64,000 bases of DNA from a phage. The DNA lies in sequence record PZ445521.1; one strand, given 5' to 3'. Made by a program: the position numbers and the translations under genes. This document shows, in pieces, positions 1 through 64,000 of the stretch (positions within the stretch are counted from its first letter, which is position 1; each line of letters starts with the position of its first letter). Below the pieces are notes generated by a model, which searched no databases, was not told where the DNA came from, and saw only the letters and a program-made list of their open reading frames with translations.

Positions 1-218
1 TATGCTTGAGCAGATTCATCTGGACGAATAGCTTCGTCAAAATTCGCCTGCATTTGTTCGACTGTTTGCTTTGGAGCTTCTTTATAACACTTGACATTAG
101 GATTATAAAATTTGCTTGAACAGTTTACAATTTTTCCTGCATCAGACTGATTTACTACCGGTCCTTGAGCTACACAACCAGTAAGACCTAATGCAATAAC
201 CAAAATAGCGATTTTCAT
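1..218 (-). CDS. putative lipoprotein, N-terminal part only (gene runs past window start)
   Basis: ATG at 218-216 preceded by GAGGAA RBS; N-terminus MKIAILVIALGLTGC is a signal peptide plus lipobox; not in ORF track because truncated. Confidence 0.4.
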   Translation of the reverse strand, partial: MKIAILVIALGLTGCVAQGPVVNQSDAGKIVNCSSKFYNPNVKCYKEAPKQTVEQMQANFDEAIRPDESAQA

Positions 219-228
219 AATAATTTCC

Positions 229-465
229 TCAAATGCAAGTAGTAATTACTCCAGTAGTGCTTATGCAGGTATTACCCATTTGCACACCTAAAGATCCATT
301 TGTATTCACATGAAGATTATCATCAATTTTAACTGATATTTTACCATTAGTGTGAATAACAGTGCTAGATTCAATCACAGGTTGAGTATCATTTTCAACA
401 CTAACAAATGGAACTGCTGCTAATGCAACTAAACAAACTGCTAAGCATCCCATAACAATTTTCAT
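229..465 (-). CDS. small secreted/membrane protein in the imm position downstream of gene 43 (78 aa, MKIVMGCLAV...)
   Basis: ORF track 229..522 trimmed to internal ATG with GGAGAA RBS; hydrophobic N-terminus; track N-terminal extension runs through an early promoter. Confidence 0.45.
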   Translation of the reverse strand: MKIVMGCLAVCLVALAAVPFVSVENDTQPVIESSTVIHTNGKISVKIDDNLHVNTNGSLGVQMGNTCISTTGVITTCI

Positions 466-494
466 TTTATTCTCCAAATCCGTATCAGTAGTTG

Positions 495-540
495 ATAGTT
501 GTATAGTACCATGGAAGAACATTCTTGTAAACAGTTTTGT
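495..540 (-). promoter_or_regulatory. T4-type early promoter
   Basis: minus strand GTTTACA, 17 bp, TACTATAC, A/T-rich upstream element. Confidence 0.7.
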
Positions 541-619
541 GAAAATTTTTTAGGGAATTCTAAATGTCCAGAATCATCTGTTTTTCATAAGTATAGATTT
601 ATATTACTTGTATGAAAAA

Positions 620-636
620 GGGACCCGGAGGTCCCT
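620..636 (-). terminator. stem-loop downstream of gene 43
   Basis: GGGACC-(tetraloop)-GGTCCC. Confidence 0.5.
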
Positions 637-648
637 AGATTTATTCTA

Positions 649-3345
649 TCAGCCAAACAGGAAGTCTAACGAAGCTTTTTCTTCATAGTCCATACCAGCC
701 GATTCACACATGCCCGCAAGCGGTTTAACAAACGATTTTTGGAACAAAGTTGAGTAGTCAATCCAAGACAGTACGTCAGAACGAATTTCTTTTGGAAGTT
801 CTGTACCCGACGGCCAAGCAATGCATTTGTCACCAAATGGATTTCCTTCACGCAATGGAAGAACCATTACTTTATTTCCATCCAAAATTGGAGCTACACC
901 TAAACCGCTAACAGCTCGACGATAAGTTAGCACACCACGAATATGGAACGGACATTTAAATCCTGGCCAACCTTTATCATCATATTTCGCTATATCGTTC
1001 GCAGTTTTTACTTCAGCAATAACTTTATAGTCAAGTTGACGATATTCTTTCTCGAAGTTCTTGTAATATTCTTGGACAGACTCTTCACCTTCCTGAAGAA
1101 TACGACGAATACTTTCTTCGAGAGCTTCTTGGACCGCTTTAGGCGTTGAACTTTGCTGAGTTTCCATACCCATGATTTTTAGATGCGGTTCAGCAAATCG
1201 CTTATCTTCCATATCATAAACGTTCAGAGCATAACGCTTTTTCGCTTTCCAAAATCCACCAACGCCCTTTGAACCAAGTGGAGGGCAAGAAATAGCTTCA
1301 CGGTCCATATGCATCAGATGCTCGCGGTTATTCATATAATCACATAACTCACGATATGCAACATCAATCATAGGTTCCATCTTTTTCTTACCGAACTGAT
1401 TCATGAATTCAACTAAATCGTTCTGCTCTTTGAATCGGTCAAGACCAACTTTTTCAATAACTTTATCTACACAAACATATACCGAATCAGTATCACCTGC
1501 TGCGATGAAATCTTCGCCATTAGTTCCGCATACTTTATTCAGATATTCATTAATTTTACGAGCAATCCACTGAATACCAACTTGGCCGAAAATTGTGATA
1601 GCAGTAGCATTTCGCAAATCATAGTAACGGAAATGAATATTACCAAGAGCACCGTAAAGGCTGTTAATAAGAATTTTACGGTTCAGCTGATTTGTATTAG
1701 CAAGTGTAGCAGCTTTTTCACATTCTTCAATCAGACTATTGAGAACAGATTCAGTATAATTCGATAGTTCATTTAAGAAATCATCACTGAACTTAACATA
1801 TCGTTCAACTTCAGGTTTAGTTGAACAAGACCCTGCGCCTTTCATAATAATCTTTTTAATAGCTTCGGCATTCATTTCTTCAGCGAACATTTTCTTTTTC
1901 CAATCTTTACGCTGGAAAAATACTTTAGCGATTTCCTTTGGAATGATACCTTCTTGATGCTTATCATACATCCATCCATTCGGAGAACAAGAATATTCAT
2001 CACTCGGTTTAGGAGCTGTTCCTGCGATATATTCATGAATTGGATGAACTTTAAACTGACCACGAATAGTCTCAGGACTAATGTTAACCTGACGAATAAT
2101 GCTCGGATACAGAGACGTCAAGTCAAAACTCATAATATATCGACGAGCAATTGGTTTAGGTTCAAATACGAATGCACCCGGAAAACTCTGTTTAACGTGC
2201 GAACCTTGTTGAGGAATAACCTTATGTTCACCTTTCAATGAGTTAAAAATAATAGCATCCCAGGTTTTAATAGGACTCATTACACCAGAAAAAGGCATTT
2301 TAGCGTAATAAGACATACTTAAAACTAGATCGATAAACCCGCGAATTTTATCAATTGCTTGAACTGATTCTACGTCAATGATGTTATAACTAATGTATCG
2401 TTGATGATTAGTCTCACGAAGTTTATTAATAGGACCGTCGTATGGTAATTTACCTTTTTTGGTTTCATGTTGAGCAACTGATTCCAAAGAGAATGACGGC
2501 AAATTAGTAAAAGCGAATTTCTTGTACAAATCTAAATAATCAAGAATAGATACGCCATCAATAGAATAAATTTCTTTGCTACCGTACATATTTTGAATTA
2601 GTTTAGATTTTACCCGACCGATTGGAGAGAAACGTTTCATACTGCGTTCACCGAGAACCATTTTAACGCGATTCATGATATATGGAACGTCAAACCCCTC
2701 AATATTCCAACCAGTAAAAATAGCAGGTCGTTTCTGTTCCCAGAGATTGATATATTCCATGAGCATATCACGCTCATTATCGAATGGCATATAAATTACT
2801 CGGTCAAGAATTTCTTGAGGAACTTCATCACCACCTTCGCAGTCAAGCTTAGCAGCTAACTTTGCATCCCATTTTGATACTGAACCGTACATTGAATTCA
2901 AAAGGTCGAAAACATAAAAACGATCATCAATTGAATCGTAATGAGTGATAACATCAATTTCATATTCAGCTTTCATTGGGTCAGGAAATTTATCACCAGT
3001 AACCTCAATGTCACAGTTAGCTACACGAACAAATTTTCGGTCATAAACAATTTCTGAACCGTATGTATCACTGATATAAGCGAGTTTAAAATCGTTCATA
3101 CCGAGAGCTTCGAGACCGATGTCTTCCATTCGCTTCATCCAATCTCGAGCATCTTTCATTGATGGAAATTTTTGAGGAGCGCAATTTTTACCATAAATGT
3201 CTTTGTATTTTGACTCTTCCTTACAATGCCTAAACATAGTCGGAAGATATTCTACTTCACGAGTACGTTCCTTTCCGTTTTCATCAATATAACGTTCAAC
3301 AATGTTATTTCCGACTGTTTCGATAGAGATATAAAATTCTTTCAT
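649..3345 (-). CDS. 43: DNA polymerase gp43 (family B, with 3'-5' exonuclease)
   Basis: 898 aa as in T4 gp43; GDTDS polymerase motif; C-terminal ...SLDFLFG clamp-binding tail; synteny with regA-62-44-45. Confidence 0.96.
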   Translation of the reverse strand: MKEFYISIETVGNNIVERYIDENGKERTREVEYLPTMFRHCKEESKYKDIYGKNCAPQKFPSMKDARDWMKRMEDIGLEALGMNDFKLAYISDTYGSEIVYDRKFVRVANCDIEVTGDKFPDPMKAEYEIDVITHYDSIDDRFYVFDLLNSMYGSVSKWDAKLAAKLDCEGGDEVPQEILDRVIYMPFDNERDMLMEYINLWEQKRPAIFTGWNIEGFDVPYIMNRVKMVLGERSMKRFSPIGRVKSKLIQNMYGSKEIYSIDGVSILDYLDLYKKFAFTNLPSFSLESVAQHETKKGKLPYDGPINKLRETNHQRYISYNIIDVESVQAIDKIRGFIDLVLSMSYYAKMPFSGVMSPIKTWDAIIFNSLKGEHKVIPQQGSHVKQSFPGAFVFEPKPIARRYIMSFDLTSLYPSIIRQVNISPETIRGQFKVHPIHEYIAGTAPKPSDEYSCSPNGWMYDKHQEGIIPKEIAKVFFQRKDWKKKMFAEEMNAEAIKKIIMKGAGSCSTKPEVERYVKFSDDFLNELSNYTESVLNSLIEECEKAATLANTNQLNRKILINSLYGALGNIHFRYYDLRNATAITIFGQVGIQWIARKINEYLNKVCGTNGEDFIAAGDTDSVYVCVDKVIEKVGLDRFKEQNDLVEFMNQFGKKKMEPMIDVAYRELCDYMNNREHLMHMDREAISCPPLGSKGVGGFWKAKKRYALNVYDMEDKRFAEPHLKIMGMETQQSSTPKAVQEALEESIRRILQEGEESVQEYYKNFEKEYRQLDYKVIAEVKTANDIAKYDDKGWPGFKCPFHIRGVLTYRRAVSGLGVAPILDGNKVMVLPLREGNPFGDKCIAWPSGTELPKEIRSDVLSWIDYSTLFQKSFVKPLAGMCESAGMDYEEKASLDFLFG

Positions 3346-3405
3346 AGATATTCCTTAGTTTATAGCCCGAGTTATTAGGCTCTTGATATATTATACTCCA
3401 AATAA

Positions 3406-3419
3406 GGGGCCGAAGCCCC
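3406..3419 (-). terminator. UUCG-tetraloop hairpin
   Basis: plus-strand GGGGCCGAAGCCCC = minus-strand GGGGCUUCGGCCCC. Confidence 0.55.
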
Positions 3420-3425
3420 TTTGCT

Positions 3426-3662
3426 TTAAATTTCTATTGTACGACGCGATATAACGGACTTGCCATCTGTATTTGTGGTTTTGATAATCGCATGAAATGC
3501 GCGTTGGCGTGGGTAAACTAATCGTTGGAATTCTTTTTGGAATTCTATTTGTTTATCTTCCGGGAGGTCAAAAACCAGTTGGGTAGAAGACAGACCATAT
3601 GTTTGTTTTAGATTTTCGAATATTAGAAAAGCTTCGGTAAACTGAATCTCTGATTGTGTCAT
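3426..3662 (-). CDS. hypothetical protein between regA and gene 43 (78 aa)
   Basis: ORF track 3426..3713 trimmed to ATG at 3662 with AAGG RBS; followed by UUCG hairpin. Confidence 0.4.
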   Translation of the reverse strand: MTQSEIQFTEAFLIFENLKQTYGLSSTQLVFDLPEDKQIEFQKEFQRLVYPRQRAFHAIIKTTNTDGKSVISRRTIEI

Positions 3663-3672
3663 ATAATTTACC

Positions 3673-4041
3673 TTAATTACCAATCGTATATTTAGGAACG
3701 AGTTTCCATTCATGTTTTTGCTTAAAAGAAATAACTCGGAAGTTATTAGTTAAATCTTTCATAAAAGTTCTTTGACCAGGAACGATTTCAATCAGTCCCC
3801 AATCTTCTAACAACCATGCTATTGAATCACGACGAACTTCATCTTCTTCTGTCATTTCAACTTGGCGACCATCCATACGAAGCATTTCTTTAAAATGAAC
3901 GATATAGTATAGTCCTTTTTTCTGAAGAATATGACAGGACTGATACAGAACTTTATCTTTATTATTAGCAATTCCCATACGAGTCAAAGTTTCTTTTACT
4001 TTCAGAAAATCTTCAGGTTTTTTAAGAGTAATTTCAATCAT
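3673..4041 (-). CDS. regA: translational repressor RegA
   Basis: 122 aa, MIEITLKKPEDFLKV...; length and position as T4 RegA. Confidence 0.9.
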   Translation of the reverse strand: MIEITLKKPEDFLKVKETLTRMGIANNKDKVLYQSCHILQKKGLYYIVHFKEMLRMDGRQVEMTEEDEVRRDSIAWLLEDWGLIEIVPGQRTFMKDLTNNFRVISFKQKHEWKLVPKYTIGN

Positions 4042-4042
4042 T

Positions 4043-4606
4043 TTACCATTCCAATGCTAGTTTTTTGAGTTGTTTCTGTTCTTTTACGTTCTTAGTCACT
4101 TCTTTCAAAAAATCATCCGTGACTAATCCTTTAAGTTCTTTTAATACTAAAGGAAGTTTTCCATTTTTAGTAAGAATTGATTTATAGTTAATTGCATCAT
4201 TTGTATTAACTTGATACCGCTTAGCAAGTAACTTAATAATCAATACTTCGGTGGAATCTTCAACTAGTTTTGCCCATTTACCATATCTTTTACCACGAGG
4301 AACTGCAGCCATTAGATAATTAAAATGAGCTTCATCACTTAAGCCTGATCCAATTAAATTCATAGCATATACAGCTGGCATGCACTCTGGAAATTGTGAT
4401 AATGCATTTTCGACCATGAATTTTGAATAATCTTTTTGAGCAATTGAGCATTTAGTTTTATTATTGATAGCTCCAATTATTTCAAAAAATTCATTTTCAG
4501 CTTTTTCTTTAAAAGAATCAGCAGCGGATTGGACAGCTGTCCAATCTTTTGAATACCAAGCAATTTGATGCTCGTTTAATTGAATATCATCTTCAAATAA
4601 GCTCAT
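4043..4606 (-). CDS. 62: clamp loader small subunit gp62
   Basis: 187 aa; synteny between regA and 44. Confidence 0.88.
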
Positions 4607-4607
4607 A

Positions 4608-5567
4608 TCACTTCCACTGCATTTCGCATGCTAATTGAATGAAAAGATAAGCTAAATGCAATTCAGTATTAGCTGCAATACCATGATACTGATTATTTTC
4701 GCCGACAATTTCGTACATACGAATAATACTTTGTGGAGTTACACGTGAATAGATTTCTTCGGCAAGTTTACCCACGAACCACGAATAATCGGCTGCATAT
4801 TTTGGTGCTAAAGCTCTGAGTTGTTTAACATCTTTATTTTTGAGAGACTCAAGAACATCATCAATAGCACCACGATCGTTAGTAACCAGTGATAAAATAC
4901 CAGCATCCAAAACACCTTTAGATGAATAACTATCGAGCTCGCCAATAGTTTTACGAAAATCAGGAAAATTCTTTTTAACCAAAGCTGCCACAACTTTCAT
5001 ATCAGCTATAGCAATACCTTCATGTTTACAGATTTCAGTCAATCGACGAATCATCTGCTTCATCATTTCAATTTTATCTTCATCGGTCGGTTGACCGAAC
5101 GTAATAACTCGGCAGCGTGACTGAAGTGGTTTAATAATACCATCAATATTGTTAGCAGTAATAATAATACTACAGTTTGAACTATAAGCTTCCATAAAGG
5201 AACGAAGATGTCGCTGAGATTCTGCTAAACCTGAACGGTCAAATTCATCAATAACGATTACTTTTTGACGACCATCAAATGAAGCGGCGCTGGCAAAATT
5301 AGTCAAAGGACCACGAACGAAATCAATTTTACAGTCTGATCCATTCACAAACATCATATCAGCATTTACATCATGACACAATGCTTTTGCTACAGTTGTT
5401 TTACCTGTTCCTGGAGAAGGAGAATGAAGAATAATATGTGGAATCTTACCTTTACTTGTAATAGATTTAAAGGTTTCTTTATCAAAGGCGGGAAGAATAC
5501 ATTCATCGATAGTAGATGGACGATATTTCTGTTCAAGAATGTGTTCTTTTTCATTTACGGTAATCAT
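4608..5567 (-). CDS. 44: clamp loader ATPase gp44
   Basis: Walker A GTGKTT, Walker B VIVIDEFD; track start 5582 is TTG, trimmed to ATG at 5567 with GAGGAA RBS giving 319 aa as in T4. Confidence 0.93.
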
Positions 5568-5602
5568 AATTTCCTCATTCAAGTTTTAGTGTAAATTATA
5601 AA

Positions 5603-5614
5603 GGGCCGAAGCCC
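5603..5614 (-). terminator. UUCG-tetraloop hairpin between genes 45 and 44
   Basis: GGGCCGAAGCCC. Confidence 0.55.
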
Positions 5615-5618
5615 TCTA

Positions 5619-6305
5619 TTAAAAATCATGGGTAGAATCAGCTTCAAGAGCTACTACATAATTCGCATGTTCACCTTCAAATTTAGCAGCGCCTTGTTTA
5701 CCTTTTGCCCAAAGCAGAAGTTTATAATTTCCTGGTTGCATTTTCATATTTGCCATATTGATAATGAAATTAAATGTGTTTTCACCATCATAATCACCAA
5801 GAGTCAAAGAATATTTAACACGAGTCAAAGCAGAATCTTCTACTTTATTAAAACCGTTAATTACGATTTTACCTTCTTTTACTGTGATAGCAATTGTATC
5901 AATCTGCAGACCGCGAGATACACGCAACAGCTGTTGAAGGTCTTCAGCTTTAATTTCGGTAACAACAGATGCTACCGGGAATGGAATTGGTTTATTAGGA
6001 GCAACTACTGTACTCGGATCGGCTGCTGGCCAAAAAATTGTTGAACGGGCATCAGCAATTTTAATATTTCCATCTTCTGACTGGGAAATTTCTGCATCAT
6101 CATTAACTAGAGACAGAATACCGAGAAAACCGTTCAAATCGTAAATTGCTACATCAAAATCAATAACGTCAGAAATATTTGCTTCCGCATAAGTTGTACC
6201 ATTAACTGCGCGAGTCATAATAAATTGACCGGATTTAAGCATAATACCGGAGTTAATAGTAGCGAAATTTTTAAGCAGAGCAGTAGTATCTTTAGACAGT
6301 TTCAT
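5619..6305 (-). CDS. 45: sliding clamp gp45
   Basis: 228 aa, same length and position as T4 gp45. Confidence 0.92.
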   Translation of the reverse strand: MKLSKDTTALLKNFATINSGIMLKSGQFIMTRAVNGTTYAEANISDVIDFDVAIYDLNGFLGILSLVNDDAEISQSEDGNIKIADARSTIFWPAADPSTVVAPNKPIPFPVASVVTEIKAEDLQQLLRVSRGLQIDTIAITVKEGKIVINGFNKVEDSALTRVKYSLTLGDYDGENTFNFIINMANMKMQPGNYKLLLWAKGKQGAAKFEGEHANYVVALEADSTHDF

Positions 6306-6360
6306 GTAATTTCCTTCAATTCAAATGAGATTTAATTTTATAACTAATTTAATAAAGCAA

Positions 6361-6750
6361 TTAACGATTAAAATCAGCCGCAATTGTTTCCGCAACAATT
6401 TGTGCAGCAACAATTAGACGTTCATCTGCATTACCGCAATAATCATCTTCAAGGCGTTCACCACATGAAGTCATAATAAATTTAGCACCGGCGTTTAGTG
6501 ATTCTGCAGTATGTTTGCGCATTAGTTCAATCCATTTATTACTTACTTCACGATCGATAGCTTCATAATACGCATGGCGAGCAGGTGCAGATTTAATTTT
6601 GTTCTGAATAACTTCCATTGCGTTATCAGAAAGAGACAAAACCCATGCTCGACGAATTTTATTTTGGTTTTGTGGATTTGATTCAGAACGCACGTGTTTT
6701 GGCTGAATATCTTTTACGTCAACAGTATAATTCACAGTAATTTTAGTCAT
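6361..6750 (-). CDS. rpbA: RNA polymerase binding protein RpbA
   Basis: 129 aa ORF directly upstream of gene 45 as in T4. Confidence 0.75.
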
Positions 6751-6759
6751 AATACACCT

Positions 6760-6948
6760 TTAGTCATAATAATCAGTAACAGTCCAAGCTTCATTTCTAT
6801 TGGACATTATTTTTGTATATTCTGCTTTAAATGCATTCCTAAGCATAGATTCAGTAACTATATGCTCTTCATTAGAAAAATTATTTCTCAGAATATATCG
6901 TTTTATTTCAGGAATAGTTAATAGATGTTGTCCAGTTGAATATTCCAT
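6760..6948 (-). CDS. hypothetical protein 45.2
   Basis: 62 aa ORF between rpbA and 46. Confidence 0.55.
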   Translation of the reverse strand: MEYSTGQHLLTIPEIKRYILRNNFSNEEHIVTESMLRNAFKAEYTKIMSNRNEAWTVTDYYD

Positions 6949-7003
6949 GTTTTTCCTCCACAGAGATTATACTCTAATAAATTAAAGCATAATCTCTTAT
7001 AAA

Positions 7004-8686
7004 TTAAACCATTACAGTAAATCGACCAACTTTCTTCATTTGAAGATGCTGACCATATTCTTGCGGGTCATGGTCTTTATGCGAAATTATAAAAACATTA
7101 GTGTTTTTCATTGAATTTATAATATTAGCTACACCTTTAATACCTTCGGCGTCAAATGACCCATCAAACACTTCATCGAGTATTAATGTACTAATACTAA
7201 CACCAGATACAATAGAAGCAATATCACGCCAAGTAAATAAAAGAGCAATATCAATTCTTGCCTTTTCACCTTCACTAAATGAAGCATAACTAAAATCTTC
7301 ACGACCACGGGATTTAATTGTCTCATTAAATTCTTCATCTAATGTAAACACATAATCCGCTTCCATTATTTTAAGATAATGGTTAATCTGCTTATTAAAT
7401 AATGGAATGTACTTTTTAATAATAGCACCTTTAATACCAGAATCTTTGAGCATATCAGTCAAAATTCCTCTGTGGTATTTTTCCATTACTAAATTAGTTT
7501 TTGTCTTAACAATTTTATCAAGTTCTTCTTGAAGCAGTGCTATTTCATCAGCATGGTCAATAAACTCAGAAGATGCTTTTTCTATAGCCGCTTTAACCTT
7601 TTTAGCTTTATCTACCGTCGTGATTAGAGATTGCTTTTTATTGCGAATATCATTTGCCAACGACTGTTGGGTTTTAATATTATCTCGGTATTCATCAACA
7701 AGAACTTTTAAATTATCACGGTGTGTTGAAAGCTGTTCAAACGAATGCGTACATTCAGAAACTTTATCTTTAATTTTAGAAACAACTTTATCACCGGAAC
7801 TTAATTGTGACAAACAGGTTGGACATAATCCACCTTCGTGATACATATTAATGACTTTATTATATGAGTCAATTTTTGATTTAATTAAAACTGCTTCTTG
7901 ACCGATTTTATTAAATGCATCAGTCGGGTCTTCATCCAAAACAATATTAACTAATCTTTCATTAGCTTCTTCTATTTCCGATTTTAGCGTTCTAGCTTCT
8001 TTTGCCAAATCATCGTACATATTTTGCAGACGAGTAAGGTTGTCACCCGTTAATTTTTTCTGGCGTTCAACGTTATCATTATATATTTTAATTTGTTGGA
8101 TAATACTATCTTTTTTAACATCAAGCACTTGGTTCTGCGAATTTAATTCACGTATTAGTGCTTTATTAAGCTTATCCATTTCAGCTAATGTTCCTACCTC
8201 GAGCAGGTCTTCCACAAGCTTTCTTCGCGCAGGGGTCGACAAACCCATGAAAGGGGTATACCCTGCTGTACCAAGGACAACAATCTGCTTGAAACTGGCA
8301 TATGACATTCCGATAAGCTGTTCAAATTCTGCTTGGAAATCTTTACTGCTGGCAGATTCATTAAGACGCGTACCGTTAACGGTGATTTCGAAAACGTTTG
8401 GTTTTTGTCCTCTTTTGATATAGTACTTTTTCTCATCATATTCCATCCACAGTTCAACTAAAAGTTCTTTCTTATTTGTGCTGTTTATTAATTGACCTTT
8501 CTTTACATCGCGAAATGGCTTGCCAAAAAGCCCAAATGTGATGGCTTCTAGCATAGTAGACTTACCACCGCCATTTCGTCCAGTAATAAGAGTTTTTTGA
8601 ACCTTATCTAATTGAATGTCAATAGGATTTCCACCTACTGACATTATATTTTGATACCTAACTCGATTTAGTTTAAAATTCTTCAC
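7004..8686 (-). CDS. 46: recombination nuclease subunit gp46 (Rad50/SbcC-like ATPase)
   Basis: 560 aa; P-loop GRNGGGKST; long coiled-coil middle; GTG start overlapping upstream stop. Confidence 0.9.
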   Translation of the reverse strand: MKNFKLNRVRYQNIMSVGGNPIDIQLDKVQKTLITGRNGGGKSTMLEAITFGLFGKPFRDVKKGQLINSTNKKELLVELWMEYDEKKYYIKRGQKPNVFEITVNGTRLNESASSKDFQAEFEQLIGMSYASFKQIVVLGTAGYTPFMGLSTPARRKLVEDLLEVGTLAEMDKLNKALIRELNSQNQVLDVKKDSIIQQIKIYNDNVERQKKLTGDNLTRLQNMYDDLAKEARTLKSEIEEANERLVNIVLDEDPTDAFNKIGQEAVLIKSKIDSYNKVINMYHEGGLCPTCLSQLSSGDKVVSKIKDKVSECTHSFEQLSTHRDNLKVLVDEYRDNIKTQQSLANDIRNKKQSLITTVDKAKKVKAAIEKASSEFIDHADEIALLQEELDKIVKTKTNLVMEKYHRGILTDMLKDSGIKGAIIKKYIPLFNKQINHYLKIMEADYVFTLDEEFNETIKSRGREDFSYASFSEGEKARIDIALLFTWRDIASIVSGVSISTLILDEVFDGSFDAEGIKGVANIINSMKNTNVFIISHKDHDPQEYGQHLQMKKVGRFTVMV

Positions 8687-8946
8687 AAAAGATTCCTTTT
8701 AATGTATCTTTTAGACCATTCTATCATATCATCATAATCTAAAAAGTATTCGTCAAATTCAGCCATGCAAACAACGCCTTGTGCTGTTTTTGATGTAATG
8801 TAAATTATTCCAACATATCTAGAATCTTCTTCGATATAATCAATATTTGCTATGAATTCATCATTAATGTCAAATGTCGAAAACTTCACAGTATGCATCC
8901 TTAATACAAGATACAGCCATATCTCGTAATGATTTAGGTGTGTCAT
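8683..8946 (-). CDS. hypothetical protein (46.1 position)
   Basis: 87 aa ORF, stop overlaps gp46 start. Confidence 0.5.
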   Translation of the reverse strand: MTHLNHYEIWLYLVLRMHTVKFSTFDINDEFIANIDYIEEDSRYVGIIYITSKTAQGVVCMAEFDEYFLDYDDMIEWSKRYIKRNLL

Positions 8947-9133
8947 TATCTAAAATGTTGAAGTTAAAAGATACAGCCCAGTCAGTGCAGACTGTAACCT
9001 TTTTAATACAATTATCTTCAACCTCTAACGGTTCAAACCAATATTCAATAATTTCTTTATGCCCAATATCATCTTTTACTTCGCATTCAAAATGCTGACT
9101 CATCATAACATTTTTAAATTCATCAAAAGTCAT
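8870..9133 (-). CDS. hypothetical protein (46.2 position)
   Basis: 87 aa ORF, ATGA overlap with gp47 stop. Confidence 0.45.
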   Translation of the reverse strand: MTFDEFKNVMMSQHFECEVKDDIGHKEIIEYWFEPLEVEDNCIKKVTVCTDWAVSFNFNILDNDTPKSLRDMAVSCIKDAYCEVFDI

Positions 9134-10149
9134 TGTGTTGCCTCTACATATAACTGATTTGCATATTGAATAAGTGCTTCACGGTCAGAATCAGTGATGT
9201 CTGGAATTGCATTAATGTATTCTTCCATCAACGTCTGAAGAGATTGAACTTCAACTTCTTCACTGTCATCTGACTCGACAGAGTTATCAATCTTTGACAC
9301 AACTCGTAATGAATGCACAACTTTTTCTAGTTCAGATTCGAACTTCGTCAGATTTTTGTCTACTTCAGTTACTATAACACGTACTGATAGATTTGTAAAA
9401 TCTTTATAGTCAATTTTTCCTTTAAATGGATAATGAATTCTACGATGCCAGGTAGTATTGTTTGGAATAAATTCCATTCGTTCTGTTTCTGTATCAAACA
9501 TCCAGAACCCACGAGGGTCATTCTCGTCACCTGCAGTTAGTGTCCATGGTGTCCCAATATATCTGACGTTAGCAGCCTCAGAAATAGTATGGAAGTGACC
9601 AGACCACACCTCTTTATAAGTCTTAAGGAAATCAGGTTCAAGACCGTGAGATTTCATTCCTTTATAAAAATAAAATCCATTCAGCTCCCAGTGACCAACA
9701 CAAAAAGAAGCAGATGAAGTTTTGATGTGTTCAAGAATTTCACCAGTATTTTCTTCACACATCCAAGGAATTAAATCAATCAAACATCCGTCAAAATCTA
9801 CTGTAGTAGGCTTATCATATACTTTAACATTATGATATTTAGCCAAAAGCTCAGTAGAGGCATTTGGAGTTAAAGTATTTTTAAAGTGCATATCATGGTT
9901 TCCTACAACAGTATGTAGGGTAATACCAGCATCATCAAGCATTTGAACTATTTCACGAGCGAACTCCATAGTTTTATGCGTGATTGCTTTTCGCACATCA
10001 AAAATATCGCCGTATTGAATCCATGTAGTAATTCCATTTTTCTTAGAATATTCTATTGCTTGTTTAATTCCATCCAACTGAATGGATTGAACCCACTCAT
10101 CATCGGCTTTAACGCCTAAATGCCAATCACCTAAATTTAAAATTTTCAT
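9130..10149 (-). CDS. 47: recombination nuclease subunit gp47 (Mre11/SbcD-like phosphoesterase)
   Basis: 339 aa; calcineurin-like motifs GDWHLG and GNHD. Confidence 0.9.
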   Translation of the reverse strand: MKILNLGDWHLGVKADDEWVQSIQLDGIKQAIEYSKKNGITTWIQYGDIFDVRKAITHKTMEFAREIVQMLDDAGITLHTVVGNHDMHFKNTLTPNASTELLAKYHNVKVYDKPTTVDFDGCLIDLIPWMCEENTGEILEHIKTSSASFCVGHWELNGFYFYKGMKSHGLEPDFLKTYKEVWSGHFHTISEAANVRYIGTPWTLTAGDENDPRGFWMFDTETERMEFIPNNTTWHRRIHYPFKGKIDYKDFTNLSVRVIVTEVDKNLTKFESELEKVVHSLRVVSKIDNSVESDDSEEVEVQSLQTLMEEYINAIPDITDSDREALIQYANQLYVEATQ

Positions 10150-10311
10150 ATATCAAGAACCGTCATTGAAATGCAAAATAAAATTATTGAAATAAATCCA
10201 TCTGGAGTGCTAAAGAACCCAATCCAACATGCTCTAGTGAATAGATAAAATGCAAGAAAAAGTATCACATATCCAAGAAATATCATTATATCAAACTCCG
10301 TATAAAGCTAA

Positions 10312-10325
10312 AGGGCCGAAGCCCT
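10312..10325 (-). terminator. UUCG-tetraloop hairpin downstream of a-gt
   Basis: GGGCCGAAGCCC. Confidence 0.55.
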
Positions 10326-11528
10326 TTATTTTGTAATAATGTCAAACTGTTCTTTAAAGCAGAAGCTTGAATCTTGATGCTGATACAAAAATTCATATGC
10401 TTTTTCTCGCTCACGGTCATAAAGAGCTCGGTCAGATGACAGTTCTTTAATACGCTCGAATGTTGATTCCATGTCATTTTCATCAAACCAAATGATACCG
10501 CTATCATGCGAGGTCAAAGGAGTATTATCAACACGGAATTTTAAATTTTCGCCAGTAGATTTCCAAAATACCGGAATTGTTCCACATGCACCAAGCTCGA
10601 GATGAGTATATTCTAAAGAGCGCTGTAGATATTTTTTATCCAACTTACTCAACTGATAACCAAATCCGGATTTACTCATACGTTCAAGCATTTCGCTATT
10701 TACATAACGATCGAGAATTTGCGTTGGTAAATTAGGAGCAATTTTAATTTGGTCTACTTGATGAAGACGATAATACTCGTATGGAATTCCTTTTTCTTTA
10801 ATAGGAATGAACGCTGGAGAACGTTCCAGACCTTCCATAATAGTACTTAGTCCTGCAGGTTTAAGATGTTTTTCATGAAAATCAAACATCTGATAAAAAC
10901 CTTTCCATGTAGTCGTACGACCAATCCAACGATTGATATTCATGTTAATTTCAGAAACATCTTTCCAGTAGGTTGACCGAACCTTCGCAATATCCATAGG
11001 AGGCTGAAAGTTATATACTGTCGGTGCTTCTTCAATATCATCAAACAGAGAAACTGTTTCAGGATACCATTCTTTCATCAGAACTTTATTAAAATCACCA
11101 TTATCAGAATGGCTAAAAATAACATCAGCTCGACGAACAGTTTCTTCTAATCCCAAATTTCGGCGCAAAGAAAGAGAAGAATGGTCATGTTGATAAACTA
11201 CAACACGAACAGAAGGTTTAATGTTATCAATAATTTTTTTATAGTTATTAATAGTGTCTTCTTCAACCGAAGTAGCAGGAACTGAATTGATAATTAGAAT
11301 ATCACAATCATTTACCAGCTTAAGTGTTTTATCGTATTCTTTTGCCAATAAAACCGGAATTGAAAATGATTTATAATCATGCGCACAGTTACGAGTAAAT
11401 GATTTATCTTTGGCATAAACCAAAGTTACTTCATGACCATTTTTAATAAACCAATCACGTTGCTCAAGAGAAAATTTAGTTACACCGCAACCTTCAAGAC
11501 CTCGAGCCATAAAAATACATACTTTCAT
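10326..11528 (-). CDS. a-gt: DNA alpha-glucosyltransferase
   Basis: 400 aa, near-identical to recalled T4 AGT sequence (MKVCIFMARGLEGCGVTKFSLEQRDWF...). Confidence 0.9.
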   Translation of the reverse strand: MKVCIFMARGLEGCGVTKFSLEQRDWFIKNGHEVTLVYAKDKSFTRNCAHDYKSFSIPVLLAKEYDKTLKLVNDCDILIINSVPATSVEEDTINNYKKIIDNIKPSVRVVVYQHDHSSLSLRRNLGLEETVRRADVIFSHSDNGDFNKVLMKEWYPETVSLFDDIEEAPTVYNFQPPMDIAKVRSTYWKDVSEINMNINRWIGRTTTWKGFYQMFDFHEKHLKPAGLSTIMEGLERSPAFIPIKEKGIPYEYYRLHQVDQIKIAPNLPTQILDRYVNSEMLERMSKSGFGYQLSKLDKKYLQRSLEYTHLELGACGTIPVFWKSTGENLKFRVDNTPLTSHDSGIIWFDENDMESTFERIKELSSDRALYDREREKAYEFLYQHQDSSFCFKEQFDIITK

Positions 11529-11580
11529 TTAATATCCTCATTGTTTTGGTTTATTTTACCAAAAATTTATAAAGCAATAT

Positions 11581-11596
11581 AGGAGCCGAAGCTCCT
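11581..11596 (-). terminator. UUCG-tetraloop hairpin upstream of a-gt
   Basis: GGAGCCGAAGCTCC. Confidence 0.5.
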
Positions 11597-11771
11597 ATCC
11601 GCATAATACGCCATACAAAGGCTCATTAGAACTTCTAAATTTTATGCGCTTATATGTTATAGTTCCTTCTGCTTTAGCTTTATCATAAGACTCTTTAAAG
11701 AGTCTCATCATTTCCTCTTTAGAGGAACGAATTTTATTATAATCTATTTCAGAAGTCTGGGTGTTCATCTT

Positions 11772-11978
11772 TCATAACTGCCACCATTTTTTGACTTGAT
11801 AAGAATCAACCCACACTTTCATATTAGGGTCTGCTCTTACAATAGGAGGATTAACTTCTTTAATTGAACTATCATGGTATTCTTTTTCAGAAATTTTCAC
11901 ACAAAGATGACCATTCAAAGATTCAGTAAATCCTGCATTAATTTTAAGACGCTTGAATTTTACGCGTGTAAGCATCAA
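11772..11978 (-). CDS. hypothetical protein
   Basis: 68 aa ORF in a-gt/55 intergenic block. Confidence 0.3.
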   Translation of the reverse strand: MMLTRVKFKRLKINAGFTESLNGHLCVKISEKEYHDSSIKEVNPPIVRADPNMKVWVDSYQVKKWWQL

Positions 11979-12261
11979 TCATATCCTCAATTTGCGATCT
12001 AGTAGTCTTCCAAAGAATACTGATGAGTTCATCGTTATATGGCTGTTTTAGAATATCCCGACTTTTCTTGATAGCATATTCGTATTGAGCAAAATTATTG
12101 TTTTCAGCTGCGATCTGAGCGTGCTTATAAAGACGATTCAGTTCGCGTTTGTTTTTAGACAATAACTTATTTGCTTTTCTTTCTGCTTCAAGACGGTTCT
12201 TTTCTTCAATAGAAGAAATAAGCTTTTCCACTTCATCATTAATTTCGGGTTTATCAGTCAT
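11944..12261 (-). CDS. hypothetical protein
   Basis: 105 aa helical ORF. Confidence 0.45.
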   Translation of the reverse strand: MTDKPEINDEVEKLISSIEEKNRLEAERKANKLLSKNKRELNRLYKHAQIAAENNNFAQYEYAIKKSRDILKQPYNDELISILWKTTRSQIEDMIDAYTRKIQAS

Positions 12262-12262
12262 A

Positions 12263-12481
12263 TTATTTCTCTAATATAAAATAAAAATCATCATCTGTTA
12301 AATGATACCTGTAATTTAATTCTACACCATTAGATTTAAAAGCGGTATCATACGGATTTTCTGGATCAATATCAATGTCAAGAGCTAAAACTTCCCTGAG
12401 ATACATTTTAAGTAAATAGGGAATAGCTTCAACTTCAGGTATTTCTTCCAAGAATCCGGAGAGGTTAATCGTTAGCCTCAT
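12263..12481 (-). CDS. hypothetical protein
   Basis: 72 aa ORF directly downstream of gp55. Confidence 0.4.
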
Positions 12482-13022
12482 ATAAAAAATCCAAACTAGG
12501 AGAATCGTCTACAACACTTTTCTTTTCAGCCCCCGGTGTTCTATAGGTTGATTCTTCGTAATGCGTCATTTTATCATAGATGTCTTGAATAAAAGTTTCA
12601 TCTACTAACGCAACCATATCGTCGTCACGACTGTCATAGACATTGTGAACGAAGTAACTATATTTCTTTGCAACTTCCTTACGTTCTTTTTTAATACGTT
12701 GGACGAATGCATTAAAACAAGCTTGAGTTATATATGCATGTGGGTTTTTATATTTCGTTTCATCAAAATTATGAAGCCCCTTAATAGAAGCTTCTATACC
12801 ATCTGCAATCATTTCTTGTTTCCAAGACTGGGTGTATCCTGAAAAGTTGAAACGTTTAGATAAGCCTTCTGCAATAAGCATAATGGCTAATCCAATAGTA
12901 TCATTTTGACGAACTACTTTATTTGGGTCTTTATTATTTGCTAATTCTGTTTTCCAATCAATAATAGCTTGTAAAAGCTCTTTATTGTTTACGTAATTAT
13001 ATTTAGGCTTAGTTTCTGACAT
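12465..13022 (-). CDS. 55: late-transcription sigma factor gp55
   Basis: track start 13028 is GTG; ATG at 13022 gives 185 aa as in T4 gp55. Confidence 0.9.
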
Positions 13023-13100
13023 TTTCACCTCTTAGCTCAATTCATAGATCTATTATATCATAATATTTGAAGATCTATCTTAAAGCATAGAGGATATCAG

Positions 13101-13370
13101 TTATCTAAGTAAACAGTATGCTTGGAATACTTTTTCCATCATCTTTTTAAATTCATGAATATCTATATAATGACTAGTTAAATCAGCATGATATAAAAAG
13201 TCTAAAAACTTTTCATGTGTACTAACATATTCACTTTCATTTAATTCAGAAACATGACTTTCCCAATATCCAACACCAGTTTTATTTGGGAAAAATGAAA
13301 TTTTCATGTATTGGTCAACATAGAAAATGCCATAATTTTCAATAGTAATAGAAATATTAATAAATTTCAT
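13101..13370 (-). CDS. hypothetical protein
   Basis: 89 aa ORF. Confidence 0.4.
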   Translation of the reverse strand: MKFINISITIENYGIFYVDQYMKISFFPNKTGVGYWESHVSELNESEYVSTHEKFLDFLYHADLTSHYIDIHEFKKMMEKVFQAYCLLR

Positions 13371-13582
13371 ACATTCATCAACTTAGCCGCTTCAAGAGCT
13401 GCATCTAGTGAATCAAATTGGTCAACATATTCAATCAATTCGCCATAATTGGCATATAACCACCATTGGCTAAATTCATACTCAAGGATGAATCCATTTC
13501 CTTCAATTTGAGTTAAACCATTGCCGTTTGTATTTACTTCATATCCGGCAAGACGCAAATCGTTAATAAGAGCTTCGTTCAT
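13367..13582 (-). CDS. hypothetical protein
   Basis: 71 aa acidic ORF, ATGA coupling to downstream gene. Confidence 0.4.
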   Translation of the reverse strand: MNEALINDLRLAGYEVNTNGNGLTQIEGNGFILEYEFSQWWLYANYGELIEYVDQFDSLDAALEAAKLMNV

Positions 13583-13584
13583 AA

Positions 13585-13911
13585 TTATACCTTAGTAATT
13601 TTCAGGTCTGCAAATTTTTTCTTGCGTTGATTTTTCATGCGACGAATAGTTTTATCGGAAATTTCATGCTTTTGATAAGCTTTAGATTCTACACCAAAAG
13701 CTTTAACATCAAATTCTGACAAGATATATTGAACCAACAATTCACGGACAGTATTGCGTCCAATCTTCTGATCATTCTGTTTCATCGTCTGATGAAGCTC
13801 TTTTTCCCATTTATCCAAAATTTGAGGAGTTACAATATCGCCTTTTTCTAGCAAAGAAACTACTTTATCATATGCGTAAGAATTAATGACGTTTTTAATT
13901 TGAATAGTCAT
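13585..13911 (-). CDS. hypothetical protein
   Basis: 108 aa ORF. Confidence 0.45.
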   Translation of the reverse strand: MTIQIKNVINSYAYDKVVSLLEKGDIVTPQILDKWEKELHQTMKQNDQKIGRNTVRELLVQYILSEFDVKAFGVESKAYQKHEISDKTIRRMKNQRKKKFADLKITKV

Positions 13912-13950
13912 ACATTATCCTCAATTACGTTAAAATTTTATTATCCAAAA

Positions 13951-13965
13951 AGGGCCGAAGCCCTT
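13951..13965 (-). terminator. UUCG-tetraloop hairpin
   Basis: GGGCCGAAGCCC. Confidence 0.55.
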
Positions 13966-14164
13966 AGCTAAACTTTTTGGCACCCTTCCAGCCTTCATAC
14001 ATCATTGCGGCTGATATTAATATTGCTCCTGAGCAACTTGAATATTTGTGATTCCAAAACCAGTTTAGAAAAACTTCATCATCAATACCTTGGGCTATCA
14101 TATTTTCAAAGAACTGACGACGAGATTCGGCAATTCGTTGTGATAATTTAGATTCAGGATTCAT
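13964..14164 (-). CDS. hypothetical protein
   Basis: 66 aa ORF bounded by UUCG hairpin. Confidence 0.35.
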   Translation of the reverse strand: MNPESKLSQRIAESRRQFFENMIAQGIDDEVFLNWFWNHKYSSCSGAILISAAMMYEGWKGAKKFS

Positions 14165-14303
14165 TTAAATTTTCCAGTTACCATTTTCATCAATAAATTT
14201 AATCCAGTCATTTACTGACCACTTAGTTGTATCGCCTTTTGGAGTAACATTTAAAGTGTATAACCCCTGCTTAAAAAGCATTCGTTTAATATTCATATTT
14301 TCC

Positions 14304-14594
14304 TCAGCTGTAACGATAACATTCGTTTGATTTGCGCTTAGCAACCCATTGAGATGTATTATAATCAAAATCATCGTCAATGTAAACTGATTTTTTCAAC
14401 TTTCTTACTTCACCACGCAGTTGACGATTCAATTCATTCTTAACCTCTGAATCAACACCTCGCATACGTCGCCATTTATCTGAACGAAAAATGTTTTCAA
14501 CCATATCTTTATGACTTACCCCATCAGGAGCTTTACGCTTTCCGAAATAGTCATAATCACGCACTTTTAAGTCTTTACGACGATACGTTTTACC
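14304..14594 (-). CDS. hypothetical basic protein
   Basis: track ORF 14304..14636 trimmed to MGKTYRRKDLK...; Arg/Lys rich. Confidence 0.4.
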   Translation of the reverse strand, partial: GKTYRRKDLKVRDYDYFGKRKAPDGVSHKDMVENIFRSDKWRRMRGVDSEVKNELNRQLRGEVRKLKKSVYIDDDFDYNTSQWVAKRKSNECYRYS

Positions 14595-14772
14595 CATGGA
14601 GTTTAATTTCCTTAGCAACTGAACTAAATGCAGCACGATCGCAAATCATGCGTTTATGTAACTTGAGTATAATATAGCAAACTTCAAAACTATTTACATG
14701 AGTAACACGAACAGCATTACCATTAATGAGATAATACTGTCCCTTTTTAATTTCTTTATCAACCATAACCAT
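14590..14772 (-). CDS. hypothetical protein
   Basis: 60 aa ORF immediately downstream of early promoter at ~14795-14845. Confidence 0.35.
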   Translation of the reverse strand: MVMVDKEIKKGQYYLINGNAVRVTHVNSFEVCYIILKLHKRMICDRAAFSSVAKEIKLHG

Positions 14773-14794
14773 ATCAATTCCTCAAAGGTAATTC

Positions 14795-14845
14795 ATATGT
14801 TAATAATACCACGGTTTGAACTTGTTGTAAACAACTTTGTGAAAA
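14795..14845 (-). promoter_or_regulatory. T4-type early promoter
   Basis: GTTTACA, 17 bp, TATTAT. Confidence 0.6.
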
Positions 14846-14913
14846 ATATTTTAGGGAATGATAAGAAAGGAACGATAGCTTAGAATGGTAATATACAGAA
14901 TGTGAGAAAGAAA

Positions 14914-14927
14914 GGCCCAGAGGGCCC
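14914..14927 (-). terminator. GC hairpin downstream of nrdH
   Basis: GGCCC-AGA-GGGCC. Confidence 0.4.
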
Positions 14928-14930
14928 GTC

Positions 14931-15254
14931 TTAATCTTCTATGATATCTCTATCATATCCAAGTGAAATGAGAGTTTCTTTGAAGTGTTTAATGTTCTTT
15001 TGTCTAGAATCATTAATGAAAATGACTGGATAACGAATGTTAAGAGATGTGAATCCAGCGCGTTTAGCAAGAGATACAATCAGTGGACGATCATACTCAA
15101 TCTTACCATTATTAGTAAGAACTTTATAAAAAGTAAAAGGAGCATTGAGCTCCTTTAGAAGTTTTGTAACTGATTGACATCCAGGACAACGACCTACTTC
15201 ATCTGGAATTCCATAGACTTCAATCTTATTCTTTAAGTTCGAGTTTTGTTCCAC
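14931..15254 (-). CDS. nrdH: glutaredoxin-like NrdH
   Basis: CPGC redox motif (RCPGCQS); start uncertain, probably GTG with AGGAA RBS; hydrophobic N-terminal part of track ORF judged non-coding. Confidence 0.65.
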   Translation of the reverse strand: MEQNSNLKNKIEVYGIPDEVGRCPGCQSVTKLLKELNAPFTFYKVLTNNGKIEYDRPLIVSLAKRAGFTSLNIRYPVIFINDSRQKNIKHFKETLISLGYDRDIIED

Positions 15255-15537
15255 GAGAAATAATTCCTTGGTAAGCCCAATAAGGAGGATTAACAGAATC
15301 CTCACCAGAGTTTTCTTCAGGAAAATAAACCTGGATAACGAAGCCGGATTCATCAAAGGTAAAATAAACCGTAGGCAGTTCACCTAACAATTCGGCACGA
15401 GCATTAATTTCTTCGAGATCTCGTTCACGTCCAGCCCAAAAACTAGGATTTAGACTACATTCGTAAAAATAATAGTCATTACCGAACATATCAAAACCCT
15501 TCCAACTCTCTACCACATACCGCTCAAAACTAATCAT
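15226..15537 (-). CDS. hypothetical protein
   Basis: 103 aa ORF. Confidence 0.45.
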   Translation of the reverse strand: MISFERYVVESWKGFDMFGNDYYFYECSLNPSFWAGRERDLEEINARAELLGELPTVYFTFDESGFVIQVYFPEENSGEDSVNPPYWAYQGIISRGTKLELKE

Positions 15538-15539
15538 AA

Positions 15540-15755
15540 TTAAGCCTTTTTATCAAGAACAGAATTCAGCTTGTTAGTAATTTTATCCAGACGCTCATTG
15601 AACTCACTAGAAGATAAGCCCTTTTCTGGAGAAATCAAACTAATCACGAAAAATATAGCAATAAAAGGAATAAGGAAAATAGCTCCAACTGCCATAAACA
15701 GAAAGAATGTTACAGTTGTAAGAAAATCAGCTAAACCTTTACGAAATTTATACAT
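15540..15755 (-). CDS. small membrane protein
   Basis: 71 aa with long hydrophobic segment. Confidence 0.45.
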   Translation of the reverse strand: MYKFRKGLADFLTTVTFFLFMAVGAIFLIPFIAIFFVISLISPEKGLSSSEFNERLDKITNKLNSVLDKKA

Positions 15756-15870
15756 ATTTTACCCTTAATTGATTAACCAAGCATTGATAAGCACTAAACT
15801 ATATTGCGAATAAAATTCTGGACCAAAATGAAAAATCATATCATTTATAGTATCCATAATGTAATTCAAT

Positions 15871-16341
15871 TTAATCATGTGTCCACACCCCATCGGTATT
15901 TGACCAAAGTCGCTGATTATCTGATCCTCGCCACAGCTTTTTAGTCGGAAGATTTTTCTCATACTTCCCATCAATAATAACATCAACATATTTAAGCATT
16001 TCTAGTTGTTTAATATCTTCAAACTTATATCCTGTCCACAACCAAATGCTTTTATTGGGATAAAGATTTTTAATAGTTTGAACCACAGAGTGAATCACGT
16101 CTCTGTTATCAGGATAAAGAGGGTCACCTCCGGTTATAGTCAATCCTTCTATATAATCATTATTCAAACATTCAATTAATTGTTCTAGTGTTTCACCAGT
16201 GAATGGAACACCATTTCTAGCATTCCATGTTGATTTATTATAACACCCTTCGCATTTATGCAAACAACCTGTAACGAAAAGAACGACCCTGCATCCAGGG
16301 CCATTCACAAAATCACAGGGATAAAATCTATCGTAATTCAT
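15871..16341 (-). CDS. nrdG: anaerobic ribonucleotide reductase activase NrdG (radical SAM)
   Basis: 156 aa; Cys cluster ...TGCLHKCEGC... Confidence 0.9.
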   Translation of the reverse strand: MNYDRFYPCDFVNGPGCRVVLFVTGCLHKCEGCYNKSTWNARNGVPFTGETLEQLIECLNNDYIEGLTITGGDPLYPDNRDVIHSVVQTIKNLYPNKSIWLWTGYKFEDIKQLEMLKYVDVIIDGKYEKNLPTKKLWRGSDNQRLWSNTDGVWTHD

Positions 16342-18155
16342 TGGTGTTTAACCCTATGCATGATTTCTTTATTTTTACCGAGATTAAATCCGCGTTCGTT
16401 CGGATTTCCCAAATAACCACATGTTCTTCTTATTGTGTTCATCTTTTTAGGATCAGTTTCTCCACAAATAGAACAAACAAATCCGTTTTCAGTAGGAGTC
16501 ATTTCATGGGTACTTCCGCATGTAAAACATTTATCTACTGGCATATTAACACCAAAATAATCTAAATGTTGTGCAGCATAATCCCATACGGCCTCAAGAC
16601 CTTTTAGGTTATTTTTCATATCAGGAAGTTCAACATAAGAAATGTGGCCGCCTGTCGCAATGAAATGATATGGTGCTTCGCGAGAAATCTTTTCAAACGG
16701 AGTAATATTTTCTTCTACTGAAACATGGAAACTGTTAGTGTACCAGCCTTTATCAGTAACATCCTTTACACTTCCATATTTTTCTGTATCAAGTTTACAG
16801 AAGCGATAACAAAGGTTTTCAGCAGGAGTCGAATATAAACTAAAAGCAAATCCGGTTCTTTCAGTCCACTGCTTAAGATGAGCATTCATTTTAGTTAAAA
16901 TTTCTTGTCCAATATCACGACCGACAAGAATATTTAATTCGTGAATACCAATGTATCCTAGAGACACTGAACTTCTACCGTTTTTAAATAACTCAATTAT
17001 ATCGTCATCGGGTTTAAGACGAACCCCGAATGCACCTTCTTGGTAAAGAATAGGAGCAACAGTCGCTTTAACTCCTTTTAAGGAACTAATTCTACACATC
17101 AAAGCTTCAAAACACAGATCCATTCGTTCATTAAATAGCTCAACAAATTTCTGCTCATTGAATTGAGTTCCAATATAAGAATCTAATGCGATACGAGGAA
17201 GATTCAGTGTTACAACACCGAGATTATTACGTCCATCAAGAATTTCATTACCGGTTGAATCTTTCCACACACTCAAAAAACTGCGGCAACCCATTGGAGA
17301 AACAGGAATAGATGAGCCGGTGATAGCTTTATTGTTCTTAGCTGAAATAATATCAGGATACATTCTTTTGCTTGCGCACTCTAGAGCAAGCTGTTTAATA
17401 TCATAGTTCGGATCGTCTTTATAAAGATTAACACCTTCTTCAACAAACATAACAAGCTTAGGGAAAATAGGAGTTATCCCATCACGACCAAGACCTTTAA
17501 TACGATTTTTCAGAATTGCTTTCTGAATCATTCGTTCAGTCCAGTCAGTTCCTGTACCAAATGTAATTGTTACAAAAGGTGTTTGTCCGTTTGAACTAAA
17601 GAGAGTATTTACTTCATATTCATAAGCTTGGAATGCATCGTATACATCTTTTTCTGTTTTAGATTGAGCATAATTCAACGCATCAGCGATTTGCCATTTT
17701 TCTGCATCCTCAATATGTTTTGCATAGGTGCGTTTAACATAAGGAGAAAGTACTTTATCTACATTCGCAAAAGTCGTTCCGCCGTATTGGTGAGAAGCAA
17801 CTTGCGCAGTAATTTGCGCCATAATTGCAGTAGCAACTCCAATTGATTTAGGAGTTTCAATCTGTGCATTACCTAGCTTAAATCCGTTTTCAAGCATTCC
17901 TTTTAAATCTACTAAACAACAATTAGTAAATGGAAGAGCAGGGGAATAATCAATATCGTGGAAATGGATAATTCCGCTTTCATGCGCTTTCATAATAAAA
18001 GACGGGACCATATTTTTGGCAATGTGTTTAGACACAATACCAGCCATAAGGTCCCGTTGAGTTGGAAAAACACGAGAATCTTTATTAGCATTCTCGTTCA
18101 AAAGGTCTTTATTAGTTTTATGAATCAATCCTTCAATTTCTTTTTCAATTGTCAT
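16338..18155 (-). CDS. nrdD: anaerobic ribonucleoside-triphosphate reductase NrdD, uninterrupted
   Basis: 605 aa continuous ORF; C-terminal glycyl-radical motif RTCGYLG and Zn ribbon CFTCG...CSICG. Confidence 0.95.
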   Translation of the reverse strand: MTIEKEIEGLIHKTNKDLLNENANKDSRVFPTQRDLMAGIVSKHIAKNMVPSFIMKAHESGIIHFHDIDYSPALPFTNCCLVDLKGMLENGFKLGNAQIETPKSIGVATAIMAQITAQVASHQYGGTTFANVDKVLSPYVKRTYAKHIEDAEKWQIADALNYAQSKTEKDVYDAFQAYEYEVNTLFSSNGQTPFVTITFGTGTDWTERMIQKAILKNRIKGLGRDGITPIFPKLVMFVEEGVNLYKDDPNYDIKQLALECASKRMYPDIISAKNNKAITGSSIPVSPMGCRSFLSVWKDSTGNEILDGRNNLGVVTLNLPRIALDSYIGTQFNEQKFVELFNERMDLCFEALMCRISSLKGVKATVAPILYQEGAFGVRLKPDDDIIELFKNGRSSVSLGYIGIHELNILVGRDIGQEILTKMNAHLKQWTERTGFAFSLYSTPAENLCYRFCKLDTEKYGSVKDVTDKGWYTNSFHVSVEENITPFEKISREAPYHFIATGGHISYVELPDMKNNLKGLEAVWDYAAQHLDYFGVNMPVDKCFTCGSTHEMTPTENGFVCSICGETDPKKMNTIRRTCGYLGNPNERGFNLGKNKEIMHRVKHQ

Positions 18156-18625
18156 TTTAAACTCTTTCTAAGCTGCTTCTTGAATGAAGCTATTAATTGT
18201 GTTTTGGTGTCAGATTCATTATATTCAAATCCTCTTTGAAGCATCTCGGCCATCATTTCCTCTTTTCCTAAACGAGAAAATTCCTTTGATTTATCTCCAA
18301 CGAAGTTAGGGTGAATATTATTTTGGGTGTAATCGGATTTTAAATAAGTAAGTAAATTTTCTAACCATTCAAGATAATCAACACCTTGTCCCTTTAAGCC
18401 AGAACGATTAAATTTATGCTTCATTTGACCTTCTGCGGCATTGCAGAGATTACAAAGCAATCCACGTACCTTTCCTGCTTTTGGTCCATTTAATTCATGG
18501 TCATGGTCGAGGTGATTAGCTTGAACGTCAGGATTTAGTTCTCGTTGGCAAATTAAGCATTTACCATTTTGTGCATCATAAAATTTCTGTTTTTCTTCTT
18601 TGTATAATTTGCCAGTCAATAACAT
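18152..18625 (-). CDS. 49: endonuclease VII (Holliday junction resolvase) gp49
   Basis: 157 aa; Zn-binding Cys/His (CLICQ, HLDHDHE, CNLCN). Confidence 0.9.
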   Translation of the reverse strand: MLLTGKLYKEEKQKFYDAQNGKCLICQRELNPDVQANHLDHDHELNGPKAGKVRGLLCNLCNAAEGQMKHKFNRSGLKGQGVDYLEWLENLLTYLKSDYTQNNIHPNFVGDKSKEFSRLGKEEMMAEMLQRGFEYNESDTKTQLIASFKKQLRKSLK

Positions 18626-18667
18626 AATAAAACCCTTACCTTAAATAGATAAGGGTATTTATTATTT

Positions 18668-19153
18668 TCAAGTATTGTAAAACATTTGATTCAATCGCTT
18701 ATATTGCCGAATCTTTTGGTCAGAAAAAGAAATTTGGGTTTCAAGCCATTCAATATATTCTGCCGCAGCTTGCATCAAATTTCCTTCATAGCCATCGTTA
18801 TTTTCTTGTGCAGCTAATTTAGCTAATGCGTATGAAATACGTTCACCTTGAAAATCGGCTTTAGGCTTCTGAACAACTTGATTAGTTCTCTCTACAACTT
18901 CTTCAATTTCGCCATTTTCTACTGATTCAGTATTCCACAAGCACCAATACGTAATTGGCTTATCGTAGATGTTAATAATCTTTCCATCAGAAAGTTCAAT
19001 TTCAATAATTCCAGTATCAGGTTCTATATCATCTTCACATTCTTTTGCAAGTTCACGAACTTTAAAGACAGTACCTGCACTAAGTTCCGGCCAGTAATTA
19101 CACAGCCCTGTATCAGCACGATTAATTCTAAACCACTTATCTACTGTAATCAT
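18668..19153 (-). CDS. pin: putative protease inhibitor Pin
   Basis: track start is TTG; ATG at 19153 gives 161 aa; position between 49 and nrdC as T4 pin. Confidence 0.55.
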   Translation of the reverse strand: MITVDKWFRINRADTGLCNYWPELSAGTVFKVRELAKECEDDIEPDTGIIEIELSDGKIINIYDKPITYWCLWNTESVENGEIEEVVERTNQVVQKPKADFQGERISYALAKLAAQENNDGYEGNLMQAAAEYIEWLETQISFSDQKIRQYKRLNQMFYNT

Positions 19154-19276
19154 GTCCCATCTCCATATCAATTAAGTCATTTATCGTTGGTTCATTATAT
19201 ACTGTTTCTTCATCAGTGTAAACCGGTTCTTCCGGCTCTGGCTCTACAGTTTCCCATCTAGCCGCCCACCAAGGTT

Positions 19277-19597
19277 TTATAGCGTAATCCATTCTCGTAC
19301 TGTCTGAGTTACTACACGTTCACGGGGCTCGACTAGTTCAACAGTCGGAACTGCATAATACCAATCAGAATGATAAGAACCTGACCGAGATTCATTTACA
19401 GCCACATGTACATTATGTTTTGGACTAAAGTAAACACACTGACGATATTGACATTTACCATCTTGCACCCAGTCTTCTATTTCGACAGGTTTAAGATAAT
19501 CGGAAAAATCGAAATCATAGTTTTCCGAAAATGCATCATGGTCTTCAATGATTTCGCTCAGAACTGCATCAACATCTAATTTATTTTCAATAGTCAT
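19277..19597 (-). CDS. hypothetical protein (49.1 position)
   Basis: 106 aa ORF. Confidence 0.45.
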   Translation of the reverse strand: MTIENKLDVDAVLSEIIEDHDAFSENYDFDFSDYLKPVEIEDWVQDGKCQYRQCVYFSPKHNVHVAVNESRSGSYHSDWYYAVPTVELVEPRERVVTQTVREWITL

Positions 19598-19607
19598 TTT
19601 TCACCAA

Positions 19608-19778
19608 TTAATTTCGCAATTTATTAAGTTCTTCATCATCAATCCAGGATTCTAATCCTGATGGCAGGTCACATTCAATTTCCCAAAGAAGTTCTTCAAT
19701 TTTATGAAGACGATCTAATTCTTCAACAGGAATAGTAACCATTGATGGAGCTCTTGCTGCACTAATATCGTATATCAT
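19608..19778 (-). CDS. hypothetical protein (49.2 position)
   Basis: track GTG start trimmed to ATG at 19778. Confidence 0.35.
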   Translation of the reverse strand: MIYDISAARAPSMVTIPVEELDRLHKIEELLWEIECDLPSGLESWIDDEELNKLRN

Positions 19779-19780
19779 AT

Positions 19781-19996
19781 TTACCCCAGTTTGACCATGC
19801 AATCGCCGTATTTCCACTTAGAAATAGACTTTTCACCATTAGAATAATAAACTTCGAGTTTAGCACGATTATTTTTAATTTGAATAACCTTGGCTGTCAT
19901 CAAAGTTCCATACCCATAATAAACTGCAACCTCATCACCTACATATACCGCGCTTCCGCGGTAATCATGGATATAATCAGTTCCTTCGAGAATCAT
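19781..19996 (-). CDS. hypothetical protein (49.3 position)
   Basis: 71 aa ORF. Confidence 0.4.
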   Translation of the reverse strand: MILEGTDYIHDYRGSAVYVGDEVAVYYGYGTLMTAKVIQIKNNRAKLEVYYSNGEKSISKWKYGDCMVKLG

Positions 19997-20256
19997 TTAA
20001 AGTATTCTCGCAATTGGTCAAATCCACCAATATGACTTCCATCAGGAGCAAATACCTGGGGCATTGTCAAGCCGATTTGAGTATCACGACCTAGTTTAGT
20101 CAGAAGCTCAGCGATTTTCTCATCATCAAAAACACCTTTTTCCGGCATAATGTTGATAAATTCAAACGGCTGTTTCTTCACGGTCAAAAGACGTTTTGCA
20201 TTATCGCAATACACACATTTATGAATGTTGCTATCATAACCATATACTTTAAACAT
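19993..20256 (-). CDS. nrdC: glutaredoxin/thioredoxin NrdC
   Basis: 87 aa; CVYC active site; matches T4 NrdC. Confidence 0.9.
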   Translation of the reverse strand: MFKVYGYDSNIHKCVYCDNAKRLLTVKKQPFEFINIMPEKGVFDDEKIAELLTKLGRDTQIGLTMPQVFAPDGSHIGGFDQLREYFK

Positions 20257-20257
20257 A

Positions 20258-20500
20258 TTATTCCTTAATTCCTAGTACTTGTTTAAAAGTCTCGTCGTAA
20301 TCAAGACTTTGGCCCGTTTGTTCTTTATGTTTGTATATAATATCACTTACTTCTGATAGCATATTTTTATATGAACGAGTTAAAGCAGATTTAAGCACGC
20401 TGTATCTATCAGGAAATTTACCGTGTTCATTATAATAAGCTATTGCTAATTCACGGACTGCCTTTTCAGCAGCCTCCATATATTCTTTACGCTTGGTCAT
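20258..20500 (-). CDS. hypothetical protein
   Basis: 80 aa ORF. Confidence 0.5.
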
Positions 20501-20502
20501 TT

Positions 20503-20892
20503 TTAATCCAAAATATTATTAGGCATTGGTTGAACACTCACAAGTTCTTTAAAGAACTCAGTAGAGTCAGGCAATTTAACCATTTCCGGAGCATGCTTAC
20601 TGAATTTATGTTTACATTGACGGCATTTATATTCAAGCTCTGGTTTACGCCAGTTAATCAACTGAACTTGTTCAGTACCGCATTCAGGGCAATTAGGAAC
20701 GTTTTTAGAAGCTCTTTCACGTCGTTCAACCATAGCCATAATAGCATCCCATGCTGGAGGTTTAAAATCTAAATCGTCGCAGCCGTGAATCTTTCCACGC
20801 ATTTCCATATCATCTTCCTCACCAGCCATAATAATTTTAATTAAACTGGAATTACTTGAAGCTGCAATGTCTTCTAATAAACGCTTTTTCAT
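20503..20892 (-). CDS. hypothetical zinc-ribbon protein
   Basis: 129 aa; Cys pairs CPECG ... CRQCKH. Confidence 0.5.
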
Positions 20893-21818
20893 TTCAATAC
20901 CTCAATAGCATTACGTAAACCATTTGCTTTTGCATTAAGAGCTTTTAACAATTTGGTGTGTTCTGCAATTTGGGCTTCAACTTCAATCAAACGGGCATTG
21001 AGATATTCACGTTCTTCACTCAGATTATCAACCTTTTCCACTTTAGGCTCTTTTACAACTGTCTTATATGTATTAGGGTTCTTCAGTTTAATTAGAATGC
21101 GTGAACTGTATAACATTGAACCATTATCTTCGGTTTCGTCATACATTTCCACTACGTCCATAATTTTTAACATCATGCGGAGTTTATAAGACAACGAACG
21201 AATAGTTTTGTTGTGCTTATTAATTTCTTTAGCTGTCATGGTGCCAAGATTACGTGAGTAATAATAAGGAACCTGGATATTAATTAATACTGATGAACCA
21301 CCTGGCTTGTGTGTTACTTCATCAGCAATAACCCAGTCCTTAACATGAACTGTATTTGTACGGTCATCGCCCGCGGTAAATAGTTTGCGAGCATGCTTAA
21401 AAAGCATATTCACTTGGGTATTGAATTGACAAGCAAATTTATCAGCAAATTTAGTTTCAGGAATGGTAGATAACCAATCAGCCAAATGGGTCTTTTTAAC
21501 ATCGTTAACAATAGTAAATTCAACCAAATCGGTTATAGATGTCGCAGTTTTAATGAATCTCGGCTTCATAAAGTTTTCAATGTTATCACGAGCTACAGTA
21601 GAAGATAACATACGAGAACGTTTAAACCATTCAAGCAAATTGCCTAACGAATGAGAATAAGCGTTTTGAGTATCTTTACAGATATGATTTTCCTGGCCAA
21701 CATATTGAAGGAAATCACGAAGAATATTATTGATTACTGCTCTGTGTCCTATCTGATAATTACGATGTTTAGTAATAAGACTGTCAAAATAATCAATATA
21801 ATGTTTACGAGTTTTCAT
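20889..21818 (-). CDS. hypothetical protein, coiled-coil paralog family member 1
   Basis: 309 aa; C-terminal ~50 aa heptad-rich helix; see finding. Confidence 0.55.
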   Translation of the reverse strand: MKTRKHYIDYFDSLITKHRNYQIGHRAVINNILRDFLQYVGQENHICKDTQNAYSHSLGNLLEWFKRSRMLSSTVARDNIENFMKPRFIKTATSITDLVEFTIVNDVKKTHLADWLSTIPETKFADKFACQFNTQVNMLFKHARKLFTAGDDRTNTVHVKDWVIADEVTHKPGGSSVLINIQVPYYYSRNLGTMTAKEINKHNKTIRSLSYKLRMMLKIMDVVEMYDETEDNGSMLYSSRILIKLKNPNTYKTVVKEPKVEKVDNLSEEREYLNARLIEVEAQIAEHTKLLKALNAKANGLRNAIEVLK

Positions 21819-21870
21819 GTTCTTCTCACTTGGTTAATGATTTATACTCCGAGCCATCCTTGGCTTTAAA

Positions 21871-22872
21871 TTACTTAATTAACTGTAAAGCTTGTTCAAG
21901 ACGATCCAGGCGATTAACAGATTCTTCCCAAATCCTTTTAGCCTGCTCATATTCTTTCTGCGCTTTATTAGAAATTTCTAGAACTTCTTTATAAGCTTTT
22001 TCTAATGCAATAACTTCTGGACGAATTTCTACCGGTTCAGGCGAATCATCAAGATTATCCATTAGTTCCTCAAGGGTAGTTTCTTCTTTAGGAGTATTCA
22101 CAATTTCATCACATTTTTGTTGGTAAATTTCTTTATCAGTAGGTGAATAAGCACATTTCACTTCACGAAGACTAATTACAATTTTATATCCTTCCCAGCC
22201 GCATATATTCTTAAAAGGATATGTATGAATATTTTCTACTGTTTCCATACAAAGTAATGCGGTCTCTAATTGACGAGTTATAGTGCTAGCAATTGAGAAA
22301 AATTTATTAATATTCTTTTGGTTAGTTTCTGGTGTAAAAAATCCATAATTCACAAAAATAGATACTTTATTTTTATCAAGTTCATATTCTTTTATGATAA
22401 TCATGTCAGAAGCCAAAGGATGAATTTGACGATAATCACCATAACATAATTTAGAAGCTGATTTTAGAATTTGCTTCTTAAAAAGTCTGAAATTACTAAT
22501 CCAACGACGAGTAAAAATATTCTCAGGGTCTTCTTTATTATTAAGATGATAAGAATTAACATCACCGAACCAATTATATCCTACTACATCTTTGGTTCGT
22601 TTAATTTCTTTCCCAAAATTACCAAGAATATCCCGATTAACCAAATATGAAAGAAGACGAGACTCTTTAAAGGTTTTCTTGATAACATCTTTATCTACAC
22701 GACTAGAAATTTTACGAATTTCATGAATAAATTTAGTAGAAGAAACAATACTTGCATCAACACTATTGAGCCATTGATTGATAATAGAAAGAACGATATT
22801 TTGACCAAACATCGGTATAGCTTTATCATCAATAACGCTATTGAATGATTTGATATATTCGTTACGAGTCAT
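21871..22872 (-). CDS. hypothetical protein, coiled-coil paralog family member 2
   Basis: track ORF trimmed to second ATG with GAGGAG RBS; first ATG lies inside early promoter. Confidence 0.55.
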   Translation of the reverse strand: MTRNEYIKSFNSVIDDKAIPMFGQNIVLSIINQWLNSVDASIVSSTKFIHEIRKISSRVDKDVIKKTFKESRLLSYLVNRDILGNFGKEIKRTKDVVGYNWFGDVNSYHLNNKEDPENIFTRRWISNFRLFKKQILKSASKLCYGDYRQIHPLASDMIIIKEYELDKNKVSIFVNYGFFTPETNQKNINKFFSIASTITRQLETALLCMETVENIHTYPFKNICGWEGYKIVISLREVKCAYSPTDKEIYQQKCDEIVNTPKEETTLEELMDNLDDSPEPVEIRPEVIALEKAYKEVLEISNKAQKEYEQAKRIWEESVNRLDRLEQALQLIK

Positions 22873-22894
22873 ATTAATCTCCTCATTAGAAAGT

Positions 22895-22935
22895 AAGAAC
22901 ATTATACCACATCCTTGTGGCGAAGTAAACTAGTT
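22895..22935 (-). promoter_or_regulatory. T4-type early promoter
   Basis: GTTTAC, 18 bp, TATAAT. Confidence 0.65.
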
Positions 22936-23955
22936 TAGTGCATTTAGTGCATTGTTCAGTTTAGAACGTTGCTTTGTCAGATTTTGAACCCTTGACTGAG
23001 CTTGTTCTAACACCTTTTCAGCTTCTAGCACTTCATTGGTCGCTTTAACGAGTTCATCATCTACTGCCTTAAGAGACTTCTCAATCGCGTCAGCGTGCCA
23101 TTTTTCTACAGGTTTAAGACTCGGATTTTCAACAGGAAGAAAATTCACTTTATTGAATTTCCATGCATCATTATTACCTGAACTATACATCCAAAATTTA
23201 GAATCGTTTGATGAGTAATTGGATAAATTTAAATTTAAGTTATCTTGCACTTCTTGCTTTTTCTCTTGCGGGACTTCGTCCTTTCTCAAAAAATCGTATT
23301 TAAATGAAACGATCATATCAAGTTCATATGTTGTCGTATCTAACTTAAATCGTTCAAAACGAGGTAAAATCTTAGATTGAACAGCAGCAACAACATCCAT
23401 ATACTTAAATGCTTCTGTCAACTGTGATTTAAGACATTCACAAATTGAAAGAGAATTTTTAGTATTAGGCTTAAAGCTAATTCGTGCAGTTCTATTATTT
23501 TCTTTAGATGGTCTTACTTCCATTTGAAGAGTATAACCATCAAATTTCAAATTCTTTAAGTTAATATCAGAACCTTTTAATCGACTAGCAGTAGACAAAA
23601 TTTGCTTTAATTGTTTACGGAATAGAGCAATAAATCTCCATTCAAGACGATAATGATTTGGATTAAAAAATCCTGTTGATAAATCAACCTTACTCTGACC
23701 AATGCCTTGAACAAATAGAGGATTTTTATAATCAATAGTTTTACAGAAATCGGTGAGCTGCTCACGAGCAGTCATTTGTGTAATATATCCCGCTTTACTA
23801 AAATGACGTAACCATTCACTGCTATTCATATATTTAAAGTGAATATCACGATTAACTTTATCAGGGTCTAAATTATTTTGGCACAAAAATGTCATAACAT
23901 CACGAGTATAGCTGGCATTACGAACCATATCTTCAATTTGAGAACGAGTTTTCAT
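22930..23955 (-). CDS. hypothetical protein, coiled-coil paralog family member 3
   Basis: 341 aa; shares W..F..FRKQLKQIL.TASRL block with member 2. Confidence 0.55.
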   Translation of the reverse strand: MKTRSQIEDMVRNASYTRDVMTFLCQNNLDPDKVNRDIHFKYMNSSEWLRHFSKAGYITQMTAREQLTDFCKTIDYKNPLFVQGIGQSKVDLSTGFFNPNHYRLEWRFIALFRKQLKQILSTASRLKGSDINLKNLKFDGYTLQMEVRPSKENNRTARISFKPNTKNSLSICECLKSQLTEAFKYMDVVAAVQSKILPRFERFKLDTTTYELDMIVSFKYDFLRKDEVPQEKKQEVQDNLNLNLSNYSSNDSKFWMYSSGNNDAWKFNKVNFLPVENPSLKPVEKWHADAIEKSLKAVDDELVKATNEVLEAEKVLEQAQSRVQNLTKQRSKLNNALNALN

Positions 23956-23963
23956 GGTGTTCC

Positions 23964-24851
23964 TTAAGATTTAAGTAAATCAACAATTTTAATTAACTTT
24001 TCACGCTCAGATTTAGCTTTACTACTCAATCCAGATAGTCTGAATATTTCATCATCATATTGTTGAATAGAAATATTTAGCTCTTCTATTTGTTTACTGA
24101 AATAATCAATCTGCTCGGAATATTTTTCATTACTGCGAACTGGTACAGGTTTTGTAGGAAATTTAGTTAAACTGGATTCATCCGGGCGATAAATTAAAAT
24201 GCAATTTGAACCAATCGGGCATTTAGCACCAGATGAATATTCTAACGTTCCAGCTTCTTTTAAAACTTCAAAAGCTAAACAGAGATGATGCCCCATATTA
24301 ACATAATCTGTAGAGCGAGCTCTGACGTAATAATCATCGCCGCGAATACTAAATTTAAAGCATTTAAGGTCTTCTGTATTATTGGTCTTAAAAATCATTT
24401 GTTTATCTAGACCTTTAGCTAATCGAGCGCCTAATGCTAATAATCGTCGTTGATTTTCCCACAAATCCGTAATCATTTGATCGAATGATAATTTAGGCAT
24501 TAGTCGACCATAAAGGTCATATCCTTTATTATAATTGCGAAGGATTTCACTCGCATTAATACGAGACAACGCTCCAATTTTATTAAGGGCTTTCATGATG
24601 CGATTAGATAAACCCATTCCAGACCCATTTGTTCGTTGTAAATGTTTTTCTAATCCAAATCCAATATCAACTTTAAATTTATCTAAAATTTCAGCATGAA
24701 CATCTCTGTCAATAACATTCAAATCCAAAGTTGGGTTAAATCTATGAAAAAATTTATCTGGCTCTCCACGACGAAGTACAGTCCATTCATTTAATTTTTT
24801 ATTAACTAAAGATTTAATTACTGCATTGACATTATTAATTACTACTGACAT
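23964..24851 (-). CDS. hypothetical protein, coiled-coil paralog family member 4
   Basis: track TTG start trimmed to ATG at 24851. Confidence 0.5.
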   Translation of the reverse strand: MSVVINNVNAVIKSLVNKKLNEWTVLRRGEPDKFFHRFNPTLDLNVIDRDVHAEILDKFKVDIGFGLEKHLQRTNGSGMGLSNRIMKALNKIGALSRINASEILRNYNKGYDLYGRLMPKLSFDQMITDLWENQRRLLALGARLAKGLDKQMIFKTNNTEDLKCFKFSIRGDDYYVRARSTDYVNMGHHLCLAFEVLKEAGTLEYSSGAKCPIGSNCILIYRPDESSLTKFPTKPVPVRSNEKYSEQIDYFSKQIEELNISIQQYDDEIFRLSGLSSKAKSEREKLIKIVDLLKS

Positions 24852-24862
24852 ATTTTTCTCAC

Positions 24863-25267
24863 TCAATTTTCAATTTTACTAAATACACAGAATATGATGG
24901 AAAAGACTATATAAGCACCGCATACAGATTGAACTAATACCATTCCAAAGAACCAAACAATATTATCAAACAATGTCTGTTTTACGTCGAAAGGACGTAA
25001 ACTTACAGTAATATTATCGCCTTTTTCTATTGATGAATACATCTCTGGTGAAATATATTCACTAAATCTATAACCGTCTTTGAGTTCATATACGGCAATA
25101 AACGATAAACTAGACCCCTTTCCTTGAGTTCCTGTAAGGGTATTAACTACAGTAACATCATAATCTTTATAATGCATATAATCATTAATTGCATAATAAC
25201 CATATGCAACTACTACACATAAACAACATATCAATAAATTCAATCTTTTAATTATCAACTGTTTCAT
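24863..25267 (-). CDS. membrane protein
   Basis: 134 aa with hydrophobic segments at both ends. Confidence 0.5.
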   Translation of the reverse strand: MKQLIIKRLNLLICCLCVVVAYGYYAINDYMHYKDYDVTVVNTLTGTQGKGSSLSFIAVYELKDGYRFSEYISPEMYSSIEKGDNITVSLRPFDVKQTLFDNIVWFFGMVLVQSVCGAYIVFSIIFCVFSKIEN

Positions 25268-25322
25268 AATAATCTCAATTAAAAGGGCTTAGAACCATTA
25301 TACCATCCTTGGTATAAAGCGG

Positions 25323-25850
25323 TTATGCGAGTACCGTCTTTAACCGTTCTTCAAACTTCCGAAGAGTATTTTGGCGTTCAGCTCTTTGCTTTTTGTAAGT
25401 TTCAATACGCTCTGAAATGAGAGTGTATCGTTCATTTACTGATTCTTTCATAAAATCAGGAATTTCACGAGAAGCTTTAATCTCATCAAATTTATCAATA
25501 ACAGCTTGCTCTTCAGCAATTAAGTTATCATACATCAAAATATCTTTCTTGATGAACTCAATATCTTCTTGAGTTACACGAGATAATTTAGATGCTTTAT
25601 CCTTTTTGTACTGTTCGTTAGTATCACGAGACCAGTGTAATGTACGATTTTTATTCGTATTCTTGTAAATTTCTACAATACCAATCTCATCAATAATAAC
25701 GATCCAATTCCAACGAGATTTGTAAATTTGTCCTCCGTCAACCGTGATTTCACCTCCGATTGAGATGTCATTAAAGAACTTGCTTTGTGCTTCAGATTTA
25801 AATTTACCATCGTTGTAATTTACCAGGTTGAAAATATCTTTAGCGTTCAT
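25323..25850 (-). CDS. hypothetical protein
   Basis: track ORF trimmed to MNAKDIF... (ATG 25850, GGAGGA RBS); upstream part is promoter. Confidence 0.5.
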   Translation of the reverse strand: MNAKDIFNLVNYNDGKFKSEAQSKFFNDISIGGEITVDGGQIYKSRWNWIVIIDEIGIVEIYKNTNKNRTLHWSRDTNEQYKKDKASKLSRVTQEDIEFIKKDILMYDNLIAEEQAVIDKFDEIKASREIPDFMKESVNERYTLISERIETYKKQRAERQNTLRKFEERLKTVLA

Positions 25851-25869
25851 TTTGTGTTCCTCCGTAGTT

Positions 25870-25915
25870 GATAGTTGTATAGTACCACAGAGGAACGGTC
25901 TTGTAAACAACTAAA
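25870..25915 (-). promoter_or_regulatory. T4-type early promoter
   Basis: GTTTACA, 17 bp, TACTATAC. Confidence 0.65.
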
Positions 25916-26225
25916 AGAAACTTCTTTCACAATTTTTTCCACTGAACCACGCACTCACTGCTTTCTTAGTCTCAGGAGCAGTGTTATCCATAAACCATTC
26001 AAAGGCAGCCTTTTTATGATTCTGGAGGGCTTCTCGGGCTTTAATCTGCTCACGGTCTATTAACACTAACATATGAGCCTTTCTTGTCACCATGGGCTTC
26101 TTATGATTTTTTGAATACTCCCAATCATTTGTCCATCGCATCGTTGTTGCGAACTGAAATACAGCTTCTTTAATTTTAGTTTCGTAAATTTCACGAGCCT
26201 TTGAGTATAACATCACTACCTCCAT
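25911..26225 (-). CDS. hypothetical protein
   Basis: 104 aa ORF; exact start not resolved. Confidence 0.4.
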   Translation of the reverse strand: MEVVMLYSKAREIYETKIKEAVFQFATTMRWTNDWEYSKNHKKPMVTRKAHMLVLIDREQIKAREALQNHKKAAFEWFMDNTAPETKKAVSAWFSGKNCERSFF

Positions 26226-26314
26226 TTATCAGTTTAATTCTAATCATCTTTTTGATGGCAGTCCATATAATCTATTTCTGAACTGCCTTTTTGTCATAGA
26301 AGGCCTCTTATGAA

Positions 26315-27283
26315 TTATTTCAGAAGAGTAACCTCAGCAATTTCTTCCCAACCGTTTTTGTCTGTCATAATAAAGTCAGCAAGATAAAGAGCAGTACGCA
26401 GTGAAACATTACGTAAACGATTAACATTGACTTTCATCCATGATAATGCTTTATAAGTTTCTTCATCAGAAAGACCGCGCTTTTGCATCATGTCAGTTGA
26501 AAGAATAACATCTTCAACCCTGACCATAATTTCTTCATTAGTGTGAACACCCAAATCCAAATAAACTGAGCGGGACACTAATGCTTGTAAATGTGGAGCA
26601 AGTTTAGTACCACGGTCTAATTCGCGGTCAATGTCAACGTTTGTGATAAAAACAATCGTTCCTTTAAATTCAAACTCACGCTCAATGCCTTTTTCTTCTA
26701 AGTAAGAAGATGCGGTGCTCCAGCAGACTTTACGGGTCTCTCCGGTGTCCAGAGCAGCTTTCAGAAGATTAAGAATGTCCATATCAGAGAAAACATCCAC
26801 ATCATCAATCAAAAGGACAGAATTCTCTTCACGATTATTCCAAAGCTGCTCATAAAGACCAATACCAGAGATTTTACCATTAATGCTTTTATATTCAATG
26901 TATCCAATATCATTTGCTTTATTTAAAGCTTTATCTAAAGAATACGTTTTACCAATACCCGCCGCACCAGAGATAATTAATGAACGAATATTTCCATTAA
27001 TAATACCATTCGTCATCATTCCCATAACATTAAATCTTTTATTAATGCGGGTTTTCATATCTTCATACGATTCTTTAACTTCTTCAACTTTTACACCATC
27101 ATATGAAATGTCTGATTTGTAAACCCAAACACCGCGACGTTTACCGTCAATTTCAACAAAAACTTTACCATCTCCTTGTGCATCTACCGGAGCATTATCT
27201 GGGAACCATTCGCCTAAGAGCTCAAAAGTTCCAGAGATTTCTTTACCGAAGTAGATACCCTTATTGATAGTTACAGTTTTCAT
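26315..27283 (-). CDS. P-loop ATPase (AAA-like)
   Basis: 322 aa; Walker A SGAAGIGKT, Walker B LLIDDVD. Confidence 0.6.
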   Translation of the reverse strand: MKTVTINKGIYFGKEISGTFELLGEWFPDNAPVDAQGDGKVFVEIDGKRRGVWVYKSDISYDGVKVEEVKESYEDMKTRINKRFNVMGMMTNGIINGNIRSLIISGAAGIGKTYSLDKALNKANDIGYIEYKSINGKISGIGLYEQLWNNREENSVLLIDDVDVFSDMDILNLLKAALDTGETRKVCWSTASSYLEEKGIEREFEFKGTIVFITNVDIDRELDRGTKLAPHLQALVSRSVYLDLGVHTNEEIMVRVEDVILSTDMMQKRGLSDEETYKALSWMKVNVNRLRNVSLRTALYLADFIMTDKNGWEEIAEVTLLK

Positions 27284-27340
27284 TTTATTCTCCTTTGATT
27301 TGATAGGACTACTATAACATAGTCCTATCAGTTTGTATAC

Positions 27341-27541
27341 TTATTTTGACATTTCTTCGATGTCACGACGATACCCGTCACGAACTTCACGAAGAGCTTC
27401 AAGGCCACACATAGGCTCGATACCAGTAATGTGAACTTGATTAATCTGATACTCTACATCTTCTAACTGAGCGAAAACATAACGACGTTCAGCTGCACAA
27501 CCAGGTTTAGCTTTACCGAAACGTTTATTCAAAGTAGTCAT
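27341..27541 (-). CDS. hypothetical small protein
   Basis: 66 aa ORF directly downstream of early promoter. Confidence 0.4.
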   Translation of the reverse strand: MTTLNKRFGKAKPGCAAERRYVFAQLEDVEYQINQVHITGIEPMCGLEALREVRDGYRRDIEEMSK

Positions 27542-27571
27542 TTTGTATCTCCAATTTACTCATTTGTTTTG

Positions 27572-27618
27572 ATAGTTGTATAGTACCATAAAGCTTTATG
27601 CTTGTAAACAGTTTTGTG
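27572..27618 (-). promoter_or_regulatory. T4-type early promoter
   Basis: GTTTACA, 17 bp, TACTATAC, AAAAATTTTT upstream. Confidence 0.7.
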
Positions 27619-27639
27619 AAAAATTTTTGAAATAAAAAA

Positions 27640-27658
27640 GGGAGCCCGAAGGCTCCCT
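27640..27658 (-). terminator. UUCG-tetraloop hairpin upstream of early promoter
   Basis: GGGAGCCCGAAGGCTCCC. Confidence 0.55.
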
Positions 27659-27659
27659 A

Positions 27660-28673
27660 TCATTTATAATAACTTCGGTGGTTTTCAAGATAGACCTTCT
27701 CAAGGAAGTCATCCCAGAAACTCATGTCTACTGTTTTAGGCATACCGTTCTTAGAAGCTTCAGTAGATGCTGCTTCTACTTGATCGACCACATCTTCCAA
27801 AAACTCTTGAACTGTTTTAAATGGATGTTTACCCAACTTCACGTCGAGAATAAATGGAGCATCTTGAAGTGGATAGACTAAGTCACCAGTTTTGTAAATT
27901 TCCAATAGTTGAAGTCCACCACGACAAGCATGGCTCAGAGCTTTCCAGTCAATGCCTTCATTGGCTTCGGCCTTACGAGCGCGTTCACCATATTCAGCAT
28001 CTAATTTGTTCAGTGACTGCTTAAGCTCAATAAGAGAAAGAGTTGTCTGATATTTACGACCCAACACTGTGTAAAACGTCTGTGGGCCTGTTTTCTCATG
28101 ATTATGGAACACCCATTCACAGAATTCGTTTTCTGGAAGACGATGCTTAATATCTTCAACTTTAGTACGACGCTGCTTAATGGAACCGTCTTCTTGGTAA
28201 TCAACCCATTGCTCAGGGATTTGATTAACTACTTTCAATACATCACGTAATGCAGCCAAACGAGAACCCTTGACACCGTATTTAGAAGCTTGCTTGCGAA
28301 CATATCCTAAATAGGATTTCATGTTAGTCGTATAAAAACGAGAACGGTTGTCTTGAATAAACTTCCACACATCAGGCAAATCAGATTTAACCACTAGTTC
28401 AGGTGGAGTATGAAGCATATCTAATGCTACAGTTTCACCATCTGCAGCTAATTTAAAGAAATATTTAAGACTGTATAGTTCATGGTCAATATCATCTTTA
28501 GTGTTTTTAGATGATGTGTTGTTGGTGTTTTTACTCATGTGCTCTTTGACATTTCCGATAAGAATATCGCGAGCAGGAGGAACAAAAATTTCTTTAAAAT
28601 CTACATCAGATTCTGGGGTAGAAGTTCCATAAAGATGACTACCAAAATAGCTTTTCATTACTGTTTTCATCAT
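27660..28673 (-). CDS. nucleotidyltransferase-fold protein
   Basis: 337 aa; N-terminal GSHLYGTSTPESDVDF fits GS-x(9-13)-DxD pol-beta NTase motif. Confidence 0.6.
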   Translation of the reverse strand: MMKTVMKSYFGSHLYGTSTPESDVDFKEIFVPPARDILIGNVKEHMSKNTNNTSSKNTKDDIDHELYSLKYFFKLAADGETVALDMLHTPPELVVKSDLPDVWKFIQDNRSRFYTTNMKSYLGYVRKQASKYGVKGSRLAALRDVLKVVNQIPEQWVDYQEDGSIKQRRTKVEDIKHRLPENEFCEWVFHNHEKTGPQTFYTVLGRKYQTTLSLIELKQSLNKLDAEYGERARKAEANEGIDWKALSHACRGGLQLLEIYKTGDLVYPLQDAPFILDVKLGKHPFKTVQEFLEDVVDQVEAASTEASKNGMPKTVDMSFWDDFLEKVYLENHRSYYK

Positions 28674-29131
28674 TCAGCCTTATATTCAATAACAGGACAT
28701 ACTTTAGCTTTACGAGCTTTTAAAAATTCGACGATAATCGATTTCTTGGGTTGAATAGGAGGTAAACCTTTATACGCTCTATCAATATTTTCTACGTGTA
28801 AAGCATAATCCTTTTTCCATTTATAATCTTTATATTTTTCACGCAAATGTGCAGGAATAACAAATGAACCGATAATAAGTAAAACAACCAAAAGTGCAAG
28901 TATAAATGCCGATGGAAGAAGAGTCCATAAACTACCGAAAATAAGCCAACGTTGTAGGCTTTCTGCACAAATAATTGTTAACCCTACGAGTATAGCACAC
29001 CCAAAAATAGAAACGAAAAATGTAGGAATGGCAATAGACCAAAAATATGCGCATAGTGTCTTAGGTCGTTGCCATTCGTCGTTAAACAATTTGAATAATT
29101 TATAATGCCAAGAGTTTTCATTAATAATCAT
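28670..29131 (-). CDS. membrane protein
   Basis: 153 aa, about three hydrophobic helices; stop overlaps NTase start. Confidence 0.5.
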   Translation of the reverse strand: MIINENSWHYKLFKLFNDEWQRPKTLCAYFWSIAIPTFFVSIFGCAILVGLTIICAESLQRWLIFGSLWTLLPSAFILALLVVLLIIGSFVIPAHLREKYKDYKWKKDYALHVENIDRAYKGLPPIQPKKSIIVEFLKARKAKVCPVIEYKAE

Positions 29132-29133
29132 AA

Positions 29134-29655
29134 TTATCCTTTCATTGAAGGAGTAATGGTTGTTAAATACTTAATCATAGCTTCAGCTTCTGATTTTGAT
29201 AATGAAATTTCTCCATTGTTTTGACGAATAGAAATAAAATCCGGATGACGGTCACCACCAGCTTTTAAAACACACATATAAGTATCAACTTCACCTTCAA
29301 TATTTGAAATGATTGAAGCAGTTCCGCATGAATGTGGTTTTTGATAAATCAATGCAGCTTTTCTTCCACCATTTGACTGTTCATAGGCTTTTAATACATC
29401 AAACAAATCAGTTCTTTTATCAATAGCTAAAATGTTATTTTCATCTTCAATGTTAAATCCTTCGGATACTTCATAAAGCGTTACCCATAAATCACCGATG
29501 TCAATAACAGCATTTACTTTTCCACGGCTTTCAAGAGTATGACAAATTTTCTTGATTTCGTCATAACTCATTTTAATAATATCATCTCCTTGACTAAGGA
29601 AGATGTCATTTTTAAATTCAACACGAATTAAACCACTTTCACTTGAAATAAACAT
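29134..29655 (-). CDS. hypothetical protein (tandem paralog A)
   Basis: 173 aa; related to 29662..30207. Confidence 0.5.
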   Translation of the reverse strand: MFISSESGLIRVEFKNDIFLSQGDDIIKMSYDEIKKICHTLESRGKVNAVIDIGDLWVTLYEVSEGFNIEDENNILAIDKRTDLFDVLKAYEQSNGGRKAALIYQKPHSCGTASIISNIEGEVDTYMCVLKAGGDRHPDFISIRQNNGEISLSKSEAEAMIKYLTTITPSMKG

Positions 29656-29661
29656 ATTTCC

Positions 29662-30207
29662 TCACTTTGAAATCATAGTTGGAATAACAGAATCAAGATA
29701 AGTCTTTAGTGCAATAGCTTCGTCTTTGGTAAATGTGACAATATGTGCTCGAAAATCATCAATTTGACGAATAGTTAAGACATCTCCATCTTCATAACAT
29801 TTTGATACGTTTAAAACAGTTTCATCATTCTGATTGCAAGCGTTAGTAATAATAGCATTGCAATTTTTAAACCATTTTAAACTATGTTTTCTTTCATTAG
29901 AATAATAAAAATATTTAATCTTATCTATAAAACTATCCCAATGGATAACTGATAAGCATATTGACTCGCTTTCAATATTAAATCCTGGGCATGAAGAATA
30001 AAAATGAATTTTATGCTCATCATTAATGCTTACAATTTTATCAGTATAAGGATTTTCAATTTTGGTTAAATGAATGATTTCACTAGGCGTAAAATACAGC
30101 ATATCGTCTTCTTGTGTCAAACGATACATATTATTTACTTTTTCTATAGCCAATTCACCAAAAAGTGAACTAACTTCTAATACTAATCGTTTCGCCGCTA
30201 CCGTCAT
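29662..30207 (-). CDS. hypothetical protein (tandem paralog B)
   Basis: 181 aa; shared GFNIE(S/D)E and C-terminal YL..I.P.M motifs. Confidence 0.5.
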   Translation of the reverse strand: MTVAAKRLVLEVSSLFGELAIEKVNNMYRLTQEDDMLYFTPSEIIHLTKIENPYTDKIVSINDEHKIHFYSSCPGFNIESESICLSVIHWDSFIDKIKYFYYSNERKHSLKWFKNCNAIITNACNQNDETVLNVSKCYEDGDVLTIRQIDDFRAHIVTFTKDEAIALKTYLDSVIPTMISK

Positions 30208-30334
30208 TACATACTCCTCTGAATCATATCAATAATGTTGTTCACCAGATTATAAGTAAACATTGGGTAATTATATTGAATCACCACATACACAACAAAC
30301 AAAACTTTCATTCTCTTCTCCTTGGCAGTTGACA

Positions 30335-30375
30335 AGATTACTATACCATAACCTTGCCAACTTGTAAACCATTAA
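30335..30375 (-). promoter_or_regulatory. T4-type early promoter
   Basis: GTTTACA, 17 bp, TATAGT. Confidence 0.6.
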
Positions 30376-30534
30376 ATGACGTTTTCGATAAAATTCTGAA
30401 GCTTTGTATGAGCATCAACCATGATTTTCATTTCTTCCTTTGCGAAAGCTGTACCTCTTTCACGAGAAGAACATTCATAGTCAGAAACTGCATTAGCATA
30501 TTCTTCAATTAGCTTCATTAAAAACATCTGCTTT

Positions 30535-30729
30535 TCAGTTTTCATTATTCCACCTAATCATTTCAAGATATTGAACTAACTTAGCTTTGGATTTATCCAA
30601 ATCCTTTTTAGCTGCTTCTATACCGTCGTATGAATATCCTTCACAATGCTCAACTGCTAATTGATATGAATCTATTTCAATATCACGTGCTAATTTAATG
30701 ATTTTTTCAAACTGTTCGCGTGTTAGCAT
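30535..30729 (-). CDS. hypothetical protein
   Basis: 64 aa ORF. Confidence 0.35.
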   Translation of the reverse strand: MLTREQFEKIIKLARDIEIDSYQLAVEHCEGYSYDGIEAAKKDLDKSKAKLVQYLEMIRWNNEN

Positions 30730-30731
30730 AC

Positions 30732-30971
30732 TTAAACTCTCGTATTATGATCGATAATTTCATCAAGAAACATATCTAACGCTTCTACAGCATTATTAAC
30801 TTTATCTTCAAGTTCTTCAATACTTTTATTTGCAATGCCTGACGAAAACCAAGCAAAGTCACTAAGTTCCTCATCTGCTTTACGAATTAAAGCTACCAAT
30901 TCCTTAATTTTATCCGCTTGTTCGATACTAATCATTATTCCACCACATATGAAAGAGAGAATATTGCACAC
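30732..30971 (-). CDS. hypothetical protein
   Basis: 79 aa ORF. Confidence 0.35.
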
Positions 30972-31123
30972 GCCATGTGAGTTGCAACTTCATCACACAT
31001 ATTATAACGTTTCTTAAGAAATTCTACAAGTTCTTCACTAGTAACTTCATCCATGTCGACGAAAAAATCACCATTAATGATGACGTAGATATTTCCTTCT
31101 TGATTAAGTGCTTCAATTTTCAT
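30935..31123 (-). CDS. hypothetical protein
   Basis: track ORF trimmed to [10 protein letters not shown]...; upstream part is promoter. Confidence 0.35.
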
Positions 31124-31144
31124 GATGTTCTCCTCTTTATCCGA

Positions 31145-31187
31145 TAGTTGTATAGTACCACAGCTCAAACGGAAAGTAAACCGGTAA
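31145..31187 (-). promoter_or_regulatory. T4-type early promoter
   Basis: GTTTACT, 17 bp, TACTATAC. Confidence 0.65.
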
Positions 31188-31197
31188 AATGAAAAAA

Positions 31198-31213
31198 GTC
31201 TCCCGAAGGAGAC
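31198..31213 (-). terminator. UUCG-tetraloop hairpin
   Basis: GTCTCCCGAAGGAGAC. Confidence 0.5.
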
Positions 31214-31218
31214 TAATG

Positions 31219-31605
31219 TTATTCGAGGGAAAGAAGATACTTACTCTGGTAAAACATTCCAGTAATATCATCTATCGTGCTTTGGATGGCTGGAGGCATT
31301 TCTTTATAAATGCTGTTAGATTGGTCTAGTATGTGATCAATCATTTTAATTGTGTCGGTAGGAAGTTTACTGGCATCTGGAATTGAAGGTGTGTATTTTC
31401 TACCAGAATACCCCAAATATTGCTCACCAAATTTATCAATCAAATCTGGCAACTCGGAGAAAATAAAATCGTATGCTTTGTGTCTAGCATAACTTTTAGT
31501 TTCAAAATGTGCAGAATGAAAATAAGCTTGTGCAGCCATTAATAAACCTAAGTATTCATCTGCCTTTGAAGGTTTTCCACTTTGTGAAAAGTCGCTGAAT
31601 TTCAT
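31219..31605 (-). CDS. hypothetical protein (rI.-1 position)
   Basis: 128 aa ORF downstream of rI. Confidence 0.5.
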
Positions 31606-31895
31606 TCAGTCTCCAATTTAATGTTCATAATTCTAGCGTATGATTGTGCCATCTCCGCGCCTCGCTCTATACATTCAAAATCAGAAGAGCACGGGTCATT
31701 TTTATAGGTCGTTCTCATAAAACTATAGAATTGTTCAGACGATTCTACGCTTTTATTTTCAAAAAGCATATAAACGTGCCTAATACCAGATTCCATAAAT
31801 TTATCAAAATGAGGATCGACATTCGCTTCAATCGGTGGAGATAAAACAAATGACAATCCTAGCATGGCAAATAGTGCCGTTGCTTTTAAGGCCAT
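31602..31895 (-). CDS. rI: lysis inhibition regulator RI
   Basis: 97 aa; N-terminal signal-anchor MALKATALFAMLGLSFVLS; length and position as T4 RI. Confidence 0.8.
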   Translation of the reverse strand: MALKATALFAMLGLSFVLSPPIEANVDPHFDKFMESGIRHVYMLFENKSVESSEQFYSFMRTTYKNDPCSSDFECIERGAEMAQSYARIMNIKLETE

Positions 31896-31907
31896 AAAGG
31901 CCTCCTA

Positions 31908-32120
31908 TCATTTTTGTCCTGTATTTACTTTATGCCGATGCACGGCCTTAACTTTATCAAGGTATTTTTCAAAATTTCGCAATCTAGTATAGTCTGCCGG
32001 AGATTGATTGAGTGATACTTCTCGACGCAAAGCTGAAATGATATTTCCAACTTCCCTACGAATTTCATCTAATTGAAGCACAGTAAGATTGCGAAGTTGC
32101 TTTTCAGTTAATTGTAGCAT
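31908..32120 (-). CDS. hypothetical protein (rI.1 position)
   Basis: 70 aa ORF. Confidence 0.4.
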
Positions 32121-32162
32121 ATATACCCCTTTAGTTAGATAAACCTATTTATAACTTTTGCA

Positions 32163-32744
32163 CTAACCGAGCTTTTTAGTTAATTCATTCCAATGTTTTC
32201 TACACAAAGAAACATAAATTTCATCACCAATACAGATTTGATTACCTTCTTTAACTGGTGATCCATCTTCCATTAATCGAGCTGTCATAATCGCTTTTTT
32301 ACCACAATGACAAACTGCCTTTAGTTCAATAAGTTTATCTGCAATCGCTAAAAGTTCTTTAGAACCTTCAAATAATTTTCCAGCGAAATCAGTCCTTAGC
32401 CCATAAGCCATAACAGGAACATTATATGTATCAACAATTCGGCTCAATTGATGCACCTGTTCAGTTTTTAAAAACTGAGCTTCATCTACAAATACGCAAT
32501 GAATATCTTTTTGTGCTTCAGCCCATTTATAGAACTCGAAAATATCCATATCATCTGTAATAATATTCGCTTCCTGTTTAATTCCAATGCGAGAAACAAC
32601 TTCACAGACAGAATCGCGAGTATCAATAGCAGGCTTAAGAACTAATACACTCATTCCACGTTCTTTATAATTATGTGCAGCAGTCAAAAGAGAAGCAGAT
32701 TTTCCAGCATTCATTGCTGCATAAGTAAAAATTAAACTCGCCAT
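32163..32744 (-). CDS. tk: thymidine kinase
   Basis: 193 aa; P-loop NAGKS; C-terminal Zn-binding cysteines. Confidence 0.92.
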   Translation of the reverse strand: MASLIFTYAAMNAGKSASLLTAAHNYKERGMSVLVLKPAIDTRDSVCEVVSRIGIKQEANIITDDMDIFEFYKWAEAQKDIHCVFVDEAQFLKTEQVHQLSRIVDTYNVPVMAYGLRTDFAGKLFEGSKELLAIADKLIELKAVCHCGKKAIMTARLMEDGSPVKEGNQICIGDEIYVSLCRKHWNELTKKLG

Positions 32745-32745
32745 C

Positions 32746-32934
32746 TTAGTCCTTAGTTAAATTTTCTAAATATGTTTCTAAATCATTTTCAACTTTATCG
32801 ATAGATTTTACTAATTCGTAATATGTTTCGGCATCTCCATATTCAGAAGATATTTCAAAAGACAAATCCTTTTCTAAACTAATAATTTCACCAACTAAAA
32901 ATAATATTTCGTTCTTTTGTTCGCGAGTAATCAT
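32746..32934 (-). CDS. hypothetical protein
   Basis: 62 aa acidic ORF. Confidence 0.35.
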   Translation of the reverse strand: MITREQKNEILFLVGEIISLEKDLSFEISSEYGDAETYYELVKSIDKVENDLETYLENLTKD

Positions 32935-33116
32935 AAGGAATTTATATAATTAATAAGTTCTTGTTCTTTATTATCGAATTCTTTAGAAAGTTCTTCGTAC
33001 TCGTTTGCACTAAAAGGACCGCATTCATTACAAACTTTTTCCAATTCACTATTTTTATCCATAACTTCGTGGATAAGAGAAAAGAGTTTGTCTTTTTGTT
33101 CTTTGCTTAGGCTCAT
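32931..33116 (-). CDS. hypothetical protein
   Basis: 61 aa ORF. Confidence 0.35.
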   Translation of the reverse strand: MSLSKEQKDKLFSLIHEVMDKNSELEKVCNECGPFSANEYEELSKEFDNKEQELINYINSL

Positions 33117-33282
33117 ATATTAATTTCCAGAAGTTTTAAAATAATTCGCTTTTGCTTAAATATTTCCACAGTTAAATGATCAGTATCTTTTTGACCAATT
33201 CCAATGGCAAAACCTTTATTAACAGCGAGTTCAATTAAATTATCAAGTTCACGTAACACTTCATATTGTAACTCAGAACTAT

Positions 33283-33495
33283 TCATTTCGGTTTACCTTC
33301 TTTAACGAAATCTGGATAAGGATAAAATCCCGAATAAAATCCTTCACCTTTATGATTGATGCATCCTTTATTAGAACAATAGCACCAATAATCGAAATCA
33401 CAAACCATTTCATCGTTGCATAAAGCAAAAACAACCGGCCATTTACACTTTTCACAGTGGGCTTTTTTAAGAATACTAGTTTGGCTCATAACCAT
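33283..33495 (-). CDS. hypothetical Cys-rich protein
   Basis: 70 aa with 8 cysteines. Confidence 0.4.
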   Translation of the reverse strand: MVMSQTSILKKAHCEKCKWPVVFALCNDEMVCDFDYWCYCSNKGCINHKGEGFYSGFYPYPDFVKEGKPK

Positions 33496-33713
33496 GTCAC
33501 CTTTAAGCAGTATTCTTCTACATGCTGTTTACGACCTTTCTTATCAATAAAGGTATATTCAACGAATGTTCCAATGTAGTCTTTATCTACATCATGTGGA
33601 CTATTAATTGGACATTTAGTACGGCAAATGCGTTCCCATTGACGAATAATTACTGCCTTATTCTTTGGGTCATACGGATGTGGATAATGTATATTCATAA
33701 TAACGGTTCCCAA
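33486..33713 (-). CDS. hypothetical protein
   Basis: 75 aa ORF. Confidence 0.4.
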   Translation of the reverse strand: MGTVIMNIHYPHPYDPKNKAVIIRQWERICRTKCPINSPHDVDKDYIGTFVEYTFIDKKGRKQHVEEYCLKVTWL

Positions 33714-34162
33714 TCAACAATCACAATTTCTAATTTAGAGGAATATGTATCTAAAATCCCCTCAATAATATCCCAGTTCCCTTTACCTATGCCTGCTCCA
33801 ATCCTAGGCATATAAATTGTAGGTTTAATCAGTTTATTTTCACCAAACTCATTTAATTCTAACATACAATTCATTAAAGCGGAATACTCAAAATTTGGCC
33901 CTGGTTGAAATTGAGTATAAAGATTAAAGCAATACGCTTTATGAGTCCTAAAGTATTTTTCATAGACTGAGTAAGAACCGAGTTTAGTTACATCACCCCA
34001 TTCAGTCTGTAATTTATCAGCTTCCAAAATTTTAGGGAAAGCTTTGGTTAATTGACCTGCGACTCCAGCTTTCATCGCGTGAAAACAATTACATCCATGC
34101 GCAATATTTTTACCTTCAGCGAAAAGGGCGACAATATCGCCCTTGATATATTTTACAATCAT
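33695..34162 (-). CDS. macrodomain protein (TARG1/DarG-like ADP-ribose binding or hydrolase fold)
   Basis: 155 aa; IKGDIV...IAHGCNCFHAMKAGVAGQL and PRIGAGIGKGNW resemble the macrodomain diphosphate-binding loops. Confidence 0.55.
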   Translation of the reverse strand: MIVKYIKGDIVALFAEGKNIAHGCNCFHAMKAGVAGQLTKAFPKILEADKLQTEWGDVTKLGSYSVYEKYFRTHKAYCFNLYTQFQPGPNFEYSALMNCMLELNEFGENKLIKPTIYMPRIGAGIGKGNWDIIEGILDTYSSKLEIVIVDWEPLL

Positions 34163-34500
34163 CTAGTACTCAATCCTCGATTATAAGAATCTACCAAACG
34201 GTCAACCATTGAATGACAAGCGGCTTTATCTTTCTCCTCCGCAACTGAACATTCTAAGGTATTCCACTTTTTAGCATATCGTTTTAATAATGTATCATTT
34301 TTGTATCTGCTTGATTTATCTCTTTCTCCGTCTTTATATGCATATATTAATTTCTGCGCAAATTCAGCTTGGCATGCTTTATTTTTCCCGCAATAATCCG
34401 CTGCAGTACGGTTTACATACTCTCTAATTTCAGTATATGATGTATCTGCTAACGCAGAAAATGAAATTAATCCTATACATAAAACCAAAATTTTAGTCAT
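34159..34500 (-). CDS. secreted protein
   Basis: 113 aa with N-terminal signal peptide MTKILVLCIGLISFSALA. Confidence 0.5.
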   Translation of the reverse strand: MTKILVLCIGLISFSALADTSYTEIREYVNRTAADYCGKNKACQAEFAQKLIYAYKDGERDKSSRYKNDTLLKRYAKKWNTLECSVAEEKDKAACHSMVDRLVDSYNRGLSTR

Positions 34501-35038
34501 TTACTATTTCCAAAAGTTTATTATTTTTAAGGTAATTAGCCTTTTCTAGGACTTCAGAAGCATATTTAGAACCTGCTTTAACATTCCATCCCGAATTATA
34601 AGAGGATATTGCTTTTCTTATATCGCCCTTATGTATATTTAACCAATAAGAAAGTTCAATGTACGCCCAGGAAGCTGAATTGGACCGTTTATTCAACATT
34701 CTTTTTATTTCAGCATCGGTCATATTATAACCAAGTTCCTTAACTCTTGCTCGCATAGTAGGCAAATAATTTTGGAACATTCCGTAGGCGTGATGCTTTG
34801 GTTTAGATTTTAAATTAACTCCGCCAGAGCTTTCTTGCCATAAAATAGCAGCCATTATATGACCTAATCCGCTCTTGTGGATATTTTTGTGTGTTTTATA
34901 TTTTCCATCCTTAGAAAATTGTTCCCCGAATTGATACGCGTAACGCATGTTATCGAGTTGGACATTACTGAAAGTATGCTCGGAGCTATGTGCCATCATT
35001 GAAATGGCCAATAGACCAGCGAGTAGTGCTTTTCTCAT
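34493..35038 (-). CDS. secreted lytic-transglycosylase-like protein
   Basis: 181 aa; signal peptide; ILWQESSGG resembles SLT catalytic region. Confidence 0.5.
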   Translation of the reverse strand: MRKALLAGLLAISMMAHSSEHTFSNVQLDNMRYAYQFGEQFSKDGKYKTHKNIHKSGLGHIMAAILWQESSGGVNLKSKPKHHAYGMFQNYLPTMRARVKELGYNMTDAEIKRMLNKRSNSASWAYIELSYWLNIHKGDIRKAISSYNSGWNVKAGSKYASEVLEKANYLKNNKLLEIVND

Positions 35039-35045
35039 GCTTACC

Positions 35046-35507
35046 TCATTGAGTTTTAATTACTGCTTTAGAAGCCTTTCCTGGTAAACGACGACTGTTG
35101 ATAATTGCCATCCTACATTGAAGTGACGGGTCTTTGAACTTCTCGTTAGGTTTACAAACTGTAAATCCAAGCCAAAGATTTCCATCTGTGATTTCTAAAC
35201 GTCCAGGACGATATTCAACCCCATCAATAAAATCCTCGTCAATGTCAGGACGCGGAGGCATACTCAGGAATTCATTAACTTCTAAAACATGGTCTTTTAT
35301 TTTATGGAATAATTCAAAAACATATGTCTCATCAATCTCCCGTTGAATTGCACGATCAAGAAGATGTTGAGAATATTTTAGATGAAACGATGAGACCCCT
35401 GCTGCTTTTGATGCCTCACGAATCTCATTGTTAATTTGACGAAACTCCGACTCAAAGTGACGACGAAGCTTATTTCGACGGATAAAAACTTCAGTGTTGA
35501 TAGTCAT
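35046..35507 (-). CDS. regB: endoribonuclease RegB
   Basis: 153 aa, same length and position as T4 RegB. Confidence 0.88.
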   Translation of the reverse strand: MTINTEVFIRRNKLRRHFESEFRQINNEIREASKAAGVSSFHLKYSQHLLDRAIQREIDETYVFELFHKIKDHVLEVNEFLSMPPRPDIDEDFIDGVEYRPGRLEITDGNLWLGFTVCKPNEKFKDPSLQCRMAIINSRRLPGKASKAVIKTQ

Positions 35508-35529
35508 GTTATTCTCCTCTTAACTGATA

Positions 35530-35570
35530 GAAAAATTATACCACAGTCAAGAGGAAAAGTAAACAGTTAT
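35530..35570 (-). promoter_or_regulatory. T4-type early promoter
   Basis: GTTTACT, 17 bp, TATAAT. Confidence 0.65.
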
Positions 35571-35845
35571 TCTTTAAATCTAATCAATTTATTCATAGAC
35601 TTTGAAACTTCTGCACGGACCTCATGTAGGTTTTTAAGTTGTTCAAGACGTTGCTCATAGTAAGCAATTTCATCTTCTTCGAGACAGTCCTGTGAATCTT
35701 CTTTAAGATAACGTGCATAGTCCTGGAAAGCTTTACGGACTACTTCCTGGAAGTCATCAAGACTTTGAATTTTCTTAGGAGCGGCAGATACACGACGAGG
35801 GGCAGTATAATACTCATAACCAAACCCTGCGCTTAATTGAGCCAT
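35567..35845 (-). CDS. hypothetical protein (vs.3/vs.4 position; candidate Acb2-like)
   Basis: track ORF trimmed to [13 protein letters not shown]... (92 aa); first gene after early promoter 35530-35570. Confidence 0.4.
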
Positions 35846-36111
35846 TAGTATTTTTCCTCTGGTTGAAACACTGCGCGACAAGCCCACATACTGGCTTCTT
35901 TGAGTTTCGTTTTAGCAATAGTTAACTGATCGAGGCTTTCGGCATAATTCTTCGCGAGTTCATCATCTTCACAGCTATCAAATGCTTCCCAAAATTCATC
36001 GTATAAAGCATCAAAGATAAGTCCTAAACGAACTTCAGCGTCTTTAATAGCATTTACTTTACCGATTTTTTCGTCGGTATGTGGCTTATAACCCTTAATA
36101 TCTTCAATCAT
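35845..36111 (-). CDS. hypothetical protein (vs.4/vs.5 position)
   Basis: about 88 aa from MIEDIKGYK...; start uncertain (track to 36147). Confidence 0.4.
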
Positions 36112-36325
36112 ATTTGACTTCCTCACCAGTACATAAATCATATTCAACTAAACGAATAGGTTCATGAATGCCATATCCTTGAACAGAAATTTCTGTCGTA
36201 GGATAAATTCCATCAATATCACCCATATTCCAGGCTTCGTTAAATTGCTGTTCGCCTGAATTACTAAACCACTCGGCGAAAGCATTTAGCACATCTTTAG
36301 AACCTTCAATAATTATCTTTGCCAT
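36104..36325 (-). CDS. hypothetical protein
   Basis: 73 aa ORF. Confidence 0.4.
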   Translation of the reverse strand: MAKIIIEGSKDVLNAFAEWFSNSGEQQFNEAWNMGDIDGIYPTTEISVQGYGIHEPIRLVEYDLCTGEEVKYD

Positions 36326-36687
36326 TACAAACTCTCAGTAAAGGTACGAGCGATAACGTCGCGCTGCTGTTCCGGAGTCAGAGAGTTAAAGCGAACTGCA
36401 TAACCGGATACACGGATGGTCAGCTGCGGATATTTTTCCGGATGCTTAACTGCATCTTCCAGAGTTTCACGACGCAGAACGTTAACGTTCAGGTGTTGAC
36501 CACCTTCAATTTTAACTGTAGGCTGTGGCTCAATTTCAATTTCACGAGCATGCAAACCGTAGAAAATTTCTGGGTCTACAAAAGAGTCCTCTTTAAAGGT
36601 TTTAGAGACAATAATTCGTGCTTGAATACCATCTTCAAAATAAATAGTACCTTTATGTGTGCCTTCAAGAATTTGATATGCTTTCAT
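36325..36687 (-). CDS. autonomous glycyl radical cofactor (GrcA/YfiD-like)
   Basis: 120 aa; C-terminus ...[39 protein letters not shown]... matches recalled E. coli GrcA; local GC visibly higher than surroundings. Confidence 0.85.
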
Positions 36688-36694
36688 ATAAACC

Positions 36695-37021
36695 TCAATT
36701 AGAAAATAAATTTATCCAAGATTGTTCTTTAATTAAAAATGGCTCAGAATCATATGCCATTAAACTCTGTGTGATTAGTCCTTTAAAAGGCCCATCAATA
36801 AATTCCATGGTAAAATATGGAATTTTATTCATTAGCCGTGCATTAGGAGCAGTACATAAAACTCTACATCCTTTGAATACGCCTTTTTGTAATTTGTATT
36901 GCTTAGGATAAAATTCGCTTAAAATGTTGTTATTTGCCAAAATTTCAAAATGATTTACCAATTTATTTTTAATAGTTTTTGGCGAAAAATAGAGATATTC
37001 GAAAAGCTGTGTGTCTGTCAT
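36695..37021 (-). CDS. hypothetical protein
   Basis: track ORF trimmed to MTDTQLFEY... (108 aa); ATGA overlap with upstream gene. Confidence 0.4.
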
Positions 37022-37560
37022 TATTGCATTCCGATTACGAAAAACTGTGGACGAGTAATACCACCAATGCAACATTTACTATTACAGCAGTAGTGTACAG
37101 TGTCAATATGGACGCTATAAATCTTATCCATATCAGGAGATTTGACAGGCTCATCAATTATATACAAAATTCGCGAAAGCGATAAACCTCTGAACTTGCT
37201 TCCTTTATTACCAATAAAACTGCGCACAGAATCAGTAAATAAACGAAAACGTATATCATCATTAGAATAACGCGAAAATTCCTTTTTAATGTTATTTGCA
37301 GAAATTTTAGCGTAAGCTGAAGTATTAGAAAGAACAATAACTGTTCCACCGTCATACAACCAATTAGCGGCAAAATTAGTTACTGCAGTTGATTTACCAG
37401 ATTGACGTCCACCATCTAGTCGAAGTGTGCAATACTGCTTAAGTAAGTCTTCAAATGGCGGGATATATTCGTTTTTACAAATTTCTTCTACTCTAGCATC
37501 AGAATGGTGTGTAAAAGCATTCATCAGGGATAGATAAGGACCAGTTAAAAATGTTCTCAT
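37021..37560 (-). CDS. small P-loop NTPase
   Basis: 179 aa; Walker A GGRQSGKST, Walker B LYIIDEP. Confidence 0.5.
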   Translation of the reverse strand: MRTFLTGPYLSLMNAFTHHSDARVEEICKNEYIPPFEDLLKQYCTLRLDGGRQSGKSTAVTNFAANWLYDGGTVIVLSNTSAYAKISANNIKKEFSRYSNDDIRFRLFTDSVRSFIGNKGSKFRGLSLSRILYIIDEPVKSPDMDKIYSVHIDTVHYCCNSKCCIGGITRPQFFVIGMQ

Positions 37561-37700
37561 TTCTTCTCTCTAAGTTTGGGCCATTCCATGGCGCATGAAT
37601 TGTCCATTTCTGTATTTACCCATTACCGCGCTTGGGCTCGACCTTATTACAGGTTGGCGGGAATCCCTCATAGAATCATGAGGTCCAGGTTGTTCCCATG

Positions 37701-38174
37701 TTATTTGAACGATTTAACGTACTGAATAGAACCTTTACTATTCACAAAGGCAATTTTACCATTTTTGTTATACATGGTAGCAGTACGTTGATAGCCATAA
37801 GTTTGTTTACCAGATTGATAACCAACTAATGCAAAATTATCTTCGCCCATTTTATTCTGTTTAGCGCGGATGCGTTCATGACCATGTGCCATAAGAACCT
37901 TAGCATCACCGGTTGCAATGGATCGACGAGTTTTTTCATCTTCAACTGTATTAACAAAGTCGTCAAATGAATCAAATTTAGCATGAGATTTATTATACAG
38001 TTTTCCATCTACTGCATAATTATATCCCTGTACATCCATCTCAACTTCTGTACCATCATCCAATACAGCAGTGATTTTTTGACCTTTTTTAAATTTCAAA
38101 AGATCAGTAAAAGATTCAGCAATAATTTGAGAATTAATAGCTGCTTCAGTGATAAATTCTTGATATGTTTTCAT
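37701..38174 (-). CDS. internal protein (ipIII-like), capsid-targeted
   Basis: 157 aa; N-terminus MKTYQEFITEA matches T4 IP capsid-targeting sequence. Confidence 0.65.
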   Translation of the reverse strand: MKTYQEFITEAAINSQIIAESFTDLLKFKKGQKITAVLDDGTEVEMDVQGYNYAVDGKLYNKSHAKFDSFDDFVNTVEDEKTRRSIATGDAKVLMAHGHERIRAKQNKMGEDNFALVGYQSGKQTYGYQRTATMYNKNGKIAFVNSKGSIQYVKSFK

Positions 38175-38190
38175 ATGATTCCTTTAATTT

Positions 38191-38508
38191 TTATTCTTTA
38201 GGAAAATTTTTAGAATATGCGTCGTAAAGCTTATTTCCAATACGACGAAAAACTCTAGCTGCAAAACGATTTTCTGGGTTTTTAATCATAATTTGCATCA
38301 TATAAGTACCCGCGTCTGAAAGAGCTTCTTCATAGTACCCGTTAATTTCTTTAAGAGTCCTACGTTTACCACCAGGACCATCAACAGTGATTTTCCATTT
38401 ACCTGTAGAAGTGCGACTCGGCGGCTCAACTTGTTCAATCCAAATATAACCGCCTTCTACACGTTGTCCTGCAGCAGATTCTGCAATAAATTCTTGATAT
38501 GTTTTCAT
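38191..38508 (-). CDS. internal protein (ipII-like), capsid-targeted
   Basis: 105 aa; N-terminus MKTYQEFIAES. Confidence 0.65.
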   Translation of the reverse strand: MKTYQEFIAESAAGQRVEGGYIWIEQVEPPSRTSTGKWKITVDGPGGKRRTLKEINGYYEEALSDAGTYMMQIMIKNPENRFAARVFRRIGNKLYDAYSKNFPKE

Positions 38509-38517
38509 ATGTTTCCT

Positions 38518-38934
38518 TTAAATGTAAATATTTTTACCGTAATACTTATACCAATGTGGTTTCATTAAAATTTTTTCATCAAGTCGTTGTTGACTCAATT
38601 TAATAGCTGATTTGCATGGATTATAATCATTTTTCCATTCTACTGGAATATCGCTGATGTCAGGAACTTCAGTATCTTTTATACTGAACCCTCGTTTTAA
38701 GCATTCCGTTATAATGTCTGATTGACGCTTTCGCAAAAATTCTAACTTATCGTAAAAGAACGTGACATGACCAGAACCTAAAATAAACTCGGAAGATATT
38801 TTAAAATCTTTAACGCGCTTACCGTTTGCCACATGCTTACGAACTATACCAAAAACACGTGGCAATTCACGGTATTCTGCGATTAAATGTTGATCAGCAA
38901 GTTCAGATACTAAAGTCAAATTAATACGAGTCAT
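38518..38934 (-). CDS. denV: endonuclease V, pyrimidine-dimer DNA glycosylase
   Basis: 138 aa; [27 protein letters not shown]... as T4 DenV. Confidence 0.95.
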
Positions 38935-38993
38935 TTTATCCCTCCAAGTAACTGTGAATATACTATCACAATTCTAGGAGAAAGTAAACAACT

Positions 38994-39962
<969 letters not shown>

Positions 39963-39981
<19 letters not shown>

Positions 39982-40451
39982 TCAGTGATAAAGCTATTTA
40001 AATTTTGGGTATATTTCTTTTCATCAAAAATCTTTTGTTGTCTGCGTAAACGCCATGGCATTTCAATGAACGTGTACCATATCCCAGATAATATTGCTGC
40101 TGTAAAAATATTAACAAGTATGGTTAAAATAATCCAATCTCCCGTTCTGTCTACTGGACTTTCTCCAAAGAAGCAAAATACAAATGATGTCACAGGAAAA
40201 CTAATAATGTACCACAGAATCATAATTTTATCTGTGAACCAATCAGCATTTGTTAACTTAGCACGACCATTATGAATACACACGAATTTATCATCTGTTA
40301 TAATAGATGGCTTAGCTGCTTGATATCCCATTCTAAACTCCCTAATCAACAAATTTTTCATATCTTCGGAACAACCATTCCAGTCAACTCTATTAACTGA
40401 AATGCCATCATCCCCATCATCTAAATCATACCAGCGAGTTTTTAAAATCAT
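39963..40451 (-). CDS. membrane protein
   Basis: 162 aa with two hydrophobic helices. Confidence 0.45.
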
Positions 40452-40822
40452 TTAATTTTCCTACAATCACTCACAAACTCTTCCATTGATTCTTTTTCAA
40501 TATAAGACATGTAGTTATTATATTCTTTTAATTGTATTTTGTAATCCTTTTTTCTTTGCCAATTTATTTTAAAATTATCATAATGAAAATATAAAATAAT
40601 ACCAAAGAATGAAAATAATGAAATCGCTATAGTATAATGAAGTTCACTCCAAACTTCTATTATATCTACTATACCGCTGACATTACTGCGGATGTTTAAA
40701 ATAATACAGTCAATCATTAATCCAATAAGACTACCAGCAAGAGCTGCAGCCAACGCCACAGCAAAAATTAAAAATGACTCAGAAAAAGAATATTTGACTT
40801 TATTTAGTTTTGGCTTTTGCAT
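40448..40822 (-). CDS. membrane protein
   Basis: 124 aa with two hydrophobic helices. Confidence 0.45.
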   Translation of the reverse strand: MQKPKLNKVKYSFSESFLIFAVALAAALAGSLIGLMIDCIILNIRSNVSGIVDIIEVWSELHYTIAISLFSFFGIILYFHYDNFKINWQRKKDYKIQLKEYNNYMSYIEKESMEEFVSDCRKIK

Positions 40823-41217
40823 CGTGATTCCTTAACAAATTTCATAATTTCGTTAAATTCATGCATATCTAATTTAAGCTGGTGTTCCTTTTTAATCTTT
40901 TTACACTGAGCTTTCCATTCACGTACACGTTTACGATAATGTCTTCCTTGATACCAGTATCCTACCCAATTTACCGGTACTAATAAAAGTGGAACTACCA
41001 ATGGAAGAATTAGCATTAACACAAGTATTTCGCCAGAATCAATATCAGTCATAACATCTAAAACACCTCCAATAATCAATAGAATTACAAATGATATAAG
41101 TATAACAGGACCTATTAATACATCGGTAGAAATTATCTGGTGCTTTGATTCATACTTCAAAGGTTTACTTGGAAGGTATAGTGATGGTTTTGACATATTC
41201 TCTACATTCCTTAACAA
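40804..41217 (-). CDS. membrane protein
   Basis: 137 aa; two hydrophobic helices then basic tail. Confidence 0.45.
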   Translation of the reverse strand: MLRNVENMSKPSLYLPSKPLKYESKHQIISTDVLIGPVILISFVILLIIGGVLDVMTDIDSGEILVLMLILPLVVPLLLVPVNWVGYWYQGRHYRKRVREWKAQCKKIKKEHQLKLDMHEFNEIMKFVKESRCKSQN

Positions 41218-41773
41218 ATTTTTCTAATAATAAATCGCTTTCAAAATTGGGATTTTCCACGAATTTATCAAAAAGATCATCAACAATAGTTAAGATATTC
41301 TTTTTACTAAGAATACGTTTATTTTCATGCTTCGTTTCAGAATCAACTATAAGAGTAAAGAAATATTTCTTGCCCTGAAATTTTACCGTAGTATCAATAT
41401 AGAATAAATTTGACTTTTGTAAATTACGTTTAAACCATGCGTCACTTAAACTATAAACACCGAGATAATCATAATCGTCATTTAAATAACATACTGTCCA
41501 TTCAGGGGAAACGAAATCAGTAAATTCAACGTCAAAATCGCATGTTAATAAATGAATTGATTCAATACTGTTAATAAGTATTCCAGGACGTATTAAAGAC
41601 TTTTTACCTCTGGAAAATCTTCCAGAAAGACTTTCATCAGTTTCATATGAAGAACCCCAATAATAATTACGTCCTTCTGCCATACGTTTAAGAGCATTTA
41701 GTAATTGGTCTGGAACATCAACTTGTCTTTGGAATTCTTCAAACATTGAATTGAAATCACTTTGCATTTTCAT
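41165..41773 (-). CDS. hypothetical protein
   Basis: 202 aa ORF followed by UUCG hairpin. Confidence 0.5.
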   Translation of the reverse strand: MKMQSDFNSMFEEFQRQVDVPDQLLNALKRMAEGRNYYWGSSYETDESLSGRFSRGKKSLIRPGILINSIESIHLLTCDFDVEFTDFVSPEWTVCYLNDDYDYLGVYSLSDAWFKRNLQKSNLFYIDTTVKFQGKKYFFTLIVDSETKHENKRILSKKNILTIVDDLFDKFVENPNFESDLLLEKFVKECREYVKTITIPSK

Positions 41774-41794
41774 TCCTATTTACTCCAAGTAATA

Positions 41795-41809
41795 GGGGCC
41801 GAAGCCCCT
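41795..41809 (-). terminator. UUCG-tetraloop hairpin
   Basis: GGGGCCGAAGCCCC. Confidence 0.55.
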
Positions 41810-41814
41810 TATCA

Positions 41815-42408
41815 TTATTTCAGAGAATTAATATATTCCTGAACATCGGCAGAGGTGGTTTCAACCCCAGAAATATTACCATTAAAGGTTTCAACTCGAG
41901 CAAGAGTATCTTCAATATCAACCTTAGTCAGTGCTGCAATTTCAACTACATCATCGGCAGTACTAATTCCAAGTGCATTCGCTGCTCGAGTTTCACGGAT
42001 ATATTCCAATTTAACTGCAAGTTCTTGGCGAGCATCATCCAATTCAACTACTTTCTTGGCGATTTCAATTCGCATTTCAGCATACCCATCAGCTTTAGTA
42101 GTTAACTGTTCAGCTGTTCGACGATATAGCAAGCCGAGTTTAGCATGCATTGTTACATCTTGACCTTCAGAAAGAAGCTTGCGAATTTCACGCTCTTTTG
42201 ATTCGGCCTGCTTATTCTTTTCAACGATAAGTTCACGAATACGCTTTTCTTCATTAATAGATTTAATAGAAGCAGTTTTTAGATCTTTAATTTTATCAAG
42301 TAGTTTTGCTGCTGCAGCAGTATACTGTTCTTCAACAGATAGATTTTTAGCCATAGCAGAACCAAGTTTAGTGCGAATAAACTCAACAATTTTCTTCAGT
42401 GTGTTCAT
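41815..42408 (-). CDS. coiled-coil protein, PspA/IM30-like
   Basis: 197 aa, almost entirely helical; local resemblance to recalled E. coli PspA (DTLAR block). Confidence 0.45.
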
Positions 42409-42696
42409 AGTATTTCCTTAGGTTGATTAAGATTTAAAATCCGTGAGAGTATTATACTCCGGATAGTTTGTAAACTATTTCAACATCGCCTTTTGCTGCT
42501 TTATAACCTTCAGCCCAAGATATAACCGAGTTTTTATCTGAAGATTCAAATTCTGGCATTGGGCTTTCGCCAATGTTCACGCAGTATGTTTCTTCATTTT
42601 CGTCGAACCAAATAATTAAAGTAGTCATTTATTTCTCCGTTTCTGTATTTGTTTTGATAAGTCTATAATAACACCGTCCTTGGTGTTTGTACACAA

Positions 42697-42960
42697 TTAT
42701 TTCATATTATTGAAATATTCTTCTGCGATTTCGTCGTTATCATGGTAAACTTTAGAAGACAGTTTAACATAACCTTCAGCAGTGAACATATTAATCACAA
42801 CCTTTACAGTATACCACTGACCATCTTCATTACCCATTACTGCGTAAGTTTCAAACATCGGATGGTCAGGACCGATAACTTTAATATCATTCACTGTACG
42901 ACCAAAATCTTCTGAAACACATTTCATAAAGAAGTTGAACAGTTCGCCGTAATTATCCAT
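42697..42960 (-). CDS. hypothetical protein
   Basis: track ORF trimmed to MDNYGELF... with GGAGAA RBS just downstream of early promoter. Confidence 0.4.
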   Translation of the reverse strand: MDNYGELFNFFMKCVSEDFGRTVNDIKVIGPDHPMFETYAVMGNEDGQWYTVKVVINMFTAEGYVKLSSKVYHDNDEIAEEYFNNMK

Positions 42961-42997
42961 TTCATTCTCCAAGTTGTTTTTCTGTATCAGTAGTTGA

Positions 42998-43040
42998 TAG
43001 TTGTATAGTACCATGGAAGAATAGGGATGTAAACAGTTTT
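42998..43040 (-). promoter_or_regulatory. T4-type early promoter
   Basis: GTTTACA, 17 bp, TACTATAC. Confidence 0.7.
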
Positions 43041-43168
43041 GTGAAAAATTTTTTAAAAAGTTTTGGGGGAATTCTAGGGCAGGGAGGGGCAATTAAAGGA
43101 TAGGATAATATATTATAAAGGATAGAAACTAAATGATGCCTAGAGAGGCCCGGAAAGGCCTAGATACC

Positions 43169-43198
43169 AAAAAGCCCCAACCTTTTGGTCGGGGCTAA
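43169..43198 (-). repeat. hairpin-containing direct repeat (copy 1) flanking IP-like cassette
   Basis: AAAAAGCCCCAACCTTTTGGTCGGGGCTAAG; near-identical to copy at 43725-43754. Confidence 0.7.
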
Positions 43199-43203
43199 GA
43201 ATG

Positions 43204-43677
43204 TTATTTGATTTGTTTAGCAGACCAAATGCGGTCTTTAATAATTTTTTGGATGTCTTCAACATACTCAAGAGAGTGAGCATGTGGGTTATCTTTGAAA
43301 CTATAAGCACGAGCTAGCTTTTGGCCTTCAGTTTTGATTACTAAAAGCTCTTTAAGGATAGCTTCATATTTGGAGATAATTCCTTTAACAATATTTTTCT
43401 CTTGTGTAGCTTTAGGATCTGCTTTAGGAGCAGGTTTACCTGAAGCCTTTGCAAAAGCAGCTCCAGTAGCAACTAAACTTTTCCAGGCCATACTAACTGC
43501 ATTTCCCGTAAATCCTTCCGCTTTCATGTCGCGTGCGAACTGGAATCGCGATTCATCAGAAGCATCTTTATAAGAATATTTACCCGCTGCAATGGCTGCT
43601 TTTGCGACAGCTTGAATTTCGGTGCTAGATGCTTCATTTAACACCGCTTCATTTAAAAATTGAGCATATGATTTCAT
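43204..43677 (-). CDS. internal-protein-like capsid-targeted protein
   Basis: 157 aa; N-terminus MKSYAQFLNEA resembles IP capsid-targeting sequence; late promoter upstream; flanked by repeated hairpins. Confidence 0.55.
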   Translation of the reverse strand: MKSYAQFLNEAVLNEASSTEIQAVAKAAIAAGKYSYKDASDESRFQFARDMKAEGFTGNAVSMAWKSLVATGAAFAKASGKPAPKADPKATQEKNIVKGIISKYEAILKELLVIKTEGQKLARAYSFKDNPHAHSLEYVEDIQKIIKDRIWSAKQIK

Positions 43678-43713
43678 CTTATTTCCTGTTTTAATTCGTG
43701 GTTTTAATATACT

Positions 43714-43721
43714 TATTTATA
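43714..43721 (-). promoter_or_regulatory. late promoter (TATAAATA) upstream of IP-like gene 43204..43677
   Basis: plus-strand TATTTATA about 35 nt upstream of the start codon. Confidence 0.5.
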
Positions 43722-43724
43722 CTA

Positions 43725-43754
43725 AAAAGCCCCAACCTTTCGGTCGGGGCTAAG
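43725..43754 (-). repeat. hairpin-containing direct repeat (copy 2) flanking IP-like cassette
   Basis: AAAAAGCCCCAACCTTTCGGTCGGGGCTAAG; one mismatch to copy 1. Confidence 0.7.
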
Positions 43755-43789
43755 CCTTGCGGCAACCTTGTCGGGGTTCCACCTGCTAA

Positions 43790-43960
43790 GGCAAGTGTTT
43801 GTACGAAACGCCGGGATTCGAACCCGGTTATTAAGCAGTTGACGCTACTCAATATTTTTAAAAGGCCATATCTCGACCATATCCGAACGTTCCGTCAAAA
43901 ACGCTACTCGGCTTACGGCAAAGATATTTCCTCGAATCGATAATTCGGTGCGCCGTTTCT
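43790..43960 (-). ncRNA. candidate stable tRNA-like RNA(s), analogous in position to T4 RNA species 1/2
   Basis: T-arm-like CCGGGTTCGAATCCCGG on minus strand and repeated GAGTAGCG blocks in a non-coding stretch; no complete cloverleaf foldable by eye. Confidence 0.25.
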
Positions 43961-44062
43961 GCTGTGATATAAGGGGACATTAACAAAACATAAAGATTTA
44001 TTAATGCCAGTCCTTAAACAGGGAACATCAGTCCGACGACTTACCGGTAGCGACCCGGTTTC

Positions 44063-44410
44063 TTATTCTGACATATAATAAAGTTGCTCACGTCGTCTAC
44101 GCCATAAATTAATTGCTTCATGAGCACATTCAGCGTTCAGGATAGGACGACAATAATATAACGACTCACGTTTTTGGAACCGATGCTGCAATGGGATTTC
44201 ATTTAAAAGGTCTTTACGATCAAAGTATTCGTAACCATCTAAACCTACTGAACGATTTTTAATAAACTTCCAATGGCCGAATTCATTCTGAATATAAATG
44301 TAATCAGCGTGTTGGTATAATGCCATAATCTCACGGTCAGAAATAGCTGTTTCATGTTCGTTAAAATAAAACGTTAAATCATGTACTACTAAGTAAACAT
44401 TACCTTTCAT
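44063..44410 (-). CDS. hypothetical protein
   Basis: 115 aa ORF between tRNA-Arg and the candidate stable-RNA region. Confidence 0.45.
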   Translation of the reverse strand: MKGNVYLVVHDLTFYFNEHETAISDREIMALYQHADYIYIQNEFGHWKFIKNRSVGLDGYEYFDRKDLLNEIPLQHRFQKRESLYYCRPILNAECAHEAINLWRRRREQLYYMSE

Positions 44411-44428
44411 ATTTTCCTCACTTATAAT

Positions 44429-44504
44429 TGGTCGAGGCAGTAGGGATCGAACCTACGACCTAGGACTTAGAAGGTCCTTGCTCTTCCTTCTGAGCTATGC
44501 CCCG
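44429..44504 (-). tRNA. tRNA-Arg (anticodon UCU)
   Basis: hand-folded cloverleaf; T-arm GGTTCGATCC; anticodon loop CUUCUAA; CCA encoded. Confidence 0.85.
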
Positions 44505-44508
44505 TAAT

Positions 44509-44584
44509 TGGGGTGACCGATGGGAGTCGAACCCATGACTACGAGAATCACAATCTCGAGTTCTACCAACTGAACTACGGCCAC
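44509..44584 (-). tRNA. tRNA-His (anticodon GUG)
   Basis: hand-folded; anticodon loop UUGUGAU; discriminator C; CCA encoded. Confidence 0.8.
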
Positions 44585-44698
44585 ATTAATACCTACTCCA
44601 ACAATCAAGATGTCTTCACACGAAATTAAGAGAAGAGTGATCAGTTCAACCCCTATAATCGCGTCAAGTAGATATTAATGTGACAGTTGTCACAAATT

Positions 44699-44773
44699 TG
44701 GCGGACGTGATAGGATTCGAACCTATAACCAATCGCTTAACAGGCGATCGCTCTACCATTGAGCTACACATCC
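44699..44773 (-). tRNA. tRNA-Asn (anticodon GUU)
   Basis: hand-folded; anticodon loop CUGUUAA; CCA encoded. Confidence 0.8.
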
Positions 44774-44777
44774 AAAT

Positions 44778-44864
44778 TGGTGGGGAGTGGTGGAGTCGAA
44801 CCACCCGAGTCGCAATGACAATGAATTTACAGTCCACACCGCTACCTCTACGGGATAACTCCCC
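44778..44864 (-). tRNA. tRNA-Tyr (anticodon GUA), long variable arm
   Basis: hand-folded; acceptor GGGGAGU/ACUCCCC; anticodon loop CUGUAAA; D-arm pairing not resolved by eye. Confidence 0.7.
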
Positions 44865-44876
44865 TAATTCATAATT

Positions 44877-44951
44877 TGGTGGCCCTGGGTGGAATTGAAC
44901 CACCATCTGGCGATTATGAGTCGCTTGCTTGAACCTTCCAGCTACAGGGCC
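44877..44951 (-). tRNA. tRNA-Ile (anticodon CAU, lysidine-type)
   Basis: hand-folded; anticodon loop CUCAUAA; position as T4 tRNA-Ile. Confidence 0.75.
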
Positions 44952-44952
44952 T

Positions 44953-45028
44953 TGGTGCTGATTGACGGAATCGAACCGCCGACGTCCTCATTACAAGTGA
45001 GTTGCTCTACCTACTGAGCTAAATCAGC
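44953..45028 (-). tRNA. tRNA-Thr (anticodon UGU)
   Basis: hand-folded; anticodon loop CUUGUAA; CCA encoded. Confidence 0.85.
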
Positions 45029-45034
45029 AAAAAC

Positions 45035-45124
45035 TGGCGGAGGCGATAGGATTTGAACCTATGAGTCGCCGGAGCGACTGCCGGTTTTCAAGACCGGTGC
45101 ATTAAACCACTCTGCCACGCCTCC
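45035..45124 (-). tRNA. tRNA-Ser (anticodon UGA), long variable arm
   Basis: hand-folded; anticodon loop CUUGAAA; CCA encoded. Confidence 0.85.
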
Positions 45125-45126
45125 AG

Positions 45127-45200
45127 TCTCCATACAAGGATTTGAACCTTGGACCTCCTGATCCCAAATCAGGCGCTCTACCAAACTGAGCTACACGGAG
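45127..45200 (-). tRNA. tRNA-Pro (anticodon UGG)
   Basis: hand-folded; anticodon loop UUUGGGA; CCA not encoded. Confidence 0.8.
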
Positions 45201-45210
45201 TAAATTAAAT

Positions 45211-45284
<74 letters not shown>

Positions 45285-45289
45285 AAATT

Positions 45290-45376
45290 TGGTGCGAGAA
45301 GTGGGACTCGAACCCACAAGGAAATCATTCCGCAGCATTTTAAGTGCTGTGCCTTTACCAATTTGACCATTCTCGC
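45290..45376 (-). tRNA. tRNA-Leu (anticodon UAA), long variable arm
   Basis: hand-folded; anticodon loop CUUAAAA; CCA encoded. Confidence 0.85.
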
Positions 45377-45377
45377 G

Positions 45378-45450
45378 CTGGGAATAAAGGACTCGAACCT
45401 TTGCATCCTGGAATCAAAATCCAGTGCCTTACCAACTTGGCTAATTCCCA
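45378..45450 (-). tRNA. tRNA-Gln (anticodon UUG)
   Basis: hand-folded; anticodon loop UUUUGAU; 1-nt spacer to tRNA-Leu. Confidence 0.85.
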
Positions 45451-45547
45451 ATTATTAACAAAGGCTCTTTAGCAAGAACCCTTGATGATAGAGGGTATTA
45501 ATCAGTGCGGTATGAGTTAATAATAACAAATAATTCTTAAAGCATAT

Positions 45548-45841
45548 TTACCATTTATGATAATACATATTTACGATGCATTCAAGACCCAAAGGATTCT
45601 TGAAAATATCATATTCAAGAGGACCTTTTTCTGTTTCAATAAAGAAATCAAAATTTACTGTATTAAATTTACGGTCTTCCTTCACTAATTTAACTTGAGA
45701 AGATGAACGGTCAACATAAACCTTTTCAACTTCAAAACATGTTAAAATGCCATAATCATCAATCAAGGCTTTAGCTGCTTCTTGATCATATTTATATCCA
45801 TTTTCAATGGATGATACTTTAGCATAAAGAATCATTATCAA
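45548..45841 (-). CDS. hypothetical protein
   Basis: 97 aa ORF. Confidence 0.45.
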   Translation of the reverse strand: MIMILYAKVSSIENGYKYDQEAAKALIDDYGILTCFEVEKVYVDRSSSQVKLVKEDRKFNTVNFDFFIETEKGPLEYDIFKNPLGLECIVNMYYHKW

Positions 45842-46221
45842 CCTTCATCAACAATAGTATGAGTATGGGCATTTACAATTTGCCACCAATCAAAGCGATT
45901 AGAACCATACATCGGTTTGTTTTCATTTTCTTTGATAATATCACGAAGTTCATCTTCAGTAGCGGCTTTCGCGATTAAATCAGCATATCCACCACGAGGA
46001 TAATAATTATCACCTGCAAAAAGTAAAAAGTTTGGTTTAATGTTATTGAACTCTTCAAGAGTAATAACTGTTCCTGATGGTAGTTGAACAATCTCTACAT
46101 ATTTATATCCTAATTTTTGAGCAGCATCTACTGCTTCAAGCAAAGTATCATGAGCCCATCCAATTTGACAACCTGGCTTTTCAGATGGATTAGCCTGATA
46201 ATCCGCGTACACTTTATACAT
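45838..46221 (-). CDS. hypothetical protein
   Basis: track ORF trimmed to MYKVYADYQ... (127 aa). Confidence 0.45.
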   Translation of the reverse strand: MYKVYADYQANPSEKPGCQIGWAHDTLLEAVDAAQKLGYKYVEIVQLPSGTVITLEEFNNIKPNFLLFAGDNYYPRGGYADLIAKAATEDELRDIIKENENKPMYGSNRFDWWQIVNAHTHTIVDEG

Positions 46222-46222
46222 T

Positions 46223-46408
46223 CTATTCACCTTTAGAAATTTTATCCATAACGACAGCAATTAAACCAATTAAAAATGCTACTACAAGTGAAAACACATT
46301 TTCTGCTGTAGTTAATAATCCACATATAAATCCAACAAACATTGAAAAACTAAAAGCAGAAGCAGAAATTGCAATAGCAACATTTCGAATTAATTCACAG
46401 CGTTTCAT
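46223..46408 (-). CDS. small membrane protein
   Basis: 61 aa, hydrophobic; directly downstream of early promoter 46428-46470. Confidence 0.4.
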   Translation of the reverse strand: MKRCELIRNVAIAISASAFSFSMFVGFICGLLTTAENVFSLVVAFLIGLIAVVMDKISKGE

Positions 46409-46427
46409 TTTATTCTCCTCAGTAGTT

Positions 46428-46470
46428 GATAGGGTAATAGTATCACTACCCTATCTAAAAGTAAACTCAT
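46428..46470 (-). promoter_or_regulatory. T4-type early promoter inside inverted repeat
   Basis: GTTTACT, spacer, TACTATTAC; -10 flanked by GATAGGG/CCCTATC inverted repeat. Confidence 0.6.
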
Positions 46471-46700
46471 TTTTTACGAAAAATTGATTTATTTTCTGCT
46501 GCCCATTTTTCAATAACTGCAACCGGACCAGTAACAACAATTTTATCACCGTAATCTTCTGCGGCGAGTTGACCGAAATTATCTAATGCATCACGAAGAA
46601 CTCCATGAGGCATTTCACCCATTTTATCTTTCTTGCCAGTGTAAATAAACTCAACTTTTACATCAGAAGATTCAGCGATAAATTCTTGATACGTTTTCAT
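46467..46700 (-). CDS. internal-protein-like capsid-targeted protein
   Basis: track ORF trimmed to MKTYQEFIAESS... (77 aa) with GGAGAA RBS; own early promoter. Confidence 0.55.
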   Translation of the reverse strand: MKTYQEFIAESSDVKVEFIYTGKKDKMGEMPHGVLRDALDNFGQLAAEDYGDKIVVTGPVAVIEKWAAENKSIFRKK

Positions 46701-46727
46701 TTTATTCTCCAATTTCACATTTGTTTT

Positions 46728-46770
46728 GATAGGGTAATAGTATCACTACTAAAACCCCGTGTAAACAACT
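46728..46770 (-). promoter_or_regulatory. T4-type early promoter (IP-like gene)
   Basis: GTTTACA, 17 bp, TACTATTAC. Confidence 0.65.
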
Positions 46771-46785
46771 TTGTGAAATTGTTTA

Positions 46786-47073
46786 TTACAAAAGATTTTT
46801 AGCAATAATCTTGAGATGTGCTGCAGAAATGTGTTTAGCTTTAAACAACGCAGTTTCTTCGGCAGGAGAGATAACGATTGTAGCACCATCCTTTTTAGCA
46901 GACCACCCATCACCTAGGTAAACAGTACCTTTGATTTCTTCGCCATCAACCAGACTAATCATTGGTTTACCTTCTCGTCCTTTATTTGCTTTAATAACTT
47001 CAGAAGTAAGAGTAGCTTCGGTAATGGTAGAAACCGGGGTAGTTGTAGAAGTAAATTCTTTAAATGTTTTCAT
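46786..47073 (-). CDS. ipI: internal protein I (IPI)
   Basis: 95 aa; MKTFKEFTSTTTPVSTITEATLTSEVIKANKG... as recalled T4 IPI; own early promoter. Confidence 0.9.
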   Translation of the reverse strand: MKTFKEFTSTTTPVSTITEATLTSEVIKANKGREGKPMISLVDGEEIKGTVYLGDGWSAKKDGATIVISPAEETALFKAKHISAAHLKIIAKNLL

Positions 47074-47096
47074 TTTATTTTCCTAATTAATTTTGA

Positions 47097-47137
47097 TGAG
47101 ATAATAGTATCACTACCTCATCAGCATGTAAACAACT
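47097..47137 (-). promoter_or_regulatory. T4-type early promoter (ipI) inside inverted repeat
   Basis: GTTTACA, 17 bp, TACTATTAT; -10 flanked by GATGAG/CTCATC inverted repeat. Confidence 0.65.
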
Positions 47138-47145
47138 TTGTGAAA

Positions 47146-47842
<697 letters not shown>

Positions 47843-47843
<1 letters not shown>

Positions 47844-48556
47844 TATAGTACCTTTAGTGTATTTTTAATTTTAGAAAAAAGTTCTTCAAGAGAACCATCG
47901 TTTGTAATTACTAAATCGCCATCACGAATTGGCAATCCAGCTTCTGTAATATGAGTATCATTGGATTTTTGACCAGGACGAACTACATGAATTACTGTAG
48001 CACCCATCGCCCTAGCCGCATCCATTTCATGATCTTGACGAGTATCAGGAACGATATAATAATCATAACCTGAGTTAAATTTATCAAGATAATCTAAAGC
48101 AAATAATTTTACCCAATACATGCGGTCGAAGTTATTAACAATCAAATCCGTACCTAGGGCTTGCATCAGACGACGGACTGACCATTGATCTTCAATATTA
48201 TTTATAACGTCAGCAATCTTGTTAAATGCTACGAAATTAACTGCGTCATCAAAAACAAACACACCTTTAATTGGGCTTTTACTATTAAGATAGCAAAATG
48301 CTTGTTCCATAATCGTGATTACTTCTGATTTAGTCAGATTTAAATTAGTCTCACGATCATAGTCAATTCCTTCAAACTCTTTACGAGTTAAGCAAGGATA
48401 GTCAGTGTTTGCTGCAAATACACCCCATGCATAAGCCAATGCATCCTTAATAGGACCAGCAAGTTGATATTTAACTGCAGAATAATTATTCATAATAAAA
48501 TCTGCAGTAGTATCTTTTCCACTACGCTTTACACCACTTAAAAAGATTAGTTTCAT
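47843..48556 (-). CDS. 1: deoxynucleoside monophosphate kinase gp1
   Basis: 237 aa; P-loop GVKRSGKDT; synteny 57A-1-3-2-4. Confidence 0.88.
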
Positions 48557-48605
48557 ATGTTTCTCCTCAAATTTAGTTAAGATTATAACACATGAAACTG
48601 AAGCA

Positions 48606-49136
48606 TTAAACTTCTGCTATAATTTTTCCATCTTTTTCTACTTGAAAATATGTGTAAGGAATCGTTGCAGTACATACTAAAGCCGGGTCTGAATCTTCTG
48701 TGTAGCTAAATTCTACTTCAGACAGGTCAGAAACCCAGGGCTTATAAAAATTTATTGACATCACGATTTCAGTTTTACTATTATCTAAAATGTAAAGCGT
48801 AATGTATTCAGGACCTGTTTTTTGGGCAGTATTTTCGCCTGTAAGATAGTTACTAGTTCCTAGCATCCATTCATACATTCCTATCCATGACTTAAGCTCT
48901 TCATCAACTATAAATCTCACGATGAGTGGGTCGTACTCAAATGTAACACCTGGACGTTGTGCTCGGCCTAGTCCAAACGGCCCAGTCACGGTATCAGTAA
49001 CAGGTATCCTAATTCCCGGAATAGGAACTGACTGAGCATTTAAAGTAAAAGCAGATGTAGTATTACTATGCGGTATTGATACTACAAAGTTAGTTGTATT
49101 TGCTTGGTTAAAAATTTGTTGTAGTGCTTGCGACAT
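48606..49136 (-). CDS. 3: tail completion / sheath stabilizer gp3
   Basis: track ORF trimmed to MSQALQQIF... giving 176 aa as in T4 gp3. Confidence 0.8.
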   Translation of the reverse strand: MSQALQQIFNQANTTNFVVSIPHSNTTSAFTLNAQSVPIPGIRIPVTDTVTGPFGLGRAQRPGVTFEYDPLIVRFIVDEELKSWIGMYEWMLGTSNYLTGENTAQKTGPEYITLYILDNSKTEIVMSINFYKPWVSDLSEVEFSYTEDSDPALVCTATIPYTYFQVEKDGKIIAEV

Positions 49137-49242
49137 ATATTCCTCATAATGCTTCATAAATGTTGGTGGTATAATGGGTCTAAGTCCCTTCCATTCAATT
49201 CCAATTAGAACAAACAATAGAAAAGAATGGAAGATAATAGAA

Positions 49243-50067
49243 TTAGATATTTGACCAGACTTTGTTTGCAGAGAAACGTTTTCCTTTTGAAACGAACTGC
49301 TGAAGTGGCATTAACACAACGTTCGCCCAGTCTTTCGGGGCGATTTCAACGAGGCTACCCATAATATTACCAGGTATATATGCCTTAATCATTTGGTCTG
49401 CACCCCTAAATCCTTTCACTTGACTCCAATCAATTTTTAATTTCGTTTTATTAGTAATAGTAGGTGTATTTGAATATTGCTTTAAAAGCTCTTCTAGGAA
49501 TTGCTGACGAGCTTTAGGTGGAATATAGTGCAAGTTTAATCCGTACATTAAATTATGCTTACCTAAACCAAGGTAAATTATCAAAGGAAATTTATCCCAG
49601 TAAGGAAGAGTTTCCTTGTGTTTAGCATCATAAGCAAAAGCATATATTCTTCCCGGCTGCGGGCGAACAACTTTATGTCCTTTTACTTGCTTAATAGTTT
49701 CAGCAAACCACTTTCTGGTTTTATTATTAATTGCTGCACCTTCATTACGAATTTTATCACGCAATGTTTGTCTGAATGAATTTATCATAAGCAGTTGTCT
49801 TTCTTGCTTATTGAGTTTATTCATTGGTTTTGATTCAAGCTTTTGAATCTTTTCAGCCGTTTTAATTCCTGAAGCATATTTTGACATTGCTGAAGTAAAC
49901 GTAGAGTATTTGATTCCTCTTTCTTCAGCAAATTGCTTTCCTGTCATTCCTTTTGCTTTGGCCTTTTTATATTCAAGACCTATCTGAATCCATTTCTTTT
50001 CGTTTAATGATTGCTTAACCTTTGGAACTTGGGGAGTGCTTTCATTAATTATTTGAAAAATAGCCAT
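49243..50067 (-). CDS. 2: DNA end protector gp2
   Basis: 274 aa, as T4 gp2. Confidence 0.85.
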
Positions 50068-50519
50068 TATGCCCCCTTAAAGCCAAGAGCTCGTAATCCA
50101 TCTTCTGTTAGAATTCTAAATTTTATTCCACGCTTTTCAGCTAAAGCTTGCGCTGCTTTCCATTTGTCGGTATTAACGGAATATGTATAAATTTCATTCA
50201 TAAATCTTTTCTTCGCTGCAGTTGTTAGATGTGCTGGTTTAACTGGTGGTTGTGTTTCTTTTTTAGGTTTTATTTCAATAAAAAATTCTTGTCCAGAAGA
50301 ATCTTTCATCCAAATATCCATGAAGTATCTACGTTTTTTCCCTTCGGCATTACAAAAATAAGGAATTACTGCTGTTTCACTACCCCATGCAATAATTTCT
50401 GGATTTTTATCTAACCATTCAAAAAAGAATTTTTCCCAATTTGATCTATACGTAATTTTTTTAGGGTCACCTCTATACTTTGATATATTTTTAGGAACCC
50501 ATTTTCCAGAATATGCCAT
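50067..50519 (-). CDS. 4: head completion protein gp4
   Basis: 150 aa; ATGA overlap with gp2 start. Confidence 0.85.
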
Positions 50520-50530
50520 TGGATTCTCCT

Positions 50531-50553
50531 TATAAATAGATAATATATTTATA
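50531..50553. promoter_or_regulatory. divergent late promoters between gene 4 (minus) and gene 53 (plus)
   Basis: TATAAATA at 50531-50538 on plus strand; TATTTATA at 50546-50553 is the minus-strand equivalent. Confidence 0.6.
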
Positions 50554-50566
50554 AACAGGAGGGCCC

Positions 50567-51157
50567 ATGCTCTTTACATTTTTTGATCCGATTGAATATG
50601 CGGCCAAAACGGTGAATAAAAACGCGCCGACTATTCCTATGACAGATATTTTTAGAAACTATAAAGACTATTTTAAACGCGCTCTTGCGGGATACCGCTT
50701 ACGTACTTATTATATCAAAGGTTCACCCCGCCCGGAAGAATTAGCAAATACTATATATGGAAATCCACAGTTGTATTGGGTTTTATTGATGTGTAATGAT
50801 AATTATGATCCATATTATGGATGGATTACTTCACAAGAAGCTGCTTATCAAGCATCTATACAAAAATACAAAAATGTAGGTGGAGACCAAATAGTATATC
50901 ATGTGAATGAGAATGGTGAAAAATTTTATAATTTAATATCATACGATGATAATCCATATGTTTGGTATGATAAAGGCGATAAAGCTAGAAAATATCCTCA
51001 ATATGAAGGAGCACTTGCTGCGGTCGATACGTATGAAGCGGCTGTTCTTGAAAATGAAAAACTTCGTCAAATAAAAATAATAGCAAAATCAGACATTAAT
51101 TCATTTATGAACGACCTTATACGTATAATGGAGAAATCTTATGGAAATGATAAGTAA
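50567..51157 (+). CDS. 53: baseplate wedge protein gp53
   Basis: 196 aa; late promoter TATAAATA 50531-50538 then AGGAGG RBS. Confidence 0.88.
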   Translation: MLFTFFDPIEYAAKTVNKNAPTIPMTDIFRNYKDYFKRALAGYRLRTYYIKGSPRPEELANTIYGNPQLYWVLLMCNDNYDPYYGWITSQEAAYQASIQKYKNVGGDQIVYHVNENGEKFYNLISYDDNPYVWYDKGDKARKYPQYEGALAAVDTYEAAVLENEKLRQIKIIAKSDINSFMNDLIRIMEKSYGNDK

Positions 51158-52868
51158 TAACCTTAATTGGTTTGTTGGTGTTGTTGAAGATAGAATGGAC
51201 CCATTAAAATTAGGTCGTGTTCGTGTTCGTGTGGTTGGTCTGCATCCACCACAAAGAGCGCAAGGTGATGTAATGGGTATTCCAACTGAAAAATTACCAT
51301 GGATGTCAGTTATTCAACCTATAACTTCTGCAGCAATGTCTGGAATTGGAGGTTCTGTTACTGGACCGGTAGAAGGAACTAGAGTTTATGGTCATTTTTT
51401 AGACAAATGGAAAACTAACGGAATTGTCCTTGGCACGTATGGTGGAATAGTTCGCGAAAAACCGAATAGACTTGAAGGATTTTCTGACCCAACTGGGCAA
51501 TATCCTAGACGTTTAGGAAATGATACTAACGTACTAAACCAAGGCGGTGATGTAGGATATGATTCCTCTTCTAATGTTATTCAAGATAGTAACTTAGACA
51601 CTGCAATAAATCCTGATGATAGACCACTATCAGAGATTCCAACTGATGATAATCCAAACATGTCAATGGCTGAAATGCTTCGCCGTGATGAAGGATTAAG
51701 ACTAAAAGTTTATTGGGATACTGAAGGATATCCGACAATTGGTATTGGTCATCTTATCATGAAGCAGCCAGTTCGTGATATGGCTCAAATTAATAAAGTT
51801 TTATCGAAACAAGTTGGTCGTGAAATTACTGGAAACCCAGGTTCTATTACAATGGAAGAGGCGACGACTCTATTTGAACGTGATTTGGCTGATATGCAAC
51901 GCGACATTAAATCACATTCTAAAGTAGGACCAGTCTGGCAAGCTGTTAACCGTTCTCGTCAAATGGCATTAGAAAATATGGCATTTCAGATGGGTGTTGG
52001 TGGTGTAGCTAAATTTAACACAATGTTAACTGCTATGTTAGCAGGAGACTGGGAAAAAGCATATAAAGCCGGTCGTGATTCATTGTGGTATCAACAAACA
52101 AAGGGTCGTGCATCCCGTGTTACCATGATTATTCTTACGGGAAATTTGGAATCATATGGTGTTGAAGTGAAAACACCAGCTAGGTCTTTATCTGCAATGG
52201 CTGCTACTGTAGCTAAATCTTCTGATCCAGCTGATCCTCCTATTCCAAATGACTCAAGAATTTTGTTCAAAGAACCAGTTTCTTCATATAAAGGCGAATA
52301 TCCTTATGTTCACACAATGGAAACTGAAAGCGGTCATATTCAGGAATTTGATGATACCCCTGGGCAAGAACGATATAGATTAGTTCATCCAACTGGAACT
52401 TATGAAGAAGTATCACCGTCAGGAAGAAGAACAAGAAAAACTGTTGATAATTTGTATGATATAACAAATGCTGATGGTAATTTTTTGGTAGCCGGTGATA
52501 AAAAGACTAACGTCGGTGGATCAGAAATTTATTACAACATGGATAATCGTTTACATCAAATCGATGGAAGCAATACAATATTTGTACGTGGCGATGAAAC
52601 TAAGACGGTTGAAGGTAATGGAACTATCCTAGTTAAAGGTAATGTTACTATTGTAGTTGAAGGTAATGCTGACATTACAGTTAAAGGAGATGCTACCACT
52701 TTAGTTGAAGGTAATCAAACTAATACAGTAAATGGAAATCTTTCTTGGAAAGTTGCTGGGACAGTTGATTGGGACGTTGGTGGTGATTGGACAGAAAAAA
52801 TGGCATCTATGAGTTCTATTTCATCTGGTCAATACACAATTGATGGATCGAGGATTGACATTGGCTAA
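51141..52868 (+). CDS. 5: baseplate hub / tail lysozyme gp5
   Basis: 575 aa; lysozyme domain resembling e; C-terminal VxGxxxxxx beta-helix repeats. Confidence 0.95.
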   Translation: MEMISNNLNWFVGVVEDRMDPLKLGRVRVRVVGLHPPQRAQGDVMGIPTEKLPWMSVIQPITSAAMSGIGGSVTGPVEGTRVYGHFLDKWKTNGIVLGTYGGIVREKPNRLEGFSDPTGQYPRRLGNDTNVLNQGGDVGYDSSSNVIQDSNLDTAINPDDRPLSEIPTDDNPNMSMAEMLRRDEGLRLKVYWDTEGYPTIGIGHLIMKQPVRDMAQINKVLSKQVGREITGNPGSITMEEATTLFERDLADMQRDIKSHSKVGPVWQAVNRSRQMALENMAFQMGVGGVAKFNTMLTAMLAGDWEKAYKAGRDSLWYQQTKGRASRVTMIILTGNLESYGVEVKTPARSLSAMAATVAKSSDPADPPIPNDSRILFKEPVSSYKGEYPYVHTMETESGHIQEFDDTPGQERYRLVHPTGTYEEVSPSGRRTRKTVDNLYDITNADGNFLVAGDKKTNVGGSEIYYNMDNRLHQIDGSNTIFVRGDETKTVEGNGTILVKGNVTIVVEGNADITVKGDATTLVEGNQTNTVNGNLSWKVAGTVDWDVGGDWTEKMASMSSISSGQYTIDGSRIDIG

Positions 52869-52878
52869 TATACTTCCA

Positions 52879-53397
52879 ATGAGCGCTGATTTAGGAGAAT
52901 CCATGGAAGGTTCTTCTATCGACGTCACCTTTACCGCTCAATTAGAAACAGGTGAAACGTTAGTATCTATAAATATAACTAGTTACGAAGAAACTCCTGG
53001 GGTTTTAGTAGAAGAAAATCGCTTATATGGAACATATGAATCTGTGTTTGGATTTGGAGATGACGCGTTGAAATATCGTTTAGGCGATGAATTTAAAACT
53101 GCTGCTTCATGGGAAGAACTTCCTACTGATTCTGATACTCAGTTGTATTTGTGGAAAGCTCCTCAAAATCTCCAGAAGACATTCACTTACGAAGTAACAT
53201 TAATATATGACTACCAAGAACAAAGTGAATCTGGAGGTTCTGGCAGTAATTCTAGGTCATCTTCTGATACTACTGAACCGACGGATCCTCCTGCTCCAGT
53301 AAGAAAAACTCTCGTTAAAAATTATACTAAAACTATAGTTGGAAATTGGAGTCGTTGGGCTAATAAATTGAGAAGCTATGTGTATGAGAGGCCATAA
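52879..53397 (+). CDS. hypothetical protein (5.1 position)
   Basis: track ORF trimmed to MSADLGES... after gp5 stop; Ser/Gly-rich linker. Confidence 0.5.
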
Positions 53398-53691
53398 ATG
53401 TCAGGATTAAGTTATGATAAGTGTGTTACTGCTGGCCATGAAGCGTGGCCTCCAACAGTTGTGAATGCTACACAAAGTAAAGTATTCACTGGAGGAATTG
53501 CTGTTCTAGTAGCAGGCGATCCAATTACAGAACATACAGAAATTAAAAAGCCATATGAAACACATGGCGGAGTGACACAACCCAGAACTTCTAAGGTATA
53601 TGTCACTGGAAAGAAAGCTGTTCAAATGGCTGATCCAATATCATGCGGTGATACTGTGGCTCAGGCATCATCTAAAGTATTCATTAAATAG
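53398..53691 (+). CDS. 5.4: baseplate spike tip PAAR-like protein gp5.4
   Basis: 97 aa; same length and position as T4 gp5.4. Confidence 0.8.
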
Positions 53692-53699
53692 GATTTAAA

Positions 53700-55682
53700 A
53701 TGGCAAATACCCCTGTAAATTATCAATTAACAAGAACAGCAAATGCTATTCCCGAGATATTCGTCGGGGGTACGTTTGCTGAAATAAAACAAAACCTCAT
53801 TGAATGGCTTAATGGCCAAAATGAATTTTTGGATTATGATTTTGAAGGCTCAAGATTAAACGTTCTGTGTGACCTTTTGGCTTATAATACATTGTACATT
53901 CAGCAGTTTGGTAATGCTGCTGTATATGAAAGCTTCATGCGTACTGCTAACTTACGAAGTTCAGTTGTTCAAGCTGCACAAGATAACGGATATTTACCTA
54001 CTTCAAAATCCGCTGCGCAGACCGAAATTATGTTAACATGCACCGACGCATTGAATAGGAATTACATTACAATTCCTCGCGGAACTCGCTTTTTAGCATA
54101 TGCAAAAGATACTTCTGTTAATCCATACAACTTCGTTTCTACCGAAGACGTTATTGCTATTCGTGATAAAAATAACCAATATTTTCCGCGTTTAAAATTG
54201 GCCCAGGGACGTATAGTAAGAACTGAAATCATTTATGATAAATTAACACCTATTATCATTTATGATAAAAATATTGATAGAAACCAGGTTAAATTATATG
54301 TTGATGGAGCGGAATGGATTAACTGGACGAGAAAGTCAATGGTTCATGCTGGTTCAACATCAACGATTTACTATATGCGTGAAACTATTGATGGAAACAC
54401 TGAATTCTATTTTGGCGAAGGTGAAATTTCTGTTAATGCTTCTGAAGGAGCTTTGACCGCTAATTATATCGGAGGTCTTAAACCTACCCAGAACTCTACG
54501 ATTGTTATTGAGTACATCAGTACTAACGGTGCAGATGCGAATGGCGCAGTCGGATTTTCATATGCAGATACATTAACAAATATAACTGTCATCAATATTA
54601 ATGAAAATCCAAACGACGACCCAGATTTTGTCGGAGCAGATGGCGGCGGTGATCCAGAAGATATTGAACGTATTCGTGAATTGGGTACTATTAAGCGTGA
54701 AACTCAGCAGCGATGTGTAACTGCGACAGATTATGATACATTTGTCTCAGAAAGATTTGGTTCTATTATTCAAGCCGTTCAGACTTTCACTGATTCTACT
54801 AAACCTGGTTATGCATTTATTGCTGCTAAACCTAAATCAGGATTGTATTTAACTACTGTGCAGCGTGAAGATATTAAAAATTATCTCAAAGACTATAATT
54901 TAGCTCCTATTACGCCATCAATTATTTCTCCTAATTATCTTTTTATTAAGACTAATTTAAAAGTCACATATGCTTTAAATAAGCTGCAAGAATCCGAACA
55001 GTGGCTCGAAGGTCAAATAATTGATAAAATTGATCGTTATTATACCGAAGATGTAGAAATTTTTAACTCGTCTTTTGCCAAGTCTAAGATGTTGACATAT
55101 GTAGATGATGCAGATCATTCTATCATTGGTTCATCAGCGACAATTCAAATTGTTCGTGAAGTACAAAACTTCTATAAAACGCCTGAAGCAGGTATTAAAT
55201 ACAATAATCAAATAAAAGATCGTTCTATGGAATCTAATACGTTTTCATTTAATTCTGGACGAAAGGTTGTAAATCCTGATACTGGTTTAGAAGAAGATGT
55301 ATTATATGACGTTCGTATAGTATCAACAGACCGAGATTCTAAAGGAATTGGTAAAGTTATTATTGGTCCATTTGCTTCTGGCGATGTTACAGAAAATGAA
55401 AACATTCAGCCGTATACAGGAAACGATTTTAACAAATTAGCAAATTCTGATGGACGCGACAAATACTATGTTATCGGTGAAATAAATTATCCAGCTGACA
55501 TGATTTATTGGAATATCGCTAAAATTAATTTAACATCTGAAAAATTTGAAGTTCAGACTATTGAATTATATTCTGACCCAACCGATGATGTTATCTTTAC
55601 TCGCGATGGTTCACTGATTGTATTTGAAAATGACTTACGTCCACAATACTTAACTATCGATTTGGAGCCTATATCACAATGA
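53700..55682 (+). CDS. 6: baseplate wedge protein gp6
   Basis: 660 aa as T4 gp6. Confidence 0.9.
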   Translation: MANTPVNYQLTRTANAIPEIFVGGTFAEIKQNLIEWLNGQNEFLDYDFEGSRLNVLCDLLAYNTLYIQQFGNAAVYESFMRTANLRSSVVQAAQDNGYLPTSKSAAQTEIMLTCTDALNRNYITIPRGTRFLAYAKDTSVNPYNFVSTEDVIAIRDKNNQYFPRLKLAQGRIVRTEIIYDKLTPIIIYDKNIDRNQVKLYVDGAEWINWTRKSMVHAGSTSTIYYMRETIDGNTEFYFGEGEISVNASEGALTANYIGGLKPTQNSTIVIEYISTNGADANGAVGFSYADTLTNITVININENPNDDPDFVGADGGGDPEDIERIRELGTIKRETQQRCVTATDYDTFVSERFGSIIQAVQTFTDSTKPGYAFIAAKPKSGLYLTTVQREDIKNYLKDYNLAPITPSIISPNYLFIKTNLKVTYALNKLQESEQWLEGQIIDKIDRYYTEDVEIFNSSFAKSKMLTYVDDADHSIIGSSATIQIVREVQNFYKTPEAGIKYNNQIKDRSMESNTFSFNSGRKVVNPDTGLEEDVLYDVRIVSTDRDSKGIGKVIIGPFASGDVTENENIQPYTGNDFNKLANSDGRDKYYVIGEINYPADMIYWNIAKINLTSEKFEVQTIELYSDPTDDVIFTRDGSLIVFENDLRPQYLTIDLEPISQ

Positions 55683-58600
55683 CAGTAAAAGCACCTTCAG
55701 TCACTAGTCTCAGAATTTCCAAGTTATCCGCAAATCAGGTGCAAGTACGCTGGGATGACGTTGGTGCTAATTTCTACTATTTTGTAGAAATCGCTGAGAC
55801 AAAAACAAACTCGGGGGAAAAACTCCCGAGTAATCAATATCGTTGGATTAATTTAGGATATACTGCAAATAACAGCTTCTTTTTTGATGATGCTGATCCA
55901 TTGACATCATACATTATCAGAGTAGCTACAGCTGCGCAAGATTTTGAGCAGTCTGATTGGATTTATACCGAAGAGTTTGAAACTTTTGCTACAAATGCTT
56001 ATACATTTCAAAACATGATTGAAATGCAATTAGCCAATAAATTCATTCAGGAAAAATTTACTCTTAATAATTCTGATTATGTTAATTTTAATAATGACAC
56101 TATAATGGCTGCATTGATGAATGAATCATTTCAATTCAGCCCATCGTATGTTGATGTTTCATCAATAAGTAATTTTATTATTGGTGAAAATGAGTATCAT
56201 GAAATACAAGGTTCTATTCAGCAAGTATGTAAGGATATTAACCGAGTTTATTTGATGGAATCAGAAGGAATTCTATATCTTTTTGAGCGCTATCAACCTG
56301 TAGTTAAAGTATCTAATGATAAAGGACAAACCTGGAAAGCTGTAAAGCTCTTCAATGACCGTGTAGGATATCCTTTATCTAAGACAGTATATTACCAATC
56401 TGCGAACACAACATACGTTCTAGGATACGGCAAGATTTTCTATGGCCGCAAATCTACTGATGTTAGATGGTCAGCCGATGATGTCAGATTTAGTTCTCAG
56501 GATATAACATTTGCTAAACTTGGCGACCAACTTCATTTAGGATTTGATGTAGAAATTTTTGCCACTTACGCGACTTTGCCAGCGAATGTATACCGCATTG
56601 CAGAAGCTATTACTTGCACCGATGATTACATTTACGTTGTCGCCAGAGACAAAGTTAGATACATAAAAACGAGTAATGCACCTATAGATTCTGATCCATT
56701 ATCTCCAACATATTCGGAAAGACTTTTTGAACCTGATACTATGACTATAACCGGAAATCCTAAAGCGGTATGCTATAAAATGGATTCTATCGGTGATAAA
56801 GTTTTTGCTCTTATTATTGGTGAAGTTGAAACATTAAATGCTAATCCTAGAACATCAAAAATAATTGATTCCGCTGATAAAGGAATATATGTTTTAAATC
56901 ATGACGAAAAAACATGGAAAAGAGTTTTTGGTAATACCGAAGAAGAAAGAAGACGTATTCAACCCGGATATGCGAATATGTCAACTGATGGTAAATTAGT
57001 TTCTCTGTCTTCGAGTAATTTTAAATTTTTAAGTGATAACGTTGTTAATGACCCTGAAACTGCTGTAAAATACCAGTTAATCGGTGCTGTTAAATATGAA
57101 TTTCCTCGTGAATGGTTAGCTGATAAACATTATCATATGATGGCGTTTATAGCGGATGAAAAATCTGATTGGGAGACTTTTACTCCTCAACCGATGAAAT
57201 ACTACGCAGAACCGTTCTTTAATTGGTCTAAAAAATCTAACACTCGTTGTTGGATAAACAACTCTGATAAAGCTGTAGTAGTTTATGCTGATTTAAAATA
57301 CACTAAAGTTATAGAAAATATTCCGGAAACATCACCAGATAGATTAGTTCATGAATACTGGGATGATGGCGATTGTACTATAGTAATGCCAAATGTTAAA
57401 TTCACTGGATTTAAAAAATATGCATCTGGGATGCTTTTCTATAAAGCCTCTGGTGAAATAATTTCTTACTATGATTTTAACTATCGCGTGAGAGATACAG
57501 TAGAAATTATTTGGAAGCCAACTGAAGTATTTTTAAAAGCATTTTTACAAAACCAAGAGCATGAAACTCCTTGGTCGCCTGAAGAAGAGCGTGGATTGGC
57601 TGACCCTGATTTAAGACCATTGATTGGCACAATGATGCCTGATTCTTATTTGTTGCAGGATTCGAATTTTGAGGCATTTTGCGAAGCATATATTCAGTAT
57701 CTTTCTGATGGATATGGAACTCAGTATAACAATTTACGAAATTTAATTCGTAACAAATATCCACGAGAAGAGCATGCATGGGAATATTTGTGGTCAGAGA
57801 TATATAAAAGAAACATTTATTTAAATGCTGACAAACGTGATGCTGTTGCAAGATTTTTCGAATCACGTAGCTATGATTTTTATTCTACTAAAGGAATTGA
57901 AGCATCATACAAATTTCTTTTTAAAGTTCTTTATAATGAAGAAGTCGAAATTGAAATTGAATCGGGAGCAGGTACTGAATATGATGTAATCATTCAATCT
58001 GATTCTCTTACAGAAGATTTAGTAGGACAGACTATCTATACTGCAACCGGAAGATGCAATGTTACTTATATAGAAAGAAGTTATTCTAATGGTAAATTGC
58101 AATGGACCGTGACTATACATAATCTTTTGGGGCGTTTAATAGCAGGGCAAGAAGTTAAAGCAGAAAGACTTCCAGGTTTTGAAGGCGAAATTATTCGTGG
58201 GGTTAAAGGAAAGGATTTGCTTCAAAATAATATAGACTATATTAATAGAAGTCGATCATATTATGTAATGAAAATTAAATCCAATTTACCTTCTTCTCGT
58301 TGGAAATCTGACGTTATTCGTTTTGTTCATCCAGTAGGATTTGGATTTATAGCAATTACACTTTTAACAATGTTTATTAATGTTGGTTTAACTCTTAAAC
58401 ATACAGAGACTATAATTAATAAATACAAAAACTATAAATGGGATTCTGGATTGCCTACTGAATATGCTGATAGAGTAGCTAAATTGACTCCAACTGGTGA
58501 AATTGAGCATGATTCGGTAACAGGCGAAGCAATTTATGAGCCTGGTCCAATGGCTGGTGTAGAATATCCTCTTCCTGATGACTATAATGCTGAAAATAAC

Positions 58601-58777
58601 AATTCAATATTTCAAGGTCAATTGCCGTCTGAACGACGTAAATTAATGAGTCCTTTATTTGATGCATCTGGAACAACATTTGCGCAATTTAGAGATTTAG
58701 TTAATAAACGTCTAAAAGATAATATAGGAAATCCAAGAGACCCTGAAAATCCAACACAGGTTAAAATAGATGAATGA
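55679..58777 (+). CDS. 7: baseplate wedge initiator gp7
   Basis: 1032 aa as T4 gp7; ATGA overlap with gp6. Confidence 0.9.
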   Translation: MTVKAPSVTSLRISKLSANQVQVRWDDVGANFYYFVEIAETKTNSGEKLPSNQYRWINLGYTANNSFFFDDADPLTSYIIRVATAAQDFEQSDWIYTEEFETFATNAYTFQNMIEMQLANKFIQEKFTLNNSDYVNFNNDTIMAALMNESFQFSPSYVDVSSISNFIIGENEYHEIQGSIQQVCKDINRVYLMESEGILYLFERYQPVVKVSNDKGQTWKAVKLFNDRVGYPLSKTVYYQSANTTYVLGYGKIFYGRKSTDVRWSADDVRFSSQDITFAKLGDQLHLGFDVEIFATYATLPANVYRIAEAITCTDDYIYVVARDKVRYIKTSNAPIDSDPLSPTYSERLFEPDTMTITGNPKAVCYKMDSIGDKVFALIIGEVETLNANPRTSKIIDSADKGIYVLNHDEKTWKRVFGNTEEERRRIQPGYANMSTDGKLVSLSSSNFKFLSDNVVNDPETAVKYQLIGAVKYEFPREWLADKHYHMMAFIADEKSDWETFTPQPMKYYAEPFFNWSKKSNTRCWINNSDKAVVVYADLKYTKVIENIPETSPDRLVHEYWDDGDCTIVMPNVKFTGFKKYASGMLFYKASGEIISYYDFNYRVRDTVEIIWKPTEVFLKAFLQNQEHETPWSPEEERGLADPDLRPLIGTMMPDSYLLQDSNFEAFCEAYIQYLSDGYGTQYNNLRNLIRNKYPREEHAWEYLWSEIYKRNIYLNADKRDAVARFFESRSYDFYSTKGIEASYKFLFKVLYNEEVEIEIESGAGTEYDVIIQSDSLTEDLVGQTIYTATGRCNVTYIERSYSNGKLQWTVTIHNLLGRLIAGQEVKAERLPGFEGEIIRGVKGKDLLQNNIDYINRSRSYYVMKIKSNLPSSRWKSDVIRFVHPVGFGFIAITLLTMFINVGLTLKHTETIINKYKNYKWDSGLPTEYADRVAKLTPTGEIEHDSVTGEAIYEPGPMAGVEYPLPDDYNAENNNSIFQGQLPSERRKLMSPLFDASGTTFAQFRDLVNKRLKDNIGNPRDPENPTQVKIDE

Positions 58778-59774
58778 TTCAAGTGTTATCTATCGTGCGA
58801 TAGTTACTTCAAAATTTAGAACAGAAAAAATGTTGAATTTTTATAATTCAATTGGAAGTGGTCCGGATAAAAACACTATCTTTATCACATTTGGAAGATC
58901 AGAACCGTGGTCATCAAATGAAAATGAGGTGGGCTTTGCCCCACCTTATCCTACCGATTCTGTATTAGGTGTAACTGACATGTGGACTCATATGATGGGA
59001 ACAGTAAAAGTTCTTCCATCAATGCTTGATGCTGTTATTCCTCGCAGAGATTGGGGAGATACTAGATATCCGGATCCATACACATTTAGAATTAACGATA
59101 TTGTAGTGTGTAACTCAGCTCCTTACAACGCTACTGAATCAGGCGCAGGCTGGTTAGTATATCGTTGTTTAGATGTTCCTGATACCGGAATGTGTTCAAT
59201 CGCATCTTTAACTGATAAGGATGAATGCCTTAAGTTAGGTGGAAAATGGACTCCTTCTGCTAGGTCAATGACTCCTCCTGAAGGTCGAGGAGATGCTGAA
59301 GGAACAATTGAACCTGGGGACGGATATGTTTGGGAATATCTATTTGAGATTCCGCCTGATGTATCTATAAATAGATGCACGAATGAATATATCGTGGTTC
59401 CTTGGCCTGAGGAATTAAAAGAAGACCCGACTAGATGGGGGTATGAAGATAATCTCACTTGGCAGCAAGATGATTTTGGATTAATTTACCGTGTTAAGGC
59501 AAATACTATCCGTTTTAAAGCATATTTAGATTCAGTTTATTTTCCTGAAGCTGCATTGCCGGGAAATAAAGGATTTAGACAAATATCAATAATTACGAAT
59601 CCTCTTGAAGCTAAAGCTCATCCAAATGACCCAAATGTTAAAGCTGAAAAGGATTATTATGATCCGGAAGATTTAATGAGGCATTCGGGCGAAATGATTT
59701 ATATGGAAAATAGGCCACCTATTATTATGGCAATGGATCAGACAGAAGAAATCAATATTCTGTTTACATTTTAA
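58770..59774 (+). CDS. 8: baseplate wedge protein gp8
   Basis: 334 aa as T4 gp8; followed by hairpin with U-tract. Confidence 0.9.
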   Translation: MNDSSVIYRAIVTSKFRTEKMLNFYNSIGSGPDKNTIFITFGRSEPWSSNENEVGFAPPYPTDSVLGVTDMWTHMMGTVKVLPSMLDAVIPRRDWGDTRYPDPYTFRINDIVVCNSAPYNATESGAGWLVYRCLDVPDTGMCSIASLTDKDECLKLGGKWTPSARSMTPPEGRGDAEGTIEPGDGYVWEYLFEIPPDVSINRCTNEYIVVPWPEELKEDPTRWGYEDNLTWQQDDFGLIYRVKANTIRFKAYLDSVYFPEAALPGNKGFRQISIITNPLEAKAHPNDPNVKAEKDYYDPEDLMRHSGEMIYMENRPPIIMAMDQTEEINILFTF

Positions 59775-59778
59775 ATTA

Positions 59779-59800
59779 AGGGAGCCCATGGGCTCCCTTT
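59779..59800 (+). terminator. rho-independent terminator after gene 8
   Basis: GGGAGCCCATGGGCTCCC followed by TTTTTCTTT. Confidence 0.6.
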
Positions 59801-59805
59801 TTCTT

Positions 59806-59813
59806 TATAAATA
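59806..59813 (+). promoter_or_regulatory. late promoter (TATAAATA) for gene 9
   Basis: TATAAATA about 25 nt upstream of gp9 ATG. Confidence 0.6.
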
Positions 59814-59837
59814 CTATAAACTCATAAGGAAACCGCT

Positions 59838-60704
59838 ATGTTCATTCAAGAACCAAAGAAATTGATTGATACCGGCGAAATTGGTAACGCTTCTACTGGT
59901 GATATCTTATTCGACGGTGGTAATAAAATTAATAGTGATTTTAACGCAATTTATAATGCGTTTGGCGATCAACGTAAAATGGCAGTAGCAAATGGCACCG
60001 GAGCAGATGGTCAAATTATCCATGCTACTGGATATTATCAAAAACACTCTATTGCAGAGTATGCAACTCCAGTAAAAGTTGGCACTAGGCATGATATTGA
60101 TACCTCTACTGTAGGTGTTAAAGTTATCATTGAAAGAGGCGAACTCGGCGATTGTGTTGAATTCATTAACTCTAATGGATCAATATCAGTTACTAATCCT
60201 TTGACAATTCAAGCTATTGATTCAATTAAAGGTGTTTCAGGTAATTTAGTAGTAACTAGCCCATATAGTAAAGTAACTTTACGCTGTATTTCATCTGATA
60301 ATTCTACATCGGTTTGGAATTATTCTATTGAAAGTATGTTTGGGCAAAAGGAATCACCAGCTGAAGGTACATGGAATATTTCTACGTCCGGATCAGTTGA
60401 CATTCCATTATTTCATCGCACTGAATACAATATGGCTAAATTGCTAGTTACGTGCCAATCGGTAGATGGAAGAAAAATTAAAACAGCAGAAATAAATATT
60501 CTTGTGGATACTGTTAATTCAGAGGTCATTTCTTCTGAATATGCTGTCATGCGAGTTGGGAATGAAACCGAAGAAGACGAAATCGCTAATATTGCATTTA
60601 GTATTAAAGAAAACTATGTAACGGCGACTATAAGTTCTTCAACTGTCGGTATGAGAGCAGCAGTTAAAGTTATCGCTACGCAGAAAATCGGGGTGGCTCA
60701 ATAA
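59838..60704 (+). CDS. 9: baseplate wedge / long tail fiber socket gp9
   Basis: 288 aa; late promoter TATAAATA at 59806-59813. Confidence 0.9.
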   Translation: MFIQEPKKLIDTGEIGNASTGDILFDGGNKINSDFNAIYNAFGDQRKMAVANGTGADGQIIHATGYYQKHSIAEYATPVKVGTRHDIDTSTVGVKVIIERGELGDCVEFINSNGSISVTNPLTIQAIDSIKGVSGNLVVTSPYSKVTLRCISSDNSTSVWNYSIESMFGQKESPAEGTWNISTSGSVDIPLFHRTEYNMAKLLVTCQSVDGRKIKTAEINILVDTVNSEVISSEYAVMRVGNETEEDEIANIAFSIKENYVTATISSSTVGMRAAVKVIATQKIGVAQ

Positions 60705-62512
60705 TGAAACAAAATATTAATATCGGTAATGTTGTAGATGATGGTACCGGTGACTACCTGCGTAAAGGTGGTATAAAAATAAATGAAAACTTTGATGAGC
60801 TTTATTATGAACTCGGTGATGGTGATGTTCCATATTCAGCTGGTGCCTGGAAAACTTATAATGCTTCATCAGGACAAACATTAACAGCAGAATGGGGAAA
60901 ATCATACGCTATTAATACATCTTCTGGAAGAGTGACTATAAATCTTCCAAAGGGTACAGTTAATGATTACAACAAGGTAATTAGAGCTAGAGACGTATTT
61001 GCTACATGGAACGTCAACCCAGTTACACTAGTAGCTGCTTCCGGCGATACGATTAAAGGGTCTGCAGTACCAGTTGAAATTAATGTTCAATTCAGCGATT
61101 TAGAACTAGTGTATTGTGCCCCAGGACGTTGGGAATATGTCAAAAATAAACAAATTGACAAAATTACCAGTTCAGACATTAGTAATGTAGCTCGTAAAGA
61201 ATTTTTAGTCGAAGTCCAAGGACAAACAGACTTTTTAGATGTTTTCCGTGGAACCAGTTATAATGTAAATAACATCAGAGTAAAACATCGTGGTAACGAA
61301 TTGTATTACGGCGATGTGTTTAGCGAAAACAGCGATTTTGGCTCTCCGGGCGAAAATGAAGGAGAACTAGTTCCTCTTGATGGATTTAATATTCGATTAA
61401 GACAGCCTTGTAATATTGGTGACACTGTTCAAATTGAAACATTTATGGATGGTGTATCGCAGTGGAGAAGTTCATATACAAGACGTCAAATTAGATTGTT
61501 AGATTCAAAATTAACGTCAAAAACTTCTTTAGAAGGAAGCATTTACGTTACTGATTTATCAACAATGAAATCAATTCCATTTTCTGCTTTTGGATTAATT
61601 CCAGGAGAACCTATTAATCCTAACTCTCTTGAGGTTCGTTTTAATGGAATTTTGCAGGAATTGGCTGGCACAGTTGGAATGCCATTATTTCATTGTGTTG
61701 GTGCCGATTCAGACGATGAAGTAGAATGCTCTGTTTTAGGTGGAACTTGGGAACAATCTCATACCGATTATTCAATTGAAACTGATGAAAACGGCATACC
61801 GGAAATTTTACATTTCGATAGAGTATTTGAGCATGGTGACATTATCAATATCACCTGGTTTAATAATGATTTGGGTACATTATTAACGAAAGATGAGATT
61901 ATTGATGAAACTGATAATCTCTATGTATCGCAAGGACCAGGGGTAGATATTTCAGGTGATGTAAATTTAACAGACTTCGATAAAATTGGTTGGCCAAATG
62001 TAGAAGCAGTTCAATCTTATCAACGCGAATTTAATGCTGTTTCAAATATCTTTGATACGATTTATCCTATTGGAACTATATATGAAAACGCTGTTAATCC
62101 AAACAACCCTGTTACATATATGGGATTCGGCTCATGGAAATTATTTGGGCAAGGAAAAGTTTTAGTTGGATGGAATGAAGATATTTCGGATCCGAATTTT
62201 GCTCTAAATAACAACGATTTAGATTCTGGCGGAAATCCTTCGCATACTGCAGGTGGAACAGGTGGTTCTACTTCTGTTACATTGGAAAATGCTAATCTTC
62301 CTGCAACTGAAACAGATGAAGAAGTTCTAATAGTTGATGAAAATGGATCAGTCATTGTTGGTGGGTGTCAATACGATCCAGATGAATCCGGTCCAATTTA
62401 CACTAAATACCGTGAAGCTAAAGCATCTACTAACTCTACTCACACTCCGCCAACATCAATAACTAACATTCAACCATATATTACAGTTTATCGTTGGATA
62501 AGGATTGCATAA
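60704..62512 (+). CDS. 10: baseplate wedge protein gp10
   Basis: 602 aa as T4 gp10. Confidence 0.9.
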
Positions 62513-63171
62513 TGAGTTTACTTAATAATAAAGCGGGAGTTATTTCCCGCTTAGCCGATTTTCTTGGTTTTAGACCTAAAGCTGGTAATATAGATGTAAT
62601 GAATCGTCAATCAGTTGGGTCAGTGACAATTTCTCAATTAGCGAAAGGTTTTTATGAACCAAACGTAGAATCAGCTATTAATGATGTTCATAATTTTTCT
62701 ATAAAAGACATTGGTACAATTATTACTAATAAAACTGGTGTTTCTCCTGAGGGTGTTTCTCAAACTGATTATTGGGCATTTTCTGGAACTGTAACAGACG
62801 ATTCTCTTCCTCCGGGTTCTCCTGTTACAGTATTAGTATTTGGTCTTCCAGTTTCAGCAACAACTGGAATGACGGCAATTGAGTTTGTTGCAAAAGTTCG
62901 TGTTGCCCTTCAAGAAGCTATTGCGTCATTTACTGCTATCAACTCATATAAAGACCATCCGACAGATGGTAGTAAATTAGAAGTTACTTATTTAGATAAT
63001 CAAAAACATGTATTAAGCACATATTCTACATATGGAATAACTATTTCACAGGAAATTATTTCTGAATCTAAACCTGGCTATGGTACATGGAATTTATTAG
63101 GCGCACAAACTGTAACTTTAGATAATCAGCAGACTCCTACAGTACTTTATCATTTTGAGAGAACAGCATGA
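62512..63171 (+). CDS. 11: baseplate / short tail fiber attachment protein gp11
   Basis: track ORF trimmed to [10 protein letters not shown]... (219 aa as T4 gp11); TAATG overlap with gp10. Confidence 0.9.
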
Positions 63172-64000
63172 GTAATAATACATATCAACACGTTTCTAAT
63201 GAATCTCGTTATGTAAAATTTGATCCAACTGGTACAAATTTTCCGGAAGAGATTACTGATGTTCAGGCTGCTATAGCAGCCATTTCTCCTGCTGGCGTAA
63301 ATGGAGTTCCTGATGCATCGTCAACAACAAAGGGAATTTTATTTCTTGCCACTGAACAGGAAGTTATAGATGGAACTAATAATACCAAAGCAGTTACACC
63401 AGCAACGTTGGCAACAAGATTATCATATCCAAATGCTACCGAAGAAGTTTATGGACTTACACGTTATTCAACAGACGATGAAGCTGTAGCTGGTGTTAAT
63501 AATGAATCATCTATAACTCCGGCTAAATTTACTACAGCAATTAATCACATTTTTGATACACGAATTTCTTCTGAAAGTTCACTTGGCGTTATTAAGTTAT
63601 CATCTCTACCGCAAGCATTAGCTGGTGCAGATGATACTACTGCAATGACTCCATTAAAAACGCAGCAGTTAGCTATTAAATTAATTGCGCAAATTGCTCC
63701 TTCTGAAACCACAGCTACCGAATCGGACCAAGGTGTTGTTCAATTAGCAACAGTAGCGCAGGTTCGTCAGGGAACTTTAAGAGAAGGCTATGCAATTTCT
63801 CCTTATACGTTTATGAATTCATCTGCTACTGAAGAATATAAAGGCGTAATTAAATTAGGAACACAATCAGAAGTTAACTCGAATAATGCTTCTGTTGCTG
63901 TTACTGGTGCAACTCTTAATGGTCGTGGTTCTACAACGTCAATGAGAGGCGTAGTTAAATTAACTACAACTGCCGGCTCACAGAGTGGAGGTGATGCTTC
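63168..64000 (+). CDS. 12: short tail fiber gp12, N-terminal part (truncated by window end)
   Basis: ATGA overlap with gp11; [22 protein letters not shown]... as T4 gp12; not in ORF track because no stop in window. Confidence 0.9.

Follow-up and report, generated by a model that had tools for sequence, protein, structure and literature searches.

The open reading frame at positions 33695..34162 on the minus strand of the phage DNA analysed here (64,000 nucleotides, the window) encodes a free-standing macrodomain of the ALC1-like class which, judging from sequence identity and gene order, is the Tequatrovirus ortholog of Tk.4 of phage T4. The feature is already known: T4 Tk.4, also named AdfM, is an orphan macrodomain that counters DarTG2. 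DarTG blocks phage replication through ADP-ribosylation of phage DNA, and the T-even phages possess layered counter-measures, with AdfA and AdfN acting against DarTG1 and Tk.4/AdfM against DarTG2. Family and profile alignments show that Tk.4 lacks the Lys/Asp catalytic residues and carries a Gln/Asn pair. Tk.4 is probably an orphan antitoxin that hydrolyses ADP-ribosyl-thymidine in DNA by a route similar to that of SCO6735 from Streptomyces coelicolor. The identity of Tk.4 as AdfM gives a function to the ORF in JK38-like phages and mends the misleading RefSeq label 'phosphatase'.

The tk.4 gene and its surroundings

The tk.4 (adfM) coding sequence starts with ATG and specifies 155 amino acids, as follows from the ORF listing and its translation, with support from the annotation of Shigella phage JK38, the identity to T4 and the AlphaFold2 model. 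An earlier note on this DNA, made from the letters alone, had described the 155-residue ORF and quoted GDIV and two further motifs from its product; all are present at exactly the given positions, GDIV comprising residues 8-11. An ATGA sequence at 34159..34162 (minus strand), read from the sequence and from the JK38 CDS coordinates, combines the stop codon of vs with the start codon of tk.4, and a second one at 33695-33698 (minus strand), read from the sequence, combines the stop codon of tk.4 with the start of the following ORF. As a consequence of these overlaps at both ends, tk.4 forms part of a compact co-directional gene block.

The 2.1 kb around the ORF show 100% identity to JK38 (MK962755.1, Tequatrovirus) and >98% identity to many T4-like coliphages. 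In JK38 the product of the ORF is named 'macro domain-containing protein' (QEG05960.1), and the gene is flanked by the valyl-tRNA synthetase modifier gene vs and small tk.x ORFs. The exact protein of the window is public both under this name for phage JK38 and as 'phosphatase [Shigella phage SH7]'. In T4 the same slot, between tk.3 and vs and syntenic with the window, is occupied by tk.4 (NP_049723.1; 'phosphatase; Tk.4; contains A1pp phosphatase motif' in RefSeq), the product of which has the same length and matches over its full length with 152 of 155 residues identical (98%); all residues conserved in the family are common to the two proteins. A match of tk.4 orthologs to the A1pp (macro) domain was reported by Nolan et al. 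2006 (PMC1524935). The question raised earlier, whether the T4 ORF had already been recognised as a macrodomain, thus has a positive answer in the T4 RefSeq entry, in that paper and in the GenBank record of JK38. For the T2 ortholog the protein product has been seen by proteomics.

A consensus scan located a candidate early promoter of the sigma-70 type at 35535..35563 on the minus strand (TTTACT-17-TATAAT plus an extended TG), ahead of regB. No other strong match to the consensus lies closer upstream of the regB-vs.1-vs-tk.4 run, and the site may serve as its promoter; in the same scan, sigma-70-type promoter-like sites were not enriched in the window over shuffled sequences. Matches to the MotA-box pattern of middle promoters (TGCTTNA, 10-14 nt, TANNNT) are more numerous in the window than expected (22 against 7.6), but there are none on either strand at 25.8-40.3 kb and thus none near tk.4. 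Since this pattern is absent near tk.4 and the sigma-70 scan performs no better than on shuffles, the timing of tk.4 expression can only be inferred. A terminator-like hairpin at 34124-34144 on the plus strand lies antisense within the tk.4 coding sequence and was judged to be a chance match.

Several other ORFs of this region deserve mention. Between tk.2 and tk.3 lie two small minus-strand ORFs, at 33113-33286 (57 aa, PHROG 3452) and at 33283-33495 (70 aa, PHROG 2306, with a Cys-rich pattern C-x2-C ... C-x-C ... C); T4, with only tk.1-tk.4 there, has no counterparts at that position. In the GenBank record of JK38, the label 'endoribonuclease RegB' is given to vs.1 (34493-35038 in the window, minus strand) and to further vs.x ORFs, among them the equivalents of vs.3, vs.7 and vs.8 (L001). 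The genuine regB gene is the ORF of 153 aa at 35046-35507, and vs.1 matches PHROG 600, of unknown function, together with weak matches to lytic-transglycosylase/endolysin-like proteins. The RegB labels on vs.1 and the other vs.x ORFs look like annotation carry-over errors.

Fold, class and active site of Tk.4

The product of tk.4 was proposed to be a macrodomain in the earlier note, and this assignment was borne out both by profile searches and by structure prediction. The Pfam profile Macro (PF01661), matched over positions 2-113 of its 118, gives 24.3 bits (E 3.2e-5) and thus exceeds its gathering score of 22, and PHROG 335 is matched at 3e-64. When the single sequence was compared to structures in the PDB, the matches were BT1257 from Bacteroides thetaiotaomicron (1.3e-8), yeast Poa1p (3.6e-5), SCO6735 (2.6e-3), human TARG1 (3e-3) and DarG (1e-2). 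A family profile built from 31 members retrieved the same proteins at 1.5e-19 (BT1257), 1.9e-16 (SCO6735), 3e-16 (TARG1), 4e-16 (Poa1p), 8e-14 (DarG from M. tuberculosis) and 1.3e-11 (DarG from T. aquaticus), the macrodomains of coronavirus nsp3 reaching only about 1e-3. The AlphaFold2 model, calculated with 51 homologues, has a mean pLDDT of 95.2 and a pTM of 0.90, and a Foldseek search with this model ranks TARG1 first (E 1e-9), together with Poa1p, BT1257 and DarG at the top. The protein shows the three-layer alpha/beta macro fold with two Gly-rich ADP-ribose-binding loops and consists of this one domain, its 155 residues leaving no additional domain. In sequence as well as in structure it is nearer to the ALC1-like class (TARG1/DarG/SCO6735/Poa1p) than to the MacroD-type, PARG-type and viral macrodomains.

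The putative active site was delineated with an alignment of 109 family members. The substrate-binding loop (HGCNC, including Asn25), directly followed by Gly-rich loop 1, comprises residues 20-38 (IAHGCNCFHAMKAGVAGQL; 34049..34105, minus strand), and loop 1 is assigned by alignment to contacts with the distal ribose and the phosphate. His22 is conserved in 106 of the 109 members, Gly23 and Asn25 each in 108, and Gly33 and Ala35 in all 109. Asn25 aligns with Asn27 of SCO6735, Asn22 of DarG and Asn23 of AdfM from phage PhiKZ (PMC9411070, PMC13309987). The stretch NLYTQFQPG (residues 80-88; 33899..33925, minus strand) places Gln84 at the position of the catalytic lysine, opposite K84 of TARG1, K80 of DarG and K78 of PhiKZ AdfM, as is evident from the family and profile alignments and from hhalign and phmmer comparisons. 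This glutamine is invariant (109/109), and its neighbours Asn80 (108/109), Tyr82 (108/109) and Thr83 (105/109) are nearly so. The second Gly-rich loop, which binds the diphosphate, comprises residues 119-130 (PRIGAGIGKGNW; 33773..33808, minus strand, from the family alignment), with Pro119 and Gly122 conserved in 108 members and Gly124 in 107. Here Gly126 is located opposite the catalytic Asp125 of TARG1 (within GCGLDRLQW) in the profile alignment; the family has Ala in 75 and Gly in 33 of the 109 members at this position, and never an acidic residue.

The likeness to TARG1 and DarG that had been suggested holds in so far as both are among the nearest solved relatives, but it does not extend to the catalytic Lys and Asp residues, which are absent. 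In its makeup the active site resembles that of SCO6735 more than those of TARG1 and DarG, and it is best described, from these alignments, as a Gln-type site combined with a loop of DarG/TARG1 length.

Comparison with the individual relatives illustrates this mixed character. Tk.4 is close to TARG1 (human OARD1, PDB entries 4J5R and 4J5S) in length, and both have a mobile loop that is short and P-R-I-G-x-G in loop 2; the sequence identity is about 20%, and the Lys84/Asp125 dyad of TARG1 is replaced by Gln84/Gly126. DarG, known from structures of the T. aquaticus (5M31, 5M3E) and M. tuberculosis (5M3I) proteins, uses the motif F-P-T-K with Lys80, as does PhiKZ gp104 with Lys78, whereas Tk.4 has L-Y-T-Q. 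Moreover, DarG possesses a second, C-terminal domain that binds DarT, and its gene lies beside darT; Tk.4 has neither, its gene neighbours being vs and tk.3. The DarG equivalog of NCBIfam (NF048014) scores 24.9 bits with Tk.4 against a cut-off of 250, and covers only positions 2-146 of the 338 in the profile. Membership of the DarG family was rejected in view of this score, the missing catalytic lysine and the domain architecture.

SCO6735 (5E3B) and BT1257 (2FG1, 2AFC) form a Gln-type subgroup of ALC1-like macrodomains, with which Tk.4 shares the glutamine and the conserved asparagine: NLYTQ aligns with NMIGQ and HGCN with HVCN. The identity is only about 25-29%, and other features of this subgroup, namely a mobile loop that exceeds those of DarG and TARG1 by five residues and bears Lys89 and Lys94, Val/Ile25 and Lys34, are missing from Tk.4. 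Relative to the Tk.4 profile, the mobile loop contains an insertion of six residues in BT1257 and of five in SCO6735, the loop of Tk.4 being shorter and devoid of lysines. Val25 of SCO6735 corresponds to Gly23 (108/109 members), and the DNA-binding Lys34 to position 32, which is Ser in T4 and Ala in the window. Since the long lysine-containing loop, Val25 and Lys34 are all absent, the mechanism of SCO6735 is not simply transferable to Tk.4. Poa1p (6LFQ-6LFU), an ADP-ribose-1''-phosphate phosphatase, has an H-G-C-N-C motif like that of Tk.4, but a serine at the position of Gln84; its role is that of a small-molecule phosphatase, with no tie to DNA ADP-ribosylation.

The Tk.4 proteins of the window and of T4 differ at three residues, T29A, G31K and S32A, all of which are located in loop 1, so that H-T-M-G-S-G in T4 reads H-A-M-K-A-G in the window. 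In the DNA alignment, 11 of the 18 nucleotide differences between the two genes, synonymous changes included, fall within a patch of 22 nt at 34058..34079 (minus strand; gene nt 84-105, codons 28-35), and none of 200,000 random placements in a simulation was clustered as tightly. The patch has the look of a short tract brought in by recombination, not of point mutation. Within Tequatrovirus, MKAG and MGSG coexist as circulating alleles, each in several phages, and among 15 distinct sequences that cluster at 90% identity the only balanced polymorphism is found at positions 31 (K/G, 5:10) and 32 (A/S, 6:9). In the alignments the counterparts of position 32 are the DNA-binding Lys34 in SCO6735 and, in DarG, the lysine of M-G-K-G. 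The window allele has a lysine at loop-1 position 31, where glycine is usual, and it is a matter of speculation that Lys31 could touch DNA. The JK38-type allele would presumably behave like that of T4.

Proposed mechanism and alternative functions

A protective role of Tk.4 in T4 is known from genetics. Deep et al. (PMC11257639) found that T4 lacking AdfA and AdfN is still resistant to DarTG2, from which a further anti-DarTG2 factor was inferred. In the HIDEN-SEQ preprint of November 2025 (10.1101/2025.11.20.689424), a screen of a T4 transposon library on a DarTG2 host gave tk.4 as the sole significant hit, and T4 with a clean knock-out of tk.4 was sensitive to DarTG2. Its authors noted structural similarity of Tk.4 to the M. 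tuberculosis DarG macrodomain, named the gene adfM (anti-DarT factor macrodomain) and wrote of an enzymatic release of ADP-ribose from DNA that it 'seems likely' (10.1101/2025.11.20.689424). The knock-out of this 98%-identical ortholog supports the first of the functions suggested earlier, reversal of the ADP-ribosylation of DNA thymidines by DarT. The literature search found no enzymology for Tk.4 of any phage.

Insight into the possible chemistry comes from SCO6735, which has no Lys/Asp residues and yet is active on thymidine-linked ADP-ribose, stripping it from DNA faster than DarG or TARG1, with specificity for dT-ADPr over dG-ADPr, and which saves cells from DarT (Hloušek-Kasun et al. 2022, PMC9411070). 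Of its mutants, Q85A and Q85E are inactive, N27S is nearly inactive and K34E is impaired on DNA; the mechanism proposed for it is water-mediated, with Gln85, held by Asn27, placing the distal ribose and the backbone of Val25 placing the water (PMC9411070). The authors argued that thymidine de-ADP-ribosylation is common to the whole ALC1-like class (PMC9411070). TARG1 also reverses thymidine ADP-ribosylation by DarT (PMC8501950).

In the mechanism proposed, Tk.4 would be expressed from the regB-vs-tk transcription unit soon after infection and would bind the ADP-ribose put by the host toxin DarT2 on thymidines of single-stranded phage DNA. Cleavage of the bond between ribose and thymine would then yield free ADP-ribose and replicable DNA. 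The chemistry would follow the SCO6735 route rather than the lysine route of DarG and TARG1: the distal ribose would be placed by Gln84, itself held by Asn25, and the diphosphate gripped by the two Gly-rich loops (30-36 and 119-130), with hydrolysis by an activated water molecule. The hydrolase activity, the substrate and the early expression are all inferred.

Inactive variants of SCO6735 (Q85A), DarG (K80A) and TARG1 (K84A) all inhibit DarT on DNA in vitro, that of SCO6735 most strongly (PMC9411070), and hence the DarTG2 phenotype of tk.4 is no proof of hydrolysis. Tk.4 might instead block DarT2 mainly in a non-catalytic manner, termed 'interaction-inhibition', by binding the toxin or by shielding the modified site or the NAD+/ADP-ribose pocket, which would be consistent with the lack of the canonical catalytic lysine and with the purely genetic nature of the T4 evidence. 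This explanation seems improbable to us. The residues that SCO6735 employs for hydrolysis (the Gln, the Asn and both Gly loops) are near-invariant in 109 diverse members of the family, and such conservation would be more natural for an active site than for a surface that binds one particular toxin. The phages that carry the family infect many hosts, and its members would encounter divergent DarT proteins. In addition, Tk.4 has no equivalent of the C-terminal DarT-binding domain of DarG.

Other alternatives concern the substrate. Tk.4 could reverse the ADP-ribosylation of protein or RNA, set either by host defence transferases or by the phage enzymes Alt, ModA and ModB, or degrade ADP-ribose-derived signals such as those of Thoeris, its effect on DarTG2 being only one facet. 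SCO6735 and TARG1 indeed also cleave Glu/Asp-linked protein ADP-ribose, comparative genomics suggests soluble derivatives of ADP-ribose as possible targets of many macrodomains in phages (PMC9503650), and distant Tk.4 homologues in Vibrio phages adjoin a gene for ribose-phosphate pyrophosphokinase. However, DarG-type enzymes are DNA-specific and DarTG2 sensitivity is the sole phenotype reported for tk.4, which makes such a broader role very unlikely; a trial of tk.4 on Thoeris was not found in the literature. T4 Alt, ModA and ModB produce arginine-linked ADP-ribose, and we know of no macrodomain that cleaves this linkage; reversal of the phage's own marks is unlikely for this reason. The database names 'phosphatase' and 'O-acetyl-ADP-ribose deacetylase' suggest a hydrolase of small ADP-ribose derivatives, comparable to the Poa1p/A1pp-like Appr-1''-p phosphatases or to the deacetylases, that clears by-products of RNA repair or of sirtuins. 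These names stem from the historical name of the domain and not from assays; Poa1p has a Ser where Tk.4 has an invariant Gln, and a function of this kind, which we hold to be extremely improbable, leaves the DarTG2 phenotype of the T4 knock-out unexplained. ADP-ribose-1''-phosphate originates from Tpt1/KptA 2'-phosphotransferase reactions, and to our knowledge none is made in the Rnl1/Pnkp repair pathway of T4.

Distribution of the family and the two AdfM proteins

Homologues of Tk.4 were found by tblastn in 2816 of 50,697 phage records, and the hosts of the phages concerned include Escherichia, Klebsiella, Salmonella, Pseudomonas, Vibrio, Acinetobacter and Aeromonas. Unlike SCO6735 and BT1257, Tk.4 is encoded by a phage, and the family is apparently restricted to phages so far. 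P0053 and P0076, two members that carry the label of bacterial MAG proteins, are located on T4-like phage contigs, together with RNA ligase 1 (Rnl1), a Dda-like helicase, Pnkp and dCMP deaminase, and no DarT gene is present near them on those two contigs. A bacterial origin of the family or a linkage to DarT was rejected on these grounds, there being no sign of a cellular toxin-antitoxin ancestor. On a T4-like phage contig binned as a Bacilli MAG (L014; features 41-343 and 1927-2397), the gene for the macrodomain has a DUF4326 gene about 1.6 kb upstream of it. The idea of an 'anti-DarT island' in this contig, with DUF4326 as a relative of AdfN (gp30.3), was discarded: T4 gp30.3 belongs to the Pfam family Phage_30_3 and not to DUF4326, and it does not align with the DUF4326 protein (E 0.19). 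In the Vibrio phages Cody and Bennett (H45 and H46), distant homologues with about 34% identity to Tk.4 lie beside the ribose-phosphate pyrophosphokinase gene, a neighbourhood that hints at a link to ADP-ribose/NAD salvage, instead of or besides an anti-DarT role.

The name AdfM was coined independently for T4 Tk.4 (10.1101/2025.11.20.689424) and for gp104 of PhiKZ, a macrodomain that has been validated biochemically as reversing the action of DarT2 (PMC13309987, Cell Rep 2026). To compare the two, the gp104 protein was translated from the sequence given in PMC13309987. Lys78 of gp104 is found opposite Gln84 of Tk.4 by hhalign, and phmmer aligns the F-P-T-K motif of gp104 with that of DarG. 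In the PDB, gp104 matches DarG structures only (9e-25 to 9e-18), and with Tk.4 it gives a marginal BLASTP E of 0.019. The two AdfM proteins therefore come from different subfamilies, gp104 being a Lys-type derivative of DarG and Tk.4 a Gln-type protein; they are remote homologues and functional analogues, not orthologs. This split, with Gln in T4 and Lys in PhiKZ, goes slightly past the literature found. It bears on nomenclature, on the design of mutants (Q84A/N25A, and not a Lys mutant) and on the prediction of anti-DarTG2 activity among the ~2,800 phage homologues.

A more far-reaching and tentative reading, which we regard as possible rather than probable, is that Tk.4-type proteins represent a third, phage-specific flavour of thymidine-ADP-ribose DNA glycohydrolase, combining an SCO6735-like Gln/Asn centre with a DarG/TARG1-like short loop and a Poa1p-like H-G-C-N-C motif, and evolved independently of the DarG-derived AdfM of PhiKZ. 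The loop-1 alleles would then constitute an arms-race polymorphism that tunes the enzyme to variants of DarT2 or to glucosyl-hydroxymethylcytosine as opposed to unmodified DNA. T4 DNA carries glucosyl-hydroxymethylcytosine, and the target site of DarT2 is TNTC.

Elsewhere in the window, a 151-aa ORF at 39526-39981 (minus strand) adjoins the lysozyme gene e and contains a Nudix box (G-R-V-E-N-S-...-R-E-C-L-E-E-T-G-F). We take it to be the counterpart of T4 e.1/NudE, which hydrolyses ADP-ribose; as Tk.4 is expected to release this same compound, NudE and Tk.4 might be connected in function, though this is only a thought.

Follow-up and report, generated by a model that had tools for sequence, protein, structure and literature searches.

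A window of 64,000 nt (PZ445521.1), the whole stretch of DNA analyzed here, is derived from the Shigella phage JK38, a Tequatrovirus, and carries a small ORF, designated gene A, that is flanked by e.8 and rnaC and lies downstream of the tRNA cluster. With a probability that we put at roughly 60%, gene A belongs to a late-expressed, head-packaged family of internal proteins (Ip) that occupies a third Ip locus, with recombination at terminators accounting for its gain and loss. The internal-protein interpretation of gene A is supported by the data as they stand, and it was not refuted by the virion proteome, by the comparison of the locus across relatives, or by the position of the junctions between locus states. 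The features on which this reading is based are listed in Table 1.

Table 1. Features identified at and around the gene A locus (positions in the window).
Feature	Position	Strand	Remarks
e.8 homologue, 87 aa, conserved downstream neighbor	42697..42960	-	phrog_2678; from T4 annotation and alignment
Predicted e.8 early (sigma-70-type) promoter	43005..43033	-	TTTACA, 17-nt spacer, TG, TACTAT; promoter annotation also in phage Lutter
Purine-rich tract	43060..43140	+	flanked by the terminators and the e.8 early promoter; transcribed strand rich in C and poor in G
Second small hairpin, GGCCUU-UCCG-GGGCCU	43146..43161	-	just past the terminator; from folding
Left (downstream) repeat copy, predicted intrinsic terminator of gene A	43164..43199	-	hairpin 43173-43196, AAAA loop, then U5
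Gene A, internal-protein-like ORF, 157 aa	43204..43677	-	begins MKSYAQFLNEAVLNEASS...; phrog_2280
15-bp tandem duplication repeating the LNE-A cleavage-type site (FLNEA-VLNEA)	43631..43656	-	GCTTCATTTAA twice, 15-nt spacing
CTS-like propeptide MKSYAQFLNE	43648..43677	-	codons 1-10; last residues form a gp21-type (prohead protease) L-x-E site
Putative Shine-Dalgarno sequence of gene A, AGGAAA	43682..43687	-	4 nt before the ATG; read from the sequence
Putative T4-type late promoter, TATAAATA	43714..43721	-	36 nt before the ATG; adjoins the T-run of the upstream terminator
Right (upstream) repeat copy, predicted intrinsic terminator of the tRNA/rnaC transcription unit	43719..43754	-	hairpin 43728-43751, GAAA loop, then U5
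rnaC (T4 species 1 RNA) homologue, conserved upstream neighbor	43802..43940	-	coordinates transferred from T4 by gap-free alignment, offset +38893

The N-terminus of the gene A protein had been likened, in the sequence-only reading, to that of T4 internal proteins, and this likeness was borne out. In IPIII, the targeting determinants of the capsid-targeting sequence (CTS), which is approximately 10 residues long, are Y4 and F7, and the gp21 processing site consists of Ile or Leu at position 8 and Glu at position 10, with the cut being made after the Glu, so that Y4, F7, L8, and E10 are the positions experimentally found to be important for capsid targeting and processing (PMC9026906). A comparison with these mapped positions indicated that the gene A leader retains all four of them, and the motif is kept in the homologues as well. 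As a sequence motif, a gp21 site is present at L8-N9-E10, which is followed by Ala, and again at residues 12-16 (VLNE-A) owing to the tandem duplication, which is missing from the Mosigvirus and Klebsiella-phage homologues in the protein alignment. The same alignment indicated that a hydrophobic-x-E sequence directly before A/Q-S-S is conserved in all full-length homologues, and those of Mosigvirus, Jiaodavirus, and Yersinia phages begin like a CTS and keep L/x-x-E ahead of A/Q-S-S despite varying propeptide length. Furthermore, the pattern MK[ST][YF]x[EQ]F was found at 5 of the 604 Met starts in the window, for which the chance expectation estimated from amino-acid frequencies was approximately 0.002, and the five are gene A and the four genes that sit at the two classical Ip loci, the pattern being confined in the window to Ip-type genes.

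Judging from sequence comparison, gene A is a real gene under strong purifying selection, with a dN/dS of 0.067 versus the Mosigvirus copy, at a dS near saturation. Its protein matched phrog_2280 (E=3e-60), a family with no annotated function, and nearly all database records name it hypothetical. Scans of the proteins of gene A and of gene B, a second gene of the locus described below, against Pfam and NCBIfam gave noise only, and a sequence-profile search of the PDB gave no match. The structure prediction suggested earlier was run and yielded a helical AF2 model of moderate confidence (pLDDT of 76.6, six helices), and a Foldseek search with this model against BFVD and PDB returned only its own family, with all other matches at E>0.7 and none of them informative. 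Gene A is missing in T4, T6, and ACG-C40, and frameshifted or truncated copies are common among its homologues, which indicates that it is dispensable under laboratory isolation conditions.

The predicted mature protein is basic (pI 9.5, 20 Lys) and all-helical and contains a K/P/A-rich linker. It might be packaged as a basic protein of a general kind that associates with DNA and fills the head or forms part of the core, with no specific anti-defence target and with its variability reflecting low constraint. This explanation, which we regard as unlikely, would agree with the contact of internal-protein lysines with DNA phosphates in T4 heads (PMC3012670), with the role long supposed for IPII and IPIII, with the lack of a fold or family match to any inhibitor, and with the frequent loss or frameshift of the gene at no obvious cost. 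However, the dN/dS across genera points to a constrained fold and not to bulk charge alone, the pattern of presence and absence, together with two diverged types, is one commonly shown by arms-race genes, and IPII and IPIII, formerly thought to be generic, are now known to be specific GmrSD inhibitors (PMC12373910). Ip1-3 each inhibit a different variant of the GmrSD type IV restriction enzyme, whereas targets of Ip4-10, which were also tested, were not found (Silas et al. 2025, PMC12373910). By analogy with Ip1-3, the gene A protein would most likely neutralize host defence.

With respect to expression, the late-promoter motif noted earlier upstream of gene A was confirmed as an exact match to TATAAATA, which would represent a T4 late promoter, in which this octamer is located at about -10. 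The octamer occurs 12 times in the window versus 10.3 expected, which is at the level of chance and shows no enrichment in this AT-rich DNA, so that the motif carries meaning solely through its conserved position in relatives. It is present at the same position in JLBYU22 and the Klebsiella phage KpV477, and AlbertHofmann has AATAAATA there (7/8); the motif thus directly follows the terminator T-run in three genera, and a promoter is annotated at its position in phage Lutter. Its first three bases fall within the right repeat copy. No sigma-70-like site was found between the right terminator and the ATG of gene A, and the nearest early promoter lies approximately 130 nt past the left repeat copy. 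Gene A may be transcribed late only, from TATAAATA, which directly follows the tRNA/rnaC operon terminator. Early-type promoters are found directly upstream of the known Ip genes in the window, and the regulation of gene A thus differs from theirs; unlike the ipI locus of the window, with its repeated early-promoter blocks, gene A is bracketed by terminator hairpins and has a putative late promoter.

The flanking direct repeats, first described as near-identical copies of 31 bp, do bracket gene A as two direct copies but are longer, at 36 nt with 34 of the 36 positions identical. These two are the only copies in the window when up to 3 mismatches are allowed, with 0 being expected. Each consists of a 10-bp stem with 7 G-C pairs, a 4-nt loop, and U5 on the minus strand, and the hairpins have free energies of -19.5 and -20.3 kcal/mol (z of about -4). 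Both fold as had been proposed, whereas the GNRA loop attributed to both is present only in the right one. From these properties, both copies are predicted to be intrinsic terminators, one after rnaC and the other after the stop codon of gene A, and a terminator is annotated at the left copy in phage Lutter. The right copy is the direct homologue of, and nearly identical to, the single T4 hairpin downstream of rnaC, the terminator of the tRNA/rnaC (species 1 RNA) unit. Unlike T4, JK38 has a duplicate of it, in which the second copy ends an inserted or retained late gene.

The locus was found to vary across relatives. In T4, it consists of e.8, the purine-rich tract, one hairpin, and rnaC, with no ORF, and it differs from the window by exactly 555 bp; T6 likewise has an empty site with a single hairpin. 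Altogether, four states were found, namely, empty, gene A, gene B, and both genes. Gene B encodes 187 aa with an N-terminus of the same kind as that of gene A; RB14 has gene B only, whereas in JLBYU22 the two genes lie in tandem and have separate terminators. A rough census of phage records gave approximately 278 with A alone, 128 with A and B, 37 with B alone, and 74 empty, and about 85% of the Tequatrovirus-type records carry the putative third locus. The same e.8-rnaC site holds genes of this kind in four genera of Tevenvirinae. The T4 state looks like a deletion, and gene A appears to be ancestral at the e.8-rnaC site. The repeats are ordinary terminators, as was considered at the outset, yet the junctions between the states fall in terminator hairpin or T-run sequences. 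In RB69, a Tequatrovirus-like rnaC-B-e.8 block is present, of which the left breakpoint, compared with another Mosigvirus, is at the rnaC terminator.

These junctions could also be explained if the flanking repeats were alike only as terminators of the same local type and the indels were derived from illegitimate events or from the import of whole segments, and not from recombination between repeats. Gene B terminates in an unrelated hairpin (CCCTATC...GATAGGG), so that the A-only and A+B states share only approximately 9-12 nt (GGGCTTTTT/GGTAT) at that junction, and the hairpin downstream of the gene in KpV477 is unrelated to the upstream one, both of which would be in line with such an origin. 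In contrast, the identity of the two copies in JK38 exceeds what a terminator needs, extending to CTTAG before the stem and GGTAT after the T-run, and the copies are the sole ones in 64 kb. The single T4 copy joins the left flank of one repeat to the right flank of the other, and in RB14 the rnaC hairpin runs straight into the sequence found after the A-distal hairpin of JLBYU22. Both flanking hairpins of Mosigvirus have the same derived change in the stem, TT for GA, which suggests exchange between the two copies. Considering also that recombination within such stem-loops has been demonstrated experimentally for the promoter-early stem-loops (PeSLs) of T4-type phages, an illegitimate or imported origin is distinctly improbable, and recombination at the terminators remains the preferred reading.

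It had also been proposed that repeat recombination swaps in new effectors. The polymorphism of the locus and the position of the junctions at terminators agree with this proposal, but gene B, judging from its sequence, is probably a distant relative of gene A rather than an unrelated effector. Direct comparison of A and B by BLASTP and hhalign detected similarity in the first 11-12 residues only, so that their common ancestry rests on three weaker points: each matches one common PHROG over the full length, a Kanagawavirus protein that bridges the two is 28% identical to B, and a short AWKSL-TGAA-K/P-rich motif is common to both. The sharing of one PHROG is more in keeping with the diversification of a family at one fixed site than with the free swapping of unrelated effectors.

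An orthologue of gene A, g140 of phage phiD1 (fD1), passed the strict PPAP threshold in the LC-MS/MS analysis of purified virions (ProteomeXchange PXD026812), in a preparation with a high background. The specificity of this detection is low, in that the same threshold was passed by 113 of the 277 gene products (41%), some of them plainly non-structural and including DenV, lysozyme e, and NudE, whereas the neighbors g138 and g139 (e.8) remained below it. The paper on fPS-65 contains no proteome. That gene A is an ordinary non-virion late accessory gene, with a CTS likeness from shared ancestry or chance and a virion detection from carry-over contamination, would accord with the 113-137 phage and 672 host proteins in the phiD1 preparation, with its position outside both described Ip loci, and with the hypothetical label on nearly every record, but is highly improbable in view of the leader pattern being found on gene A and known Ip genes only, the conservation of the four mapped CTS positions and of the L-x-E site across genera despite indels, the failure of the adjacent g138 and g139 to be detected in the same proteome, and the finding that the 10-residue CTS alone suffices for the packaging of foreign proteins (PMC9026906).

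Based on these findings, we propose the following mechanism for gene A as a member of the T4-type internal-protein family phrog_2280. The 10-residue N-terminal CTS would bring the protein into the prohead core, where gp21 would cut the leader off at L-N-E, after residue 10 and/or 15, producing peptides that begin with AVLNEASSTEIQAVAK or ASSTEIQAVAK. The mature basic helical protein (approximately 15.5-16 kDa) would then remain in the DNA-filled head and enter the next host with the DNA. At the DNA level, the promoter, the gene, and its terminator may constitute one unit between the two 36-nt repeats, and homologous recombination or replication slippage between these repeats would delete this unit exactly, leaving one hairpin, as in the T4 and T6 state. 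These terminator and T-run sequences might also serve as the recombination sites at which the gene B unit is added, removed, or exchanged, both within and between genera.

Gene A shares several features with the T4-type Ip genes (Ip1/IPI, Ip2/IPII, Ip3/IPIII, and Ip4-10). It is small, non-essential, and variable between close relatives; its leader fits MK(T/S)(Y/F)x(E/Q)F(I/L)xE with the residues for targeting and gp21 cleavage; and it lies as a unit between conserved regulatory blocks, encodes a basic protein, and has an orthologue detected in the high-background virion preparation of phiD1. The Ip set of T-even phages was reportedly described by Repoila and colleagues in 1994, and gene A would be a further member of this known kind. 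On the other hand, outside the leader, gene A resembles no Ip in sequence or fold, and its site is neither of the two known ones (57B/trna.4 and denV/e). Ip genes are diverse, having only the leader in common, and have been treated as lying in two loci (PMC12373910). In searches of the literature, no paper was found on RB69ORF148c and other locus tags, and those for ip7/ip8/ip9 matched unrelated fields only.

In T4-type phages, conserved regulatory blocks have been reported as sites of shuffling (Arbiol et al. 2010, Comeau et al. 2014; PMC2839356, PMC4122927). Similarly to PeSL cassettes, the gene A locus has an accessory ORF flanked on each side by a copy of a regulatory element with a terminator stem-loop, whereas T4, a close relative, has only one such element at its empty site, and the proposed recombination between the flanking elements parallels the crossovers mapped inside the stem-loops of PeSLs. 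Unlike PeSLs, the repeat is a stem-loop with a T-run that lacks a sigma-70 early promoter and of which one copy is followed by a putative late promoter, and its two copies in 64 kb do not form a dispersed family, whereas PeSLs have many dispersed copies in hyperplastic regions. The gene A locus is also a compact natural case of genes being gained and lost at terminator repeats, and it takes the PeSL idea beyond early promoters to a unit of a terminator and a late promoter.

More tentatively, the e.8-rnaC site could be a third, so far unrecognized Ip locus of Tevenvirinae, in which A and B encode late-made, packaged, and injected inhibitors of host defences, such as variants of GmrSD-type or other modification-dependent restriction, and which has been overlooked because T4 and T6 lost the family; recombination at the tRNA-operon terminator would carry the family from phage to phage, both within genera and across them. 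If this is true, the third locus adds two candidates to the arms race between Ip and GmrSD, and the lack of A and B in T4 and T6, with natural carriers being common, offers a clean experimental comparison.

Several observations were made on the surroundings of gene A. The Rfam scan of 42000-47500 detected tRNAs only, with no match for the hairpins, the purine tract, or rnaC/rnaD. The small hairpin past the left terminator is unlikely to be a functional element because two substitutions disrupt it in T4. An in-frame upstream extension of e.8 (ORF 42697-43092) was rejected as coding because the form annotated in T4 has 87 aa and the extension contains the e.8 promoter. The purine-rich tract, which had been singled out as unusual DNA beside the cassette, is real and extreme, its purine content being in the top 0.01-0.02% of 50-80-nt windows, with 31% C and 7% G on the minus strand. 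It was found in T4, RB14, JLBYU22, and, as inferred, RB69 and was missing from AlbertHofmann. Because T4 carries the tract with no ORF, it was rejected as a part of the cassette and is assigned to the upstream region of e.8. The tract also contains the sole canonical G-quadruplex motif of the window (43065-43089).

The cassette between e.8 and rnaC is probably a new member and a new locus of the T4 internal-protein (Ip) type, beyond the "two Ip loci" of the literature, and the kind of system to which it belongs is already known. The sequence-only reading had described it as an internal-protein-like gene bounded by repeats; this observation was confirmed with minor corrections, and its interpretation is supported as far as sequence, comparative, and published proteomic evidence can go. 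The region 42600-44100 matched Shigella phage JK38 (MK962755, Tequatrovirus) at 100% identity and several hundred T4-like phages at 96-99%. The minus strand carries every gene of the region around the internal-protein-like gene (gene A), and the order of transcription was the ipI locus, the trna.4/.3/.2 homologues, 11 tRNA genes, a 115-aa ORF, the rnaD and rnaC homologues, gene A, and the e.8 and e.6 homologues.

Coordinates of the features of the e.8-rnaC cassette and its surroundings in the window
Feature	Position	Strand	Remark
Two genes downstream of denV with a capsid-targeting sequence (CTS)	37701-38508 (37701-38174 and 38191-38508)	-	157 aa, MKTYQEFITE..., and 105 aa, MKTYQEFIAE...; denV side 38518-39488
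e.8 early promoter	43033..43005	-	TTTACA-17-TACTAT
Purine-rich tract	43060-43140		
Canonical G-quadruplex motif	43065-43089	+	Within the purine-rich tract
Direct repeat, 36 nt	43164-43199 and 43719-43754	-	34/36 identical; left copy downstream, right copy upstream of gene A
Gene A	43204-43677	-	157 aa, N-terminus MKSYAQFLNEAVLNEASS
Run GAGAAAAATAT	43388-43398		ORF region of gene A
Late-promoter motif TATAAATA	43714-43721	-	36 nt before gene A ATG
rnaC and rnaD homologues	43802-44064	-	
115-aa ORF	44063-44410	-	phrog_3355 (function unknown)
tRNA cluster	44429-45450	-	Arg, His, Asn, Tyr, Met/Ile-CAU, Thr, Ser, Pro, Gly, Leu, Gln
ipI locus	46440-47140	-	
Second "internal virion protein"	46467-46697	-	phrog_8111; ipI locus
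IPI	46786-47073	-	Pfam PF11634; ipI locus

At this site, T4 has no ORF: e.8 and the same purine-rich tract are followed by one hairpin copy (ATACCAAAAAGCCCCAACCTTTCGGTCGGGGCTAA) and rnaC. The difference between JK38 and T4 was exactly 555 bp, comprising one repeat, the promoter, and the ORF. In the single T4 hairpin, the left flank is that of the JK38 left copy, and the loop and right flank are those of the right copy. In RB14, the site is occupied by a different gene, RB14ncORF136c (gene B, 187 aa, starting MKTYAEFLTE-AAK), and JLBYU22 carries A and B in tandem, in the order rnaC, hairpin, TATAAATA, A, hairpin, GATAAATA, B, a different hairpin, TTTTTGGTATCTAGG, purine tract, and e.8. The rnaC hairpin of RB14 is joined straight to the sequence that in JLBYU22 comes after the A-distal hairpin, indicating a deletion of A between two hairpin copies. 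With the empty T4 site as the query, sampled records spanned 491 bp in T4, T6, ACG-C40, N2, BF15, and others, approximately 1046-1050 bp with gene A, and approximately 1174-1180 bp in RB14, among others; in further records, the distance between the flanks prevented joining. The difference between the A-only and the A+B state falls at a GGGCTTTTT/GGTAT junction, and junction-specific searches found A beside the purine tract in approximately 278 records and A followed by B in 128. B occurred in 165 records in total and the flanks were joinable in 389, leaving by subtraction approximately 37 records with B alone and 74 empty; all of these are rough figures, with duplicate records among them. Variation of the locus across relatives, which the sequence-only reading had proposed to look for, was found as empty, A, B, and A+B states, and the proposal that the repeats open the cassette to recombination is supported by the T4 difference and the RB14 junction, both of which fall at a hairpin. 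We put the probability of repeat-mediated loss and gain of the cassette at about 0.8.

The repeats, of which the window holds these two copies and no others, had been taken as near-identical and about 31 bp long; they are present, with the length corrected to 36 nt. On the minus strand, each folds into a stem of 10 bp, 7 of them G-C, closed by a 4-nt loop and followed by U5 (free energies of -19.5 and -20.3 kcal/mol, z ~ -4), and the GNRA loop claimed for both holds for the right-hand copy (GAAA) but not for the left-hand one (AAAA). Both hairpins are textbook intrinsic terminators; in the record of phage Lutter, both carry a terminator annotation and the octamer is labelled a promoter. That octamer, TATAAATA, lies just upstream of gene A as had been noted, but it occurs 12 times in the AT-rich window against 10.3 expected, a chance level, so that the motif by itself proves nothing.

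The ORF itself stood as originally delimited, and an AGGAAA Shine-Dalgarno sequence lies between TATAAATA and its ATG. Its homologues were confined to T4-like phages (512 phage records, 14 clusters in a large protein collection), and comparison with the copy of Mosigvirus AlbertHofmann (77% amino-acid identity) gave a dN/dS of 0.067 with dS near saturation; the sequence evidence indicates that gene A is a real gene. Once mature, the protein is predicted to be basic (pI 9.5, 20 Lys). Its AlphaFold model (pLDDT 76.6) is all-helical: an N-domain of three helices is followed by a K/P/A-rich linker and then by a long helical hairpin. No informative match was obtained in BFVD, PDB, Pfam, or NCBIfam; phrog_2280 is of "unknown function", and A and B are "hypothetical" in nearly all database records. 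One UniRef entry, that of the Klebsiella homologue, bears the name "Internal head protein", indicating that at least one annotator had already drawn the connection.

In AlbertHofmann, gene A directly follows the rnaC terminator between two hairpin copies ending TTTTTGGTAT, and compared with Tequatrovirus both copies have the same TT-for-GA change in the stem, suggesting that they have exchanged sequence with each other. In Klebsiella phage KpV477 (Jiaodavirus), a terminator and TTTTTAGTATAAATA precede a 177-aa homologue (MKFKEFLAE-AS) that carries an in-frame stop, and Enterobacter phage IME523 (Kanagawavirus) has, in order, GATAAATA, a 208-aa B-type protein (MLNFNEFLIE...; 28% identity to B over 182 aa, E=2e-6), a terminator, and TTTTTGGCATCTAGG. 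Because the family is found at the site in Mosigvirus, Jiaodavirus, and Kanagawavirus, it appears to be old there, and the empty state of T4 and T6 would most simply be a deletion. In RB69 (Mosigvirus), a 1.5-kb block (L008 1070-2575) consisting of rnaD/rnaC, B, terminator, and e.8 was 94.5% identical to RB14, the flanking DNA being far more diverged, and its left breakpoint relative to AlbertHofmann fell at the rnaC terminator; this looks like a recent inter-genus exchange with the terminator hairpin as a boundary.

Both proteins matched phrog_2280 over the full length (A, E=3e-60; B, E=1e-53), and their pairwise alignment was limited to the leader. A weak AWKSL-TGAA-K/P-rich motif common to both and the same overall architecture suggest a distant common ancestry; this makes the locus look like the seat of a diversifying family, not a dock for unrelated effectors. 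Frameshifted or truncated copies were frequent, a sign of dispensability: homologues P0006, P0008, and P0009 are truncated, the protein match was split in two in several sampled records, and B of RB69 is split into ORF148c and ORF149c. In several phages (P0006, P0009, and P0019), the frame is shifted after QEK in the run GAGAAAAATAT, yielding truncated products of 97-111 aa; recurrent slippage at this run may inactivate gene A.

Truncation and suppressor experiments on IPIII showed that the first 10 residues are sufficient for packaging, with targeting set by residues 4 and 7 and processing by residues 8 and 10 (PMC9026906). The likeness of the gene A N-terminus to T4 internal proteins held up: Y4, F7, L8, and E10 are all present, and MK[ST][YF]x[EQ]F occurred at 5 of the 604 Met starts (at least 40 codons) of the whole window, against approximately 0.002 expected by our estimate from amino-acid frequencies. 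The other four, all at Ip loci, are the two ipI-locus and the two denV-adjacent genes. Homologues start MKTYNEFLNESVLTE-AS, MKSYAEFLTE-QS, MKTYNEFLMTE-AS, MLEYSEFLKELFCE-AS, and MKFKEFLAE-AS; the propeptide varies in length, and the leader and a hydrophobic-x-E site just before the conserved body are kept, the LNE-A site of JK38 being doubled by a 15-bp tandem duplication (repeat family D7). The denV region reads e, denV, ip, ip in the window versus e, ipIII, ipII, denV in T4.

The locus is shared by Yersinia phage phiD1 (fD1), at 98% nucleotide identity, with g140 at the position of gene A. This protein (157 aa, 17.3 kDa) is a "PPAP", that is, identified by LC-MS/MS in ultracentrifuge-purified virions at a strict threshold (PMC8309999, Table S3), as is g129, the 157-aa CTS protein beside denV, annotated "Head protein"; the g140 neighbours g138 and g139 (e.8) are not PPAPs (PMC8309999). 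The detection of g140 gives packaging no more than moderate support, because the threshold was passed by 113 of the 277 phage proteins, among them DenV, lysozyme, NudE, and dNMP kinase, and the study also found 672 host proteins (PMC8309999). The gene A protein is probably packaged in the virion, and it might, as a more tentative proposal, serve as an injected anti-defence protein.

Conserved flanking transcription signals have reportedly been found at Ip loci. Repoila et al. (1994) reportedly described these loci as highly polymorphic, with ORFs alike only in the conserved N-terminal leader, and showed shuffling within them. The literature still counts two loci and at least 10 Ips; Ip1, Ip2, and Ip3 are inhibitors of one GmrSD each, all different, whereas no target is known for Ip4-10 (PMC12373910). 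The gene A unit works in the same way but lies outside the described loci. It also resembles promoter-early stem-loops (PeSLs), repeated elements that recombine with one another and so remove, add, or circularise accessory ORFs; the crossovers have been mapped to within the stem-loops (Arbiol 2010, Comeau 2014; PMC2839356, PMC4122927). Unlike a PeSL, however, the repeat of the gene A unit lacks a sigma-70 promoter and does not form a dispersed family. The ipI locus has repeated early-promoter blocks, whereas the e.8-rnaC site has terminator repeats. At the former, a block of approximately 45 nt (ATTTCACAAAGTTGTTTACA...GTGATACTATTA(C/T)C) carrying an early promoter precedes each of the two Ip genes, a kind described as the substrate of Ip-locus shuffling; the 3' part of this block (GGTAGTGATACTATTACCCTATCAA) is found before trna.4 as well.

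The purine-rich tract that had been noted downstream of gene A is real and extreme (top 0.01-0.02% of 50-80-nt windows), but it is independent of the cassette, since T4 has it without the ORF. It lies between the terminators and the UP/-35 region of the e.8 early promoter, is present in T4, RB14, and JLBYU22 and, as inferred from the 94.5% block, in RB69, and is absent from AlbertHofmann; KpV477 has a related pyrimidine-rich stretch (coding strand) before the next early promoter. Its canonical G-quadruplex motif (four G3+ runs, loops of at most 7 nt) is the sole one in the 64-kb, 35% G+C window, where 0.02 were expected, and is present in RB14 and JLBYU22; T4 lacks the fourth G-run and hence the motif. 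With 31% C and 7% G, the transcribed strand resembles a Rho-loading site in composition.

The rnaC and rnaD homologues, covered by no Rfam family, were approximately 97% conserved relative to the T4 species 1 and 2 stable RNAs. When phage records were searched with the T4 locus, Mosigvirus matched over the rnaC-side flank, at least part of rnaC included, and one Karamvirus and one Kanagawavirus phage gave weaker matches to this flank. The 115-aa ORF, between the rnaD homologue and tRNA-Arg within the tRNA transcription unit, also occurs in Lutter, AlbertHofmann, and RB69 (ORF150c); in T4, rnaD instead lies directly beside tRNA-Arg, with segB close by. The tRNA cluster has 11 genes versus 8 in T4 and is without the segB homing endonuclease, and its content is itself polymorphic among T4-like phages.

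Follow-up and report, generated by a model that had tools for sequence, protein, structure and literature searches.

Gene content of the ipI locus

Within the window (the whole stretch of phage DNA that was analysed, 64 kb in length), positions 45500–47650 match Shigella phage JK38 (a Tequatrovirus; MK962755.1) at 100% identity and many other T4-like coliphages at 95–98%; we refer to the arrangement found here as that of JK38. All genes at the ipI locus are on the minus strand. In the direction of transcription they are gene 1 (dNMP kinase), 57A, 57B, ipI, a 77-aa gene, trna.4, trna.3, trna.2 and 11 tRNA genes. The genes and intergenic elements considered below are, in the same direction:

47146–47604, minus strand: 57B (Acb1, anti-CBASS phosphodiesterase); Pfam Acb1, E 5.4e-60
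47093–47151, minus strand: P3, putative early promoter spanning 47104–47132, with a 13-bp hairpin GAUGAGGUAGUGA/UAUUAUCUCAUC over the −10
46786–47073, minus strand: ipI, internal protein I precursor, 95 aa; Pfam IPI_T4, E 7.3e-54; PHROG 4363, internal virion protein
46719–46784, minus strand: P2, putative early promoter spanning 46737–46765, with a bulged 5+5-bp hairpin
46467–46700, minus strand: ip6, 77 aa; PHROG 8111, internal virion protein, E 2.4e-51, matched over its full length
46426–46466, minus strand: P1, putative early promoter spanning 46437–46465, with a 12-bp hairpin GAUAGGGUAGUG/UAUUACCCUAUC over the −10
46223–46408, minus strand: trna.4 homologue, 61 aa; PHROG 1692; T4 trna.4 is in the equivalent position
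45838–46221, minus strand: trna.3 homologue; PHROGs 1411 and 2023 (for trna.3 and trna.2 together)
45548–45835, minus strand: trna.2 homologue; the same two PHROGs

The gene order of T4 is the same as that of JK38 across trna.2-trna.3-trna.4-ipI-57B-57A-1, minus the 77-aa gene. The preliminary description of this DNA was therefore right that the 77-aa gene is absent from T4, and right as well that segB is absent from the locus in the window. The gene already has a name: the depositors of JK38 noted it as 'Ip6', and other records have ip6 or ipVI. The ipI label is carried by the annotations of both JK38 and T4; the propeptide of IPI has 19 residues and ends in ITE. On its upstream side the variable locus is anchored by gene 57B, which is conserved.

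The trna.4 homologue reaches hydropathy values of up to 3.0 and probably encodes a small membrane protein. It has no capsid-targeting sequence (CTS), and for this reason we do not regard its product as an injected protein. The genes trna.4, trna.3 and trna.2 are separated by gaps of 1–2 nt with no promoter between them. Judged from this spacing, P1 heads a predicted three-gene operon, and trna.3 and trna.2 are not separate cassettes. The earlier view that each promoter drives one small gene thus fails for P1.

A search of 46150–47700 against Rfam gave a single match, to a group II intron, below threshold (16.9 bits versus a gathering score of 34.5, E 0.75); it was dismissed as a chance match.

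Three putative promoter elements with a common core

A 15-nt core, TAATAGTATCACTAC, is present in three exact copies in the 64-kb window, at 46435, 46735 and 47102. The chance expectation is 0.19, three copies were attained in none of 100 shuffles, and no further match was found in the window at up to two mismatches. The copies of the corresponding direct-repeat family, 41 nt in length, begin at 46426, 46726 and 47093, with spacings of 300 and 367 bp. P2 and P3 are 80% identical over 66 nt. P2 is chimeric, being similar to P3 and to the trna.4 promoter of T4 in its upstream half and to P1 in its downstream arm, CCCTATCAA. P3 occupies the space from the 57B stop to the ipI start, and P1 that from the ip6 stop to the trna.4 start.

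Read on the coding strand, each element consists of GTTTAC, a 17-nt spacer ending in TG, and TACTAT, followed by a 5′UTR with a Shine-Dalgarno sequence and an ATG. The UP-like sequence AATAATTTCACAAAGTT, the −35 GTTTAC and the TG-extended −10 TACTAT are the makeup of a T4-type early promoter. The three early-promoter sequences with a shared core that the preliminary description had reported were confirmed, including their positions. The cassettes of internal protein (IP) genes also carry a conserved 5′UTR and the codons for the CTS, MKT(Y/F)(Q/K)EF. [quoted passage not shown]

On this evidence P1, P2 and P3 are likely to be active as early promoters in JK38. In T4, the RNAs of ipI and trna.4 belong to the early class and the RNA of the upstream gene 57B to the middle class (PMC9697503, supplements), as would be expected if the homologous elements in T4 are early promoters that work autonomously. 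The same source gives T4 ipI as early at the RNA level and late at the protein level. We looked for late and middle promoters of ipI and ip6 and rejected both: the late promoter core TATAAATA is absent from 46108–48198, and the intergenic regions of the two genes have no MotA-box middle promoter. A late supply of IP would then need early mRNA or read-through.

Diversity of the locus among relatives

The sample comprised 36 IMG/VR loci fetched by the 57B anchor and five GenBank phages, 41 loci in all. Gene trna.4 was located in 38 of them, and among these 38 the number of CTS genes from 57B to trna.4 was zero in three, one in 17, two in 11, three in six and four in one. The 63 IP-like ORFs fell into 16 sequence families, and the hairpin over the −10 was kept by most of the promoter elements detected at related loci.

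Two observations limit the generality of the pattern. At some related loci (L027, L021 and L024, for example) IP genes abut without a promoter element, so not every IP gene is a cassette of its own. The second IP locus of the window (37701–38508) has no such element separating its two genes; the pattern is accordingly not general to all IP genes.

Boundaries of indels and replacements

We aligned the intergenic elements of JK38, T4, slur03 and teqsoen. T4 and slur03 differ from JK38 by a single 300-bp gap, equal to one ip6 cassette and to the P1–P2 repeat spacing, and the boundaries of this indel lie inside the shared promoter core. The lone trna.4 promoter of T4 and slur03 consists of the upstream half of P2 (AATATTTCACAAAGTTGTTTACATAGGGTTTTAG) and the downstream half of P1 (CCCTATCAACTACTGAGGAGAATAAAATG), joined in GTGATACTATTACCCTATCAA.

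Replacements have the same kind of endpoint. An unrelated 85-aa CTS protein stands in place of ipI in teqsoen and L009, and an unrelated 102-aa CTS protein in L039; in all three, homology restarts where the promoter elements and the codons for the CTS lie. Locus L040 has an ip6-like gene only. Elements in L025 and L032 are chimeric, with a P1-type 5′ arm (ATAGGG) and a P3-type 3′ arm (CCTCATC), and in L020 the 5′ arm of the stem GGTCTATAG/CTATAGACC is lost. Judging from these endpoints, we infer that the elements act as recombination joints.

Because the elements separate coding sequences that are unrelated to one another, tandem gene duplication fails to explain the array. The modular, recombination-prone array of injected or accessory proteins depicted in the preliminary description is borne out by the cassette boundaries, the replacements, the chimeras and the literature, with the exception of trna.4, which has no CTS and is not counted as injected.

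Hairpins over the −10 element

Each of the three elements can form a hairpin over its −10. The P1 hairpin has 12 bp (−16.4 kcal/mol, z −3.20), the P3 hairpin 13 bp (−14.8 kcal/mol, z −3.59) and the P2 hairpin, which is bulged, 5+5 bp (−14.6 kcal/mol, z −3.15). The inverted repeats previously noticed at two of the −10 elements, GATAGGG/CCCTATC and GATGAG/CTCATC, are indeed present, but they are only the outer parts of the P1 and P3 hairpins, and the third element has its bulged hairpin as well. The inner part is formed by the core TAGTG/TATTA with G·U pairs, and the loop is AUAC; the −10 hexamer is placed in the loop and the 3′ arm.

In an equal frame of 45 nt, P1–P3 fold with −12.9 to −16.4 kcal/mol, versus −1.5 to −10.1 kcal/mol for 12 other early-promoter-like sites in the window. 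Since those 12 sites fold weakly, the hairpin belongs to the ipI locus and not to T4 early promoters in general. This result bears on a simpler reading, in which P1–P3 are ordinary strong T4 early promoters that look alike through the promoter consensus and local tandem duplication, and the hairpin arises incidentally and serves neither recombination nor RNA biology. That reading agrees with the invariant positions being promoter positions (TG, TAYTAT and GTTTAC), with an inner stem made of extended −10 and −10 sequences, and with the presence of CTATCAAC after the −10 in several other early promoters of the window. It leaves unexplained why the 12 other sites fold so much more weakly and why none of them matches the 15-nt core at up to two mismatches; the outer stems, moreover, lie outside the consensus positions and covary, the endpoints of indels and replacements fall on the elements, and chimeras exist. 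We consider it improbable.

The stems differ by lineage with pairing kept (GGTCTATAG/CTATAGACC, GGTAGGACTA/TAGTCCTACC, GATGGGATAA/TTATCCCATC and GTGTAGGGATA/TATCCCTACAC), and the stem AGGGCTATG/UAUAGCCCU has a relative, AGGGTTATG/UAUAACCCU, that is changed on both arms. In 11 of 12 lineage variants with differing stems the z-score against dinucleotide shuffles was −2.6 or lower. Covariation was counted over 34 distinct elements with a −10 of the GATACTAT type, which were not selected for pairing. The share of cells that pair is 73.8% in the JK38 register, versus 27–63% in slid registers; two-sided changes occur in 8 of 12 pairs (2–4 in slid controls), and 20 cells are changed on both sides (3–13 in slid controls). 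The observed values were attained by 3 to 13 of 500 shuffles, in a single-register test that is diluted because the stem register varies among element classes. About a quarter of distinct elements have a weak hairpin or none, so the stem is not obligatory.

Covarying arms and a shifting register argue for a structure formed by nucleic acid and not for a fixed protein-binding site, which the preliminary description had considered. The palindromes might be operators at which a dimeric protein, from the phage or the host, binds DNA sequence-specifically and represses or tunes the early promoters. Their centre is the −10, so that a protein sitting there would block access of RNA polymerase, and among early-promoter-like sites in the window they are specific to the ipI locus; however, we find an operator role very hard to reconcile with arms that are wholly different by lineage with pairing kept and no single sequence preserved (GATAGGG/CCCTATC, GATGAGG/CCTCATC and the first three pairs listed above), with the two-sided changes, with a register that moves relative to the −10 among classes where a protein site would conserve both sequence and position, and with the G·U pairs of many stems, which are mismatches in duplex DNA. 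We know of no sequence-specific repressor of T4 early promoters. [quoted passage not shown]

The sense fold is more stable than the antisense fold in 39 of 56 distinct elements (Wilcoxon p 0.008). This bias points to RNA in a suggestive way only, because the elements are related and the G·U pairs, with part of the bias, lie in the invariant promoter core. The 5′ arm is upstream of the expected start site, and for this reason the hairpin would exist as RNA only in read-through transcripts. There is no U-run after the stems of P1–P3 and no intrinsic-terminator-like site in 45400–47900, which makes a classical intrinsic terminator role doubtful; with no stem followed by a T-run, the 'terminator' label of the RB49 PeSL was not transferred to these elements. 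Among possible roles, the most likely would be that of an attenuator, a processing site or a 3′-end structure that insulates the cassettes.

In JK38 some 12–30 nt separate the end of the 3′ arms from the Shine-Dalgarno sequence, which leaves the ribosome-binding site outside the hairpin. At four related loci (L010, L015, L026 and L041) the 3′ arm covers the Shine-Dalgarno sequence of trna.4; in some relatives the hairpins may in this way switch translation. Translational control by a promoter placed within a hairpin is known for the T4 genes e, soc and I-TevI. The JK38 elements share with them the promoter inside a stem-loop, the lack of the 5′ arm in the gene's own transcripts and the ability of read-through transcripts to fold. 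The internal promoter of the classical cases, however, is late, and the ribosome-binding site in JK38 is free.

Ip6, an internal protein candidate

The ip6 gene is present in 246 phage records, and its T6 copy has 94.8% identity. The family is narrow (11 clusters, every one from T4-like phages) and is the commonest family at the locus, found at 16 of the 41 loci sampled. The N-terminus of Ip6, MKTYQEFIAE, is a CTS that is invariant among the homologues; IAE, at residues 8–10, is a gp21-type cleavage motif. The prohead protease of T4 cleaves by the rule (L/I)xE, with which this motif agrees. The mature domain of Ip6 is predicted to have about 67 aa. Together these features suggest that Ip6 is packaged in the virion and injected into the host.

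The IPI encoded in the window is a bona fide member of the family of IPI* and Ip1–Ip3. Ip6 has a like CTS, small size and position at the same locus. It differs in the rest of the protein: the stretch common to Ip6 and IPI is the first 14 residues only, with no sequence similarity beyond residue 14; the AF2 model of Ip6 (pLDDT 82, residues 1–9 disordered) has a generic ferredoxin-like sandwich as its predicted fold and gave no fold match with IPI*; and the pI of Ip6 is mildly acidic (5.8), that of IPI basic (8.9). With neither sequence or fold similarity nor a demonstrated target, Ip6 is not assigned to the IPI*-like GmrSD inhibitors.

Ip1, Ip2 and Ip3 each inhibit a distinct GmrSD type IV restriction enzyme, and ten further ip genes tried against new GmrSD variants gave no new pairs; the same study proposes GmrSD variants as the targets of every IP-locus protein (PMC12373910). 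By analogy, Ip6 may be another anti-defence effector.

Interpretation and relation to known systems

We interpret the region as the ipI-side hyperplastic locus of T-even phages, made up of promoter-plus-hairpin cassettes of genes for small, capsid-packaged and injected proteins that are shuffled by recombination; we put the probability of this interpretation at roughly 0.88. It brings together the repeats, the covarying hairpins, the boundaries of indels and replacements, the diversity of cassettes and the CTS, all of them observed in the loci compared. The recombination pathway at the repeats, which we infer or take from the literature, might be as follows. The repeats of ∼40–65 bp flank unrelated coding sequences and could for this reason provide transferable homology on which homologous recombination by the phage itself acts, either intragenomic or between co-infecting relatives. 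A crossover in the shared core would insert, delete or replace a whole promoter-plus-gene unit and leave expression intact; ip6 would be one such unit, making the difference between JK38 and T4, and the hairpin would also mark the site of crossover. Early transcripts would supply the IP products, which the CTS would direct into the prohead; the gp21 protease would trim them, and they would enter the host together with the DNA. IPI is known to block a GmrSD type IV restriction enzyme, and Ip6 might be a further effector against defence.

Polymorphism of the T-even IP locus was reportedly the subject of Repoila, Tetart, Bouet and Krisch in 1994 (EMBO J 13:4181). As cited by Arbiol et al. (2010), the 1994 work placed PeSL-like elements at both T-even IP loci; these elements have T4 early promoters and weaker, AT-rich stem-loops and may lie behind the plasticity of the loci (PMC2839356). 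The site beside ipI, from 57B to the tRNA region, is the same as in JK38, and so are the CTS-bearing internal proteins, one of them named ip6, and the conserved promoter/stem-loop flanks of variable IP genes (described in PMC2839356 and PMC4122927). Judged via the descriptions in these later papers, there is no substantive difference, and JK38 represents one more arrangement (ipI plus ip6), common to many sequenced Tequatroviruses.

[quoted passage not shown] Comeau et al. (2014) repeated the link between PeSLs and the IP locus (PMC4122927). The JK38 elements agree with PeSLs in being intergenic composites of early promoter and stem-loop in a hyperplastic region, in flanking small non-essential genes, and in having indels and replacements bounded by the elements, with crossovers in the loop or core. 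They differ in that Arbiol et al. see analogy and not homology between the elements of the T-even IP loci and the RB49/phi1 PeSLs. The T-even elements are of T4 type, with weaker AT-rich stems without polyG/polyC, whereas the RB49/phi1 PeSLs have near-perfect sigma-70 promoters; terminator activity was shown for an RB49 PeSL, and the JK38 stems have no U-run.

The feature is thus already known in kind, and at this same locus, from the literature of 1994, 2010 and 2014; as that literature covers the system, the present analysis adds no new principle. A further idea, which goes beyond this literature and which we offer tentatively and think rather unlikely, is that Ip6 acts against a defence beyond the GmrSD variants tried so far and that the hairpins, formed in read-through RNA, are a conserved insulator or processing signal for cassette-autonomous expression. 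If true, the hairpins would be more than recombination landmarks.

As an illustration of the shuffling of anti-defence genes in large lytic phages, the locus is of textbook grade. Portable promoter/hairpin repeats would move expression-ready genes among relatives and so change the set of restriction systems that a phage can overcome, which is of relevance for the prediction of host range and the design of phage-therapy cocktails.

Chimeric promoter elements in related loci

Two of the related IMG/VR loci fetched with 57B as anchor, L025 (element at ~1378) and L032 (~1006; positions in slices with a 3300 offset), carry chimeric promoter elements. The 5′ arm is of the type found in P1, the early promoter and hairpin element upstream of trna.4 (ATAGGG), and the 3′ arm of the type found in P3, its counterpart upstream of ipI (CCTCATC); hairpin stability is reduced to −7.0 kcal/mol. 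A third locus, L020 (element at ~673), retains the 3′ arm alone of the GGTCTATAG/CTATAGACC pair. All three elements look like footprints of crossovers within the loop or core.

The trna.4 promoter element of L010, L015, L026 and L041 contains a long-range stem, ATCTCCATTTG…CAAATGGAGAT (−22.3 kcal/mol, z −5.4), located in the trna.4 upstream region, ~730-830 nt past position 3400 of each locus. Its 5′ arm begins directly after the −35 element, and the trna.4 Shine-Dalgarno sequence lies inside the 3′ arm; such a stem could form in read-through transcripts only. T4 genes e, soc and I-TevI are under translational control, of which the trna.4 stem is reminiscent.

Other promoters and internal-protein genes in the window

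An extended sequence running through and past the −10 element, TGGTACTATACAACTATC, is common to several other early-promoter-like sites, none of which has a hairpin of the type seen at the internal-protein (IP) locus:

503-531, minus strand, early-promoter-like site
25879-25907, minus strand, early-promoter-like site
27580-27608, minus strand, early-promoter-like site
31152-31180, minus strand, early-promoter-like site
43005-43033, minus strand, early-promoter-like site

A second IP locus (37701-38508, minus strand) consists of two adjoining genes, whose products share the N-terminus MKTYQEFI(A/T)E:

38191-38508, minus strand, IP-like gene, 105 aa (PHROG 3966, unknown function)
37701-38174, minus strand, IP-like gene, 157 aa (PHROG 3155, ‘internal virion protein’)

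The 16-nt gap between them has no promoter/hairpin element, whereas the ipI-side locus does have such elements between its IP genes.

IPs are required for prohead assembly. The T4 late-promoter core TATAAATA occurs inside neighboring genes, and no copy lies immediately upstream of ipI or ip6:

45789-45796, minus strand, core inside trna.2
46100-46107, minus strand, core inside trna.3
48199-48206, minus strand, core inside gene 1

In T4 omics data, ipI RNA was classed as early and ipI protein as late (PMC9697503).

Flanking genes

The tRNA array is the following:

44429-45450, minus strand, 11 tRNA genes (Arg, His, Asn, Tyr, Met, Thr, Ser, Pro, Gly, Leu, Gln)

No ORF for the homing endonuclease segB was found in this array, whereas the T4 array has 8 tRNAs, Ile among them, with segB after tRNA-Arg; the close relative ECML-134 also has a homing endonuclease there.

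Existing annotations of 57B (47146-47604, minus strand) vary between ‘hypothetical’ and ‘RNA ligase’. The gene matches Pfam Acb1, an anti-CBASS 2H-phosphodiesterase (E 5e-60). By this match, the conserved anchor gene beside the variable IP locus is an anti-defence gene too.
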